A stretch of 60,810 bases of DNA, taken from contig JAVVRP010000005.1 of the NCBI GenBank assembly GCA_036654655.1, positions 1 through 60,810 on the forward strand, given 5' to 3'. Below are positions 1 to 60,810 of the stretch, piece after piece. The notes beneath the pieces were generated by a model. The model searched no databases. It saw nothing but the letters and a program-made list of their open reading frames with translations, and was not told the DNA's origin. Position numbers and translations under genes: made by a program. The stretch's first letter is position 1. Each line of letters opens with the position of its first letter. This DNA is from Clostridia bacterium (GTDB lineage Bacteria; Bacillota; Clostridia; Christensenellales; UBA1242).

Positions 1-331
1 AATCGATATTTTTTATGGTTTTTTTTATTCTGCTTTATTTAATCTTGTTTGCGCACATTGTTTTTATCCAGCCCGTCTTATTGTTAGTTTTTGTTTTAAT
101 TTTTATATGTTTATTGTTTAATATGTCATTTTATCGTGTTATATTTTTATTATATTATTTTCTAAAATTATTTTTTAATTGTATTATTTTTGATATATTT
201 TGGTATATTATTTTGATATATTTTTTATTTTATATTTTTTTAAATGATATTGTTTTTTTTAAAAATATTATTTTTTTTATTATATTGTTTTTTTTATTAT
301 ATTGTTTTTAATGTATGTTTATTAATAAAAT

Positions 332-360
332 AAAAACCCATCAATGTTTGACGAGTTTTT
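332..360 (-). terminator. Rho-independent terminator of groES-groEL
   Basis: On - strand ACTCGTCAA-aca-TTGATGGGT stem (G:U pairs) followed by a T-run, about 25 nt after the groEL stop. Confidence 0.75.
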
Positions 361-383
361 ATTTTAAAATTTATTTATTTGTT

Positions 384-2308
<1,925 letters not shown>

Positions 2309-2342
2309 ATTTAATTCTCCTTTGCTTATTTCTTTATGCTTT

Positions 2343-2371
2343 ATTATACAACAAAATTAACAATTTTTCAA
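2343..2371 (-). promoter_or_regulatory. sigma-A promoter of groESL
   Basis: TTGAAA-N17-TATAAT on - strand, about 35 nt upstream of groES ATG. Confidence 0.75.
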
Positions 2372-2445
2372 GCAGATTAGTTTTTTATCACTGCATAAAT
2401 TGTTGAAGGTTGTCATAAACATATTGTTATATAAAGGGTTGCAAA

Positions 2446-3225
2446 ATGCAAGAAAACGGGACAAAAAGTTTTTCGGAAAAAATTTTTATAGCGTCATTTT
2501 TAACGCTTTGTTTTGTTATTTGCATTGCCTTTGCAAGTATGACCGCAACACTTATAACAAGTGAAATTTCACAAATAAACGCAGATAATCAAATAAAACT
2601 TTCTGCATACAATGTTTTTGCCATTAATTTGGGCACATTTAAAACAGAAGAAAGTGCTAAAAAAGCGTCCAATGAATACAGATTACAAAATGCATCTGGA
2701 TTTATTTGGAAACACGATGGCAACTTTATGGTTTTTGCTTCTGCATATGAAAATGTTTCTGACGCAGAAAAAGTGCTTGCAAAAATTTCTGAAAAACATG
2801 AAACTGCCTTAATTTTTAAAATAGAACTTTTACAACTTGTTTTAACTGGAAATTTTTCTTCCAACGAAAAAGAAGTTTTATCAAAATCGCTTTCTCTTTT
2901 TAAATTGTGCTTTTCAAAACTTTTGGATATTACAATTTCTTTGGACACAAAAATCTCTTCACCCATTGAATGTTTGTTAAGAATAAACGAACTTAAAAGT
3001 GATGTTTCAAAAATTAAATCAGATTTAACAACCATATTTTTAAAAAATTCCACAGTGGAACTTCTTTCTTTAAAATCAAACATTGCCATGCTTGAAAAAA
3101 AAGTTGGTTTACTTGCAAAAGCAGAAAATTATGAAAATCAATTTTTTTCTCAACAAATAAAATATACTCAAATTGAATCAATTTCCTTGCAAAAACAATT
3201 ATATGAAAATATTTTGGTAAAATAA
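2446..3225 (+). CDS. Membrane-anchored SPOR-domain protein (SpoIIB-like)
   Basis: N-terminal TM helix, then YNVFAINLGTFKTEESAKKAS resembling the SPOR peptidoglycan-binding domain, then a helical C-terminus. Confidence 0.6.
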   Translation: MQENGTKSFSEKIFIASFLTLCFVICIAFASMTATLITSEISQINADNQIKLSAYNVFAINLGTFKTEESAKKASNEYRLQNASGFIWKHDGNFMVFASAYENVSDAEKVLAKISEKHETALIFKIELLQLVLTGNFSSNEKEVLSKSLSLFKLCFSKLLDITISLDTKISSPIECLLRINELKSDVSKIKSDLTTIFLKNSTVELLSLKSNIAMLEKKVGLLAKAENYENQFFSQQIKYTQIESISLQKQLYENILVK

Positions 3226-3251
3226 ATTTAACAAAACTGCAACGTTTTGTT

Positions 3252-3279
3252 TTGCAAATTTTGTTAATTATGATATAAT
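3252..3279 (+). promoter_or_regulatory. sigma-A promoter of fba
   Basis: TTGCAA-N16-TATAAT with extended TGn. Confidence 0.6.
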
Positions 3280-3301
3280 GCACCATATTTATGGTGATTA
3301 A

Positions 3302-4201
3302 ATGAATTTAAAAGATGAACTTAAAAAGGCTAGCGAAGGCGGATATGCACTTGGTGCATTTAATTTTTTTGATGAAAACTCATTAAAAGCAATTGCTCAT
3401 GGTGCAAAAAATTTTCCTGTAATTGGAGCAATTTCTCAAAGTTCTTTTGATTTTATTGGAGAAACCTTTTTAAAAGCATTGGTTATTTCTTCTCATAAAG
3501 AATTTCCAAACTTATTTTTTCACTTGGACCATGGAGCAAATTTTGAAATTTGCAAAAAATGTGTGGACATGGGGTTTGACAGTGTTATGATTGACGCTAG
3601 TTCTTTGCCATTTTTGCAAAATATTGCAATTACAAAATCTGTGGTGGACTACGCCCACTTAAAAAATGTTTTGGTGGAAGCCGAACTTGGAACTCTTTCT
3701 GGCATTGAAGATTTGGTTTCTGGTGAAGAATGTTTTACAAAAGCAAATCAAGCAAAAGAGTTTGTTAAAAAAACAAACTGCGACAGTTTGGCTGTTTCTA
3801 TCGGCACAAAACATGGCGCATTTAAGTTTGCAGGCACACCTACACTTAGGCTGGATATTCTTGAAGATATTGAAAACTTAATACCAAACACTCCAATAGT
3901 TTTGCATGGTTCAAGTTCTGTAAACAAAAAATTATTAGATGCGTTTAGAAAATCGGGCGGAGAAATTGATAACGCTTGTGGAGTTCCTGAAAATCTTTTA
4001 ATAAACGCTGTAAAGTTCCATCATGTTGCAAAAATTAATGTTGACACAGATTTAAGAATTTGTTTTACAACCGCACTTAGAGAATTTTTTTCTAATAATA
4101 AACGCAATTTTTGTCCACGAGATTCGTTACGCATGGCTTATTGGGCAATTGAATGTTCTGTTTGGGATAAAATAAAAAATGTTTTTGGAGTATGCAAATA
4201 A
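3302..4201 (+). CDS. fba: Class II fructose-bisphosphate aldolase
   Basis: GYALGAFN, HLDHG, SVMIDAS, VEAELG, GTKHG, VLHGSS, KINVDTD motifs. Confidence 0.93.
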   Translation: MNLKDELKKASEGGYALGAFNFFDENSLKAIAHGAKNFPVIGAISQSSFDFIGETFLKALVISSHKEFPNLFFHLDHGANFEICKKCVDMGFDSVMIDASSLPFLQNIAITKSVVDYAHLKNVLVEAELGTLSGIEDLVSGEECFTKANQAKEFVKKTNCDSLAVSIGTKHGAFKFAGTPTLRLDILEDIENLIPNTPIVLHGSSSVNKKLLDAFRKSGGEIDNACGVPENLLINAVKFHHVAKINVDTDLRICFTTALREFFSNNKRNFCPRDSLRMAYWAIECSVWDKIKNVFGVCK

Positions 4202-4229
4202 AAAAGTAAGCATTTGTCTTACTTTTTTT
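4200..4229. terminator. Bidirectional terminator between fba and the coiled-coil gene
   Basis: AAAAAAGTAAG-catttgt-CTTACTTTTTTT between convergent genes. Confidence 0.8.
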
Positions 4230-4235
4230 GTTTAA

Positions 4236-6818
4236 TTATGTAATTAGATAATCATTTATTTCTTCTTTAAGTTTTTCTTTAAAGGTTTTATCGTCTTCGG
4301 CTGTGTATTTTGAAATTACATCTTTGGCAGTTTGTATATCTTTTGTTTTTGCAATTTCTGTGTAATTTGTTCCAAAAATTTTGTCTATTGTTGCAATAAT
4401 TTTTGTTTTTGCAATTTTGTCTATTCCCATTTGATTGGCCAAATATTTTCCTTCCCACGTTGAATAATCAATTTTTGCATTAAATAATTTTTGAGCAAGT
4501 GCTAGCATTGAAACCCTTTCTGCGGAAAGACAAGCATCCAAAGCAAACTTTTTTGATTTTCTTTTGCTTATAATGGTTTCATGTTTTTTAATTTCTTTAA
4601 GTGTTTCTTTTACTTGATTAATTAAATACTTGCAAACTTCTTTTTTTGTAATAACATTTAAAACTGGCTTAATTTTGGGCTTGCTTGCTTCTATTAATAT
4701 TTTATTATTCTCTTCAAGTTGGTTAATTCTCTCTTTATTCTTTTTTGTTTCCTTGTTTTTATTTGCAATTCTTTCTTTATTTTTTGCAATAGTGTTGTGT
4801 GCATCTTCAAGTTCTTGATTGGCATTTGCAATCATTTTTTCAAAATCTTTATTTTTACTTTGAGTTTCTTTAACCTGAAATTCTGCGTTTTTTAATTGTT
4901 CTTTTGTTGCACTATTAGATTTTAATAATTCTTCATATTTTTGCTTTGCATCCAAAAAATCTTTTTCATTTTGTATTTGGGTATTTTTAAATCTTTCTAA
5001 AAATACATTTGCAACTAACATTTTATCGGATAAAATTCTGTTTTTATCTTTCACTTCTTCAATGTATTGCTTTGCTTGTTCATAGCCACTTTTAATAAAT
5101 TTATTTTCTTCTGCGATATTTCTATTTTTTTTATTAAACTCAAAAAGTTCTTTATCTTTTTGGTCTATTGCAATTTTAAACGCATTGCCATCAATAACAC
5201 TTTTTGTTTTTAAATTGGCAACAATCTTATTTGCTTCTTCTAATTTTTTTTCAGTCAGTTTTGCAATTTCTAAAATGTGTTCATATCTTGATTTGTATTC
5301 TTCGGTTTCCTTTTTTGAATTTTCAATTTCTAATTTTAAATCTTTAATTATTTTTTGTGAATCTTTTAATTGAGTTTGTGTGTTTAAATAAGTTTGATAA
5401 AGCATTCCATATTCATATTTTGTTGCTAATAAATCATTTTCAATTTTATTTTTATTTTGGTTTAATATTTCAATTTGTAATTGTGTTTCTTTTAGCACTT
5501 TTTCTGTTGAATTGTTTTTGTTGCTTAATTTTTTATACAATTCTTTTAATTCCTCTAACTTGTTAGAAACATATTTTTTTTGTAAGTTTAAATCTTCCAT
5601 TTCTTTTTTTGCATTGTTTAATGATTCTGAAACTTTTTTGTAGTTATTATTTAAATACAAATAATTATCATTAACTTCTGCTAATTTATTTTTTAAATTT
5701 GAGTTCTCATTTTTTGCATTTTTAAGTTCTTTTTCTGTTAACTCACTTTTTTCTACAAGTGCGTTATACAACTTGCCAGCGGATATTAATTGTTCTTTAA
5801 CTTTGGCATTTTCTTGCTTTAACGCACTTATTTCTTGATTATTTTTGTCAATTTTTGCATTTAATTCATTAATATTTATTATTGCAGTTTCAATTTCTTT
5901 TTTACTGGCAAGTTCTGAATTTTTTAAAATTTGATATTTATTTTCAGCATTTTCAAGTTGCTGTTTTAAAATTGAATTTTCATTAATTATTGAATTGTAT
6001 TTTAATCTTAACGCAACTAATTTATTGTTAGTTTCTTTAAGTTCGGATTCTGCTGTTTTAATTGGGGTTTGAGGTTGATCAACAAATTTAAAATCATCAG
6101 CATTTACTGACGCTTTGGACAATCTTGTTGAATTAAAAAACGAATCAGTAACTTTGTTTGCAAGCATTTTTGCACTTATTATATTTGTGTTTGGTGGCAA
6201 CGCAGCCAAATCATTTGAAAGTTTTTGCATTAACGCTTGATACATGATTTTTTTGTCATTTTGATTGTTAAAATTTATTTGGAAAAAAATTTGAACCATT
6301 GCAAATGACTTTGACACATTTATGAGTTGTTGTATTTCGGGGCTTGTGCTTTTGCTAATTTTTGCAAACGCTGATTGCGTGCAAGATTCAACAATTTTTG
6401 CCAATCGTTCGGCAGAACTTAATGTTGTGTGTCCGTCTGGGCGAGTTAAATTTTTTGTGAAATACAATTTTCCAATATTAATTTTTTTTACGGGGCGAAA
6501 AATGTTTAAAATTGCGTTTTTAAGAAAACCTGTTTCAATTAACTTTGCCACATATGGGCCTTTTTTATTTTCATAAATTTTTACTGCAAAACTTTTTTGT
6601 ATTGCCTTTTTAATTGAAGTGTAATTATCGTTTTCCACTGGTGTAAAAGCATAATTATATTGCCCTTTTTTTATAAGTGGCAATTCTAGCAAACCAGTGT
6701 TATTTGGGTCTGGAATTATACTCGAAAATTCTTCTTTAATAATATTTAAAAAGTCCATTGCCGTTAATGTGGCATTGTTACTGTTAATTTTTAACATCGC
6801 TTTTAGTGCTTGAAACAT
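4236..6818 (-). CDS. Large coiled-coil hypothetical protein (~860 aa)
   Basis: Long K/E/N/L heptad region flanked by globular N- and C-terminal parts; no signal peptide or TM; start moved to MFQALK behind a GGAGGGG RBS (ORF track starts at 6851). Confidence 0.85.
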   Translation of the reverse strand: MFQALKAMLKINSNNATLTAMDFLNIIKEEFSSIIPDPNNTGLLELPLIKKGQYNYAFTPVENDNYTSIKKAIQKSFAVKIYENKKGPYVAKLIETGFLKNAILNIFRPVKKINIGKLYFTKNLTRPDGHTTLSSAERLAKIVESCTQSAFAKISKSTSPEIQQLINVSKSFAMVQIFFQINFNNQNDKKIMYQALMQKLSNDLAALPPNTNIISAKMLANKVTDSFFNSTRLSKASVNADDFKFVDQPQTPIKTAESELKETNNKLVALRLKYNSIINENSILKQQLENAENKYQILKNSELASKKEIETAIININELNAKIDKNNQEISALKQENAKVKEQLISAGKLYNALVEKSELTEKELKNAKNENSNLKNKLAEVNDNYLYLNNNYKKVSESLNNAKKEMEDLNLQKKYVSNKLEELKELYKKLSNKNNSTEKVLKETQLQIEILNQNKNKIENDLLATKYEYGMLYQTYLNTQTQLKDSQKIIKDLKLEIENSKKETEEYKSRYEHILEIAKLTEKKLEEANKIVANLKTKSVIDGNAFKIAIDQKDKELFEFNKKNRNIAEENKFIKSGYEQAKQYIEEVKDKNRILSDKMLVANVFLERFKNTQIQNEKDFLDAKQKYEELLKSNSATKEQLKNAEFQVKETQSKNKDFEKMIANANQELEDAHNTIAKNKERIANKNKETKKNKERINQLEENNKILIEASKPKIKPVLNVITKKEVCKYLINQVKETLKEIKKHETIISKRKSKKFALDACLSAERVSMLALAQKLFNAKIDYSTWEGKYLANQMGIDKIAKTKIIATIDKIFGTNYTEIAKTKDIQTAKDVISKYTAEDDKTFKEKLKEEINDYLIT

Positions 6819-6892
6819 AATCCCCTCCAATTTTGCCTTGCAGTTTTGCATTTACCAAATTTATAAATTATAACAAAACCTTTGTTTCTTAC

Positions 6893-6921
6893 ATTTTAAC
6901 ACACATGTTGATGACTGTCAA
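6893..6921 (-). promoter_or_regulatory. sigma-A promoter of the coiled-coil gene
   Basis: TTGACA-N17-TAAAAT with TGn extension. Confidence 0.7.
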
Positions 6922-6950
6922 TACTAAGCCATTTTTTAATTTATTAAAAT

Positions 6951-9578
6951 TTAATCAAACAATTTTTTAACATAGGGCAGTGGAACAATTTTTAAAACTG
7001 TTCGGGACCTAGGCCCTGTTATTAAAAAGCACTCTCCAACGCCTGCTGTTACAATGGTGTTTTGCTCTTCCTGATTAATCTCTCCTGCTTTGCGATAAAG
7101 TTCCACAAGGTCGGTGATATCAACGGGGTTAAGTGAAAATATCATTGAATATTGGCTGGCATTGATAACTGCGGTGGACTGACGTTGAATTTCTTCCGAA
7201 CCAACAAAATCTTTTATGTTTTGGGTGATAATAATTTGCATTCCGTCATACTTTCTTATACGTTTTGCCATTTGTTGCATAAAGTCCAGCGCTATTGGAT
7301 ATTTTGGATTAATAAAAATATGCGCTTCATCAACTGCTACAATAATTTTTCTTTTAACTTTAAGTTTGGCATTAAACTCTTTATTTTTAACAATTTCATT
7401 CATTAAATAACGAAATATCAAAAGCATTTGTGCATTTGCAATAACTTGATTGTTGTTTGCTATTAATGATTGAAAATTAAAACAAACAAAATTTTCTCGT
7501 GTTACTATGCTGGTAGGTCCATTCCACAAATTAGAGTTTCTTCCACCAGTGGCAAACTTTCTTATGTAATTGCCAATTATTATTAGGTTGGTTTTGTGAT
7601 ATTCATTTGTTTCATTTACAATCTTTTTTTCAATTAATTCAAATAAATCGTCAAAAACTGGATAGTCGCCAGGCTTAAATTTTTCAAACTTTGTTTTAAA
7701 ATCTATACCCTTTTTTTTGTAAACTTCAACAACGCAACTGTTAAGCGTTTCAAATGCGTCAGAACTTATTCCTTCCAAAATAACCTTAAAAAATTGCTCC
7801 AAGAATTGAAGATGCAATGAAAACGAATCGTCAACCCCACCCTCATCCGATTCCAAACTTGTTGTTATGTGAAAGGGATTAATAATTCCCATCATTGATG
7901 AGCCAACATCAATCATTTTGCCATGTAAATTATTTACAAGAGTTGAATATTCATTTTCGGGGTCCAATATGAACACTTTTGTGTTATCCGCAGAAAAATT
8001 TGCTAGCAATGTTTTTGTTGCATAGGATTTTCCAGAACCTGACTTTCCAATTATTATTATATTGGAGTTAACTCTTTCGTAATCTCGTTTAAAAAAATCA
8101 ACAAAAACTGGATATTCATTATCACCAATATAAAATCCTTTTACGTCTTGCAAAGCGCCAGAAACAAATGGAAAAATTGCAGATAGTGTTGTTGTTGGAA
8201 TTCCTCTTTTTGTTTCTTTTATTGTATCTCGCATAGACACGTTTGAACTTACAAATGCATCAACCTGGCGTCCAAACAATTCACTACACTTAAAGCCTTC
8301 TTGCCTTAAAATTGCTCTAACTTCTTTTTTTGCAGGCTCTTCACAAATAATAAATGAATTAACATCAAATAATTGTTGATTGTTATTTTTCATGTCCATA
8401 AGTAAATTTTGAAGCGTTTCAAGGTGGGTTTTGTTTTCAATTATTTTAGAACTTACTCCGCTTCCAAAAAGTTTTCCTTGCATTTCTGCAATTGCTTTAT
8501 CAATTGCTTTTTCACTTTCAAACTTTGCAAGTGGGGTAATTTTTACATTTACGCGTGTTCTATCAAGTAAAAATAATGGTGCTCCCCAAGCATTTTGAAC
8601 TTGTAAAGGATAGTCGGAAATTACAAACTGCCTGTAAGGTTTGTTATTTATCAAAACTCTTGAAGCCTGAAATTTAACATTATTTGGCTTTGCCCAATCT
8701 GATTGACTTTGCATTGCAACGCCTTCTAGTTCTCGCTCATCAAATTCTTTTCCATAATTTGCTTTAAGAAAAACTGCTAATTCTTCTGTGGTTTCCAAGC
8801 GATGTGTAGACAATGAAGTAACGCTGTTTGCAAGAGTTGACATCATTGCATTCACAGTGTTTTCAAGTGCAACTTTATCTTTATCATACACAACAATATA
8901 AAAAAAGTCTTTATAAATTTTTTCGTTTCGATTGCTTGCTTCAAGATTTGTAACTCGCTCTTCAAAAACACCCGAACGCGCTTCAATTTCTGCGGGTGAC
9001 ATTTCTCCGTTGTATTGAAGTTCTAACAAATTATCATACTTTTTGTCCTCATTATAAATATAATTGTCCAAAATCATTGCTTTATTAATTTTCATAATTG
9101 AACAAACTTGTGTGGTGTTAAGCCTATGAAGCGCCTTTCCTATATTATCGAGCAAAAGTTCTTGCTTGTAAGAATCCAAAATTCCAAACTCTATTGGATT
9201 TACTTCAAACACTTGCGCATAATAATTTTTAAAACTTATGTATCTGCCTTCAACAATATCATCAAAAGGTAAAATTTGACTAATTGGAGCACTACCTTTA
9301 ATTTTTTCTTTTGAATATTTTTTTTGTTGTGCGCTAAACCTAAAAAGATGGAGCAACGTCATGTAAAATCTTTCGCCATCTGCAATTGGAACAAACATTG
9401 TTATGCAAATTAAAAGCCATGCTATCCCAATCCATATATTAATTAGTCCGCCAAAATTTGAACGAAAAAATATTATTGCAACAACAATGGCTATCACACC
9501 CAAAATTATATCAACTATTGTAATGTTTTTGAACAACTCAATTTTAATTTTTGTACGTTTTGGAATTATCTTTGCCAT
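6951..9578 (-). CDS. virB4: VirB4/TraE-family type IV secretion ATPase with fused N-terminal PrgI/VirB3-like 2-TM domain
   Basis: Walker A GKSGSGKS, ILDPENEY, Walker B IIVAVDEAH, KRIRKYDG and ITQNIKDF motifs typical of VirB4; N-terminal IPK...2 TM...RF..QKKY segment; GAGGAG RBS. Confidence 0.9.
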   Translation of the reverse strand: MAKIIPKRTKIKIELFKNITIVDIILGVIAIVVAIIFFRSNFGGLINIWIGIAWLLICITMFVPIADGERFYMTLLHLFRFSAQQKKYSKEKIKGSAPISQILPFDDIVEGRYISFKNYYAQVFEVNPIEFGILDSYKQELLLDNIGKALHRLNTTQVCSIMKINKAMILDNYIYNEDKKYDNLLELQYNGEMSPAEIEARSGVFEERVTNLEASNRNEKIYKDFFYIVVYDKDKVALENTVNAMMSTLANSVTSLSTHRLETTEELAVFLKANYGKEFDERELEGVAMQSQSDWAKPNNVKFQASRVLINNKPYRQFVISDYPLQVQNAWGAPLFLLDRTRVNVKITPLAKFESEKAIDKAIAEMQGKLFGSGVSSKIIENKTHLETLQNLLMDMKNNNQQLFDVNSFIICEEPAKKEVRAILRQEGFKCSELFGRQVDAFVSSNVSMRDTIKETKRGIPTTTLSAIFPFVSGALQDVKGFYIGDNEYPVFVDFFKRDYERVNSNIIIIGKSGSGKSYATKTLLANFSADNTKVFILDPENEYSTLVNNLHGKMIDVGSSMMGIINPFHITTSLESDEGGVDDSFSLHLQFLEQFFKVILEGISSDAFETLNSCVVEVYKKKGIDFKTKFEKFKPGDYPVFDDLFELIEKKIVNETNEYHKTNLIIIGNYIRKFATGGRNSNLWNGPTSIVTRENFVCFNFQSLIANNNQVIANAQMLLIFRYLMNEIVKNKEFNAKLKVKRKIIVAVDEAHIFINPKYPIALDFMQQMAKRIRKYDGMQIIITQNIKDFVGSEEIQRQSTAVINASQYSMIFSLNPVDITDLVELYRKAGEINQEEQNTIVTAGVGECFLITGPRSRTVLKIVPLPYVKKLFD

Positions 9579-9711
9579 GTTTTCTCCTCATTTTGTTTGA
9601 TTATTGCAAATTTCACTAAATATCAAATTAATGTTACAAAACAAGTATATACATTTTTAACAAAAAAACAAAACATTTTATAACTTTTTTAAAAATGAAT
9701 TTGTATTATGT

Positions 9712-9750
9712 AAAAAAAAATTATCAAACATTACGCTCAATAATTTTTTT
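9712..9750 (-). terminator. Terminator of the alpha operon after rplQ
   Basis: ATTATTGAGC-gtaat-GTTTGATAAT stem with G:U pairs then a T-run on - strand. Confidence 0.7.
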
Positions 9751-9769
9751 AATAGTTTTTAACATTAAA

Positions 9770-10279
9770 TTAAATAAGTTCAACAATTGCAACTGGTGCG
9801 GAATCACCACGGCGCATTCCAAGTTTTGTTACCCTTGTGTATCCGCCTGCTGTTCCAAGTTCTTTTGAACGTTCTGCATATTTTGGTGCATAAACGTTAA
9901 AGATTTTTTCTATTAGTGGATGATTTACACCTTTAACACGCTCGTCAAACTTTGCTTTTGATTCTTTTGGCAAACGCTGTTCTTGTTTATCATACAAAAA
10001 TGCCATAAGTTGACGTCTTGCAGAAAGTTTTTTTGAACCGTCATTAATAACTTCAACCTGAACCATGTTACCTTTGTCATCTTTAACTGTTTTAGACACC
10101 TTTACGGTATCTGTGTAAGTGTTAATTGCTTTTGTTAACAACTTTTCGGCTTTTGAAGCAACTGATTTTGCTTTAACAAGCGTTGTTTCAATTTTGCCGT
10201 ACCACAAAAAGTCGGTCACTAATCCACGAAGAAGTGCCATTTTTTCTTTTGATGGTCGTCCTAATTTGTCATTTGCCAT
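9770..10279 (-). CDS. rplQ: 50S ribosomal protein L17 (long form with insertions)
   Basis: KLGRP, GKIETT...KAK, GGYTRVTKLGMRRGDSAP; position after rpoA. Confidence 0.97.
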   Translation of the reverse strand: MANDKLGRPSKEKMALLRGLVTDFLWYGKIETTLVKAKSVASKAEKLLTKAINTYTDTVKVSKTVKDDKGNMVQVEVINDGSKKLSARRQLMAFLYDKQEQRLPKESKAKFDERVKGVNHPLIEKIFNVYAPKYAERSKELGTAGGYTRVTKLGMRRGDSAPVAIVELI

Positions 10280-10282
10280 TTT

Positions 10283-11236
10283 TTACTCCTCATTCGATTT
10301 AAGTTCAAGCCCAAGGTCTTTAAGTTTGCCAACAACTTCTTCAATGGATTTTAGCCCAAGGTTGCGGACTTTTAACATATCATCTTTTGATTTTTTTAAA
10401 AGATCTTCAATTGTGTTTATGCTTGCTCTTTTTAAACAATTATAAGAACGAACAGAAAGATCCATTTCTTCTATTGGCATTTCAAGCATTTTTGTTTTTG
10501 GAGAATCTTCCTTGGAAACCATTATTTCAACGCCCTTAACTTCTTCACAAAGGTCAACAAACAATTCCAAATGCTCTTGAACAATTTTTCCTGCCAAACT
10601 AACAACTTCTCTTGCAGTTACCGTTCCGTTTGTTTCAACTTCTAATGTAAGTTTATCAAAATCTATGCTTTGGCCAACGCGAGTACTTTCTATTGCATAA
10701 TTAACTTTTCTTATTGGTGAATACAATGAATCAACTGCAATATAATCTACGCTGTCTACTCTTTCTTTGTTTTGCGAATTTGGAACATAACCTCTCCCAC
10801 AGCCAACAAGAATTTCCATTTCAAGTTTTGCACCTTCGTCTAGCGTGCAAATAAGTTGGTCGGGGTTTATAACCTGAATTTCACTTGTCACTTTAAAGTC
10901 GCTTGCCTTAACTGGGCCTGGTGTTGATCTGTTAATTTTCATGGTTGTTAAAAATTCCCTAGAAGGATTGTCACATTTTATTGCAATTCCTTTAACATTC
11001 AAAACAATTTCAACAACATCTTCTGCAACTCCCGGAATAGTTGAAAACTCATGAGGTACACCTGCAATTCTGATTGCTATTGGTGCAGTGCCCGGAAGTG
11101 CTGACATAAGAGTTCTTCGCATTGCATTTCCTATTGTTATTCCCGAGCCTCTTTCAAGTGGTTCAACAATGAATCTTGCAAAATTCCCTTTATCAGTTTC
11201 TTCACAACTAATTCTTGGTTTTTCAATTTCTATCAT
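10283..11236 (-). CDS. rpoA: RNA polymerase alpha subunit
   Basis: MIEIEKP, EPLERGSGITIGNAMRR, LSVRSYNCLKRA, VRNLGLKS; start moved to MIEIEK. Confidence 0.99.
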   Translation of the reverse strand: MIEIEKPRISCEETDKGNFARFIVEPLERGSGITIGNAMRRTLMSALPGTAPIAIRIAGVPHEFSTIPGVAEDVVEIVLNVKGIAIKCDNPSREFLTTMKINRSTPGPVKASDFKVTSEIQVINPDQLICTLDEGAKLEMEILVGCGRGYVPNSQNKERVDSVDYIAVDSLYSPIRKVNYAIESTRVGQSIDFDKLTLEVETNGTVTAREVVSLAGKIVQEHLELFVDLCEEVKGVEIMVSKEDSPKTKMLEMPIEEMDLSVRSYNCLKRASINTIEDLLKKSKDDMLKVRNLGLKSIEEVVGKLKDLGLELKSNEE

Positions 11237-11251
11237 ATTTTTCTCCTTCAA

Positions 11252-11872
11252 TTATTTTGAATAAAGTTCAACAATCAAATGCTCTTTAATATCCATGTCA
11301 ATATCTGCACGTGTTGGAAGTGAAACAACTTTACCTTTAAGTTCATCGCTATTAAATTCCAACCATTTTGGCATAACAATTTTCATGCCTCTAAGTTCCT
11401 TAAACATTTCCAAATTTGTTTTATTTGCCTTGATTGCAATTTCATCGTTCATATTAACTAAATATGAAGGAATGTTAACTGTTTTTCCATTTACTGTAAT
11501 TTGTGCGTGATTTACAATTTGACGGCACTCAGAACGGCTTGAACCAATGCCCATACGATAACAAACATTGTCTAACCTACGTTCAATAAGCATAAGCATG
11601 TTTTCACCTGTTTTGCCTCTTTGACGTTCTGCTTCAACATAATATCCATGAAATTGTTTTTCCAAAATTCCGTATGTTTTTTTTACTTTTTGCTTTTCTC
11701 GAAGTTGAATTCCGTATTCTGAAATACGCTTTCTTGATGCGCCATGTTGCCCTGGAACAACTGGACGGCGTTCCATTGCACATTTTTTTGTTGTGCAACG
11801 CTCTCCTTTAAGGAAAAGTTTACAACCCTCACGGCGGCACTCTCTACAATCTGCGCCTATCATTTTTGCCAT
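11252..11872 (-). CDS. rpsD: 30S ribosomal protein S4 (Zn-binding type)
   Basis: CRECRREG, SEYGIQLREKQK, ERRLDNV, LIVELYSK. Confidence 0.99.
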   Translation of the reverse strand: MAKMIGADCRECRREGCKLFLKGERCTTKKCAMERRPVVPGQHGASRKRISEYGIQLREKQKVKKTYGILEKQFHGYYVEAERQRGKTGENMLMLIERRLDNVCYRMGIGSSRSECRQIVNHAQITVNGKTVNIPSYLVNMNDEIAIKANKTNLEMFKELRGMKIVMPKWLEFNSDELKGKVVSLPTRADIDMDIKEHLIVELYSK

Positions 11873-11884
11873 TTATTTTCTCCT

Positions 11885-12283
11885 TTAAATTCTTCTTGCT
11901 TTTGGTGGACGACACCCGTTGTGTGGGATTGGCGAAACATCTTTAATGCTTGTTACATTAATTTCCGCCGAGCCTATTGCTCTTATTGCGCTTTCTCTGC
12001 CATTGCCTGGACCTTTAACAAAAACGTCAACGCTTCTAATTCCTTGGTCACGTGCTGTTTTCGCTGCGTTTTCAACACATTGCTGTGCTGCAAAAGGCGT
12101 GCTCTTTTTGCTTCCTTTAAATCCAAATTTTCCACTTGATGCCCATGAAAGAGTGTTTCCTTCGCAATCTGTGAATGTAACAAGTGTATTGTTAAAAGAA
12201 CTTTTTATGTGACATTGACCTTTGTCAATGTTTTTACTTATTCTTTTCTTTTTAACTGTTGCTTTTTTTACTACTGTTTCCAT
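11885..12283 (-). CDS. rpsK: 30S ribosomal protein S11
   Basis: [37 protein letters not shown]. Confidence 0.99.
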
Positions 12284-12293
12284 TTGTCATTCC

Positions 12294-12674
12294 TCACTTT
12301 GCAACTTTTTTGGCATTTCCGCCAACGACTTTTCTTGGGCCTTTTCTTGTTCGTGCATTTGTTCTTGTGTTCTGTCCACGAACTGGTAAACCCTTACGGT
12401 GCCTAATTCCACGATAGCAACCAATATCAGACAAACGCTTAATATCCATTGATGATTCTTTTCTTTTATCGCCTTCTACCGCATAGTTCTTTTCTATGTG
12501 ATTTCTAAGGGCTGCCACGTCAGAGTCGGTTAAATCCTTAACTCTTACGTCTGGATTAACTTTTGTTGCAACTAAAATTTTGCTTGCAGTTATTCTGCCT
12601 ATACCATAAATATAGGTTAATCCAATTTCAATTCTTTTCTCTCTGGGCAAATCAACGCCAGCGATTCTTGCCAT
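12294..12674 (-). CDS. rpsM: 30S ribosomal protein S13
   Basis: [36 protein letters not shown]; start moved to MARIAG. Confidence 0.99.
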
Positions 12675-12708
12675 ATTTTTCCTCCAAAAAAAATTTTTAT
12701 ATTTTCCA

Positions 12709-12748
12709 CGTCTGCAAAGTGCTTTTTGCACTCGCCGCTTGCAAAACG
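12709..12748 (-). promoter_or_regulatory. Structured RNA between rpmJ and rpsM (candidate autoregulatory element)
   Basis: Outer stem CGTTTTGCAA/TTGCAGACG enclosing a GCGGCG bulge and inner AGTGC-aaaaa-GCACT hairpin. Confidence 0.4.
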
Positions 12749-12755
12749 ATTATTC

Positions 12756-12872
12756 TTAACCTTGTGTTTGTTTGTGAGATTTATCCTTTGTGCAAATAAC
12801 CATAACTTTTCCTTCTCGCTTAATCACCTTGCATTTGTCACACATTGGCTTTACTGATGCTCTTACTTTCAT
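12756..12872 (-). CDS. rpmJ: 50S ribosomal protein L36 (38 aa; not in ORF track)
   Basis: Manual translation [38 protein letters not shown]; AGGAG RBS; between infA and rpsM. Confidence 0.97.
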
Positions 12873-12885
12873 TTTTTTCTCCTTT

Positions 12886-13107
12886 TTAACTTCTGCCTCT
12901 CCACGTAATTCTTCCGCGTGTGAGATCGTATGGGCTCATTTCAACTTTAACTTTGTCACTTTCAATAACTTTAATTGAATTTTTTCTTAGTTTACCTGAA
13001 ATATATGCAGTTATAACATGCCCATTTGTTAGCCTGACCAAAAATGTGGTGTTTGGAAGGGCTTCTTCCACCACTCCTTCAAATTCAATCATATCTTCTC
13101 TGGACAT
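12886..13107 (-). CDS. infA: Translation initiation factor IF-1
   Basis: [34 protein letters not shown]. Confidence 0.99.
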
Positions 13108-13376
13108 ATTTTATTGCTCCCTTTGTTTGTTAAGTTTTTAAGTGTGGTAGCCACTTTTGCATCATCTGCTTTGTTTGCCATCAACGCTTTTGCAAGTTCA
13201 TCGTCAAATTTAATAAATTTTAGATGTTTTTTGTTTTTTTGTTTTTGTTTGTTAAGTTTTTTTGTTGTCCCGTTTGCAATGCTAATTGTTTTGTTTACAC
13301 TTAATATTACAAACAACTCAGATTTATCGTGCCCCGCAAGGCTTTGAACAATATCGCCTACTTTAAGATCAACCAT
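13089..13376 (-). CDS. KOW-domain (L14e-like) RNA-binding protein
   Basis: [13 protein letters not shown]...KQKNKKHL; conserved clostridial position between map and infA. Confidence 0.85.
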
Positions 13377-14115
13377 CTGTTAACACCTCAACACCATTTT
13401 TTGTTATTAAAACTGTGTTTTCATGGTGCGAACTTGGTTTTCCGTCGGCTGTTATTATTCCCCAGCCATCAGCGCACTGATATATGTTTTTTGTGCCCAA
13501 GTTTAACATCGGCTCAATTGCAAGCGTTGCATTTTCTACAACATGCTCACCAGAATTTGCTTTGCCATAGTTTGGTATTTGTGGATCTTCATGAAGTTTT
13601 TGTCCAACTCCATGGCCAACCAACTCCCTAACCACGCCAAGCCCGTTGCTCTCTGCAAATCTTTGAATTGCATTTGAAACTTCGCCCAGCCTCCCACCAA
13701 CTTTTAAGTGTTTAATCCCCTCATAAAAACTTTGTTTTGTTAAATTTATAAGTTTTTGTTTTTCTTCGGAAATCATTCCCACTGGAAAGGTTCTTGCTGC
13801 ATCGGTGTGCATTCCTTTGTAACATACTCCAACATCAACTGAAATTATGTCTCCACATTTTAAAACAACATTGTTGTTAGGTATGCCATGAACCACAATT
13901 TCATTTAGCGAAGTGCATATGCTTGCTGGAAATCCATTATAGTTTAAAAACGATGGAACTGCACCTTTATCTATTATATATTTTTCTGCAATTTTGTCAA
14001 GTTCTAATGTTGAAATATTTGGCTGAATTTTACATTCCAACAAATTTAATGTTTCGCTTAATATTTTGCCAGAAATTCTCATTAATTCAATTTCTTTTTC
14101 TGTGTTTTGTCTCAC
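13369..14115 (-). CDS. map: Methionine aminopeptidase type I
   Basis: CTSLNEIVVHGIP, HTDAART, GHGVG, IEPM, HHENT metal-ligand motifs. Confidence 0.98.
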   Translation of the reverse strand: MRQNTEKEIELMRISGKILSETLNLLECKIQPNISTLELDKIAEKYIIDKGAVPSFLNYNGFPASICTSLNEIVVHGIPNNNVVLKCGDIISVDVGVCYKGMHTDAARTFPVGMISEEKQKLINLTKQSFYEGIKHLKVGGRLGEVSNAIQRFAESNGLGVVRELVGHGVGQKLHEDPQIPNYGKANSGEHVVENATLAIEPMLNLGTKNIYQCADGWGIITADGKPSSHHENTVLITKNGVEVLTDG

Positions 14116-14741
14116 TGTTTTACCTCGTTAATAGCGTTTGCAACTTTTGCAAACACTTGTTCAACACTTCCGCTTGCATCAATACTTATCAGCCTTCCAA
14201 GTTTTTTGTATTGGTTTACAACTGGAAGTGTTTGGCTTTTATATTCTTTCATTCTGGTTTCTAAAACTAAAAGACTATCGTCTTTTCGTTTTTGCAATTT
14301 AATATTGCACACTGGACAAACAGTTGCCTTGTCAAGTTTTGTGTTATACGTTTTGCCACATTTGCAACAATAACTTCTGGTGTTTATTCTATTTTTTATT
14401 TCCTTATCAGAAAGTTTGAAAAACAAGGCAATATCTGGCTTTGCAAACTGCTCCAACTGGTCAAGTTGATTTATTGTTCGGGGGAAGCCATCAAGCAAAT
14501 AGTTTTTTTCACAGTCTTTTTGTTTTAGTCTACTTTTAACCATGTCAATGGTTATTTCATCTGGAACAATAAGCCCTTTTGAAAATATTGGTTCAACCAA
14601 ATCAGCAAATTTTTTGTTAAAACTAGAACGCTCCCTAAGCATTCCACCAACTGAAAGTGGCACAAGCCCATATTTTTGCTGAATTAATTTTGCCTGAGTA
14701 CCTTTACCACTTCCCGGTGGACCAATTAAAACAATTTTCAT
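14112..14741 (-). CDS. adk: Adenylate kinase (Zn-lid)
   Basis: GPPGSGKGTQA P-loop, LLDGFPRT, CxxC..CxxC lid; follows secY. Confidence 0.96.
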   Translation of the reverse strand: MKIVLIGPPGSGKGTQAKLIQQKYGLVPLSVGGMLRERSSFNKKFADLVEPIFSKGLIVPDEITIDMVKSRLKQKDCEKNYLLDGFPRTINQLDQLEQFAKPDIALFFKLSDKEIKNRINTRSYCCKCGKTYNTKLDKATVCPVCNIKLQKRKDDSLLVLETRMKEYKSQTLPVVNQYKKLGRLISIDASGSVEQVFAKVANAINEVKQ

Positions 14742-16033
14742 TACTTTAAAAATCCTCTATAATTTCTCATAAGCATTTGTGCTTCCATCTGTTTATCAAG
14801 TTCAAGTGCCACAGAAACAACAATCATAAGCCCTGTTGCACTGAAAGCGTTAATAAGATTTCCACTTGTGCCACCAATTGCAGTAAACGCAAGTGACGGA
14901 ACCAAAGAAATGAATGCCAAAAATATTGCTCCAAACAGCGTTATTCTTTTAGAGATTTTGCCAAGATAATCGGCTGTTGGTTTCCCTGCCCTGATGCCAG
15001 GAATAAATCCACCATTTTGCTGAATTCTTTTTGAAATATCTTCTGGTTTAAATGTTATTTGAGAATAAAAATAAGCAAAGAACACAATTAAAATTGCTGT
15101 TAAAACAATATAAATTATTGAACCTGCACCAAACCATTTTGCATACCAAGTTACATCTGGCCAAAAAATGCTGATTAGCATTTGTGGAAATGCAAGCAAA
15201 GCATTTGCAAATATGATTGGAATAACACCGCTTCCATTTACACGAATTGGAATATAAGTGTTTTGCCCACCAACCATTTTTCTGCCTTTAATTTGTTTTG
15301 CATATTGAACTGGAACTTTTCGTTCGCCCAAATCCACAAAAACAATAAGAAAGAAAATGACCAAAACTGCTGCAAGGAAAATAAGAATGTTCCAAAGATA
15401 AGAGATATCCGTTCCAACATTTTTGAAAGAATCCAAAAGTGCAGCACCTGCTGAACTTAAAATTCCAACAAAAATAAGAAGAGATAAGCCATTGCCAATT
15501 CCAAACTCTGTTATCCTTTCACCAAGCCAAACTGTTATCATTCCGCCTGCGATAAGAATACCTGCAATGAATGTGCAAGACATCCAAAGTGGGGAATTTC
15601 CAAGCAAATTTGGGTCTATGTATTTGCTGAACGCAACAACAATTCCAACTGCCTGAGCAACTGAAAGCACGAGTGCGCAAATACGAGTGTAAAATGCTAT
15701 CTTTTTTTTGCCTTCTTCCCCGCCTTCTTGTGTTAAACGCTCCAATTTTGGAATGGCAACAGAAAGAAGTTGCATAATAATTGACGAACTAATGTATGGC
15801 GAAACTCCAAGAGCCAAAAATGCACCATTTGATAGTGCACCACCAGATATTGTGCTTAATAATCCTAAAAATCCACCGCCAACAGATGTTATTTCTGTTT
15901 TAAATATTTCAATATCTAGCCCTGGAATTGGCAACCAACATCCAACACGATACAGAAATAAAAGAAGAAGGGTTAAAAGAATTTTATTCCTAACTTCTTT
16001 TACTTTAAATGCGTTAATAATGGTTTTGAACAT
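14741..16033 (-). CDS. secY: Preprotein translocase SecY
   Basis: 10 TM, LGVSPYISSSII, GIGNGLSLLIF, GFIPGIRAG. Confidence 0.99.
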   Translation of the reverse strand: MFKTIINAFKVKEVRNKILLTLLLLFLYRVGCWLPIPGLDIEIFKTEITSVGGGFLGLLSTISGGALSNGAFLALGVSPYISSSIIMQLLSVAIPKLERLTQEGGEEGKKKIAFYTRICALVLSVAQAVGIVVAFSKYIDPNLLGNSPLWMSCTFIAGILIAGGMITVWLGERITEFGIGNGLSLLIFVGILSSAGAALLDSFKNVGTDISYLWNILIFLAAVLVIFFLIVFVDLGERKVPVQYAKQIKGRKMVGGQNTYIPIRVNGSGVIPIIFANALLAFPQMLISIFWPDVTWYAKWFGAGSIIYIVLTAILIVFFAYFYSQITFKPEDISKRIQQNGGFIPGIRAGKPTADYLGKISKRITLFGAIFLAFISLVPSLAFTAIGGTSGNLINAFSATGLMIVVSVALELDKQMEAQMLMRNYRGFLK

Positions 16034-16494
16034 TATTTAACCTCCGCTTTTCCACCAGCCTTCTTGATTTTTTCAAGCGCGCTTTGGGAAAACTTTTTTG
16101 CCTCAACTGTTAATGGTTTTGTTATTTCACCACCACCAAGGACTTTAAGCCCATATGGTTGAATTTTTCCAATCACTCTTGTTTGATACAAAAGTTCTTG
16201 TGTGATAACTGCATCTGGTTCAAAAATTTCTAGGTCACCAACATTTACAATTGCATACTCTTTGTCAAAATGTGCATTGCTAAATCCGCGAATTGGCAAA
16301 CGCCTTATAATTGGTAACTGCCCGCCTTCAAAGCCCATACGCACTCCGCCTCCGCTTCTTGCATTTTGACCTTTATGGCCTTTTCCACTTGTTTTTCCGT
16401 TTCCACTGCCTATCCCACGGCCTTTACGATATGCTTTTTTGTTTGAGCCTATGCCGGGTTTAAGTGTGTTAACTTGCATTTTTTCTTTTTCCAT
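16033..16494 (-). CDS. rplO: 50S ribosomal protein L15
   Basis: [30 protein letters not shown]. Confidence 0.99.
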
Positions 16495-16496
16495 TA

Positions 16497-16685
16497 TTAC
16501 TCCTCAACCGTTACTAGGTGCCTAACCACAAATAAACTTCCTCTAACACTGGCATTGTCTGGAAGCATATTGCTATTTCCAATTTTATGCAAGCCCAAAG
16601 CATCAAGAACTTTTGCTTGATTATGATTATATCCAATTGGACTTCTTGTAAGCGTTACTTTAATTAATTTTTCTTTTTTTGCCAT
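16497..16685 (-). CDS. rpmD: 50S ribosomal protein L30
   Basis: [22 protein letters not shown]; start moved to MAKKEK. Confidence 0.97.
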
Positions 16686-16693
16686 TTTATACC

Positions 16694-17227
16694 TCACACT
16701 TGTTCAACAGATATTCCACGTTTTTGTGCAATCTGTTCTTTTGTCTTTAATGATAGCAATCCGTTAATTGTTGCTTTTACGCAATTAATTTTGTTTGTTG
16801 AACCATGAATTTTGGTTGTTATATCCTTAATTCCGCTTAGTTCCAAAACAACACGAGCGCTACCACCTGCAATAACTCCATTACCTTCTTTGGCTGGTAA
16901 CAAAAGTACTTTTGATGTACCATATTTTCCAACTGTTTCATGTGGAATTGTTCCATTTACAATGCTGATTGTTTTGAGGTTTTTCTTTGCTGTTTGTGTA
17001 GCCTTTTCAACCGCTGCTGGAACTTCGTTGGCCTTACCTGTGCCAATTCCAACATGTCCTTTATGATCTCCAATTACAACAAGGGCTGAAAAACGCATTG
17101 TTCTGCCACCCTTAACAACTTTTGTTACCCTACGAACGTTAACAAGTTTTTTGTCAAATTCGCTGTCTTCACGACGTTGAAATTCTCTGCGCGGTCTGCT
17201 ATCTTTTTTGATCTTGTTATCTTCCAT
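16694..17227 (-). CDS. rpsE: 30S ribosomal protein S5
   Basis: [28 protein letters not shown]; start moved to MEDNK. Confidence 0.99.
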
Positions 17228-17238
17228 TTTTTCCTCCC

Positions 17239-17607
17239 TCAAAACTCAAGGCCATTTTCTCTTGCTTTATCTGCAAGGGATTTTACACGACCAGTGTAAA
17301 GATATCCCCCTCTGTCAAACACAACAAGTTTAATTTTTGCTTTTAACGCTTTTTTTGCAATTTCTTGCCCAACAAGCCCTGCAATTTCAGTTTTGTTTTT
17401 GCCTTCACTTAATTTTACAATTTTTTTATCTCTGCTGTTTGCAGAAACAAGTGTTGTGCCTTTTGTGTCATCAATAATTTGTGCATAAACTTCATTTAAA
17501 CTGCGATAAACGTTAAGACGTGGACGTTCTGGCGTGCCTTCAACTTTTTTACGCACCCTAAAATGTCTTTTATTTCGCAGTGTGTTTTTATCGTTTTTGT
17601 TAATCAT
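17239..17607 (-). CDS. rplR: 50S ribosomal protein L18
   Basis: [29 protein letters not shown]. Confidence 0.99.
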
Positions 17608-17620
17608 TTATTGTCACCTC

Positions 17621-18172
17621 TCACTTTTTGCCTTTGGCTGCTGTTTTACCAACTTTTTTAATAACAACTTCGTCTGAATATTTAATTCCATAAGCGTGAT
17701 AAGGCTCAACTGGGCGAAATGTTCTTATTTTTGCTGAAAAACGTCCGACTTTTTCTTTGTCTGGTCCGCTAATTTTTATTTCTGTTATTGATGGACATTC
17801 AACTTTAATTCCATCTTCTTCTTCAACTTCAATTTGATGTGAAAGCCCCAAATTTAGCACAAGTTTTTTACCAACCTTTTGCGCTTTGTAACCTACACCA
17901 TTTATAATTAATGTTTTTGAAAAATCTTTATGAACACCTTCCACCATATTTGCAATTAAAGAACGATACAATCCATGTTTTGCTTTTGTTTCGTTTTCTT
18001 CATTTGTTCTTGTTAAAACAATGTGTCCATTTTCAACTTTAACAACAATTAGTTTTGAATCAACATTTTGTGTTAATGTTGCTTTTGGTCCTGTTACTGT
18101 AACCTTATCTCCAATGACTGTTGCACTTACTCCTGCTGGAATAAGGATTTCTTTACGCCCTATTCTTGACAT
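17621..18172 (-). CDS. rplF: 50S ribosomal protein L6
   Basis: MSRIGRK, HGLYRSLIANMVEGV, RPVEPY; start moved to MSRIG. Confidence 0.99.
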   Translation of the reverse strand: MSRIGRKEILIPAGVSATVIGDKVTVTGPKATLTQNVDSKLIVVKVENGHIVLTRTNEENETKAKHGLYRSLIANMVEGVHKDFSKTLIINGVGYKAQKVGKKLVLNLGLSHQIEVEEEDGIKVECPSITEIKISGPDKEKVGRFSAKIRTFRPVEPYHAYGIKYSDEVVIKKVGKTAAKGKK

Positions 18173-18182
18173 CTTTTCCTCC

Positions 18183-18578
18183 TTACCACACAAAGCAAAG
18201 CACTTCGCCACCAACATTTTCTTCTCGTGCTTTTTTATCGGTGATTATGCCTTTACTTGTTGAAATAATTGCTATTCCAAGCCCACCCAAAACTTTTGGA
18301 AGTTTATCTTTTTCTGCATAAACTCTAAGTCCTGGCTTGGAAATACGTTTTAATCCTTCAATAACGCTTTGTCCATTTTCGTCATATTTTAAGGTTATTA
18401 TTATGTTTGTTGCAGGCTTTTCTGTTTGGATTTCAAATGACTTTATAAATCCTTGATCCAAAAGGATTTGTGCTATTGATTTTTTTTCTTTACTTGCAGG
18501 GATGCTTACGATTTCATGCTTTGCAGTAATTGCATTTCGGATTCGGGTTAACATATCCGCTATTATATCTGTTGTCAT
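18183..18578 (-). CDS. rpsH: 30S ribosomal protein S8
   Basis: [30 protein letters not shown]. Confidence 0.99.
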
Positions 18579-18588
18579 CTTTTCCTCC

Positions 18589-18774
18589 TCACCAACTAGC
18601 CTTTTTTACGCCTGGAATTTCGCCATTATTTGCTTTTTCGCGAAAACATATTCTGCAAATTCCATATTTGCTAAGAACTGAATGTGGACGCCCACATATT
18701 GAGCAACGAGTATATTCTCTTGTTGAAAATTTTTGTTTTTTCTGTTGCTTTTCAATTAACGCTTGTCTTGCCAT
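18589..18774 (-). CDS. rpsN: 30S ribosomal protein S14 type Z
   Basis: RCSICGRP...[15 protein letters not shown]. Confidence 0.99.
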
Positions 18775-18787
18775 CTATATTCCCCCC

Positions 18788-19339
18788 TTATCTTGCACTG
18801 AATGGCATTCCCATTGCTTTAAGCAATGCAAGCGCCTCAGCATCAGTTTTTGCGGTTGTAACAATCATTATGTCCATACCGCGTATTTTTTCAACTTTTT
18901 CGTATTTGATTTCTGGGAAAATCAACTGCTCTTTTACTCCAAAAGCATAGTTGCCTTTGCCATCAAAAGATTTTGGAGAAACTCCCTTAAAATCTCGAAC
19001 TCGTGGAAGAACAATTGAAACAAGCCTATCTAAAAATTCATACATACGTTTACCCCTAATGGTAACTTTTGCACCAATTTTCATCCCCTCACGGAGTTTA
19101 AAATTTGATATTGCCTTTTTAGCAACTGTTGCAACAGGTTTTTGACCCGCTATTGCAGTTAACTCATCAATTGCCAAATTAAAACTTTTTGAGTTATCCT
19201 TAACGTCACCAAGCCTCATGTTAATTATAATTTTGTTTAACTTTGGAACTTCGTTAACATTTTTATATCCCTTTTCTTTTATTAGAGCAGGAATAACTGT
19301 TTGTTCGTAAAATTCACTTAATCTTGCTTTTTCGCTCAT
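18788..19339 (-). CDS. rplE: 50S ribosomal protein L5
   Basis: [30 protein letters not shown]. Confidence 0.99.
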
Positions 19340-19352
19340 TCAATCATCCTCC

Positions 19353-19844
19353 TCATTTACCTTTTTGTTCTTTTTTAACAATTTTTGTTACTGACTTTGC
19401 TTTTGAAATTTTTACACCTGTTTCTTTAATTTGTTTTTGAACTTTTGGCTCTTTCACTGCTTTTTGATCTGTAACATTTGCAACTTTTTGATCTTTTTTA
19501 GTTACTTTTTTTGTTGCTTTAACAAATTTTTTATCAAGTGATTCGCCACATTTTTTGCATACTCTTGAATTTTTACCTGCAACTTCTTTGTGTGCAACTC
19601 TGGTTGCTTTTCCACAAATTGGGCAAATAATCATTGCGTTTGACGCATCTATTGGTGCATTGCGTTTTATAATTCCACCCTTATCTGTTTGAGATTTTGG
19701 TTTTTGGTGTTTTGAAACAACGTTAACGCCATCGATAAGAACCTTGTTTGACTTTGGCATTGTTGATTGAACTTTGCCCTGTTTGCCCTTATCTTTGCCT
19801 GCTAAAACAAGCACTGTATCATCTTTTTTAATTGCCATTTTCAT
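19353..19844 (-). CDS. rplX: 50S ribosomal protein L24 with Lys-rich C-terminal extension
   Basis: IKKDDTVLVLAGKDKGK KOW motif, GGII..APIDASN, CPIC..CKKC. Confidence 0.98.
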   Translation of the reverse strand: MKMAIKKDDTVLVLAGKDKGKQGKVQSTMPKSNKVLIDGVNVVSKHQKPKSQTDKGGIIKRNAPIDASNAMIICPICGKATRVAHKEVAGKNSRVCKKCGESLDKKFVKATKKVTKKDQKVANVTDQKAVKEPKVQKQIKETGVKISKAKSVTKIVKKEQKGK

Positions 19845-19854
19845 CTGTTTTCTC

Positions 19855-20223
19855 CTATATTACCTCAGGTGCAAGAGATATTATTTTAACATATCCCTTT
19901 TCTCTGAGTTCCCTTGCTATTGGTCCAAAAATACGAGTACCTTTTGGCTGTTTTTGGCTATCGATGATTACGGCTGCGTTGTCGTCAAATTTAATATGTG
20001 ATCCGTCTGCACGCCTTAAACCTTTTGCGCTACGAACAATAACTGCTTTAACAACTTCGCCTTTTTTAACTGTACCACCTGGGGTTGCTGACTTAACTGA
20101 TGCAACAATAACATCGCCAATATTTCCACTTCTGCGGAATGACCCACCAAGTACCCTAATGCACATAATTTGTTTTGCACCAGAATTATCTGCGACTTTA
20201 AGTTTTGTTTGTGGTTGTACCAT
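19855..20223 (-). CDS. rplN: 50S ribosomal protein L14
   Basis: [34 protein letters not shown]. Confidence 0.99.
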
Positions 20224-20233
20224 AACTTCCTCC

Positions 20234-20494
20234 TTATTTCGCTTTTGCCACTATGCGTACAAGACGATAATACTTGTCTTTGCTAAGTGGGCGGGTTTCC
20301 ATAATTTCAACAGTGTCACCGATTTGACATTCGTTTTTTTCATCGTGTGCTTTGAAACTTGTGGTTGTTTTAACGACTTTTTTGTAAATTGGGTGCTTTG
20401 TGTTTGATGTTACTGAAACAACAATTGTTTTATCCATTTTGCCAGCACTTTTAACAATGCCTTCTTTTACTGGACGAGGCTTTCTTTCTTCCAT
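20234..20494 (-). CDS. rpsQ: 30S ribosomal protein S17
   Basis: [25 protein letters not shown]; start moved to MEERK. Confidence 0.98.
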
Positions 20495-20495
20495 C

Positions 20496-20684
20496 TCACA
20501 CCCTCCTTTGATTTTGAATGGTTTTGATTTTTGCAATGTCTTTTTTAAGATTGTGCAACTGCATTGGATTTTGCAAATTTCCTGTTGCTTGTGCAAAACG
20601 CAAGTTGAACATTTCTTCTTTCATTTCAAGAACTTTTTTTGCAAGTTCTTTATCTGTTAAATTTTTTATTTCTTCAATTTTCAT
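20496..20684 (-). CDS. rpmC: 50S ribosomal protein L29
   Basis: [26 protein letters not shown]. Confidence 0.98.
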
Positions 20685-21108
20685 TTTCGGAACTTGCCTC
20701 CTTTTCTCTTGCTACAAACTTTGTTTTACAAGGAAGTTTGTACCCAGCAAGCCTTAATGCTTCACGGGCAACTTCTTCCGTTACTCCGTTCATTTCAAAA
20801 AGAATTCTTCCTGGCTTAACAACTGCAACCCAAAATTCTGGTGAACCTTTTCCTGAACCCATGCGGGTTTCGGCTGGCTTTTTTGTTACGGGCTTATCTG
20901 GGAAAATGTTTACCCAAACTTGTCCGCCACGTTTTGTATGACGTGTCATTGCAATACGCGCTGCTTCAATTTGATTTGACTTTATCCATGCTGGTTCTGT
21001 TGCAACAAGTCCAAAATCGCCATATGCAAGTTTGTTTCCTCTTGTTGCCTTGCCAGTCATACGTCCACGAAAGACTTTACGTCTTTTAACACGCTTTGGC
21101 ATTAACAT
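20674..21108 (-). CDS. rplP: 50S ribosomal protein L16
   Basis: [23 protein letters not shown]. Confidence 0.99.
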
Positions 21109-21779
21109 TAGTTTTGACCTCCTTTCTCATCATTTTCTTTTGATGGAAGAATTTCACCTTTGTAAATCCAAACTTTAACTCCAAGTTTTCCAGATGTGGT
21201 GAAGGCTGCCATACTGCAATAATCAATATCTGCACGAAGTGTGTGAAGTGGAATACTTCCTTCCATATAATGCTCTGTTCTTGCAATGCTGTTTGGGCCA
21301 TCCACAACACCAGAAACTTGAATTTTGCAACCCTTTGCTCCCGCTTTCATAACTCTTTGAATTCCTTGTTTCATGCAACGTCTAAACGATACACGTTTTT
21401 CAAGTTGTTGGGCAACCCCCTCTGCAATTAAAGTGGAATCTAAATCTGGTTTTTTGATTTCTTTTATGTTTATAAACAAAGTTACATCTGGCGCAACAAT
21501 TTTGTTAAGAAGTTTTTTTACATCTTCTATTCCAACACCCTTTTGTCCAATAATCATACCTGGACGAGCGGTTAAAATGTTGACCACAAGTTTTTGTTTT
21601 GTACGCTCAATTGTTATTTTTGAAATTGAGCAAGCCTTGTATTTTTTTCTTATTGCCTCACGGATTTTGTTGTCTTCAAGCAAAAACTTTGCAAAATCAC
21701 TTTTGGTTGCAAACCAAGATGAATCCCAAGTTTTATTAATTCCTAAACGCAATCCGATTGGATTAACTTTTTGTCCCAT
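21108..21779 (-). CDS. rpsC: 30S ribosomal protein S3
   Basis: [22 protein letters not shown] motif, [21 protein letters not shown]. Confidence 0.99.
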
Positions 21780-21789
21780 TCTGTTCTCC

Positions 21790-22176
21790 TTACTTCGCTG
21801 TGTCCAAAATTATTGTGATATGACTTGTTCTTTTTAACATTCTGTCGGACCTGCCTCTTGCTCTTATCATCATTCTTTTAAGAGTTGGGCCTGGACTAAC
21901 AAAAGTTTCTGCAACAATTAAGTCTGATCTGCTAATACCTTTGTTGTTTTCGGCATTTGCAATTGCTGATTTAAGAACTTTAAGGCTGGCTTCTGCTGCG
22001 CTTTCTGAACTAAATTCCAAAATTGAAAGTGCCTCTTCTGCTTTTTTGCCTCTTATGTTATCCAAAACAATTCTTACTTTACTTGGTGACATTCTTATAT
22101 ATTTTGCAATTGCTGTTGGGCGTGTGTCTTTTTGTTCAGCACGTTTTACTGCCTTTTCTCTAATTTTTTTTGCCAT
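21790..22176 (-). CDS. rplV: 50S ribosomal protein L22
   Basis: SPSKVR, LKSAIANAENN, KRTSHIT. Confidence 0.99.
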   Translation of the reverse strand: MAKKIREKAVKRAEQKDTRPTAIAKYIRMSPSKVRIVLDNIRGKKAEEALSILEFSSESAAEASLKVLKSAIANAENNKGISRSDLIVAETFVSPGPTLKRMMIRARGRSDRMLKRTSHITIILDTAK

Positions 22177-22188
22177 TTTTCTCCCCCA

Positions 22189-22476
22189 TCATTCTTTTTT
22201 GCCTTTGGTTGCTTTTGCCGCTGCATGATGACCTTTGAAAGTTCTTGTTGGGGCAAATTCGCCAAGTTTGTGTCCAATCATTTCTGATGTACAATAAACT
22301 GGTATGTGCTTTTTGCCATTGTGTACTGAAAAAGTTAAACCAACAAATGCAGGATATATAACTGATGACCTGCTCCAAGTTTTAATTGGACGTTTGCTTT
22401 CGGCTTTTTGCATTTCCTCAACTTTTTGTAAAAGACGAGGCAACACGTATGGCGATTTTTTAGTTGATCTGCTCAT
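22189..22476 (-). CDS. rpsS: 30S ribosomal protein S19
   Basis: [26 protein letters not shown]. Confidence 0.99.
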
Positions 22477-22487
22477 TTGCTTGCTCC

Positions 22488-23315
22488 TTAGTTAACTCTC
22501 TTGACAATCAACTTGCCAGAGGCCTTTTTCTTATTTCTTGTTTTAAGACCAAGTGCTGGTTTTCCCCAAGGTGTGAGAGGTGATTTATGCCCAACTGGAC
22601 TTTTACCTTCACCACCACCGTGTGGATGGTCGTTAGGATTCATAACAACTCCACGAACGGTTGGACGTTTGCCCATGTGTCTTGTTCTGCCGGCTTTTCC
22701 AATTGTTACAAGTTCGTGATCAATGTTTCCAACTGTTCCCATTGTTGCTTTGCAAGTTAAAAGAACTTTTCTCATTTCTCCACTTGGCATACGAAGAGTT
22801 GCATAAACCCCTTCCTTTGCCATAAGTTGAACTTCTGCGCCTGCACTTCTTGCCATTTGTCCACCTTTGCCTGCTGTTAATTCTATGTTATGAACCATTG
22901 TTCCAACAGGGATTGATGCAAGTGGCAACGCATTTCCAGTTTTAATTTCAACATTTTCACCACTCATAACTGTGTCTCCAACCGAAAGCCCAATTGGTGA
23001 AAGAATATATCTTTTTTCACCATCAGCATAACACAAAAGTGCGATGTAGGCTGTACGATTTGGGTCATATTCAATTGCTGTTACTTTTGCTGGAATATTA
23101 TCTTTGTTACGTTTAAAATCAATAACTCTGTATTTTTTGCGATTTCCACCGCCGTTGTGTCTTACTGTTATTTTGCCTTGAACGTTCCTGCCTGCGGATT
23201 TTTTCTTTGCTTCCAAAAGATTTTTTTCTGGTTTCTTTTTTGTTAATTCTTCAAAAGTTGCAAAACTTTTAAATCTGCTTGCTGGTGTTGTTGGCCTAAG
23301 TTTTCTTATTGCCAT
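22488..23315 (-). CDS. rplB: 50S ribosomal protein L2
   Basis: [28 protein letters not shown]. Confidence 0.99.
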
Positions 23316-23326
23316 ATTACGCTCCT

Positions 23327-23629
23327 TTATGAAAGACTGTCAAAGAAGGCAATAGGTTTGCTATCTTTGGTAAGTGTGACAATTGCTTTTTTTCTGTCAC
23401 TGGTTTTGCCAACTGTTCTGCCTTTTTTTGTGTTTTGCGACTTTTCGTGCCCTTTTATTGTTACTGTGTTAACTTTTTCTACTTTAACACCAAAAATTTT
23501 TTCAACTGCATTTCGGATTTGAATTTTGTTTGCATCTAATTGCACAAGGAATGTGTACACCTTATTAGAAATTCCTTTATAACTTTTTTCCGAAAGAATT
23601 GGTTTTATTATAATATCATGTACGTTCAT
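23327..23629 (-). CDS. rplW: 50S ribosomal protein L23
   Basis: [32 protein letters not shown]; start moved to MNVHD. Confidence 0.98.
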
Positions 23630-24252
23630 TCTGCCCAACCCTCCTCAATGATTTTCACTGCATTGGTTTCTAGCACTAACTTGCGGTTTTTAACAACATC
23701 AGAAACATTGAGTAAATTTGCGGTTGTAACTTGTAAGTTTTCTAGATTACTTGTTGCTCTGAGCGTTGCTTCTGTTGTTTTGTCCAAAACAACCAGCACA
23801 GTTTTGTCAAACTTAAAGGTATCCAAAAACTGTTGTGCAAACTTTGTTTTTCCTCTTGCAAATTTAAAACTGTCTATAACCGTGATGTCTTCTTGTGCAA
23901 GTTTTTGGCTAAGCGCACTTGCAAGTGCTGACTTTTTCATTTGCTTATTAATCTTTTTAGAAAAGTCTCTTGGCTTTGGAGCAAATACAATTCCGCCACC
24001 TCTGAATTGTGGACCTTTTGTTGATCCTTGACGTGCATTGCCGGTATGTTTTTGTGCAAATGGTTTTTTTGCATGCCCTCTTACTTCACTTCTGGTAAGT
24101 GTGCTTTTTGTTCCCTGACGCAAGTTTGCATCCTGAGCCACAACAACCTGATGAATAAGTGGCTGATTGTATTCCACGCCAAAAACTGCTTCTGCTAGTT
24201 CTTGATTGCCAACTACTTCTGCTGACATATTGTAAACTTTAACTTTTGGCAT
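23626..24252 (-). CDS. rplD: 50S ribosomal protein L4
   Basis: RQGTKST, QKHTGNARQGS, GGGIVFAPKPRD. Confidence 0.99.
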   Translation of the reverse strand: MPKVKVYNMSAEVVGNQELAEAVFGVEYNQPLIHQVVVAQDANLRQGTKSTLTRSEVRGHAKKPFAQKHTGNARQGSTKGPQFRGGGIVFAPKPRDFSKKINKQMKKSALASALSQKLAQEDITVIDSFKFARGKTKFAQQFLDTFKFDKTVLVVLDKTTEATLRATSNLENLQVTTANLLNVSDVVKNRKLVLETNAVKIIEEGWAE

Positions 24253-24253
24253 T

Positions 24254-24892
24254 TTACTTTCCTTTCTTTACTGCTTCTCTTATGGCGAGAATTGTTCCCC
24301 TTGGTCCTGGAACACAACCGCTTACCAACAAGATATTGCGTGCGTTATCGACTTTTACAATTTCCAAGTTTTGAATGGTTACATTTTCATGTCCATACTG
24401 ACCTGGCATATGTTTGTTTTTAAAAACTCGTGATGGCGTGCTGTTTGCACCTTGTGAACCAACTTGTCTGTGAACGGGACCTACACCATGAGTCATTTTC
24501 AGTCTGTGTGAATTCCATCTTTGAATAACGCCTGTAAATCCTCTGCCTCGCGTTAACCCAGAAACGTCAATCATATCTTTTTCGGAAAATATGTTACATT
24601 TAATTTCTCCGCCAACTTCGTATTCTTTTGCGTTTTCAAGTTTAAGTTCTCTTAAAATTTTGTGTGCGGAAACACCAGATTTTTTGAATGTTCCCATTTG
24701 AGCCTTATTAACTCTGTTTTCTTTTGTTTCGTTAAACGCCACAACCAATGAGTTGTATCCGTCTTTTTCTTGGGTTTTCTTTTGAACAATTTTGTTTGGG
24801 CCTGCCTCTACAACGGTTACTGGAATCACTAAACCATCGGAGGTGAACACTTGTGTCATGCCCAGTTTTTTGCCAATTATTGCTTTTTTCAC
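24254..24892 (-). CDS. rplC: 50S ribosomal protein L3
   Basis: GKKLGMTQVF, PVTVVEAGP, GRGFTG, VPGP; GTG start. Confidence 0.99.
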   Translation of the reverse strand: MKKAIIGKKLGMTQVFTSDGLVIPVTVVEAGPNKIVQKKTQEKDGYNSLVVAFNETKENRVNKAQMGTFKKSGVSAHKILRELKLENAKEYEVGGEIKCNIFSEKDMIDVSGLTRGRGFTGVIQRWNSHRLKMTHGVGPVHRQVGSQGANSTPSRVFKNKHMPGQYGHENVTIQNLEIVKVDNARNILLVSGCVPGPRGTILAIREAVKKGK

Positions 24893-24902
24893 CTTTTCCT
24901 CC

Positions 24903-25211
24903 TTATAGTTTAATGTTTATGTCCACACCTGCGGGTAAATCAAGTTTCATTAATGACTCGATTGCCTTTGGTGAGGTTGGATAAATGTCAATCATTCTCT
25001 TGTGAGTTCTGCACTCAAACTGCTCTCGGCTGTCTTTGTGTTTGTGTGGCGAACGTATAACCGTTACTACTTCTCTGTTAGTGGGAAGTGGAATTGGTCC
25101 AACAATTCTTGCACCGCTCTTGCTTGCAGTTTCGATTATTTTAACGCATGCTTGATCAACAAGTGCATGATCGAATGCTTTAAGCTTGATTCTGATTTTT
25201 TGATTTGCCAT
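24903..25211 (-). CDS. rpsJ: 30S ribosomal protein S10
   Basis: [38 protein letters not shown]; start moved to MANQK. Confidence 0.99.
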
Positions 25212-25224
25212 TTTTACCTCCTGT

Positions 25225-25405
25225 ATTCTCTTTCCAACTGTTTCACGCCATAGCACACGTTGCCGTGTGTTCGTGCTGCTTTTTTAAAAATAAAAGCGTG
25301 ATTTTGTTGGTCGCCAGGCTTTTGCCTAACTTGTCCACATAAATTCTCTTGCTAGCGATTGCTTAGCCCGCAAGTAACCTTATGCTTCAACCCACATTAC
25401 GCAGC
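25225..25405 (-). promoter_or_regulatory. S10-operon 5' leader RNA (structured, probable autoregulatory element)
   Basis: About 190-nt leader, GC-richer than its surroundings, with TGAAGCATAAGGTT...AATTTATGTGGA pairing and hairpins TTGC..GCAA, AGGC-aaaa-GCCT, CACACG-gcaa-CGTGTG; resembles Firmicute S10 leaders. Confidence 0.65.
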
Positions 25406-25411
25406 ATGGAT

Positions 25412-25440
25412 ATTATACATAATCATAATATACATGTCAA
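25412..25440 (-). promoter_or_regulatory. sigma-A promoter of the S10-spc-alpha operon
   Basis: Perfect TTGACA-N17-TATAAT. Confidence 0.9.
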
Positions 25441-25500
25441 GGCTTTTTAAAAAGTTTATGTTAATTTTTTTTAATCTATTAATTAAAATTTGTTTACAAC

Positions 25501-25530
25501 AAAAAAAACGCTTAAATTAGCGTTTTTTTT
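25501..25530 (-). terminator. Terminator after the 25540-26208 gene
   Basis: AAAAAAAACGCT-taaatt-AGCGTTTTTTTT hairpin. Confidence 0.8.
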
Positions 25531-25539
25531 TGTTTTAGG

Positions 25540-26208
25540 TTAATTAAAATCAAAATTTAAAACATCTTCATCTGGCCTAATTTTAAACGTTGTGCTTAAC
25601 GTTGAATTTAATTTTTGTGTTAAGTAAATAATTCTGTCTTGTAATGAAAATTTTATGTCTTGATTTAAATTTTTGTCGGGATATGTAATTAATGAGATTA
25701 TATAGTCAAGTTCGGATAGTACTAAATTTAAATCATCGCATAAATCTTGCTTGATAGAATCTAGTTGTTTTTCATAACATCTTATTTCACGCTTTCCTGT
25801 TTTTGCTTTTGGGTCAAAATATTTTGTTACAAGTTCTTCCCATGATAAGCCTTTTGGATTAAATTTATATTCAAGCGTTTTCTTTTCTGCAATTTTTGGA
25901 TTATTTTCTACAATATATTCAGTAGTCCTTAAAATATTGTTGCAGTGCGCTAAATATTTCATTCTTTCAACAATATCATATTTGTATAACGCATTAATCT
26001 TGTTAATTTCTCTTTGTCTTGCTTTTTCCAAAGTTTTTGGATCGGCTATGTCCTGATTTGTTGGCGCTGGCAAATTATGCAAATCTCCGCGCAATACCTC
26101 ACATTCATGTCCATTTTTTTCTATAAGTTCTTGGGTACGCCTTTTTTCACGGCTTATTTCTTGTTCGCTTCCATAAAATTTGCGTAAGTTATAATACATA
26201 AATTTCAT
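25540..26208 (-). CDS. Hypothetical alpha-helical protein (222 aa)
   Basis: Open ORF with AGGGG RBS, its own promoter and terminator; no recognisable motif. Confidence 0.8.
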   Translation of the reverse strand: MKFMYYNLRKFYGSEQEISREKRRTQELIEKNGHECEVLRGDLHNLPAPTNQDIADPKTLEKARQREINKINALYKYDIVERMKYLAHCNNILRTTEYIVENNPKIAEKKTLEYKFNPKGLSWEELVTKYFDPKAKTGKREIRCYEKQLDSIKQDLCDDLNLVLSELDYIISLITYPDKNLNQDIKFSLQDRIIYLTQKLNSTLSTTFKIRPDEDVLNFDFN

Positions 26209-26231
26209 ATCTTTTCCCCTTTATTACAAGT

Positions 26232-26260
26232 ATAATATCACGATAATTATGCGTTGTCAA
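26232..26260 (-). promoter_or_regulatory. sigma-A promoter of the 222-aa orphan
   Basis: TTGACA-N17-TATTAT with TGn. Confidence 0.7.
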
Positions 26261-26373
26261 TACCAAAAATTAAATTAACTTTAACGAATAAATTAAATCT
26301 AATCTGTTAATAATTGTTTATACATTGTAATTGTTTTTAAAAAGATTTGTGAAACATAAAAGGATGTGAAACA

Positions 26374-26607
26374 GTGAAATTTGATACAAGCGCACTAGAA
26401 AATGTTAAGCAAAAAATTGCGGAACTTAAAGGTGCAAATGTTACTTTAACAATCCATCGTGGAAGAAAAAAATATGATAATTTTTGTGGGGTTGTTGATT
26501 GTGTTTATCCTAGCGTGTTTACAATAACAACTTATGAAAAAAAACAGCAACAAAGCCAAACTTTTTCGTACTTTGATGTACTATGTGGTGATGTGATTAT
26601 TGGATAA
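26374..26607 (+). CDS. veg: Veg family protein
   Basis: HRGRKK...GVVDCVYPSVFTI...TFSYFDVLCGDV matches the Veg pattern; GTG start. Confidence 0.92.
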   Translation: MKFDTSALENVKQKIAELKGANVTLTIHRGRKKYDNFCGVVDCVYPSVFTITTYEKKQQQSQTFSYFDVLCGDVIIG

Positions 26608-26622
26608 ACAAAATTTTAATTT

Positions 26623-27591
26623 TTACAACGCTAAATCATTTTTTAAAACTGCATCAGGAATTGGAGTGCTGTTTAAAACAAAGTTTTTTGGAACACTGCA
26701 ACAACCAACAACTTCCACTTTACATGTTACCGCGTTTAAAGAGTCCTTTTGACTTTTCGCTTCGGCACTGCTTATTTTGTCCATTTTTCCTATTTCTTCT
26801 GCTATAATTAATTTTGCATCCTTTAATGAAATCCCTGATAGAACCAATTCTGCCAGCCTAGAATGAACCTGTTTAAGCAAAGAATCCCCCGCTGTTTCAA
26901 ATGTGTACTTTGTTGCAAAAAGTTTTGAACCAATTGTTGCAACTTGTAAATAATTATTTTGTGAAATTGTTTTATCTTTATTTAAATTTGAACCACTGTA
27001 AAAATTTGTTACCGTTGCATCATTAACTGAATTAATAAAATTAGTTTTTTCTGTGTCTGTAAAATTTAAATTAGAGTCACAAATATATGCTCTGCATGGT
27101 TCCAAAATTTTTAGCATTTGCTCATAATTGCAAGTATCAACTACTTGAACATTAGAACTTATTATGCTGTTTATATTATTGCTTTTCATAACTTTTGCAT
27201 ATTCAACAGCAAAATTTGCCCATGCCCTGTCTTTTTCATCTTGTGTTTTGCCAGCCTCAATTTTTAAAATATGTTCTTTTAAATTTTGAGTGTCACCCTT
27301 TAAAGAGATAACAATATTACTTGTTTTTGTTTGCTTGCTAACAGTTGCATAAACTTTGGAGGCCATTGTGTCAATTAAATCAATTTCGCACCCACTGTAC
27401 GGGATTAAATGATTTTCTAAACCATACGCATTAACAGCATTTAATGTTGTGTTGTTAAGTTCAACCAATTTCTCGTCTTTTTTTTCGGGGACTGGCTGTT
27501 TGTTATCTTTAAAAAAAAATAAATAAGTTGCTCCTCCTGCAACTATTGCTGCGGCAGTTACAAATGAAATTATTGCTTTTTTCTTTAACAT
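26623..27591 (-). CDS. Hypothetical exported/N-terminally anchored protein
   Basis: MLKKK plus a hydrophobic helix, then a soluble domain; AGGAG RBS. Confidence 0.8.
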   Translation of the reverse strand: MLKKKAIISFVTAAAIVAGGATYLFFFKDNKQPVPEKKDEKLVELNNTTLNAVNAYGLENHLIPYSGCEIDLIDTMASKVYATVSKQTKTSNIVISLKGDTQNLKEHILKIEAGKTQDEKDRAWANFAVEYAKVMKSNNINSIISSNVQVVDTCNYEQMLKILEPCRAYICDSNLNFTDTEKTNFINSVNDATVTNFYSGSNLNKDKTISQNNYLQVATIGSKLFATKYTFETAGDSLLKQVHSRLAELVLSGISLKDAKLIIAEEIGKMDKISSAEAKSQKDSLNAVTCKVEVVGCCSVPKNFVLNSTPIPDAVLKNDLAL

Positions 27592-27628
27592 ATATTTTCT
27601 CCTTTCAAAATTTTATTTAACAACTTGC

Positions 27629-28933
27629 TCACAGTTTCCAAATAGCATAAAGAGTTATGGTTTTGATATCTTTTGTAAACTTTAATAAATTGGTTGGAAG
27701 GTACTTTACTTCACCTTCTGGCAAATCTGAAAACCCTGCAAAAGTTAAGGTTGAATTATCGGGATTTGCATTAAGTGCAGGACATCTTGAACCCAAAACA
27801 GAAGAAACAATTCCGCTAACCTTTTTTATAAGTTTAGATTCTGTTGCTCCACCAAAACTATGCCCGTTGTAATTTACAATAATATCACCTTGATAATCAT
27901 TTTCAACAGCATTGACTGTTACAACAAAATTTGTTGCACTGTTTGCTATTGCATCTGTTAATTCAAATGTTGTTGTGCTTGTTAATATATCAATTAATTC
28001 TCCACCGGACAAAACGGTCCATTTTGACAAATATTTTGTATCGTCTGATGGCGTGTATTTTGGAATATTAACAGTTTTGTTTTTTGTTAGCATAACTTCG
28101 TCACTTACACTTGCAAATTTAATTATGTAAGCCTGCGCATATACTGGAATAATTGTTATATCCCTAGTTCCTGTAAAAGTTGGGTTTGTTTTAAGAATTG
28201 CCAACTCGCCCTCTATTTGCCAATCACCAGTAAACGCTTTGTTTCCATTAATTTTTTGTGAAGTTATAGGGAAGTTATACTCCTGACCTTCAACAACTTT
28301 AAGTTTTGGAGATAACTCTTCTAACAAAGAACTTTCTGTTTTATATGTTTTAAATGTTAAACTATATTCTTCCAAATAAACAGGTTTAACTGTGATGTCA
28401 TTAAGTTCAGTAAAAATATCTTCCACTTTAAACTTTTTACCAAGAGTTACCTCGGCATAACAACCCATAAATCTTTTGTCTCTTGTGACTGCATCTCCAA
28501 GTTTGTTTTCAAGTGTAGGAAGAATTTCTTCTGTAATTTTTGAATTGTAAGAAATATTTTTAACAACATTTCCGCCTTCATTTTCAACTGTTATTTTAAA
28601 TGTTTTTGCAGTAAAAATTGCTGTGTACGTGCTGTTGTCTTTAACTATCACTGTTAGTGAGTGATTTTCACCAGTTTGACCATCAACTTTAACTCCATTT
28701 TTTTGCCAAAAATTAAAATCATAGCCTGTGTTTGGCTTGGCTATAAATGTTATGGTTTGATTTTTTTTATACAATTGAGTTTCGTTTTGAACTTGCCTAT
28801 CTTCAATTGTTACAATTCCATTTTCGGCAGAAATTGCAACTGAAATATCTTTGTTATAAAATACAAAATAATAAGTGGTGCCAATTAACGCTATAATAAG
28901 CAGTGATAAAACAATATTTCTAAATAATCTCAC
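27629..28933 (-). CDS. Surface protein with InlB B-repeat/Listeria-Bacteroides-like repeats
   Basis: N-terminal TM; AKPNTGYDFNFW..YTAIF, FAGFS..TLYAIWK repeat signatures; GGAGG RBS, GTG start. Confidence 0.8.
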   Translation of the reverse strand: MRLFRNIVLSLLIIALIGTTYYFVFYNKDISVAISAENGIVTIEDRQVQNETQLYKKNQTITFIAKPNTGYDFNFWQKNGVKVDGQTGENHSLTVIVKDNSTYTAIFTAKTFKITVENEGGNVVKNISYNSKITEEILPTLENKLGDAVTRDKRFMGCYAEVTLGKKFKVEDIFTELNDITVKPVYLEEYSLTFKTYKTESSLLEELSPKLKVVEGQEYNFPITSQKINGNKAFTGDWQIEGELAILKTNPTFTGTRDITIIPVYAQAYIIKFASVSDEVMLTKNKTVNIPKYTPSDDTKYLSKWTVLSGGELIDILTSTTTFELTDAIANSATNFVVTVNAVENDYQGDIIVNYNGHSFGGATESKLIKKVSGIVSSVLGSRCPALNANPDNSTLTFAGFSDLPEGEVKYLPTNLLKFTKDIKTITLYAIWKL

Positions 28934-28954
28934 TTAGACCTCCTATTTTTAAAT

Positions 28955-28983
28955 ATAATATCACATTGCAACATTTTTTGCAA
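28955..28983 (-). promoter_or_regulatory. sigma-A promoter of the surface-protein pair
   Basis: TTGCAA-N17-TATTAT with TGn. Confidence 0.6.
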
Positions 28984-29066
28984 TATGATATTTAATATAA
29001 TTTGCATTTATAACAATATTATCCAACTTAAAGTTTTTGCTTCAATTTGTATTGCTTTACACCTAA

Positions 29067-29750
29067 TTATTTTGTATTAAGTTTTATGCTTGGTCCCATT
29101 GTTGTGGCAATGTAAGCATTGGAAATGTACAAGCCTTTTGCAGATGCTGGTTTTGCTTTTAAAATTGCGGAATAAATTACATCAAAATTTTCCACAAGTT
29201 TTTCTTTTCCAAAACTGCATTTTCCAAGAACAACGTGAATATTGTTTGTTTTATCCAAACGATATTCCACTTTTCCGGCTTTAACATCGTTAATTGCTTT
29301 TTTAACATCTTGTGTTACTGTTCCGCTTTTTGGGTTTGGCATAAGACCTTTTGGACCTAAAATCTTTGCAATTCTGCCAACCAATCCCATCATATCTGGG
29401 GTTGTTATACACACGTCAAATCCAAGCCAATTTTCGTTTTGGATTTTTGCAATCATGTCCTCAGCGCCAACAAAATCTGCACCCGCTTTTTCTGCATCGT
29501 TTGCCTTGTCACCTTTTGCAATAACAAGAACTTTAACAACTTTTCCTGTTCCATGTGGAAGAACCACAACTCCACGAACTTGCTGATCGGCATTACGGCC
29601 ATCAACGCCAAGTTTTAAATGGAGTTCAAGTGTTTCGTCAAACTTTGCTTTTCCTGTTTGAAGTGCAAGTTCTATTGCATTGCTAAAATCATATGCCTTT
29701 GAATTATCAACAAGTTTTTTTGCTTCTGTATATCTTTTTCCTGCGCTCAT
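29067..29750 (-). CDS. rplA: 50S ribosomal protein L1
   Basis: [40 protein letters not shown]; start moved to MSAGKR. Confidence 0.99.
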
Positions 29751-29751
29751 T

Positions 29752-30180
29752 TTACTTCCCCTCAACGGTAATGCCCATGCTTTTGGCCGTTCCAATAACC
29801 ATTGATTTTGCTGTTTCTAAACTGCTTGCAGTTAAATCTGGCATTTTGGTTTTTGCAATTTCCTCAACCTGTGACATTGTAAGTTTGCCGACTTTTGTTT
29901 TGTTTGGCTTATCACTTCCCGATTCCAATCCTAATGTTTTTTTAATTAAAACAGACACGGGCGGTGTTTTAAGAATGAACTCAAAACTGCGGTCAGCATA
30001 AATTGTGATGACAACAGGAATTACAAGCCCAACTTCTTTTGCTGTTTGTTCATTAAATTGTTTGGTGAACATGCCAATGTTTATACCATGAGGTCCAAGC
30101 GTTGAACCAACTGGTGGTCCCGGTGTGGCTTTTCCTGCTGGTAATTGCAGTTTTACAACTGCTGAAATCTTTTTAGCCAT
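29752..30180 (-). CDS. rplK: 50S ribosomal protein L11
   Basis: [35 protein letters not shown]. Confidence 0.99.
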
Positions 30181-30194
30181 TTTATCCTCCTTGT

Positions 30195-30224
30195 GTGGTG
30201 CTTATGAACTTTTGTTCTCCCACT
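30195..30224 (-). promoter_or_regulatory. L1-binding leader of rplK-rplA
   Basis: GTGGGA-GAAC-aaaa-GTTC-ataagc-ACCAC immediately 5' of the rplK RBS; matches the known L1 autoregulatory site pattern GGGAG...ACCAC. Confidence 0.8.
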
Positions 30225-30294
30225 ATATTATACGTTCACGATGGCTTCGTGTTTGTACCATTATTATGCACTCCATTTTGTGCGGTGGTTATAT

Positions 30295-30951
30295 TTACTT
30301 TATTTTATGAAGTGATGAAAAGTCCAAATCCACATTTGTGTCTCTGCCAAACATTTCAACACTAACCTTTGCGGTGTGCGCCGTTGTGTCAAGTGCCACA
30401 ATTTTGCCTATCATTGTGTCCAAAGGTCCGCCAATAATTTCCACTTTATCGCCAATTTCAAGAACAACATCCTGAACAACTCTTTCCAGCCTCATTTTAA
30501 CAACTTCATCATCTGTTAAAGAAAGTGGACGCCCGTTTGGCCCAACAAAACCTGTTATGCTACGTATTCTAACAACATGATGCCACAGGTCATCTCCATA
30601 AATCATTTTAACAAGCATGTAAGTTGGAATAAGTTTATGCTGAACAAGTTTTTTCTTTCCGTTTTTTTCTTCAATAACATCTTCCATAGGGATTAATATA
30701 TCAAAAATTCTGTTTCCTAAATTATATTTTTCTATAACAGTTTCAAGATCTTTTTTTGCAACATTTTCGTATCCTGAATATGTGTGAACAACATACCATT
30801 TTGCTTTTTTTCTTGCTTCTTCTGTGATTTCAGCGTCAATTTTTGCCTGCTCATCTGATTTTGTTTGTTGCAAACAATTTGTGTTTTCACTTAATACTTC
30901 ATTTTGTGAAACATTTTGTTGTTGGTTTAAAAGTTCTTCTTGATTATCCAC
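30295..30951 (-). CDS. nusG: Transcription termination/antitermination factor NusG (N-terminal extension)
   Basis: KWYVVHTYSGYE, ITGFVG, KOW GD.VEIIGGP, VEMFGR; GTG start. Confidence 0.99.
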   Translation of the reverse strand: MDNQEELLNQQQNVSQNEVLSENTNCLQQTKSDEQAKIDAEITEEARKKAKWYVVHTYSGYENVAKKDLETVIEKYNLGNRIFDILIPMEDVIEEKNGKKKLVQHKLIPTYMLVKMIYGDDLWHHVVRIRSITGFVGPNGRPLSLTDDEVVKMRLERVVQDVVLEIGDKVEIIGGPLDTMIGKIVALDTTAHTAKVSVEMFGRDTNVDLDFSSLHKIK

Positions 30952-30962
30952 GTTGTTCTCCT

Positions 30963-31235
30963 TTAAATTGCCGAAACAAACCAGTTAAAAAGCAAACTCA
31001 AAAGCCGATCCATTCCAAACAAAACAACAGTAAAAACAGCAACAACAACTAAAACAATGCCTGTTGTTTTTAAAGTTTTTCCAAACGTTGGCCAAGAAAC
31101 CTTTTTAAGTTCGCTTCCTGTTTCTTTTAACATTTTACCCACTTTACTTGGCTTTTTTTCTTTTTTTGGCTTTTGATTATTTTGCTTTTCAAGTTTTGCA
31201 ACTTGATTTTCAGCAGAAAATTCTGATTGTGCCAT
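30963..31235 (-). CDS. secE: Preprotein translocase SecE
   Basis: ELKKVSWPT motif followed by one TM; upstream of nusG. Confidence 0.98.
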   Translation of the reverse strand: MAQSEFSAENQVAKLEKQNNQKPKKEKKPSKVGKMLKETGSELKKVSWPTFGKTLKTTGIVLVVVAVFTVVLFGMDRLLSLLFNWFVSAI

Positions 31236-31244
31236 TTGATCTCC

Positions 31245-31406
31245 TCACTTTGTTTCTTTGTGAACAGTATGTTTGTTACATCTTGGACAAAATTTATCCA
31301 ACTCAATACGGTCTGGTGTTGTTTTTTTGTTTTTAGATGATGAATAATTACGTTCTTTGCACTCTGTGCAAGCAAGAATCACTTGCGCCCTGCTTGGATT
31401 TGCCAT
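31245..31406 (-). CDS. rpmG: 50S ribosomal protein L33 (Zn-type; not in ORF track)
   Basis: Manual translation [53 protein letters not shown]; GGGGAG RBS. Confidence 0.97.
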
Positions 31407-31451
31407 TGTTTTCTCCCCAAAAAATAACCGCTCATGCGGTGATTGTGGCTT

Positions 31452-31480
31452 AGTATAACATATAGAATTTGCCTTGTCAA
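31452..31480 (-). promoter_or_regulatory. sigma-A promoter of rpmG-secE-nusG
   Basis: TTGACA-N17-TATACT with TGn. Confidence 0.85.
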
Positions 31481-31587
31481 TTATATTTCCATAAATTTTT
31501 ACCTACCTATTATTTTGCAAAAACATTTTTAAAATTATTTAAAATGTGTTATATTAACATCAACATGTTTAATTTTAGGAGTTTTGA

Positions 31588-32127
31588 ATGACAAAAAATG
31601 ACTATAAAGAAGAGTTTTATAAACTACGAACTCGCTTAAATCTAGCAATAAATAACAAAAGTGGAAAAGAAAATTTTGCAGATTTTTTTACTGAACTTTC
31701 TGTTGATGCCATGGAAAACGACCCTGTTGCGCAAGATTTTTTAGGCTGGCTTTTTAAACACGGTGTGCAAGGTTATCTTCCAGAAAATTTTGAAACATCG
31801 CAAAAATGGTTTATTTTGGCTGGTTCCAATGGAAATTCATTTTCACTGGACAGGCTTATGATTTACCTTAATTATGCCATTGATGAAATTGTTTATAATG
31901 ACGATTTTGGCTTGATAAAAGGCAAGAATAATCTTAATTCTGAAAATTATGTTATTGTTTTAGGAAAATATGTTTGTGATGGAATTGCCGACAAACTTGG
32001 GCTAGATGCAAAATTACTTGCAAAACAAAAACCGACTGGTTTGGAATTTAGTACTAAATTAATGTATAACTTTGACAAGGCAAGAAATATTGCAATTCCC
32101 ACTATTATTGAATTTTTAAAAAAATAA
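31588..32127 (+). CDS. Sel1-like repeat-containing protein
   Basis: DPVAQDFLGWLFKHGVQGYLPENFETSQKWFILAGSNGN fits a single Sel1 repeat; AGGAG RBS. Confidence 0.7.
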   Translation: MTKNDYKEEFYKLRTRLNLAINNKSGKENFADFFTELSVDAMENDPVAQDFLGWLFKHGVQGYLPENFETSQKWFILAGSNGNSFSLDRLMIYLNYAIDEIVYNDDFGLIKGKNNLNSENYVIVLGKYVCDGIADKLGLDAKLLAKQKPTGLEFSTKLMYNFDKARNIAIPTIIEFLKK

Positions 32128-32195
32128 AATTTATTATATATTTTGCATAAAACCCCGTTATTTGAAAAGAATATTTTTATATAATGAGGTGCACA

Positions 32196-32921
32196 ATGAA
32201 AAAATATAATGGGTTATGTTCCACAATTAAAAAAAGTTTTATGGATTATAAACAATTTGGCGACAAATTAATTCTTTCTGGAATACTTGAAGGCGTGATT
32301 GTTTTGCTGGCCATTTTGGTGCCATCTATTGCTTTCCCAATTGTTGCATATTCTTTTTTATGCGTTGGACAAGCAGGATTTTGTTTGGCAATATTAAGCG
32401 AAAAAAAAGCGGATGTAAAAAATGTTTTTTGCAATTATAAAACCTTTTTAAATGCGTTTACTGCTAAAATATTGGTTGTTGCAACTGCTATGCTTTGTTT
32501 GTTTTTATTTATTATTCCCGCAATAATTGTACTTTTAAACTATTCTTTTGTCAGCCATATTATTGCAACAAATAATTTTACCCCTTTTCAAGCACTTGCC
32601 GAAAGCCGTAAAATGACAAAAGGAATAAGACTGGGGCTACTTGCAATTTGGATTTTTGGACTTTTTTCTGTTGCTGTTTGCGGTGCTTTGGGTTTTGGAA
32701 TTGTTGCTATTGTAAGCACTTTTAGCGTTCTTACACTTTTTTGGAAACTTTTTATTGCAATTATGTTTTCACTTGTTCCATTTTTTACTTTTGCATTCCC
32801 TATTTTTAACCTTATGATTTCTAATGCTTTTTTGCAAGTTAAAAATTATGATATACAAAACTCCAAAAAAAAAATAAACAAAAACATTTCACAGCCAAAA
32901 ACTAGTGCACCATTAATTTAA
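32196..32921 (+). CDS. DUF975-like multi-pass membrane protein
   Basis: LFIIPAIIVLLNYSF...ALAESRKMTKG.RL motif, about 6 TM; start at MKKY behind GAGGTG. Confidence 0.7.
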   Translation: MKKYNGLCSTIKKSFMDYKQFGDKLILSGILEGVIVLLAILVPSIAFPIVAYSFLCVGQAGFCLAILSEKKADVKNVFCNYKTFLNAFTAKILVVATAMLCLFLFIIPAIIVLLNYSFVSHIIATNNFTPFQALAESRKMTKGIRLGLLAIWIFGLFSVAVCGALGFGIVAIVSTFSVLTLFWKLFIAIMFSLVPFFTFAFPIFNLMISNAFLQVKNYDIQNSKKKINKNISQPKTSAPLI

Positions 32922-33446
32922 TTATCTTAAATATAAAGTTGATTTTACGTTTTCCAAAAGATTGGATATTGCTTTTTTAATTTTGCATAACTCATCTTTG
33001 TTGTCAGGCTGAATTTCAAGCAGTTTTGTTGCAATTGAAAGTTGCATTATAATTGCGTTTTTTAATATGTAAGTTGATTTTTGAACTTGAAAATTATTTT
33101 TGTTGCATTTTTGTTTGACATTTTCATATTTTAATTTATTTTTAAGTTCCTCTGTTTTGTTAACTTCTTTAATTTGCGTTAACATAAAATCTAGTTCTAT
33201 TGATGTGGCAACGCATCTTTTATGTGCAATATGTAATGGCTGATTTTTAGGATATCTTGTGCACAAATTAAAATAAGAAGTTGTTAAAAATTCAACATCA
33301 TTTAAAATAAGTTGAAAATTAATTAAATTTGGAGGTTGGGCATTTAATCGAACAAAAACAAAGCCTTGCTTTTGAAGTGCTTTTGAATATTCTTTTGCCA
33401 TTTCTTCAATATTGTTTGTTGTTGTTTGAAAATCGTTAAATTGCAT
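32922..33446 (-). CDS. Hypothetical protein (174 aa)
   Basis: ORF with GAGG RBS downstream of cls; helical, no motif recognised. Confidence 0.65.
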   Translation of the reverse strand: MQFNDFQTTTNNIEEMAKEYSKALQKQGFVFVRLNAQPPNLINFQLILNDVEFLTTSYFNLCTRYPKNQPLHIAHKRCVATSIELDFMLTQIKEVNKTEELKNKLKYENVKQKCNKNNFQVQKSTYILKNAIIMQLSIATKLLEIQPDNKDELCKIKKAISNLLENVKSTLYLR

Positions 33447-33496
33447 ATTATAACCTCAGCAATCTATATGCAATATAATAAATTTAAGTTACAATT

Positions 33497-34939
33497 TTAT
33501 AGCAAAGGTGAAAAAAGCCTAAACAATGCCTGTGCAAGTTTTGTTAACAAAGGCTTGTGCCTGAACAGATAGTTTGTTGCAAGCAGTGAGTGTATTTTAT
33601 CTTTTTCAACCATTTTGGCAAAATCATCGCATGTTTTTTTGCAATAAATAACTGCATTTAGTTCAAAATTAAGTTCAAAACTACGGTTATCTGCATTGCA
33701 TGATCCAATTGTTATTGCGGTGTCATCTATCATTAATACTTTTGAATGCATAAATCCTTTGTAAAGCCAAACCTTTATGCCAATTTCAGTAAGGTCTTTT
33801 GCATATGATAAAGTTGCAGCATAAACAATTTTTTTGTCAGGACGGTCTGGAATAAAAACATTTACGTCAACACCACTCATGTGTGCCATTTTAAGTGCAG
33901 TCATAAAACTTTCGTCAGGAATTAAATATGGCGTTTGCAAAACAATACTTTTTTTTGCAGTTTGCATCATTTTGATCATTGTATCTTTAATTTGCTGAGT
34001 TTTTTCATCTGGTCCACTTGCAATTGACTGAACAAACGCCGTCCCTTTTTTTTCTTGGGCAGGAAAATATTCACTTTTAAATAAATCATTAGGTGGGCTG
34101 GTTATTTTTTTGCAAAATCTCCAATCAACAAAAAAATGACTTTGAAAACCAGCAACTGATTCTCCCTCAATTTTGCAATGAGTATCCCTCCATGGGCTAA
34201 GTTTTTTGCTTCGCCCCATATGGTCCTCTCTTATGTTAATGCCACCAATAAAGGCTGTTTTTCCGTCTATTATTGCAAGTTTTTTGTGGTTACGATAGTT
34301 AACCTTAAAATTAATAACTCTTATTCCCATAAATGGTGGAAAAAACTCCGCAACTTCACCGCCCGCCCTTTTAAGCCTTTTAAAAAAACGTCTTGGAGCC
34401 CTTAGGCAACCCACTGAATCATAAATTAATTTTACTTTAACACCTTCCATGGCCTTTTTGCAAAGAATGTCCATAATGTCACAGCCTATTTTATCATCTG
34501 CAAAAATATAATATTCCATGTTAATGGAACTTTTTGCACTGGTTAAACTTTGCTTTAAACTGTCAATTTTGGAAAGTCCATCGTTATAAATTGTTACATT
34601 GTTATTCAAAAAAATTTGACTGCCATATGATCGTTTGTTAAATTGTGCAATACTTTCTGCATCTTTATTAATTTTTTCCAAATCATCTGTACTTATGTTT
34701 TTTTTGTGATATAACTTAATTTGTTCACTAAATGCTCGCCTGTTTTTAACAAGCATTCTGGTGGACACGCTTAACCCACTTCCAATTAAAAGATAAAAAC
34801 TAAAACCCAAAACTGGCGCAAAAACCATTATCATTAACCATGAAATTATAACCTGTGGTTTTTTTCGCTCTATAAATATCATTGCGAAAATAAACAAAAT
34901 GTTTATGAATAATATAATTAACAATATATTCTGCGCCAT
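33497..34939 (-). CDS. cls: Cardiolipin synthase
   Basis: Two N-terminal TMs, two HxKxxxxD motifs (RNHKKLAIIDG, MHSKVLMIDD), WRDTH, RSFELNFE; start moved to MAQNIL behind GAGGAGG. Confidence 0.97.
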   Translation of the reverse strand: MAQNILLIILFINILFIFAMIFIERKKPQVIISWLMIMVFAPVLGFSFYLLIGSGLSVSTRMLVKNRRAFSEQIKLYHKKNISTDDLEKINKDAESIAQFNKRSYGSQIFLNNNVTIYNDGLSKIDSLKQSLTSAKSSINMEYYIFADDKIGCDIMDILCKKAMEGVKVKLIYDSVGCLRAPRRFFKRLKRAGGEVAEFFPPFMGIRVINFKVNYRNHKKLAIIDGKTAFIGGINIREDHMGRSKKLSPWRDTHCKIEGESVAGFQSHFFVDWRFCKKITSPPNDLFKSEYFPAQEKKGTAFVQSIASGPDEKTQQIKDTMIKMMQTAKKSIVLQTPYLIPDESFMTALKMAHMSGVDVNVFIPDRPDKKIVYAATLSYAKDLTEIGIKVWLYKGFMHSKVLMIDDTAITIGSCNADNRSFELNFELNAVIYCKKTCDDFAKMVEKDKIHSLLATNYLFRHKPLLTKLAQALFRLFSPLL

Positions 34940-34985
34940 TTTATTTTGCCTCCTCTTATGAAATTTATTGTTTAAAGATTCACAA

Positions 34986-37900
34986 TTATGGACTAGCAAT
35001 TGGTTTTACATTTACTGTTCCAATTAACAACGATTTTGCTGATGTTCCATATTTTATAAATACATCAATTTCCAAATATTCAGTTCCCAATATAAAATCT
35101 GCGTTAGTTGTTAAATTGCCATTTGAATTAATTGTACCCTTTCCTGCTTTTATTTTAAACTCAATCAAGGCTGTTGAATAGGTTGCTAATGTTTGATAAT
35201 TATTGTTTTCATATATATCATTATCATAAGCATCTTTTAAGTAAAAATATTTTCCCCAGTTTGCAAGAGTTATAATTTTGTCGATTGGCAACTCAATTTC
35301 ACAAACACCACCATTGTAGGCTCTTGAAACATCAACCCAGTTTGCTTTTGTTGTAACCCTCATGTTAAGGTTTATTTGCTGTGCTACTTTAATGTTTGTT
35401 TTGTCAATTGGATTTGTTTTGTCAGTTAAAAATGACACAATAAAATTTTGATCCATTGGCTGATACATAATGTTTTTTCCAGATGGCGTTTTTGTTGTTT
35501 GCGTGTTTACATTTGTTTCAAAATCGCTGTCCAACTTTTTTTGAAAAAATAAACATGAGGTATCTTGGGTTTCAAACAACGCTGCTGAAATTCCCTTTAA
35601 TGTTTCAAGATCTGTTTTATTACCAAATTTTGTCAGTTCTGCATCACTTTCTCCAACACTTGAACTGTCCGAACGCAACCCGTTGTAATAAAAGCGAGAT
35701 TTTTCGCCATTTTTATAAAGTCCGTTCTTTATTGTGACTTGTTTATCAATTCCATTTGCGAGTGCAGAAATATGTTTTCTTTCATAAGCGTCAAGTTTTA
35801 CAGGTATGTTATAATTTTCAATTGTGCCATTTGTTTCACTTGTAAAACACGTTTGAACAATGTCATTTGCAGTTTTGCCATCATCACGTGTATTAATTGT
35901 TAAAATTTGGTCGTCCACAATTGTTACTGGGGCATTTAGATAAACATAAATTTTCATATTTGTGCCCTTTTGAGCACCACTTAAATTAGTTGGAATTGTA
36001 ATTGTTGTTCCGCTTATTGTTATTCCGCTTTCTGTTGCTGTTTTGCAGTTTACAATTCCTACGTTTGTACCATTTGCATCAAACGTTTCAATTCGTAAGC
36101 CTTTAATAACCCCCAAATTTTTGGCTAAAAATTCATCTTCATAAATAATGTTTGCTGTGCCTTCTGCAAACTTTATTGTGGTATCTTTATAATGCAATTG
36201 TATTGTTAAGGTTTCTGTTGCAACATTATCTATATTCTTTTTTATATTTATAAATCCATCTTTTAAATAATACTGCGGAATAAAATAATTTGGTGTTGCA
36301 CTTTTACTTTTCATAAAATCTTTATAAGGGACTCTTTGCGCATCATCAAAAAAGCCATCATCTCCAATTTTTGTAAACTTAAAACCATCTGTCTCCTTAA
36401 AGTAATTTTCGAAACCCTTCAAATTACTCGGATTAAAACAAATTGACTTTCCACTTGACAAAGAGCGCTCCCCAATTGTAAACTCTTGTTTTGCATCAAA
36501 AACTGAAACATAATCAATTATGTTAAATGGGACATCATCTCTTACGTATATATTTTTTAATTCATCACCCTTGGTTTGAAAATAATATCTTTGATTAACC
36601 TTTATGTTTTGCACCAAAGTTGTTTGTTCCCCTCCTTTTTCTAACGTTATTTTGACAATTAAATCTGCGCTAATTGGTGCTTCTCTTGGAAGATAATTAA
36701 GTTTAATTGTTAATATAGATTTTGTTATTTCATCAATTTCATGTGACCACTTAAATTTGGCATTTGAACATTCAATTTCAACACCATTATCAGGGATTTT
36801 TCCGCCATTAGTTTCAACTATATTTAACACAACATCATCAATCTCTGGGTTAATTGCCTCTGTGCTGGGTTTAAAAATAATTTTATCGCCCTCATAAACG
36901 TTTAATAATTGTACTTGATTTTCTATTTTTGGAAATGTTCCGCCCTTTTCCACGTTTAAACGTATGTAGTATTTAAAATTAAAACCAAATTCATCTTCTA
37001 TAACAAGAACTATATTTTTTGTACCATAACTTGGCTTTTTAAAAGTTAAAATTCTTGTTCCTTGCGAATTTAAATTTTCAATAGGCTCAAAGCCCTTTGG
37101 ACCATTGTAAACAATTTCAAAAATAGGCTTGTCAAGAACTTTTGCACTTAAATAATTAATATTCCCCTGTGCGCCTTGTGTTCTTGTTATAAGCACGTTG
37201 CTATATTTTCCCACTGTTTGAACAGGGCTTGATGTGCCAAGTATAAAATTGTGAGCCGTGCTGTCACTTGCTGTGTATGAATCAATTAAGTATGGGTTTT
37301 GTATGGAATTAATGTTAAATGTTCCGTTTGATTCATAATTTTTGATTTCAACAGAATAATCATGTTTTATTGTTGCGGAAAGAATTTGCTTGTAACTAAA
37401 TTCTCCACATTTAATTGTTATTCCATAAGTGACATAAACTCCACTGTTTAAATTTGTTCCGCCAGGAGCGCCTTGTGCAATCAATTTATAAAATCTGGAA
37501 TTTGATTGTTGTGGGGATGCAATTAACAAGCATTTATTTAAAGATTCTGGTGCAAAAGGATTAAGGGTTATTCCATCTTCCTTTTTGCCATAAAATTGCA
37601 TATATTTATAGTCGTTTGTTGAATTTTTATAATAAATATTGTTAACAATGTCGTATTGTGCAAGGGCTGTTTCCACAGAAATTGAATAAGAGCCCGTGTA
37701 CATATTGTTAACGGCGGGTGTTGCATCAACAATTTGTTGATGAGTTTTGCCTGCAAGCGTTATGCCATAAACCTCATTTAAATCTCTGCTTTCTTTACTT
37801 GCAACCATTTCCACTGTGCTTACATTGATTTTTGCGTTAAAGTAATATTCTACATAATAATTTGAAATCAAATTATTAATTTCTGGCAAATTTTTAAATT

Positions 37901-40900
37901 TGATTTTGTAAATTTTTTCCCATATTTGATTTAAACTTGTAACTTCATTTGTTTTAATGCTATCATCAGTTGTTACAAAAATATTTTTAAAAAGTTTGCT
38001 TTTGTCTATCCTGTATTCATTGTAAGTTATTGATAGCCCGCCCAAAACAGGCTTGCCCGTTGCATCAACAACCGCGTCACCATTTGCTGTTTGATATTTA
38101 TCTTTAATTTCTTCTCCTGTGCTTTCAATTCCCAAAAAGTATTTAGAACTTAATTCGGGATTTGCAAAAATGGAAGAAAGTGCAACGTCAATTTTTTCTG
38201 GCATAGAACTGCCATTTTGCTGACCGCTTGCATTGTTTAATGTAACTTTAAAAATGCTTGCACTGCTGGTGTAAACGTTTACAACATAAGTTGCAACTTC
38301 GTCCTCACCAATATGTATTGCAAAAATTATGCTCCCCGCTGTTTTGGTGTTTTTTAATTCTAGTGTAACATCTGATATTAAATCAAAACTTGTTGCACTT
38401 GCATTATTAACTTTAACGTCCACATCGCTGGATGATTTTATTTTTACTGTTGCCACACCGCCCTTTTCAACAACTACACGTGCAAGTTTTTCTGTGCCTG
38501 TTATAACGTTAGAAAGCATTTCATTTGCTTTGCTTAAATTAATTACGCAACCACTTACAACAGATTCTGCAACTTGATGCTCGCCACTTACACCTGGGTT
38601 GGATGTTGCGGTTGGATAATTTATGCCAACAACAATGTTTGGGGTTATTTGAACTTGATAATAGCCATAAAGTTTAAATGTGTTTGTTATTTTATCACCA
38701 AAAACCACAGTTGAATTTACAGATATTTTAACAATAACAGTCCCGCCGATTTGTGTGTTTTTTGCTTTGATTACAAGTGAAGAACATGAGGCAATATTTA
38801 AACCCGTTACAACTTCCGCCACAAAAGTATGCGTTGTGTGAAATTCGTTGAATATTTGATTTATGTTTATTGTTCTTGTGCAACCACCTTCTAGTGGAGG
38901 TAAATCTATGGTTACGCTGTCTTGCGATTCATGCCCGCTAACAACTCCAATATCTGCCATAACAATTAACTCATAGTTATATTCATAATTTACATTGTTA
39001 ATTAATATGGAAATTTTTAACACAAATGTTAAATCTGTTTCATCTTTTAAAACTGACGTGCAATAAACACTTCCATCTTTTAAAATTTTTATAATGCTTT
39101 TTGATGCTTGATTATAAGTTTTTGTAAGCGTTAAAAAGTTGTTATTAAATTCATAAACATATCCACTTTGGGTGCAATTGTTGGTTAATGATTGATTTAA
39201 ACTTATTTTTGTTATTGTTGCATCGGCTGGTGGAGTAATACAATTTTCATATATGCCATTTGCATTAATTGTCTTTTTTGTAACAACTGGATTTGTTAAC
39301 GATTTCCCTATTACAATTGGAAATTGCCATGATGTTCCATTTGGAGCATAAGCAACAAGAGTGCTTTGCAAATCAAAAGGCAATTTGCTTTTGTTTGTTA
39401 TTTCAAGTTTGCAAATTCCGTTTTGAACCACTTGTAAAACCGAAATTGTTCCGTCAACAGTTTGTTCGGTGGCAACTGACAAATATTTTACAAGGTGCTG
39501 TGCATTTTGATTTTGCATAGACAAACAAAATTTTAAACTTGAAGTAGCAACATTTTGTGAAACTCCCTCTTGCTGTAACAGTGTAAATTCTTTTGTTAAA
39601 GTAGTTCCATTTTCCAATCGTCCATTATTTATTAACGATTCTGGCCCATTAACATTTAAATATATTACTGGATTTTCTATTCTTTCATTTGTTAAAATAA
39701 AGTTGTCCAAATTTTTAGTGCTAAAAACATTGTAATAACAAGTTGCTCGGCTACCCTCTGCCAATGAAATTTTTACTCGAATCATAATTTCATGGAATTT
39801 AACAGAAAGTATTCCGCTGTTAACACCTGTTCCAAAACTTGCATAAGTTGAATTGTTTTGTTTTTCAATTAACTTGAAAACTCCATTTTCCTGCAAAAAC
39901 ACGCTATCAATTTCAAAATTTACTTTGTTGCCGTTACTTATTTCTGCTTTTGATTTTATGCTAACAATTTTGTAACGTTTTCCATTAACAGATTTGTTTG
40001 GAACAAGATTACTTTGAGCCTCGTTAAAATTAATTTCTTTTGTCAAAATTCCTTCTGACATTAAAATCGTTTCGAATGGCCATTTTGTTATATTAAGCAC
40101 ATCACCATCGTTTTGACTTTGGTCTGGTGTTAATTCTTTAATATATGGATAGGCTGGAACAATTGAAACGTCTGCCAAAACATTAAGCCTAACAATTATT
40201 TTAAGCCCAAAAATTGTTGCAACAACAAAACACGCCTTATTTATTGGGACATCACTAAAATTAATTTTACCAACTTGCTTTTCTTCAATTATTTTGCTTT
40301 GAACAGCGGCAAAATCCACTGCTGATAGGGAATCTTCGGCTTCTATTGTAAAGGTTGCAAAACTGGACAAAACTTGTTTGCTAAAAATATTTTTAAGGTC
40401 TATTGAATTTGTGCCTTGTGCATTATATTGAATGTTTTTTGCAATTTTGTTGTTGGTCCAAAAATTTTTATTTAGCATGTTAGAAAGATTTAACTTTCCA
40501 TCAATATTTGTAAATTCAAAATCTTTTAATCCACTTTCTGTTTCTTGTTCCAGCCCGATTGCATTTGTTTTTTCATTAATTACATCACTTTTTACAGAAA
40601 AGAAATTATATTTAATTGGGCATAACAAAATTGGAAAATCTCTTGATGCAACTTTTTCGCTTGCACCTTTTCCCATCTTACAAGTTAAGGTTACAAAACA
40701 ATCTTTACCTGTTACAATTCCAGAAAGTTGATTGATTTTTGTGCCGTCATAAAACTCAGCAGGAATTGAATAAGTTGCCGAAAGTTCACCACTGGCAAAA
40801 CTTGTAAAATAAGATGGAATATTTATTTCTCCGCCCGAAATTATGTCACCGCTTGAAAGAAATAAATATTGTTTTCCATTATAAACAACAAAATGGGAGT

Positions 40901-43900
40901 GGTGGTCTTCATTTGGAATAATGTTTGGACATAACACAACATCAAAATAAGAATAAACCATTCTGGAAATTCCGTCATTAATTTCAACAGTTTTAGAACT
41001 ATCTGCGTTTTTAAGCATGTAACCGTTGTAACATAGCACAACTTTGTACATTGTTGGTGCTTTTATTGGTGCTGTTGGTGTAACTTTTCCGTCTGTGGCA
41101 GTTAAAGTGTTTCCCACAACATCTGCTGTTGTTAAATTAACAAATTTTGAAATTGTGTCCCCAGTATAAATTAATTGCCCCAAAACTGTTATTTTACTTT
41201 GATCTATTATATTTTCACTTATATTACTGTTAATTTTGGTAATATTTAAGTTATTGTCAGATGCAAAATCAGATGCAAAATTTGTGTTGTTTGGTTGGTT
41301 TAAATAAAACACTGATGTGCTTTCAATTTTGCCCTTTGCGTTGGAATTAATGTAAAATCTGAACACTTTGTTCCAAGAATATGGGCTATCAATTATGGTG
41401 TAGTTATTGTCTTTTAAACTTGCAACACACAAATTAAACTCTTGCATTTGCCCAAATTTTGTGGTTATATTTTTGATATCAGGAGAAAAGCCGAATTTTT
41501 TGTTAAAAGCCACTACGTTAGAACTTGAATTAAATCCTGTGGTTTCCGATTTAAATGCAACCGATAAATTATTGTCTTTGGATTTAACAAAAGTAATGCT
41601 TAATGAAAAATCTAATGTTGCTCCGTCAAAAATCCCTGTAAACAAATTATTGTTTGCATCAACAAAACTTTGAGCATTAGGATCCCCCGCCGTGGTTACC
41701 CCACCACTTATCATAATGTTAGGCTCAATGTTAAGTTCAATATCTTGGCTAAGCCCCAGCCCAGCAATACTAGCCGTTAAATTTATGGTAAATCTGCTGG
41801 CAAAATGTTGCAAAATTTCAATTTGAGTTATATTGCCCGTTGTTTCCGTTATTTTGAGCATATCTTTGATTGAATTTTTAATTACGTCCGAAGTTAAATC
41901 AGTATTTAATTTGTACGTTATAAGTGAACTTGCATCAATTTCATCTGTAATTTCATCTGTTTTAAACTTCCAACTTAAAAGTCCTTTAATTTTTGTTGTT
42001 TCCGTTCCAATCGTAATGCTTGACGGCGTTATATTAATTTTTCTGCCTTTGTTTCCGTAAAGAGAAATTGTTTGCTTTTTAAAGTCATAAGATGGGCTGG
42101 ACGCTGATTTTGAATAAATTGAAACATGGACAAAATCTTTTCCATCTATTGTTGAATTTAAATTTTCTTGAATAATTTCCACATTTGAAATTGGAATGAC
42201 TTTAACATTAAAAGTAAATTGTGCCTGTGTAATTTTTTCACCCTGTGAGTTGTTGTAACACAATGAAATGTTTGCCGTGCCACTTCCAACAAAACTAAGT
42301 GTTTTGCCAATTACTTCTGCAACATTGTTTGTTACGTCAATTAATGCAATTACTTTTGAATCACTTGTTTCAACAAAATATGTGGGATAGGTTGTTGGCT
42401 CTTTAAACTTATCCTGACACACAATGTTTAAACATTTGTTATCATCCAAAAATTTAATTGATTTGCCATTTGTTGTGTGTGTTGTTATTGCTGTTGTGGC
42501 ATCGGTCAGCGAAACAGTTGTGCTAATTATAATTGGCTCACTGTTTTTGTTGTATATTTCCCCCTTATCAACTGGTGGAGTTGCTTCCCCCGCCACTTTT
42601 CCAGATGGAATTAAAGATTCTTTTATCACTTTAAATCCAAAATTATTTGAACTTGCAAATGCATTATAAATTTGTATAAATTCAAGTTTTTTGTTGCCCG
42701 TTTCTGTTTTGCTTGCTGTTTCTGCATAGGTTGTAACAACAATTTCCATTGCCCCATGTGAAGCAATAGGTTTGTAAATCAGTTTAATTGAATATTCATA
42801 ACTTTTTTCCACATAGTTTAACGGGATTGCTGATATTGAGCATTTAAATTTAGACTCTGCTCCGTCCCAAACACTTGAAATAAGTGGACTAAGCAAAATT
42901 TCAGATTCCGAAGTATGCACAAATTTTAGCAACAATTCACCATTTTGAACTGATTTTTTAAGTTGCTCAACATTATTTGAATTAATGGAAACATAAAAAG
43001 CGTTTTGGCTTTCGGGCTGGCTTATTGAAGTGTCCATTCTGGAATCTTTGTATGCCAAGTATGTTTTTTCTAATAATGTATCCTTTCCCTCTGTAACTGC
43101 AATTCCTTTAAATTTTCCTGTACTAAGTTCTGCAAGAACAACATTTCCAGACAAACTTTTTAGCGTTTCGCCAACAAAAATGTTTATAAATTCAATATTA
43201 TTTCCAGAATCAACACTGCTTTTGTCAAACTCATAAGAACCGTCACTATTAATTATTATATCACCATTGCGATCTGTTTTTAATGTTGCAAAAAATATCT
43301 TAAACGTTTTGCCACTTGACTCTTTTGTTGGTTGCAAAATATGTGAAAGAGGTATTTCATATATGTTTTGTGCACCATCAACCTTTGAATCGGTTGAAAC
43401 AGAATTATTAACAATAAACATTCCCTCAACTTTTGTGCACAAGCATGCAGGTTTGTCCACAGTTTCACCAGTGCCCAAAACAAAAAATCTTATTGTTTTA
43501 TAATAATTTGCATTGGGTATATTTACATTTAAAGTTCCATTTAAAGTTTTTGTTAAATCAAATTCAGGCAATATTTGCTTTGAATTTTCACCACCGTTTA
43601 TTTCGTTTATAATTGTAATTTCAACTTGTGAATTATCAATCCAATTAACTGGATTTGATGCGGGTGCAATAACATTAAAGTTGTATACGTGTTGTGGCAC
43701 AACAAGTTCGGCGTCAGATTTTTCTAACATGTATTCAATAATCATTTTGTAACTTCCAAGAGCCGTTGCAGAAAATTGCCAATAACTGTTTTCAACAAAC
43801 AATTTATTTGTTGTTGGCAAGTAAAAAGTTTTTGCATTCATTAAAACTGTTTCTTTTTTATCAACAAGGTCAATAATTGGGTTTTGCGCTAACATATCAA

Positions 43901-45017
43901 CATCAACCCATTCACCCGTTTTTAATGTTTGCACTTCAAACCTTATGCCAACACGTTTTATTTTATCTTGCAAAGGTGTTCCGTCACTTGCCTTGAAATT
44001 AAGGTCTAGATTATTTTCTGCATTTCCAACTTCACCACGTTTTGCATAAAAGGTTAAAAGTTGATTAAGTGTATGAAAATGCTCCCCGCTTACATTTGCC
44101 GTGAAAGTTTGAATTGCTTTTGTTACAAATGTTAAGTTTTTAACCGCCTTTTTGCTATCACCAATTTCTTGTTTGTTTATAACCGCAGTTAGCAAATCTT
44201 CTGGACCAAGATTTTTGCTTGTAAACGATTCTTGAATTTTTGCAGTTTTAAAAACATAAGCATCAATTTGCACAGGAATATTTTCTTCTGTTTGAGCAAG
44301 CGCTACAAAAACATTTGATTGTTCAACACGCTCCACCAAAGAACTTTGCTGTGATTGCGTGCTAAAATATATTGCTTTTTTGTTGGTTATGCCATTAAAA
44401 GCGTTCATTGAGTACATATATTCACTTGCCGATGGCAAAAACTTTACATTTGCCATTATTGAATTTCCAACTGCAAACGTTGTTGATGCTGTTGATCCCT
44501 GAATATTTTCCTTAAATTCTAGTGAAATGCTTTCAACAGGAACATCAACATTAAATGTTGCTTTTATGCTTTCTATTTCTATATTGGCACACGTTGCAAC
44601 AATTTTGCTATGCCCGCCCACCGTCCAAGGCATTGGTTCTTTTAAGGTATCATTAAACACCTTAACAATTTCTATTTTAAAATCTTGACCAATATTTACT
44701 CTTGTTGGAATTATAATATTTCCATCCGAAATCTTGCCATCACCAACATGCTGAAAATTTTGATCTTCAAATGAAATTGTAATTTGAGTTTCTGTAACTT
44801 TGTTTGTTGTTGTAATTATTTTTGCCACAAATGAATTTATATCTCCATCTATGTTATATCCATTGGAAGACACGCTGTAATCATCAACAACAATGGCAAT
44901 GTTTTCTGGAATAACCTTTTTGCCAACCTCACCAACAGCAAAAAGCACACCAACGGTTGCGCCCATCACTCCTATTAAAGATGTTAATACAATTAAAAAT
45001 ATTTTAAAAAATTTCAT
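34986..45017 (-). CDS. Giant (3343 aa) N-terminally anchored beta-rich surface protein, probably tandem Ig-like domains
   Basis: 10-kb ORF; MKFFK plus a hydrophobic helix; Big_2-like segments (DVPVESISL, TSDSKVI..GSGTANI); T/N/I/V-rich; no C-terminal anchor. Confidence 0.85.
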   Translation of the reverse strand: MKFFKIFLIVLTSLIGVMGATVGVLFAVGEVGKKVIPENIAIVVDDYSVSSNGYNIDGDINSFVAKIITTTNKVTETQITISFEDQNFQHVGDGKISDGNIIIPTRVNIGQDFKIEIVKVFNDTLKEPMPWTVGGHSKIVATCANIEIESIKATFNVDVPVESISLEFKENIQGSTASTTFAVGNSIMANVKFLPSASEYMYSMNAFNGITNKKAIYFSTQSQQSSLVERVEQSNVFVALAQTEENIPVQIDAYVFKTAKIQESFTSKNLGPEDLLTAVINKQEIGDSKKAVKNLTFVTKAIQTFTANVSGEHFHTLNQLLTFYAKRGEVGNAENNLDLNFKASDGTPLQDKIKRVGIRFEVQTLKTGEWVDVDMLAQNPIIDLVDKKETVLMNAKTFYLPTTNKLFVENSYWQFSATALGSYKMIIEYMLEKSDAELVVPQHVYNFNVIAPASNPVNWIDNSQVEITIINEINGGENSKQILPEFDLTKTLNGTLNVNIPNANYYKTIRFFVLGTGETVDKPACLCTKVEGMFIVNNSVSTDSKVDGAQNIYEIPLSHILQPTKESSGKTFKIFFATLKTDRNGDIIINSDGSYEFDKSSVDSGNNIEFINIFVGETLKSLSGNVVLAELSTGKFKGIAVTEGKDTLLEKTYLAYKDSRMDTSISQPESQNAFYVSINSNNVEQLKKSVQNGELLLKFVHTSESEILLSPLISSVWDGAESKFKCSISAIPLNYVEKSYEYSIKLIYKPIASHGAMEIVVTTYAETASKTETGNKKLEFIQIYNAFASSNNFGFKVIKESLIPSGKVAGEATPPVDKGEIYNKNSEPIIISTTVSLTDATTAITTHTTNGKSIKFLDDNKCLNIVCQDKFKEPTTYPTYFVETSDSKVIALIDVTNNVAEVIGKTLSFVGSGTANISLCYNNSQGEKITQAQFTFNVKVIPISNVEIIQENLNSTIDGKDFVHVSIYSKSASSPSYDFKKQTISLYGNKGRKINITPSSITIGTETTKIKGLLSWKFKTDEITDEIDASSLITYKLNTDLTSDVIKNSIKDMLKITETTGNITQIEILQHFASRFTINLTASIAGLGLSQDIELNIEPNIMISGGVTTAGDPNAQSFVDANNNLFTGIFDGATLDFSLSITFVKSKDNNLSVAFKSETTGFNSSSNVVAFNKKFGFSPDIKNITTKFGQMQEFNLCVASLKDNNYTIIDSPYSWNKVFRFYINSNAKGKIESTSVFYLNQPNNTNFASDFASDNNLNITKINSNISENIIDQSKITVLGQLIYTGDTISKFVNLTTADVVGNTLTATDGKVTPTAPIKAPTMYKVVLCYNGYMLKNADSSKTVEINDGISRMVYSYFDVVLCPNIIPNEDHHSHFVVYNGKQYLFLSSGDIISGGEINIPSYFTSFASGELSATYSIPAEFYDGTKINQLSGIVTGKDCFVTLTCKMGKGASEKVASRDFPILLCPIKYNFFSVKSDVINEKTNAIGLEQETESGLKDFEFTNIDGKLNLSNMLNKNFWTNNKIAKNIQYNAQGTNSIDLKNIFSKQVLSSFATFTIEAEDSLSAVDFAAVQSKIIEEKQVGKINFSDVPINKACFVVATIFGLKIIVRLNVLADVSIVPAYPYIKELTPDQSQNDGDVLNITKWPFETILMSEGILTKEINFNEAQSNLVPNKSVNGKRYKIVSIKSKAEISNGNKVNFEIDSVFLQENGVFKLIEKQNNSTYASFGTGVNSGILSVKFHEIMIRVKISLAEGSRATCYYNVFSTKNLDNFILTNERIENPVIYLNVNGPESLINNGRLENGTTLTKEFTLLQQEGVSQNVATSSLKFCLSMQNQNAQHLVKYLSVATEQTVDGTISVLQVVQNGICKLEITNKSKLPFDLQSTLVAYAPNGTSWQFPIVIGKSLTNPVVTKKTINANGIYENCITPPADATITKISLNQSLTNNCTQSGYVYEFNNNFLTLTKTYNQASKSIIKILKDGSVYCTSVLKDETDLTFVLKISILINNVNYEYNYELIVMADIGVVSGHESQDSVTIDLPPLEGGCTRTININQIFNEFHTTHTFVAEVVTGLNIASCSSLVIKAKNTQIGGTVIVKISVNSTVVFGDKITNTFKLYGYYQVQITPNIVVGINYPTATSNPGVSGEHQVAESVVSGCVINLSKANEMLSNVITGTEKLARVVVEKGGVATVKIKSSSDVDVKVNNASATSFDLISDVTLELKNTKTAGSIIFAIHIGEDEVATYVVNVYTSSASIFKVTLNNASGQQNGSSMPEKIDVALSSIFANPELSSKYFLGIESTGEEIKDKYQTANGDAVVDATGKPVLGGLSITYNEYRIDKSKLFKNIFVTTDDSIKTNEVTSLNQIWEKIYKIKFKNLPEINNLISNYYVEYYFNAKINVSTVEMVASKESRDLNEVYGITLAGKTHQQIVDATPAVNNMYTGSYSISVETALAQYDIVNNIYYKNSTNDYKYMQFYGKKEDGITLNPFAPESLNKCLLIASPQQSNSRFYKLIAQGAPGGTNLNSGVYVTYGITIKCGEFSYKQILSATIKHDYSVEIKNYESNGTFNINSIQNPYLIDSYTASDSTAHNFILGTSSPVQTVGKYSNVLITRTQGAQGNINYLSAKVLDKPIFEIVYNGPKGFEPIENLNSQGTRILTFKKPSYGTKNIVLVIEDEFGFNFKYYIRLNVEKGGTFPKIENQVQLLNVYEGDKIIFKPSTEAINPEIDDVVLNIVETNGGKIPDNGVEIECSNAKFKWSHEIDEITKSILTIKLNYLPREAPISADLIVKITLEKGGEQTTLVQNIKVNQRYYFQTKGDELKNIYVRDDVPFNIIDYVSVFDAKQEFTIGERSLSSGKSICFNPSNLKGFENYFKETDGFKFTKIGDDGFFDDAQRVPYKDFMKSKSATPNYFIPQYYLKDGFINIKKNIDNVATETLTIQLHYKDTTIKFAEGTANIIYEDEFLAKNLGVIKGLRIETFDANGTNVGIVNCKTATESGITISGTTITIPTNLSGAQKGTNMKIYVYLNAPVTIVDDQILTINTRDDGKTANDIVQTCFTSETNGTIENYNIPVKLDAYERKHISALANGIDKQVTIKNGLYKNGEKSRFYYNGLRSDSSSVGESDAELTKFGNKTDLETLKGISAALFETQDTSCLFFQKKLDSDFETNVNTQTTKTPSGKNIMYQPMDQNFIVSFLTDKTNPIDKTNIKVAQQINLNMRVTTKANWVDVSRAYNGGVCEIELPIDKIITLANWGKYFYLKDAYDNDIYENNNYQTLATYSTALIEFKIKAGKGTINSNGNLTTNADFILGTEYLEIDVFIKYGTSAKSLLIGTVNVKPIASP

Positions 45018-45263
45018 TTGTTCCGCCTTTTATTAAATTTAAATTAGCGTGACTGTTTGTTTATTTTTTGGTTGTTTACTTTAAGTTTGTTTATTTTAAT
45101 AATGGTCATTTATATATCATGCACATAAATTTAACATTGATGTATTTTATCTCATTTATTATATATAATAACTCAAATTAAAGTCAATCAATTCAAGGGT
45201 GTAAGTCAAATATTTCCAAATTTCATTATTTTATTACAATTAATTAAAATTATTACTAAATAA

Positions 45264-45292
45264 TTGACAATTAAACACAATTATGGGATAAT
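45264..45292 (+). promoter_or_regulatory. sigma-A promoter of the repeat-rich hairpin protein
   Basis: TTGACA-N17-GATAAT with TGn, 19 nt before the ATG, which follows a GGAGG RBS. Confidence 0.7.
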
Positions 45293-45311
45293 ATTAAAAA
45301 CGGAGGATGAC

Positions 45312-47258
45312 ATGGCAAAAATAACATCAACCTTAAATCTTTTACCAAAAAAAATATTTGGCGAATTTGCAACAAAAAACATGCTGGAAGATGCAGAACA
45401 AATGTTAAATGATGCAGAACAAAAACAAAAAAATGCAAAACAAATGTTAAATGATGCGCAAACTGCCATTGATTCATCAAAAGAACAAATGCTAACAAAT
45501 GCAGAACAAATGTTAAAAGATGCAGAACAAATGCGAATAAATGCGAACCAAATGAAACAAAATTTAAAAGAAGCACAAATAGAAGCAGAGGACGCCACTC
45601 ATCAGTTACAAGAATTAACAATTATTAAAAAAATATTAAAAAATAAGGAGTGCAACGTTAACGTTTTAAACAGAGATGCTGAATTTGTAAAACAAGTTGC
45701 AAAAAAATATGATTTGGAAATGTCGTTTCACGCAATTTCTAATGCATCTTCCGCCGACACAAATTTTGAACAAACGCCTCCACTTACACAAAATATAACT
45801 CTTAAAGCATCTGCTGATTTTAAATTAAATGAAGAACAAAAAAACAATCTTTCAAAAAAAGTTGATTCTTACGAAGCGGGTGGAAGTTTTGTTTCATCAT
45901 TTGACGATGACAATCAACTAATATTAATTGAACTAAAACAACATGAAACAATTTTATTTAATCAACAAAAAATAAGAATTATGCAAAAACTTTTACAAAT
46001 AGGCAATCATAACGCACAAGATAACACAATTATTATGGATGATAACAGCCTTTATAAAAATCTTGCAAAAAACCTTGCAAAAAAATATAAATTTAATATA
46101 TCAATAGAAAATAGCAATGGCATTGCCACAGTTAACTTTTCAAAAACAAACAACACAAATATTTATTTAACCTCATTGGATAAACAAGAATTAACAACTG
46201 GAACAATTGATCATCAAAAAGCATTATTACCTTGGAAAAAAAATTATAGCAACAAAATTAATTTCCACTCTTTTATAAATAACAATGGAAATCTTATAAT
46301 TGCAGAAGATTTAAATACCAATAAAATTGTTTCTGGCAATGAACCTGTAAGAAAAAGCAGGCCAACTAACGAAGCCACAAAAGAAAGCGAATCAAAGGAA
46401 AGCAAGCAAAAAAACGAAGCCACAAAAGAAAGCGAATCAAAGGAAAGCAAGCAAAAAAACGAAGCCACAAAAGAAAGCGAATCAAAGGAAAGCAAGCAAA
46501 AAAACGAGGCCACAAAAGAAAGCGAATCAAAGGAAAATAAGCCAAAAGACGAGAAAAAAGGTTTGTCAATTTTTGAAAGTATTGCAATTCTTTTAAGCAT
46601 TATTATGTTTGCTGGTGCCATTTTGTTTGGTTCACCTGTATTTTTGGCAATTGCCTTTGCTGGCGCCATTGGAACATGCGTTGCAAAAACAATGAATTTT
46701 GGAAGTCTTTCTGGCATTCCTTCAAAAATAAAAAAAGTTGATAAAACAAAAAAGAAAAAAGAAAAAAATGTTGAGTTAGAAAATGGCAAAAAAGAATATC
46801 ATTCTGCAAAAAAAGAATTTTTTAAGGACAGCGCTTTTGAATTTTTAACCAAAAAAGAAAAAAAGGAATTGGTTAAATATATGGAAAACGGAGATACTGT
46901 TGACTCAGCGTTTGAAAAACTTAATATTGAATTGAATGATACAAACGGCACTTTAAAATCTAAAATGGAAGGACTGCAAAAAAAATATAAAAATTGTAAA
47001 ATATCAAGCAAAAAACAAGATGAAATAAAATATGATGCATTAAATAACGAAAATCAAGATGAAATAAAATATGAAATAAAATATGATGTATTAAATAACA
47101 AAAAACAAAATGAAATAAAATATGATGTATTAAATAACAAAGAACAAAATGAAATAAAATTTGTTGTATTAAATAACGAAAGCAAAAAACAAGATGAAAT
47201 AAAAAAGCGTAATGCAAATTTGAACAATAAACAAGATGAAAATTCTTTTATGTTTTAA
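45312..47258 (+). CDS. Repeat-rich hypothetical protein with an internal hydrophobic hairpin (648 aa)
   Basis: GGAGG RBS and ATG at 45312; heptad repeats, a duplicated domain, a 15-aa repeat, a bilobed hydrophobic segment, IKYDxL repeats; no signal peptide. Confidence 0.85.
   Translation: MAKITSTLNLLPKKIFGEFATKNMLEDAEQMLNDAEQKQKNAKQMLNDAQTAIDSSKEQMLTNAEQMLKDAEQMRINANQMKQNLKEAQIEAEDATHQLQELTIIKKILKNKECNVNVLNRDAEFVKQVAKKYDLEMSFHAISNASSADTNFEQTPPLTQNITLKASADFKLNEEQKNNLSKKVDSYEAGGSFVSSFDDDNQLILIELKQHETILFNQQKIRIMQKLLQIGNHNAQDNTIIMDDNSLYKNLAKNLAKKYKFNISIENSNGIATVNFSKTNNTNIYLTSLDKQELTTGTIDHQKALLPWKKNYSNKINFHSFINNNGNLIIAEDLNTNKIVSGNEPVRKSRPTNEATKESESKESKQKNEATKESESKESKQKNEATKESESKESKQKNEATKESESKENKPKDEKKGLSIFESIAILLSIIMFAGAILFGSPVFLAIAFAGAIGTCVAKTMNFGSLSGIPSKIKKVDKTKKKKEKNVELENGKKEYHSAKKEFFKDSAFEFLTKKEKKELVKYMENGDTVDSAFEKLNIELNDTNGTLKSKMEGLQKKYKNCKISSKKQDEIKYDALNNENQDEIKYEIKYDVLNNKKQNEIKYDVLNNKEQNEIKFVVLNNESKKQDEIKKRNANLNNKQDENSFMF
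45381..45560 (+). repeat. Imperfect 21-bp coding repeats (ML[E/N/T/K][D/N]AEQ heptads)
   Basis: atgttaaatgatgcagaacaa-like units, about 8 copies. Confidence 0.8.
46368..46536 (+). repeat. 45-bp tandem coding repeat x3.75 (NEATKESESKESKQK)
   Basis: Units start at 46368, 46413, 46458, 46503; near-identical. Confidence 0.95.
47010..47205 (+). repeat. Imperfect ~39-bp coding repeat (Q[D/N]EIKYD[A/V]LNN)
   Basis: caa(g/a)atgaaataaaatatgatg(c/t)attaaataac recurs 4-5 times. Confidence 0.85.
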
Positions 47259-47278
47259 TGCTAATTTTTGTAAAAGAT

Positions 47279-47307
47279 TTGCCAACAAATTTAAAATAAT
47301 GTATACT
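47279..47307 (+). promoter_or_regulatory. Candidate sigma-A promoter upstream of the TM2 gene
   Basis: TTGCCA-N17-TATACT. Confidence 0.5.
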
Positions 47308-47445
47308 TTAAAAGTGGTTAAAATGTTAAACCAAAATATCAAATTTTTATTATTTTAATTTTAATTTTGTATTGGTTATAAAAACAGACTTTTAATGACA
47401 AGTATTTTAAAGTTTGTTGTGTATAATAACTTAAAAGGAGAGAAT

Positions 47446-47679
47446 ATGAGTAACATAAAAACAAATTCAACAAATTGGAACAGAGGCGGAAAAAGATTTT
47501 TGCTTGCATTAATTTGTTTCTTTTTTGGATGGCTTGGAATTGACAAATTAATTCTTGGCTCACCAAAATTATTTATTGTTAAATTGCTTTTAAACCTTGT
47601 TATTATTGGTGAAATTTGGAACATTTATGACATTATTTGCGCACTTTTGGGCAAATACAAACTTAACCCACTTAACTAA
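47446..47679 (+). CDS. Small TM2 (NINE) domain membrane protein
   Basis: LALICFFFGWLGIDKLILG...IW.IYDII TM2 pattern; AAGGAG RBS; start moved to MSNIK. Confidence 0.85.
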   Translation: MSNIKTNSTNWNRGGKRFLLALICFFFGWLGIDKLILGSPKLFIVKLLLNLVIIGEIWNIYDIICALLGKYKLNPLN

Positions 47680-47700
47680 TTATATTTAACAAAATTTACA

Positions 47701-47740
47701 AAAAAAATAAACAATATAATTTTAATTGTTTATTTTTTTT
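47701..47740. terminator. Bidirectional terminator between the TM2 gene and tilS
   Basis: AAAAAAATAAACAAT-loop-ATTGTTTATTTTTTT. Confidence 0.75.
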
Positions 47741-47746
47741 GCATTT

Positions 47747-49078
47747 TTATGAATTTAAAGAATAATTTATTGCAAACGCCGTGGTTGTTTCTTGATCCAA
47801 ACAAACTGAATTTGCTATTTCAACGCCTGCAATTGCAAAAATTTGATTTCCAAGTGCAAGAACAGGCAAAATACCTCGAATTCTACTTGGAATTTTTTTA
47901 TCAACAAAATAACTTTTTAGTTTTTTTGTTCCGCCACCAAACTTTTCAAAAACATCTCCGTTTTGTCTAAAACGCCATCTTGCACCTTCTGGAACTTTTT
48001 TCCAATCCAAAAACAAAGTTTTTGGTGCACTAAAATTTTTTGTGCGATGGACAGAAAGAACACCCTTATCCAAAATTAAAAAATTGCCACATTTAAAAGG
48101 TAAATCAATTTGATTTTCTACAATGCTATCGTTTGTTAATGTAACATATTCATATTCTTTATGCACAATAACATTGTTTGGAAGTGATAATTTTTTTCCG
48201 TTTTCTAGTTTTGCAATTTCTCTTATCTGCTCTATGTGCTTGCGTGTAACATCACGCTCACCTTTAATTTTTTTAAGAGCCTGAAAAATCATTCTTGTTG
48301 TAAGTGCAGTTGGATATAAAAAATATGTGACAGGAATCATAACTGTTTTACCCCTAAGCAAGCACGCATCATGTGGCACTTGTGCAGAAATAAAAGCCTC
48401 ATCATCGCCACAAGTTTTAGAAAAGTTGTACAAAGCATTAACACATCCCGGAAACCTTTGATTTAATTGTGGCAAAATTACATTTCTTAAAAAATTACGA
48501 GAAAACTCATTTTCCAGATTTGACTGGTCCATAACATAAGGAATATCGTTTTGCAAAAGATAAAGTTCTATTTCATCTTTGGACACATCCAAAATCGGGC
48601 GAACATATTTTCCATCGCGAACTGGCTTCATTCCACTTGCACCGCTAAGCCCCGCTCCACGCAAAAGATGCAATAAAACCGTTTCTGCTTGGTCTTGTTG
48701 ATGATGTGCAAGTGCAATTTTTGTTACAATCCCCTTTTCAAAAAGTTGCTCAAAAACACCATATCTTGCATCCCTTGCCGCTTCTTCCAAAGACAGGCAT
48801 TTTTCTTTTTGTAATTTTTTTACATCAACTCTAAACTTGTATGCTCTTATGCGTTTCTCTTTGCAAAAATCCATTACAAATTGAGCATCTTCACTGCTGT
48901 TGTCGCGAATTGAGTGGTCCACGTGAACACAAATTACCTCAATGCCAAACTCATTTGAAAGTTCCCTTAATTTGCATAAAAGTGCCATTGAATCGGGCCC
49001 ACCACTTGTTGCAACACCAACAATGTCCCCTTCTTCAAACATATTATTTGACAAAATAAATTGTTTAACATTTTCCAT
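47747..49078 (-). CDS. tilS: tRNA(Ile)-lysidine synthetase
   Basis: SGGPDSM PP-loop, EEAARDARY, AHHQQDQAET, RPIL, SRNFLR, KKLKSYFVDKKIP. Confidence 0.98.
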   Translation of the reverse strand: MENVKQFILSNNMFEEGDIVGVATSGGPDSMALLCKLRELSNEFGIEVICVHVDHSIRDNSSEDAQFVMDFCKEKRIRAYKFRVDVKKLQKEKCLSLEEAARDARYGVFEQLFEKGIVTKIALAHHQQDQAETVLLHLLRGAGLSGASGMKPVRDGKYVRPILDVSKDEIELYLLQNDIPYVMDQSNLENEFSRNFLRNVILPQLNQRFPGCVNALYNFSKTCGDDEAFISAQVPHDACLLRGKTVMIPVTYFLYPTALTTRMIFQALKKIKGERDVTRKHIEQIREIAKLENGKKLSLPNNVIVHKEYEYVTLTNDSIVENQIDLPFKCGNFLILDKGVLSVHRTKNFSAPKTLFLDWKKVPEGARWRFRQNGDVFEKFGGGTKKLKSYFVDKKIPSRIRGILPVLALGNQIFAIAGVEIANSVCLDQETTTAFAINYSLNS

Positions 49079-49097
49079 CTTTCCAACCTTTTTTTAC

Positions 49098-49126
49098 ATT
49101 ATACCTTAGTTCCATTTTTTTTTCAA
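49098..49126 (-). promoter_or_regulatory. sigma-A promoter of tilS
   Basis: TTGAAA-N17-TATAAT. Confidence 0.7.
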
Positions 49127-49256
49127 GTGCCAATTCTCTTACTTTTCCGTTATTTTCTCATTTTTAAACAAAATTTTGTTTATGCACGGGCTATATTGTG
49201 TATTATTATAAGTTTATAAAATATTTTACAAAATTTATTATAAAATTGGAGATTTT

Positions 49257-51548
49257 ATGAAAAGTTTAAATTGGCCGTCTAAGGCATGTACATTTGGAAA
49301 ATACATTCTGTTTTTTTTGTGTTTTTTCACTCTTGAAAAAGCACAAATTTATGTTATTGGAGGCTTTGGATTTGCACTGTTGTTTGCCCTGTGCTGGTGC
49401 AATCAAAACCCGTTTTTGCTATGCTTAATGTATGTTCCTGCAAGTATTTTGGCTAATTTTAATTTACTTGGCGCTGGGCTTGCGTTTGCTCCATGTTTGA
49501 TTATGCTTTTAACCTATGCAATTCATTTAAAAATAAAAAAGCCTATGAAACCTATTCTTGTTGCATTATATGGATTTTTATCTCAAATTCCATTTTTAAC
49601 GCTTAAAATTTTGGGTGGATTCCCCATTGTTTCAACATGTCTTACTGTTTTGTTTGGCGTGACTTTACTTTTGGTTTGCATAAAATTTTTGGAACCAATT
49701 TTTGTTCGCGGTCTTTCTCAGCCACTTACACCACTTGAATTATTTTGTGGCTGTTCCATATTGGCAATTTGTTTTTCTGGGCTAACTTCAATAGTTTTGT
49801 TTGGATTTGAGTTTGTTAAAGTTGTTGCTGTTTTTGTAATTTTGTCTGCTTTGTTTTCTGCAAACAAGTCCTCCGCAATTTTAATTGCGGGAGTTTGCGG
49901 AATTGGAACCATGCTCCCTCTTGGCAACCCAGTTTATATTGCACCATTTATAATTTGGGGATTTGTTGCCTGCGCATTTAAACAAAAATTAAGGTTTATT
50001 CCTTGCATTGCAATTATTGCAACGGATGCATGTTTAGGCTTTGCGGTTAATGCATATTATTTTTATTCTTACGTTTCACTCTTGCCCCTACTTGTTGGTT
50101 GCGGAATATTTTTATTTATTCCGCAAAAATACATAGACGAATTTAATTGCTTTTTTAAAAATGACAACAGGGCTTTACGTAGTGTTGTAAATCGTTCAAG
50201 AGAAACTTTGTGCAACCGCTTAACCCAACTTGGCGATGCCTTTGGAGAGATGGACACGGTGTTTAGAAGCATGATTAAAGGCGGTTTATCGGAAGAAGAA
50301 GCCAACAAACTGCTACTTTGCGAAATTAAGGACAAAGTATGTGGTAACTGTGCAGAATTTCACCGTTGCCATCGCACTTTTGCCGAAGAAACTGAAAATG
50401 TGTTTTGCGAAATAATATCTTCGTGCTTTCAAAGAGGAAAGGCAACTCTTTTGGATATTTCCCCATATTTAACTGCAAGATGCACAAGACTTAATCAACT
50501 TGTTTCCACAATTAATAATTTGAGTGGGCAATTTAAGGAGTACGCAGGTGCAATGAACAGCATTGACGCAAGCAGGGTTCTTATTGCCGAACAATTATGT
50601 GGAATTTCTAAAATTATGAAAAATTTGGCTGGCGAAGTGCGAAGAAATGTTACATTTGACACAAACCGCGAAAAAAAAATTATGGACGAACTTGCTTTTC
50701 ATAACATTGTTTGCAGTGATGCAGTGCTGTATGAAGAAAACACAAACATTGTTTCTGCAACCATTGTTGTAAGAGATGCGGACAGTTTAAAAACACGCAT
50801 ACCCACTGTTGTAAGCAAAATTTGTGGTTTAAAAATGGATATAATTGAAGAATCTCCATGTGAAAGAGCAGGTTGGAAAGTTTTAAGTTTGCGAAACGCA
50901 AGAATTTATGATATTGCTTTTGGAACTGCATCGGCAAGAAAGGCAACAAGTAAAATTAGTGGGGATTGCTATTCTTTAATCAGGATTGCCGGAGATAAGT
51001 TTTTGCTGGCGCTGTGTGACGGCATGGGAAGTGGTGATAAGGCTGAAAAATCTAGCCAGTTAGCAATATCTCTTGTTGAAAATTTTCATAAAGCAGGTTT
51101 TGATAGTGAAATTATTTTATCTTCAATAAACAAACTTTTGTCACTTGGAAAAGAAGAAATTTTTTCGGCTTTGGATTTGTGCGTTTTAGATTTACGAAAA
51201 GGCGTTGGTGACTTTATTAAACTTGGATCTCCGCCATCATTTATAAAACATGAAGAAACAACAATAATTGTTGAAAGTGGAGCCTTGCCTCTTGGAATTT
51301 TGCAAGAAGCAAAGCCTTGCTGTAAAAAAATTGTGCTTTGCGCAAATGATCAAATTGTGCTTTGCACTGATGGAATTTCGGATACTTTTGACAGTGAAGA
51401 AACTTTTGTTGAGTTTGTGAATTCAATAAGAACACTAAACCCTCAGACCCTTGCAGAAAAAATTTTAGAGCGTGCAATTGACGCATCGGCACCAAATGGA
51501 CCTTGTGACGACATGACTGTTTTGGTTGGAAGAATATTTATTAAATAA
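49257..51548 (+). CDS. spoIIE: Stage II sporulation protein E (PP2C phosphatase)
   Basis: About 10 N-terminal TMs, CxxCxxxxxC central motif, ISGD, LCDGMGSG, CTDG, DDMTV PP2C motifs. Confidence 0.93.
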   Translation: MKSLNWPSKACTFGKYILFFLCFFTLEKAQIYVIGGFGFALLFALCWCNQNPFLLCLMYVPASILANFNLLGAGLAFAPCLIMLLTYAIHLKIKKPMKPILVALYGFLSQIPFLTLKILGGFPIVSTCLTVLFGVTLLLVCIKFLEPIFVRGLSQPLTPLELFCGCSILAICFSGLTSIVLFGFEFVKVVAVFVILSALFSANKSSAILIAGVCGIGTMLPLGNPVYIAPFIIWGFVACAFKQKLRFIPCIAIIATDACLGFAVNAYYFYSYVSLLPLLVGCGIFLFIPQKYIDEFNCFFKNDNRALRSVVNRSRETLCNRLTQLGDAFGEMDTVFRSMIKGGLSEEEANKLLLCEIKDKVCGNCAEFHRCHRTFAEETENVFCEIISSCFQRGKATLLDISPYLTARCTRLNQLVSTINNLSGQFKEYAGAMNSIDASRVLIAEQLCGISKIMKNLAGEVRRNVTFDTNREKKIMDELAFHNIVCSDAVLYEENTNIVSATIVVRDADSLKTRIPTVVSKICGLKMDIIEESPCERAGWKVLSLRNARIYDIAFGTASARKATSKISGDCYSLIRIAGDKFLLALCDGMGSGDKAEKSSQLAISLVENFHKAGFDSEIILSSINKLLSLGKEEIFSALDLCVLDLRKGVGDFIKLGSPPSFIKHEETTIIVESGALPLGILQEAKPCCKKIVLCANDQIVLCTDGISDTFDSEETFVEFVNSIRTLNPQTLAEKILERAIDASAPNGPCDDMTVLVGRIFIK

Positions 51549-51562
51549 TTTTTGTTGCACTT

Positions 51563-51596
51563 TAAAAAAAACTGCTCTTAATAAGCAATTTTTTTT
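51563..51596 (-). terminator. Terminator between spoIIE and the paralog pair
   Basis: AATTGCTT-loop-GAGCAGTT with T-runs on both strands. Confidence 0.6.
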
Positions 51597-51608
51597 AATA
51601 TTATTTTT

Positions 51609-52622
51609 TTAAAGGATGTTATTTTCAATACTTGTTATTTTGGACTTTCCAGCATCCATTTCAAGTTGCCTTAATGTTTTAATTTCTACAATATTTCTTG
51701 TATAGCCATAACAGTCAACTGTTTCCACATTAATTGGTAACATTGTGCTTTCTATTTGCTCATTACTTAACCCGCATTTTTTTAACGAAACAATTTTGAT
51801 TTTGGCATCCAAAATAAGCATTTCCCTTATCTTTTTAACAAATCTGTTATCACTTACTCTTGCAATGCTTGGAGCAACTTTTTTGCCATTTGCAAACTTT
51901 ACAATAACAAAATTTTCTTTATCAACAGAAACTTTATCTTCTGGAATAATTTCTTTTAAAAACTGATTTTTAATTGTTTGAGAATGGCAATAAATGGAAG
52001 TTTTGTCGTTTTGAATTTGCAAGTTTGGGGCAACCAAAACTGTTTTGGAACAATTAAATGGCGCAAATTGTGAGTCTATTTTATTTGTAATTTTTGCAAG
52101 TTTTTGGATTTTGGGCTCACTATTTGCCGAATTTTGAGGTGTTTTATCTTCGTTTAACAAAGCAACAGACACTCTTAATTTTTGTTGCTTGTAATATAAT
52201 TCTTTTTGTTTATCGTTAAAATATGACATGTTAGAACAAGAATATGGAAGAATTCCCTCGTTTTGAAATTGTTGGGCATCACTAAGTTGTTTTAATGATT
52301 TTGCAGATTTTTGCATTATTAAATTTACATCGGATTTTGATAAATTTTGTTCTGCTCTGTTTGATAATTGATGTTCTGCAATCTTGGTTAAAAGTTCAAG
52401 ACCTTCTGCTCTTTTTTCATTATTGGAGATCCATTTTGATTTTGAATGTGCCGTTAACTCTATGCTTGCAACAGAAATTCCAACACCACCCGCAACTGTT
52501 AACAAACTCCACCATGGGCTAATTCCAACCGCGGAAGGAACAAATGCACACAACAAACCAATTAAAATTGGACCGCCAATTCTAATTGCTTTTAAAATTA
52601 TTTCTTTTTGTTTTTGTTTCAT
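51609..52622 (-). CDS. Hypothetical protein with N-terminal hydrophobic hairpin (paralog B)
   Basis: Two adjacent Gly-rich hydrophobic helices, then a soluble domain; ATGA overlap with the upstream gene. Confidence 0.85.
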   Translation of the reverse strand: MKQKQKEIILKAIRIGGPILIGLLCAFVPSAVGISPWWSLLTVAGGVGISVASIELTAHSKSKWISNNEKRAEGLELLTKIAEHQLSNRAEQNLSKSDVNLIMQKSAKSLKQLSDAQQFQNEGILPYSCSNMSYFNDKQKELYYKQQKLRVSVALLNEDKTPQNSANSEPKIQKLAKITNKIDSQFAPFNCSKTVLVAPNLQIQNDKTSIYCHSQTIKNQFLKEIIPEDKVSVDKENFVIVKFANGKKVAPSIARVSDNRFVKKIREMLILDAKIKIVSLKKCGLSNEQIESTMLPINVETVDCYGYTRNIVEIKTLRQLEMDAGKSKITSIENNIL

Positions 52623-53551
52623 TTATTTTCCATCCCTTTTTTTTCTTCTTTAAATATTTCATTATAAATTAAGTCAATTTTTTCCTGCTTTAATATTTTT
52701 ATTTCATTTATGTTTTTTAATTTTCCATTTAATAAAGTCACAGTAACTGGAAACGCATTTTGTGGAAGTGTTTTAAGGTCTTCAAACAAAATTTTAACAG
52801 CATTTTCTAAATTTTTTGGCTGAGAAACACTTACCATTAAACTTTTTGCATTGTTTGAACATTTTACTTGCGCAATATTTTCTTTGCCAGTTGTTGGTTC
52901 TTCATTGCTAAATTGTTTGATAAAATTTTGTTTTGACGTTGGACTACTTAACGCACAAAATGTTTTATCATTTGTTAAATAACCTTTATCAGTTTTTAAA
53001 TGTACTGGCTTTGAATATTGATTTTCTGCAAAAGTTTTCATAACATCTTGGCAATCGTTAAACTTGTTCTGTGCCAAGTTAATTGCTTTTTCTTTGCCTT
53101 TTTGTTTTGCTGTGTACAAATTGTATTCACAATCTTTATATTTTTTATAATTTTCCGTCTCGTTTTCTGTTGCTTCAAAAAATGGGATTGTTCTAACAAA
53201 AGGGCTGTTTCTTTTGAAAAAAACACATTTTTTAACGGTGTTAATTAAAGTTGCCTGATTTTGCGCCGAAATAACATTGACAAACTTTTCTGTTTTTAAA
53301 TCTTGATTTGTTAAATCATTTTCTGCTTTAACAATTTTGCTTTTTTTATAATTAGTTACGGCTTTAACAATGCCAACTCCGCTCCAATACAAAGCATTAA
53401 TTCCCCCGCCAACACCACAAACGCCATATAAAAATAATTCTTTAAAAATATTAAGTTGAACCAAATTTAACAATCCAGCACCAACAACAATGCCCGCAAT
53501 ACCCAACGTTATCCATGCAAGCAACGCTCCAATTTTTTGTGATTTTTTCAT
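52619..53551 (-). CDS. Hypothetical protein with N-terminal hydrophobic hairpin (paralog A)
   Basis: Two Gly-rich hydrophobic helices, then a soluble domain sharing NDKT/KEN/P.V motifs with paralog B. Confidence 0.85.
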   Translation of the reverse strand: MKKSQKIGALLAWITLGIAGIVVGAGLLNLVQLNIFKELFLYGVCGVGGGINALYWSGVGIVKAVTNYKKSKIVKAENDLTNQDLKTEKFVNVISAQNQATLINTVKKCVFFKRNSPFVRTIPFFEATENETENYKKYKDCEYNLYTAKQKGKEKAINLAQNKFNDCQDVMKTFAENQYSKPVHLKTDKGYLTNDKTFCALSSPTSKQNFIKQFSNEEPTTGKENIAQVKCSNNAKSLMVSVSQPKNLENAVKILFEDLKTLPQNAFPVTVTLLNGKLKNINEIKILKQEKIDLIYNEIFKEEKKGMENK

Positions 53552-53572
53552 TTTAACCCCTATTTTACATTT

Positions 53573-53601
53573 ATGCTAACACAAATAACACATTTTGTCA
53601 A
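53573..53601 (-). promoter_or_regulatory. sigma-A promoter of the paralog pair
   Basis: TTGACA-N17-TAGCAT with TGn. Confidence 0.6.
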
Positions 53602-53677
53602 TATGTGGCTAATGCATACCATTAACATAAAAACAAAATATACAAATTTTGTTTAAAAGTTAAAATTTAGGTTTAAT

Positions 53678-54064
53678 TTACTTTTTTTTTGTTGTTTTAA
53701 TGTGTTTTGGACATTCTATTTGAGATGTGTTTTTTGCATCTTTCCATAGTTTTTCCAATGTATATTTTTCTCGTTTTTCGGGCGTAAAAATATGAATCAT
53801 AAAGTCGGAACAATCTAAAATAACCCATTCTGCTTTGCAAAGTCCTTCTGTTGTAAGTGGTTTAATTTGAATTTTATGCAAATTTTGCAACAATGTTTCA
53901 CAAAGTTTTTTTGCGTGTAATGAATTATTGGCAGAAGACAAAAGCAAAAACTTTGTCTGATTTGTTTTTTCGCAAACATCCAAAATTTCAACGTTAAAAG
54001 CACCATTATCCACAATGCACTTTCCTAATTCGGTTACAATGTTTTGCAGTTCGCTTTTTTCCAT
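53678..54064 (-). CDS. rsfS: Ribosome silencing factor RsfS (Iojap)
   Basis: ILDV, EG...EWVILDCSDFMIHIF..EKREKYTLEKLW. Confidence 0.93.
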   Translation of the reverse strand: MEKSELQNIVTELGKCIVDNGAFNVEILDVCEKTNQTKFLLLSSANNSLHAKKLCETLLQNLHKIQIKPLTTEGLCKAEWVILDCSDFMIHIFTPEKREKYTLEKLWKDAKNTSQIECPKHIKTTKKK

Positions 54065-54129
54065 TTTTTACTCCATGTGTGTATTGTATCACATTTTAAA
54101 ACATTTTAGCAATATTTAAAAAATTACTT

Positions 54130-57100
54130 TTAAGATATAACGTCCGGAGATTTGTTGGATAGTTTTTCTATTATTTCATATTTTCGTTTGCGATAAATTA
54201 TGTAAGCAGTTGTAAGCAAAATTAAAATTAATGCTATTCCGCCACAAACACACCCAATAATTATGCCCGCACTGTTGGTTATAATAAACGTTGCGTTTGG
54301 CCCTAAACTTCCAAACAATCCACCCAAGTGCAACTCGTCATAAGATTCAAATAAGAAAATATTTTTTCTGGATTTGTTTCCAAGTTCAAACACACCATTA
54401 AAATTGTGTTCTGGCGTTCCTATTGGAACCCAAAACTTTTCTTTTAAATCTATGTTCATTTCAACCTTATACCATGCCTCGGCATAATTAACTTTGCCAA
54501 TTTCTTCAACATTTGCATTGTCTATTGTTTTTCCATTATTTATTAAAAATGCCATTGCAGAAAATTCGTTATTTGTTGAAATTATATAAGGATCGTTTTT
54601 TGTGCCAGTTCCATTAAACATTTGCCAACTATCAGTCCAAATAAGCCTTTTAAACGATGCTGTAATTTGATTTAACACATTTTCGTTAAGCAATTTGAAA
54701 ATATTTTCACTGGAAAGTGTTATCATCTTGGTTTCAATTAGGCTGGCAATAATTTTGCCATTAAGTGAAATATCAACAACTGTATGTCTGCTTGTTGGCC
54801 TTGCCTGAACAGAAAAGTCTTGTAAATAAGAATATGTTTTTACTTTTGAAGGATTGGACATATTGTCCACGCCAATAAATATTGAACCCATTGAATTTGA
54901 ATTAGAAGTAAACGTAAAGGAGTATTCAATTGGAATAAATTCTGGCGTTAGGGTTAAGCCCGTTAAATCTATTGGTTGAACCACATATGTTGCAACTTTG
55001 CCTGTTTCCATCAGCCATCCAGTTTGATTGCCAACCCAACCACTTTGATTGTACCCTTGATTTAAACTAAATGTAAACGTTAATCTGTCTTCTATAAAAG
55101 TGTTATATATTGCTTCGTTATTATTGTACACAAGTGTAACGCCTTTAACTTTAAGAACATAGCCATGTTCACCTTTTGTAAACTTAACAACAGATGGCAA
55201 CCCTTCAAAAACTGCCGTGTACACAATTGGAGATTCTCCAATTGTTATTGTATAATTTGCATCTGTGCTAACATATTCAGTTCCACCATTAATAATCCAT
55301 CCTTTAAAGGCGTAACCTGCGTATGGCTTTGCACTTAAACTAATTTGCGTGCCTGTTAAATAAAACTCACTTGCAGATGAAACATCAACAAAATTATCGT
55401 AACTTATTGTGCCACGTGAAGAATAATTAACATTCACAGTTGTTTTAACAAGATACACAAGTTCTATCGTAATTTTGTCACTTGGCATAACAAAACTTAT
55501 TTTTAAATTTTGTCCAGTTTGAATTGGATCAACAACGTTTGCCTTGTAAATTTTGTAACCAGCATATTTATAACCTATTTTATTTTCAGGAACCTCAATT
55601 TCCACCAAACTGCCAATATCATAACTTACCTGATTGGTGTCATAGTTAAATCTCATTCCATAGGTTTGAGTAAAGAAAGCACGTTGATTTTGAACTGATT
55701 GTGCGCCATGTGGAAAAAACTGTACTTCAACAACTGGTGTTGCAATTTGCCATCTTGCATACAACTCCACATTGTTATCCACGCTTTGTAAGTTTCCAGA
55801 CATTTCATTTCCAAAGCCTTTCCAACCAAAAATACGTTCGCCTGCATACAAAGTGTAAAGAGCACTTGTTTCGTCCACAAAATATCTTTGGTCATTAACA
55901 ACACTGTTTGCATATTCGCTCCATCCAAGGAAATTGTAATTTTGTCTGGAAATATATTTTATTAAATTTTCGTTTACATAATCGCCACCATAATCCGGAT
56001 ACATTTCGCCATATCCAATTTGTGCAACAACATTTGATGGAGAACCAACATAGTTAAACACAAAATTAAGGGTTATTTTTTTTGCAATAACAAATATATT
56101 AATTTCCCCAACAGCCTCTGTTTCTATTTGAATTATGGACTGACCAACATCTCCGCTTTGTGAATATGTTGGAGCAGTTACAAACTTGTAAAGGCCATTT
56201 GCAACATCAAATGTATGCCCTTGTATAATTGTTTCAATTTTAATTATAGCATTTGTTTGAACAACCAGTTTTAATGTTGTGTTAAATCCGCTGTCCGGAA
56301 TTGTGGTTACTATTTTTTTAATGCCTTCACTGCTTCCTTCGCAACGCATTTTAACCAAATTGCTTAATTCTATAACTTGCAATGTTGCCAAATTTTTAAA
56401 CTGTAAAACAATTTCTCTGGTTTTTGCAACAATTAAAAGCGTTAGCGATTGTGATTGTGTGAATCCAGAATATTCTAATAAAATTGTGCTTTGTGACCTT
56501 GTTATAATTTTAACAAAGCCTTCCAAACTGCTTGAATTTTCAGCCCAATCATATCCTTGTGGAAGTGTTAACTCAAAACGTATTGGCGTGCCTGTTTTTG
56601 TTAAAAATGGCAAAAATTTAACATTATTTAAATCAACGCCAACAACCCCAGAACTTGTTCCTTCCATAGGCACAAACTTTAAATTACTGCAATAATCCCA
56701 TGTTATATTTGTAATTCTGTCCTCTTGCCTAACAACAGCAGAAACATTAATAGTTAAATCATCAGCCTCAAAAACAGCATTAAATTTTAAATTCTGTGTT
56801 ACATTTTGAAGTTTTTCAAACATGTTTTCAAACAATATATCCGTTGCAATTTTTCCATCTATCTGTTGCCATTTGTTAAAGTGATATCCCGCGTTAGGAA
56901 GAGTTAAAATTGTAACATTATCAATTATTTGCTCTTGCGTTAAAAGTGCATTTTCAAACTTTACATAATAGAACAGCGATTTTTTAAATTGGCAATCGGT
57001 TATGTTTTTTCCAACTGCAACATGGCCATTTTCTCCTGCTGTTATATTTATTTCAAATTCAGCACGCTCAAAAATTACAGTCAACGTTATATTTGTTGTT

Positions 57101-60100
57101 AAATAAAAACTTATTTCATTTTCGGTTTTAGACTTAACAATTTGTTCTTTTTCTTGTAAATAAAGTTTTCTGCCTTCTACTTCAAACTCAAAATTGCTTA
57201 CTTTCCAACCGTGCTTTAAAAGTATAGACGCATTTATAACATCGTACATTCTGCCATTTGTTGCAGATAATGTTATTGTTGCAAATTCACCAATGTTTCC
57301 ATTAATATCAACTTGTTTTGATGAAACATTAAACACAGATGACACAAATTTAAGTGCTAGTGTGCAATCATTTGTTATTCCTGAAATTGTGATCTTGCAG
57401 TTTTGCAATGTTCCTGATTGGTCAAATATAATTGAAACGCCCAAAGGAAGCACCCAATTTTGAATTGTTTTGTCAATTTCAAATCCTGAGGTTGCATTTA
57501 ACATTAAAACAATATCTTCGCCTGTTTTTGTTAAAATATTTTTATTTGTTAATCTTATCTCATTTTGATAATTAAATGTTCCTTTTATCAACAGTTCACC
57601 GTTTGGTTTTGTGAAAGTATCGCATATTAAATGAACATTACTAACACGAGGAACAAAAATAATTGTAATGGAAACATTTGAAATAAAGTTAGAAAGCGTT
57701 CTTACATTCATTTTGTTATCACCGCTAAGTGTTGCTGTTTGTGTTGTTGAAACAACCCAATTTTCAACAACATAACCCGCCACTGGAATTGCAGTTATTT
57801 CAAGTAAGTTTCCACTTAATTCTATTATTTCAATGCTTTGGCCAGTTTTTGACTTTGCAGAAACTGTTCCAAAACTTTGATTATTGGAACTGATTGTTAT
57901 TGTGTTTTGCTTTCCTATGCAACTTGCAATTATTTTGCAATCACCATATGATGTATGATCCGCCATAACATATGTGTAATTTTCATTTGTGGAAAGGCTT
58001 TGCCCGTTTCTGGACCATTTATCTAAATTAAACCCACCAACAACAACCGCAGTAAGTTTTATGCTCTGTGTTGTTAACACGTTAAATGTAATGGTTGTTT
58101 TGTTATACTGCATGTTTGAAATCATTTCACCATTTTTTGTTAAACAAGCATTAAAGTTAAGGTGCATTGCAGAAGAACTTTCAATTATTATTGTATAACT
58201 TTTTTCTGTCCATATTGCAGTTAGCAACATATCATAAGCAAAGTTCCAAACTTCACCAACATTTATTTTTTCGCCATTCCAATAAGCAAATTCGTATCCA
58301 TTTTTTAATGGAATTGGAAATTGATTAATAACAGTTTTTCCATAAACAAAAACTTTTGATAGTTGCTTAATTGTTGTGTTGTCACCGTTAACAACACTTT
58401 CACTTATTGCCCAACCTGGATAATTTACTCTGCACGCTTCTTCGACAAAAACAGTTTTATATGTACCCCAATCGCCTTTAATTCCAATCAAATTTGAAAA
58501 ATCATCTGCATTTAGTTTTAAAGTGTAACTTGCGTTGTCAAACACTGCATGCAATAAAACATCGCCTCTGCAATCCCAAACACTTGGCAATTCATATTTA
58601 GTTCCATTTTGCACAGATGACCAAAATTTAAACACATATCCAGTTTTTTGCAATGTTGGCAAATTGGGCAATTTTTGCTCTACAACAAACTCTTTAAAAT
58701 AATTGCCATTCAAATATGTCCAACCATCAAAATTAATTATTGTTGAACCGTCTGGCACATTAAGCGTTATTATTTGCCTGATCAGTGCAAAATTTGCCTT
58801 TATGTTTGTTGTTAAGGCACCAATTATAATTTCTGTTACAACTTTGTTATTTGCCAAAAAGTTTTGAAACAAATACCCTTTTTCTTCTGTAACAACAATA
58901 GTTGGTTCACTTAGCACAATTTTGCTTCCATAGTCAAACTCTTTAAATTTTGCCCCGCCAGCAAACTCAACCAAATTTTGTGGCTGAGTTAAAGAATTAA
59001 CGTTTTCTTCTGAAACAACGCTCAAATTTACTGTAAATTGCTTTATTATCCAAATTGCATACGCTGTTTGACTTGTTGCAATTACATTGTTATTCAACGT
59101 CCATGTTGTGTCATCTATAATTGTTGTTGCCAATAATTTTGTGCCGTTTTCAAATTGCCAACCATCAAATATATATCCTTCGTGGGTTGGAGTTGGAAGA
59201 TTTGTTGATGACAAATTTTTTAAATATGTAACTTTAACTTCTTTTACCATTTCACCCGAAATCAATCCACCATTAATAATGGTTGTTTCTTTGTAATCAA
59301 ACATAATTAAAACGTCTAAATCTGCAATCACTCCTTGAACGCTATTTACAAAATAATTGTCTTTATCCACTCCTGCCAACGTAAATGCCACGTTATGCGT
59401 ACCAACATTTTCATTTGCATAACGCCCTTCAAAAGTAACAATGTCTTGTGCAACAACATTGGTTAAATTTAAATTTTTAATATCAACAAGGTTTGTTTTA
59501 TCATACTTTTTAAAAATTTCTCCAACAACATGTAATTCTTTTTTGGTTATTTCATACTTTGGCATATTTTTAAGTGTTGCATTAACATTTTCACTTGTTT
59601 TGGAAGAGTTTATAACCACATTATAAATTTTTGCAATTAAATTGCCAGAAGTTGATTGGTTGTTTGCATTAATTTGTAGCATTAATTGAGTTGAAGTTTG
59701 TAACAAATTTTTAAAATCCGCTAAATACGCACTGCCATAATTGGTTAAAATTATATTTTCATCAACAACATTAATTGTGATTGAGTGTGAAATATTATGG
59801 TTATCTCCATAAACTCCCAACTGTGTTAAAGAAGTTACTTCAATATCAATTTTTTTAATTTTTCCTGCATATGTTCCACAAAATTCAAAATTTGGATCTA
59901 CAAACTTAACATTAATTACATTATCTCCAACATTGCTTGAAGCATACGATAAAATTATTTTTCTGGAAATTTGCGTTACAAGATTTTGTGGAAGTTGGTT
60001 TTTAACAGTGGTGTCAAATTCACAAATTTGATAATCACTTATTACATTTGTGGAGTTATCAAAAGTTTTATCCCATGTTTTAACTGGTTTAAGCCCAAAC

Positions 60101-60810
60101 TTACATTTTGTTATCTCCAACTGCGTACAACTTGAAATTAAAATTCCATCAAAATTGCTATCTAGCGTTACAGCAGAATAGTTGTATTTTTTAACATCCA
60201 TTCCTTTGTACATTATTGTTCCCCAAACTTCTTGATTTGTTAATTCGTTGTAAGAACCAACAACTTCACCAGTGCTGTTTGTTATTGTTTTATTTCTTAA
60301 CAAATTAAACGTTTTTGTTTGCTCATAGCCTGTGTAAACCCAAGATAGTCCGTTTGTAAATGCTATTGAAATATCTAATATTTTGCTGTCCTTAATTATA
60401 ACAAATGCTTTTATTGCGCTAACGGTTAATAAGTAGTTTTCATTGCTATAACCATTTAAAAGAACAAGATTGTATTCCCCAACATCTTCTTTTTTATTTG
60501 AATCCCTCATTAAATTAATTTCAATATTTTTATTGTGTACTGTTGTGTAAACATACACAAAATTTGGGTTTTCTGTGCCAAAAGTTTTTGAAAATGTTCT
60601 TTCTGGAATGTTAATGTTATTTAAATTGTATTTTGTTATTCCAAATTCAATTAAATTTTCACCAAAGAATTCATAGTTATTTAATACATTTGCTAGAAAA
60701 TTTACCACAACCTTATAATAACCTGCATTAACAATTTCTAAAATTTCAGCATATGTGTTGTTTTGTTCACTCTTGTAATAATTTGTTGTTACAAGCAAAC
60801 TTGTTAGTTG
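54130..60810 (-). CDS. Giant multi-repeat surface protein (MBG-, YDG-, InlB B-repeat- and GLUG-like modules; C-terminal TM anchor), 5'-truncated by the window
   Basis: Frame open to the window end; SKTFGTENP..EDVGEY (MBG-like), KKYDKT..NVGTH..LAGVDKDNY (YDG-like), LPTPTHEGYIFDGW repeats, GTGTKNDPYII, C-terminal TM followed by RKRK. Confidence 0.88.
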   Translation of the reverse strand, partial: QLTSLLVTTNYYKSEQNNTYAEILEIVNAGYYKVVVNFLANVLNNYEFFGENLIEFGITKYNLNNINIPERTFSKTFGTENPNFVYVYTTVHNKNIEINLMRDSNKKEDVGEYNLVLLNGYSNENYLLTVSAIKAFVIIKDSKILDISIAFTNGLSWVYTGYEQTKTFNLLRNKTITNSTGEVVGSYNELTNQEVWGTIMYKGMDVKKYNYSAVTLDSNFDGILISSCTQLEITKCKFGLKPVKTWDKTFDNSTNVISDYQICEFDTTVKNQLPQNLVTQISRKIILSYASSNVGDNVINVKFVDPNFEFCGTYAGKIKKIDIEVTSLTQLGVYGDNHNISHSITINVVDENIILTNYGSAYLADFKNLLQTSTQLMLQINANNQSTSGNLIAKIYNVVINSSKTSENVNATLKNMPKYEITKKELHVVGEIFKKYDKTNLVDIKNLNLTNVVAQDIVTFEGRYANENVGTHNVAFTLAGVDKDNYFVNSVQGVIADLDVLIMFDYKETTIINGGLISGEMVKEVKVTYLKNLSSTNLPTPTHEGYIFDGWQFENGTKLLATTIIDDTTWTLNNNVIATSQTAYAIWIIKQFTVNLSVVSEENVNSLTQPQNLVEFAGGAKFKEFDYGSKIVLSEPTIVVTEEKGYLFQNFLANNKVVTEIIIGALTTNIKANFALIRQIITLNVPDGSTIINFDGWTYLNGNYFKEFVVEQKLPNLPTLQKTGYVFKFWSSVQNGTKYELPSVWDCRGDVLLHAVFDNASYTLKLNADDFSNLIGIKGDWGTYKTVFVEEACRVNYPGWAISESVVNGDNTTIKQLSKVFVYGKTVINQFPIPLKNGYEFAYWNGEKINVGEVWNFAYDMLLTAIWTEKSYTIIIESSSAMHLNFNACLTKNGEMISNMQYNKTTITFNVLTTQSIKLTAVVVGGFNLDKWSRNGQSLSTNENYTYVMADHTSYGDCKIIASCIGKQNTITISSNNQSFGTVSAKSKTGQSIEIIELSGNLLEITAIPVAGYVVENWVVSTTQTATLSGDNKMNVRTLSNFISNVSITIIFVPRVSNVHLICDTFTKPNGELLIKGTFNYQNEIRLTNKNILTKTGEDIVLMLNATSGFEIDKTIQNWVLPLGVSIIFDQSGTLQNCKITISGITNDCTLALKFVSSVFNVSSKQVDINGNIGEFATITLSATNGRMYDVINASILLKHGWKVSNFEFEVEGRKLYLQEKEQIVKSKTENEISFYLTTNITLTVIFERAEFEINITAGENGHVAVGKNITDCQFKKSLFYYVKFENALLTQEQIIDNVTILTLPNAGYHFNKWQQIDGKIATDILFENMFEKLQNVTQNLKFNAVFEADDLTINVSAVVRQEDRITNITWDYCSNLKFVPMEGTSSGVVGVDLNNVKFLPFLTKTGTPIRFELTLPQGYDWAENSSSLEGFVKIITRSQSTILLEYSGFTQSQSLTLLIVAKTREIVLQFKNLATLQVIELSNLVKMRCEGSSEGIKKIVTTIPDSGFNTTLKLVVQTNAIIKIETIIQGHTFDVANGLYKFVTAPTYSQSGDVGQSIIQIETEAVGEINIFVIAKKITLNFVFNYVGSPSNVVAQIGYGEMYPDYGGDYVNENLIKYISRQNYNFLGWSEYANSVVNDQRYFVDETSALYTLYAGERIFGWKGFGNEMSGNLQSVDNNVELYARWQIATPVVEVQFFPHGAQSVQNQRAFFTQTYGMRFNYDTNQVSYDIGSLVEIEVPENKIGYKYAGYKIYKANVVDPIQTGQNLKISFVMPSDKITIELVYLVKTTVNVNYSSRGTISYDNFVDVSSASEFYLTGTQISLSAKPYAGYAFKGWIINGGTEYVSTDANYTITIGESPIVYTAVFEGLPSVVKFTKGEHGYVLKVKGVTLVYNNNEAIYNTFIEDRLTFTFSLNQGYNQSGWVGNQTGWLMETGKVATYVVQPIDLTGLTLTPEFIPIEYSFTFTSNSNSMGSIFIGVDNMSNPSKVKTYSYLQDFSVQARPTSRHTVVDISLNGKIIASLIETKMITLSSENIFKLLNENVLNQITASFKRLIWTDSWQMFNGTGTKNDPYIISTNNEFSAMAFLINNGKTIDNANVEEIGKVNYAEAWYKVEMNIDLKEKFWVPIGTPEHNFNGVFELGNKSRKNIFLFESYDELHLGGLFGSLGPNATFIITNSAGIIIGCVCGGIALILILLTTAYIIYRKRKYEIIEKLSNKSPDVIS

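Follow-up and report, generated by a model that had tools for sequence, protein, structure and literature searches.

The gene at positions 45312 to 47258 of the window (the whole 60,810-nucleotide stretch of DNA that was analyzed) encodes a 648-aa protein (P0001, referred to below as the hairpin protein) that, to judge from its hairpin module, is a strongly diverged local member of a previously undescribed protein family. In the genomes that were searched, this family occurs solely in a single family-level lineage of sporulation-gene-bearing Clostridia with reduced genomes (0.6 to 1.6 Mb), which matches published accounts of UBA1242 (Christensenellales) and may correspond to that family. The favored reading, to which we assign a probability of roughly 0.55, is that of a fast-evolving, lineage-restricted hairpin protein that resides in the bacterium's own membrane and is functionally tied to a giant adhesin. 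The family was placed via synteny and architecture, followed by a profile search and a shuffle control, an approach that assigned the protein to a family even though direct searches of billions of sequences had detected no homolog of it.

The hairpin-protein gene and its product

The gene is a 1,947-nt open frame in DNA of 27 to 30% G+C. Its features, all on the plus strand, are as follows.

45264..45292, +, sigma-70-like promoter: TTGACA, 17 nt, TG-extended GATAAT (11 of 12 positions matching)
45302..45306, +, Shine-Dalgarno sequence GGAGG, 5 nt 5' of the ATG at 45312 (sequence read)
45312..47258, +, CDS of the 648-aa hairpin protein (ORF list and translation)
45348..45638, +, long N-terminal helix, residues 13-109, carrying the MLxDAEQ heptad array (AF2 and repeat scan)
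45690..45932, +, putative duplication, unit 1, residues 127-207 (BLASTP, Smith-Waterman, and AF2; weak)
46068..46307, +, putative duplication, unit 2, residues 253-332 (BLASTP, Smith-Waterman, and AF2; weak)
46354..46552, +, 45-nt (15-aa) tandem repeat, 4.4 copies, forming a low-complexity spacer before the hairpin (repeat scan)
46470..46868, +, hairpin module: two lobes between K-rich flanks, residues 387-519 (family-profile match)
46560..46694, +, the hydrophobic, bilobed hairpin itself, residues 417-461, with a G-S-P turn at 440-442 (hydropathy and AF2)
46740..46991, +, K/E-rich helical stretch that follows the hairpin, residues 477-560 (AF2)
47020..47181, +, C-terminal tail repeats, tandem units of 39/51 nt encoding 13-aa units (repeat scan)

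The strong promoter, the good Shine-Dalgarno sequence, and the fact that a second assembly carries an intact allele all argue for a live gene. That allele encodes 678 rather than 648 aa, the difference consisting solely of two extra 15-aa repeat units, and two further records of the gene break within the same repeat array. A longer version of the frame, starting from the TTG at 45264, was rejected because this TTG is part of the -35 box.

The protein is rich in Lys (15%), Asn (11%), and Glu (10%), and its gene carries three separate tandem-repeat arrays. The N-terminal heptad array reported in the preliminary description corresponds to 6.8 tandem copies of a 21-nt unit (45388-45533; NMLEDAE/QMLNDAE/...) within what AF2 models as a single helix across residues 13-109 (pLDDT of about 60 to 69). 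The near-perfect, variable 15-aa repeat was likewise recovered, with 4.4 copies, 94% matches among the units, an end just 8 nt before the hairpin, and a copy number that differs between assemblies. The tail, described earlier simply as charged, is lysine-rich and repetitive, and its 39/51-nt repeat at 47020-47181 had been missing from the earlier list. Blocks inside residues 491-540, in the helical region that follows the hairpin, reach pLDDT values of 62 to 79 in the AF2 model.

Residues 414-465 form the only stretch of the protein in which 19-aa Kyte-Doolittle windows exceed 1.0. The bilobed hydrophobic segment of ∼45 aa, previously placed at about 46560-46690, can be assigned to residues 417-461 (46560-46694), and the AF2 model resolves it into two helices (420-439 and 442-460) about the G-S-P turn, so that the anchor is bilobed and consists of two helices rather than being a single ordinary transmembrane (TM) segment. 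Lys and Arg residues are concentrated on both sides of the hairpin (7 in the 20 residues before it and 8 in the 25 residues after it), and the turn is uncharged. An N-terminal part of 416 aa precedes the first lobe, and a tail of 189 aa follows the hairpin. A Kyte-Doolittle scan of the whole protein found no N-terminal hydrophobic segment, which indicates the absence of a Sec-type signal, as had been noted from the sequence.

The claim of two tandem alignable domains of 110 to 120 aa fared less well, as the alignable units span only about 80 aa. A BLASTP comparison of the two halves gave an E value of 0.5 (24% identity across 89 aa), and the local Smith-Waterman score (z = 1.8) was reached by 118 of 2000 shuffles; a z of 4.4 (1 of 2000 shuffles) was obtained solely with the post hoc boundaries of the preliminary description. 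A similar strand-helix-strand...hairpin pattern is seen in both units in the low-confidence AF2 model of residues 106-346 (pLDDT of 50.5). An internal duplication at residues 127-207 and 253-332 is possible, if weakly supported. The suggested structural comparison of this region yielded no fold: with models of the whole protein (pLDDT of 43.8) and of residues 106-346, the best Foldseek match had an E value of 0.04, and the best VIA match (Z of 8.6 across 66 residues) was to small R3H/IF3-C-like alpha/beta folds, in a range typical for unmatched models. For unit 2, the best matches were common small alpha/beta folds with Z of 8.6 or less. Fold assignment was dropped, since models with pLDDT values of 43.8 and 50.5 are too weak to carry it.

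Direct homology searches

By direct sequence search, the hairpin protein looks like an orphan, although synteny says otherwise. A word-indexed search of 5.8 billion proteins matched only the protein itself. An exhaustive HMMER search of residues 106-346 against 1.84 billion representatives returned, besides the query, a single 3,873-aa repeat protein (E = 5.7e-7, summed across 11 weak stretches), which was rejected as a repeat-inflated chance match because its pairwise alignment (23% over 102 aa) runs across its own repeat boundary. Only two weak matches, broken or coiled-coil, were obtained in 40 relatives, and two subqueries against 120 genomes of the family gave a best nonself E value of 1e-3; the ORFs beneath the seven subquery matches that were inspected had unrelated architectures. 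Among genome contigs, 1 of 154 candidates, from a Bacteroidetes MAG, matched, the alignment being restricted to the TM region; among metagenome contigs, none of the 420 candidates did. Nothing above threshold was found in Pfam, NCBIfam, PHROGs, or PDB sequences (the Pfam scan gave two subthreshold low-complexity matches, to DUF2207_C, with 18.6 bits against a cutoff of 33, and to AJAP1_PANP_C), the ESM Atlas held no usable match for the protein or for the N-terminal domain of one relative, and no paralog was found in its own genome.

Conserved pairing with a giant surface-protein gene

Upstream of the hairpin-protein gene, on the opposite strand, lie the following features.

34986..45017, -, giant gene, whose product is a 3,343-aa surface protein carrying a TM anchor conserved at its N terminus (ORF list, ortholog search)
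44928..45017, -, N-terminal TM anchor of the giant protein, residues 1-30 (part of the giant gene)
45158..45187, -, promoter-like site facing the giant gene: TTGACT, 18 nt, TATAAT (promoter scan)

The two genes, starting at 45017 (-) and 45312 (+), are arranged head-to-head and share an intergenic region of 294 bp. A search with the first 600 residues of the giant protein revealed orthologs in 21 of the 121 genomes of the family (its own included), representing 10 of 58 genera, and where it is paired with the hairpin gene, the conserved protein is 3,300 to 4,900 aa long and N-terminally membrane-anchored. Its anchor is unusually conserved: G16, G19, and G23 belong to the 8 invariant columns among the first 23, compared to 5 invariant columns in the remainder of the 106-column alignment (residues 24-90).

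Upstream DNA was taken for 18 giant-gene orthologs, 4 of which were cut by contig ends to 161 to 1,264 bases, leaving 14 usable neighborhoods. In 10 of these, the head-to-head neighbor has the architecture of the hairpin protein, across an intergenic region of about 180 to 580 bp; the remaining 4 lack this arrangement. The 10 neighbors (541 to 957 aa) each contain exactly one central hydrophobic region of 32 to 47 aa with K-rich flanks, preceded by a repeat-rich spacer of acidic, P, Q, and T residues and followed by a K/E/Q-rich tail, and the head-to-head pair was found in five genera. Under a strict definition, this architecture is shown by 1 of the 806 ORFs in the organism's own genome, which is the hairpin protein itself, and by none of the 144 ORFs in the tilS neighborhoods of 13 relatives, where synteny downstream of tilS is not conserved. 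In g4, g53, and g55, the family gene is not adjacent to a giant gene. A complex prediction for the hairpin module and the giant-protein anchor, run without controls, gave a score of 0.01 (mark, 0.32), which speaks neither for nor against a contact between the two.

The hairpin module and family membership

The hairpin modules of the 10 relatives, without that of the hairpin protein, were used to construct a profile HMM. With flanks of -30/+60, it ranked the hairpin protein first among the 806 ORFs of its genome (E = 8.3e-10, 34.2 bits; next-best E = 0.08); the E value was 1.1e-6 with flanks of -15/+30 and 0.044, still at rank 1, with flanks of +/-5. In the shuffle control, the real segment scored 40.6 bits, a score reached by none of 300 sequences in which the three regions were each shuffled within themselves (mean, 11.3; maximum, 29.2 bits) and by none of 300 in which the hairpin alone was shuffled (mean, 21.9 bits).

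Hydrophobic segments inflate profile scores in general, and architecture alone carries shuffled sequences up to 29 bits.

Profile-profile comparison by hhalign aligned the g43 pair with the hairpin protein over 61 columns (30% identity, E = 0.0015, probability of 17%) that span the hairpin and extend 20 residues past its end; the g15 trio gave nothing. Sequence support for family membership is confined to the hairpin module and is nil outside it. Using phmmer, family members could be linked within genera only, where the hairpin and its C-terminal flank form the densest invariant block outside the N-terminal domain and the spacers vary. Members in g15, g43, and g56 have a conserved globular N-terminal domain in common (hhalign E = 9.8e-5, probability of 58%); a six-sequence HMM of this domain did not match the hairpin protein at E < 13 among the matches listed, and by eye the domain is absent from members G012, G082, and G128. 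This domain is thus not a defining trait of the family. The hairpin protein does share with the family the head-to-head position, the central module, and the repeat spacer, with different repeats found in the relatives at the same position directly before the hairpin. Eight tabulated relatives show the same topology pattern of lysine-rich flanks and an uncharged turn, the tails after the hairpin measure 190 to 440 aa across the family, and in some members the lobes are merely 12 to 17 residues long.

Proteins of 151 aa and multipass proteins that appeared in the profile search at E values of 1e-4 to 1e-3 were not accepted as family members; such false positives made up 4 of the 8 nontraining loci inspected. 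When the g15 alignment was used as a profile against the PDB, all matches were attributable to chance. At the order level, no true match was found in 145 genomes from 41 other families, the sole match being, on reading its sequence, an FtsK-like protein. Of the two observations that, according to the preliminary description, would refute its proposal, neither was made: broad conservation in free-living clostridia was not seen, and the anchor is no single ordinary TM segment.

Genomic context

The genome is 0.89 Mb in size and 97% complete and keeps spo0A, spoIVA, and spoIIE among its sporulation genes, which, together with the low G+C content, indicates an endospore-forming Firmicute. The hairpin-protein gene lies 2 kb from spoIIE in the window ORF list. 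Neither the type III secretion system (T3SS)/flagellar export gate FHIPEP (PF00771) nor the T3SS/F1-type ATPase (PF00006) was found in this 97%-complete genome (in 14 reference genomes used as controls, PF00771 was detected in 4 and PF00006 in all 14), and the same is true of VirB4 (PF03135) and WXG100 (PF06013). A single clear FtsK/SpoIIIE protein, an 878-aa ORF, is encoded in the genome, on another contig. Type VII EssC/FtsK-like membrane ATPases have a soluble N-terminal part, two TM helices, and a cytoplasmic C-terminal part, with FtsK/SpoIIIE ATPase domains following the TM pair. The Pfam scan detected no FtsK/SpoIIIE ATPase domain (PF01580) in the hairpin protein, and its reading as an ATPase of this type was dropped for lack of such a domain; a holin reading was dropped on size.

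Proposed role and alternative explanations

Given its coiled-coil-like helix, its lack of a signal peptide, and a bilobed hairpin whose turn is tight and uncharged, the protein should have both termini on the same side of a membrane, as the preliminary description had proposed. The hairpin would be inserted in the cytoplasmic membrane of the bacterium itself, with both ends in the cytoplasm, a location that is more likely than that of an injected effector. There, the protein could serve as a membrane-tethered scaffold that organizes or anchors the giant adhesin, with the repeat spacer acting as a fast-evolving tether of adjustable length. Since the lobes of some family members comprise only 12 to 17 residues, the hairpin may be monotopic instead of fully spanning.

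This proposal takes its model from Mycoplasma pneumoniae, whose HMW1, HMW2, HMW3, and P65 are terminal-organelle cytoskeletal proteins that position adhesins and combine coiled coils with acidic-repeat or proline-rich low-complexity regions in the absence of signal peptides. In both cases, a reduced-genome, Firmicute-derived lineage pairs coiled-coil and low-complexity proteins with large adhesins. The mycoplasmal proteins, however, are not known to have a membrane hairpin, and the link to adhesins, known for them, is only inferred here; similarity was examined only through the Pfam, NCBIfam, and PDB scans of the hairpin protein, all of which were negative. EzrA, a membrane-tethered coiled-coil scaffold of Firmicutes, and the hairpin-anchored flotillins, reticulons, and caveolins also rely on a hydrophobic anchor that tethers their long, helical cytoplasmic regions to the membrane, and the short lobes of the hairpin family would fit a wedge or re-entrant hairpin of this kind. 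No family match connects them to the hairpin protein, whose anchor is central rather than N-terminal, and they are not known for a repeat spacer or for synteny with a giant adhesin.

A considerably less probable alternative is a surface-exposed protein, with the N-terminal part and the spacer outside, the spacer crossing the wall, and the repeats arising from immune, phage, or partner pressure. Acidic and proline-rich repeat spacers and copy-number polymorphism are classic in surface-exposed proteins and would favor an outside location; the repeat copy number does vary between assemblies, and the gene adjoins that of a giant surface protein. The order of parts (N-terminal part, spacer rich in E/K/S or, in relatives, P/T/D, hydrophobic segment, basic tail) also mimics that of wall-anchored LPxTG proteins, in which a functional part is followed by a repeat spacer, a hydrophobic segment, and basic residues. 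However, the sequence has neither a signal peptide nor an LPxTG motif, so the 416-aa N-terminal part would need to cross the membrane without a signal. The hydrophobic region is bilobed and twice as long as in LPxTG proteins, and the tail, at 189 aa, is far longer than the few residues found there. The hairpin is lysine-rich on either side, tails of 190 to 440 aa follow it in the family, and a hairpin would place the basic tail outside as well.

A bolder extension of the scaffold proposal, and a doubtful one, is that the hairpin and giant proteins form a lineage-specific cell-contact organelle of partner-dependent, spore-forming clostridia with very small genomes, with the hairpin protein as its membrane base; in the boldest version, the protein would be handed over, Inc-like, into a partner membrane without a known injection system. 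Giant surface proteins take up about a tenth of the coding capacity in reduced-genome gut clostridia, which are uncultured and thought to depend on other cells, and the giant adhesin together with the hairpin-anchored repeat protein is a concrete candidate for the machinery of a partner interface.

The central proposal of the preliminary description, an Inc-like translocated effector whose hairpin inserts into a host or partner membrane, is neither supported nor refuted by the present data, and we consider it improbable. The architecture that prompted it is real: as in Inc proteins, there is one bilobed hydrophobic region of about 40 to 50 aa with a short turn (residues 417-461), no Sec signal, coiled-coil-like soluble parts, termini predicted on the same side, and poor sequence conservation among members. 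Fast evolution and repeats, frequent in effectors, and the reduced genome would also fit, and if the organism belongs to UBA1242, a partner-dependent lifestyle has been proposed for its family (PMC12306168). Against these points, Incs are exported by a T3SS, and neither FHIPEP and the PF00006 ATPase nor VirB4 and WXG100 were found in this genome, which is 97% complete; Incs are encoded by Chlamydiae and located in the inclusion membrane, and the organism here is a spore-forming Firmicute; and a single copy is present (1 of 806 ORFs, without expansion within the genome) instead of dozens. The hairpin sits in mid-protein, after 416 residues, and no Pfam family, those of Incs included, matches at an E value of 0.01 or better beyond the two subthreshold low-complexity matches. 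The conserved head-to-head arrangement with the gene of a membrane-anchored surface protein suggests a structural partner rather than cargo. The resemblance to Inc proteins is architectural only.

About as improbable is a sporulation membrane or coat protein with lysine/serine-rich repeats, located at the forespore membrane. Its K/S/E-rich tandem repeats give the hairpin protein a loose likeness to coat proteins of the CotG type, which are lysine/serine-rich repeat proteins, and spo0A, spoIVA, and spoIIE are retained, the last of them only 2 kb away. However, the promoter looks sigma-70/sigma-A-like and not mother-cell specific, and among relatives it is the giant gene, rather than tilS or spoIIE, that the family gene accompanies (0 of 144 ORFs in 13 tilS neighborhoods have the architecture). 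Finally, a decaying or meaningless ORF, open by chance and through repeat expansion in AT-rich DNA, is likewise improbable: the lack of a direct homolog in billions of proteins, the three separate repeat arrays, and the low AF2 confidence are countered by a 1,947-nt frame in DNA of 27 to 30% G+C with a strong promoter and Shine-Dalgarno sequence, a second-assembly allele identical outside the repeat, the family-profile match, and the conserved synteny.

Gene structure and protein architecture

The ORF encoding the 648-aa hairpin protein P0001 starts from an ATG at 45312 with a GGAGG sequence 5 nt ahead of it. A longer version starting from the TTG at 45264 was rejected, as the TTGACA at that position is the -35 box of the promoter, so the coordinates of the preliminary description, 45312..47258, are correct. 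Tandem Repeats Finder called three arrays in this gene, listed here with the surrounding features:

45312-47258, + strand: P0001 coding sequence, 648-aa ORF
45264, + strand: -35 box of the P0001 promoter, TTGACA-17-(TG)GATAAT, 11 of 12 positions matching
45388-45533, + strand, in the P0001 gene: 21-nt repeat, 6.8 copies, encoding MLxDAEQ heptads
46354-46552, + strand, in the P0001 gene: 45-nt repeat, 4.4 copies, 94% matches, encoding a 15-aa unit
47020-47181, + strand, in the P0001 gene: 39/51-nt repeats
34986-45017, - strand: giant protein of 3,343 aa, divergent from P0001, starting with a hydrophobic anchor
33497-34999, - strand: cardiolipin-synthase-like PLD gene, its start overlapping the giant gene's 3' end by 14 nt
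47395-47679, + strand: small TM2-domain protein (PF05154, E 5.8e-8), 137 nt downstream of P0001
51609-53551, - strand: two adjacent ORFs of 337 and 310 aa
54130-60810: start of a third giant ORF, with Listeria-Bacteroides repeats and YDG and MBG domains

The heptads and the variable 15-aa repeat described from the sequence were both recovered as nucleotide arrays, together with the 39/51-nt repeats that had been missed. The 90%-identity cluster of P0001 comprises four records, of which one is a 678-aa protein carrying two additional 15-aa units but otherwise identical to P0001, and two are fragments that end or start within the 15-aa array; the copy number of this array truly varies between records. 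The reported bilobed hydrophobic segment coincides with the sole hydrophobic stretch of the protein, residues 414-465 (Kyte-Doolittle, 19-aa windows above 1.0), and the absence of a signal peptide agrees with hydropathy, which finds no hydrophobic segment at the N terminus. A single-sequence AF2 model, poor overall (pLDDT 43.8), predicts helices at residues 420-439 and 442-460 with G-S-P between them, as well as at 13-109 and further ones at 477-560.

The two tandem, alignable 110-120-aa domains proposed earlier did not hold up as well. The alignable units are only ∼80 aa each, BLASTP of one half against the other gives an E value of 0.5, and their local alignment has a z score of 1.8 against 2000 shuffles, 118 of which reach the same score; the original boundaries, which were picked post hoc, yield a z score of 4.4 (1/2000). 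A second AF2 model, of residues 106-346 (pLDDT 50.5), predicts a similar strand-helix-strand arrangement with a terminal beta hairpin in both units. With this model, Foldseek produced no match at E 0.001 or better, and the top VIA-align match (Z 8.6) was to small common alpha/beta folds, which the tool describes as typical of unmatched models. The case for a putative duplication within P0001 is weak.

Pairing with a giant surface protein

Direct searches with P0001 found no relative in a word-index search of 5.8 billion proteins and no homolog in 40 relatives' genomes, in species-representative genomes and JGI metagenomes, or in the ESM Atlas, and nothing in Pfam, NCBIfam, PHROGs, or PDB sequences. 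Two sub-queries found no homolog in 120 family genomes, full HMMER with residues 106-346 found no credible relative among 1.84 billion representatives, and no paralog was found in its own genome (G000). The only formally significant match, a 3,873-aa repeat protein (E 5.7e-7 summed across 11 stretches), was rejected as a homolog, with 23% pairwise identity and an alignment crossing that protein's repeat boundary; it is treated as chance amplified by repetition.

On its 3' side, P0001 is followed by the TM2-domain gene, tilS, and spoIIE; no conserved neighbor was found in the tilS neighborhoods of 13 relatives, and the TM2-domain gene is not conserved beside the family gene. The gap between P0001 and the TM2-domain gene has a promoter-like site, and no terminator-like site was seen in it. 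On the other side, the 294-bp intergenic region holds a separate promoter-like site for the giant gene, which is probably cotranscribed with the overlapping PLD gene.

The first 600 aa of the giant protein have matches in 21 of the 121 family genomes (G000 among them), which represent 10 of 58 genera; the orthologs are mostly 3,400-4,900 aa long, with three shorter frames that are probably cut. Upstream DNA was considered for 18 orthologs; contig ends left 161-1,264 bases in four cases, and the other 14 stretches were usable. Ten of the 14 encode, head-to-head with the giant gene, a protein of 541-957 aa that shares the plan of P0001; the remaining four have clpX or other genes at that place. 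This plan consists of a hydrophilic N-terminal part, a low-complexity tandem-repeat spacer that is acidic or P/Q/T/G-rich and differs in its repeats from genus to genus, a lysine-rich stretch, a single central hydrophobic region that spans 32-47 aa and contains a P/G turn, a stretch rich in lysine and arginine, and a helical K/E/Q-rich tail of 240-440 aa. By an architecture rule that asks for one 30-50-aa hydrophobic region preceded by >250 aa and followed by >150 aa, the background is a single ORF out of 806 in G000 (P0001 itself) and none of the 144 ORFs in the 13 tilS neighborhoods. The pairing was observed in five genera (g1, g13, g15, g43, and g56); it is not universal, as the family genes of g4, g53, and g55 have no giant gene beside them. 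In g15 (loci L071, L076, and L083 in genomes G014, G084, and G122), the hairpin gene is followed on the same strand by a gene whose conserved product of 180-181 aa carries a signal-like segment at its N terminus, and the g4 neighbors are small proteins with hydrophobic segments at both termini.

The N-terminal anchor of the giant protein is unusually well conserved. Eight of its first 23 alignment columns (M1, F3, K5, F7, L8, G16, G19, and G23) are invariant in this protein and seven orthologs (L061, L062, L064, L065, and L067-L069) that are otherwise 31-49% identical, versus 5 among the remaining columns of the 106-column alignment. Such conservation exceeds the needs of a signal peptide and suggests a functional transmembrane anchor with a glycine-zipper-like face, whose invariant columns may reflect helix-helix packing in the membrane.

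A family of hairpin proteins

The head-to-head proteins are linked by phmmer within genera only. In hhalign comparisons, the g15 trio and the g43 pair align through a shared domain at the N terminus (E 9.8e-5, probability 58%, 97 columns), and the g43 pair aligns with P0001 over 61 columns that span the hairpin and the next 20 residues (E 0.0015, probability 17%, 30% identity); between the g15 trio and P0001, no match was obtained. The N-terminal domain of g15, g43, and g56 was not seen in P0001 at E<13 among the matches listed, and three other family members also lack it (by eye). In within-genus alignments, the hairpin and its C-terminal flank form the densest block of invariant columns outside this domain.

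A profile HMM of the hairpin module (lysine-rich flank, two hydrophobic lobes with a turn, and K/R-rich flank) was built from ten relatives, leaving P0001 out. With -30/+60 flanks, it ranked P0001 first among the 806 ORFs of G000 (E 8.3e-10, 34.2 bits; runner-up, E 0.08); the E value was 1.1e-6 with -15/+30 flanks and 0.044 with +/-5, still at rank 1. Because a similar match might arise from hydrophobic, lysine-rich composition alone, a shuffle control was run, in which the real segment scored 40.6 bits. Shuffling all three regions within themselves gave a mean of 11.3 and a maximum of 29.2 (real score reached in 0/300), shuffling the hairpin alone a mean of 21.9 (0/300), and shuffling the flanks alone a mean of 31.6 (11/300), which places the order-specific signal in the hairpin itself. 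That P0001 is a meaningless ORF is the least probable of the readings considered.

With the 11 training genomes counted, the 11-sequence module profile A5 had matches at E 0.001 or better in 39 of the 121 family genomes. Among eight non-training loci inspected, four are true members by architecture (in G052, G075, G098, and G115), and four were rejected as unrelated small or multi-pass proteins; G003 carries an additional member. In an order sample of 151 genomes, three matched at E 1e-5 or better: G000 itself, G261, with a new 741-aa member, and a genome of another family, rejected as an FtsK-like false positive. There were no true matches in 145 genomes of 41 other families. The full-length family profile retrieved 13 proteins from the 5.8-billion collection, none with a name or Pfam domain; a Pfam scan of seven relatives gave nothing above threshold, and no described family matched P0001. 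The main finding is a new, fast-evolving family of hairpin proteins, with a giant surface protein as partner, whose bearers are gut clostridia with reduced genomes and sporulation genes. A weak false match of the direct searches, at L047 (G124:C10) in a family relative, is a 595-aa protein whose sequence reads like that of a phage tape-measure protein. The 337- and 310-aa ORFs, for which no Pfam, NCBIfam, or PHROGs family was found and the sole lead was a weak SLATT-domain match (E 0.032), each match the module profile weakly (E 0.05-0.3).

Predicted membrane topology and possible role

We consider P0001 a member of this family sited in the bacterium's own membrane, with a probability of roughly 0.55. 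Its hairpin is bordered by 7 K/R in the 20 residues before it and 8 in the 25 after, with an uncharged turn, and eight tabulated relatives resemble it in this. The positive-inside rule would place both termini in the cytoplasm, with the turn alone reaching the outer face. In some family members, the lobes are as short as 12-17 residues, so the hairpin may penetrate just a single leaflet. Neither Sec nor YidC would be expected to translocate a 416-aa N-terminal part that lacks a signal. Together with the charge pattern and the conserved giant anchor, this leads us to propose, with less confidence than membership and location, that P0001 could be a membrane-tethered cytoplasmic scaffold that would position or hold the giant adhesin, its repeat spacer serving as a rapidly evolving tether. 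The nearest functional analogy might be the terminal-organelle cytoskeleton of Mycoplasma, which positions large adhesins.

Surface exposure of P0001, which the composition and polymorphism of the spacer would favor, is unlikely because the protein lacks a signal and its hairpin has basic flanks. The preliminary description was largely right in its observations, but its interpretation of P0001 as an Inc-like effector secreted into a host membrane is unsupported and quite improbable. The T3SS/flagellar export gate (PF00771), the T3SS/F1-type ATPase (PF00006), VirB4 (PF03135), and WXG100 (PF06013) were not found in G000, with control genomes responding in each case; FtsK/SpoIIIE is represented by one clear protein. 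Of the 806 ORFs, 5 contain just one hydrophobic region of 36-65 aa that begins beyond residue 40, and of these P0001 alone has a long N-terminal part ahead of it. Judged from these gene contents, G000 has neither an Inc-like repertoire nor a known exit route from the cell. As secretion system, taxon, and sequence similarity all fail, P0001 is not an Inc protein; at most, its membrane hairpin may work alike. A sporulation protein is slightly less probable still, since the promoter is sigma-A-like and synteny tracks the giant gene rather than spoIIE.

Genomic and lineage context

The G000 assembly (889 kb, 45 contigs, 97% complete, 31.7% G+C) falls within the 0.6-1.6 Mb range of its family-level relatives, versus 1.3-3.2 Mb in other families of the order. 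It retains SpoIIE, Spo0A, and SpoIVA, an endospore program within a mycoplasma-sized genome; this 97% complete assembly yielded no PF00006 match and hence no F- or V-type ATP synthase. These traits fit UBA1242 (Christensenellales) as described in a 2025 paper (PMC12306168; see also PMC13155120): an uncultured family whose genomes, mostly <1 Mb, unexpectedly carry sporulation genes, lack an F0F1 ATP synthase, and encode numerous hypothetical membrane proteins, and for which a lifestyle dependent on partners is proposed. G000 is thus a putative member of that family. By a crude ORF call, ∼10% of the coding residues of G000 belong to ten ORFs of 1,239-5,403 aa; two of these and the start of a third lie in or beside the window.
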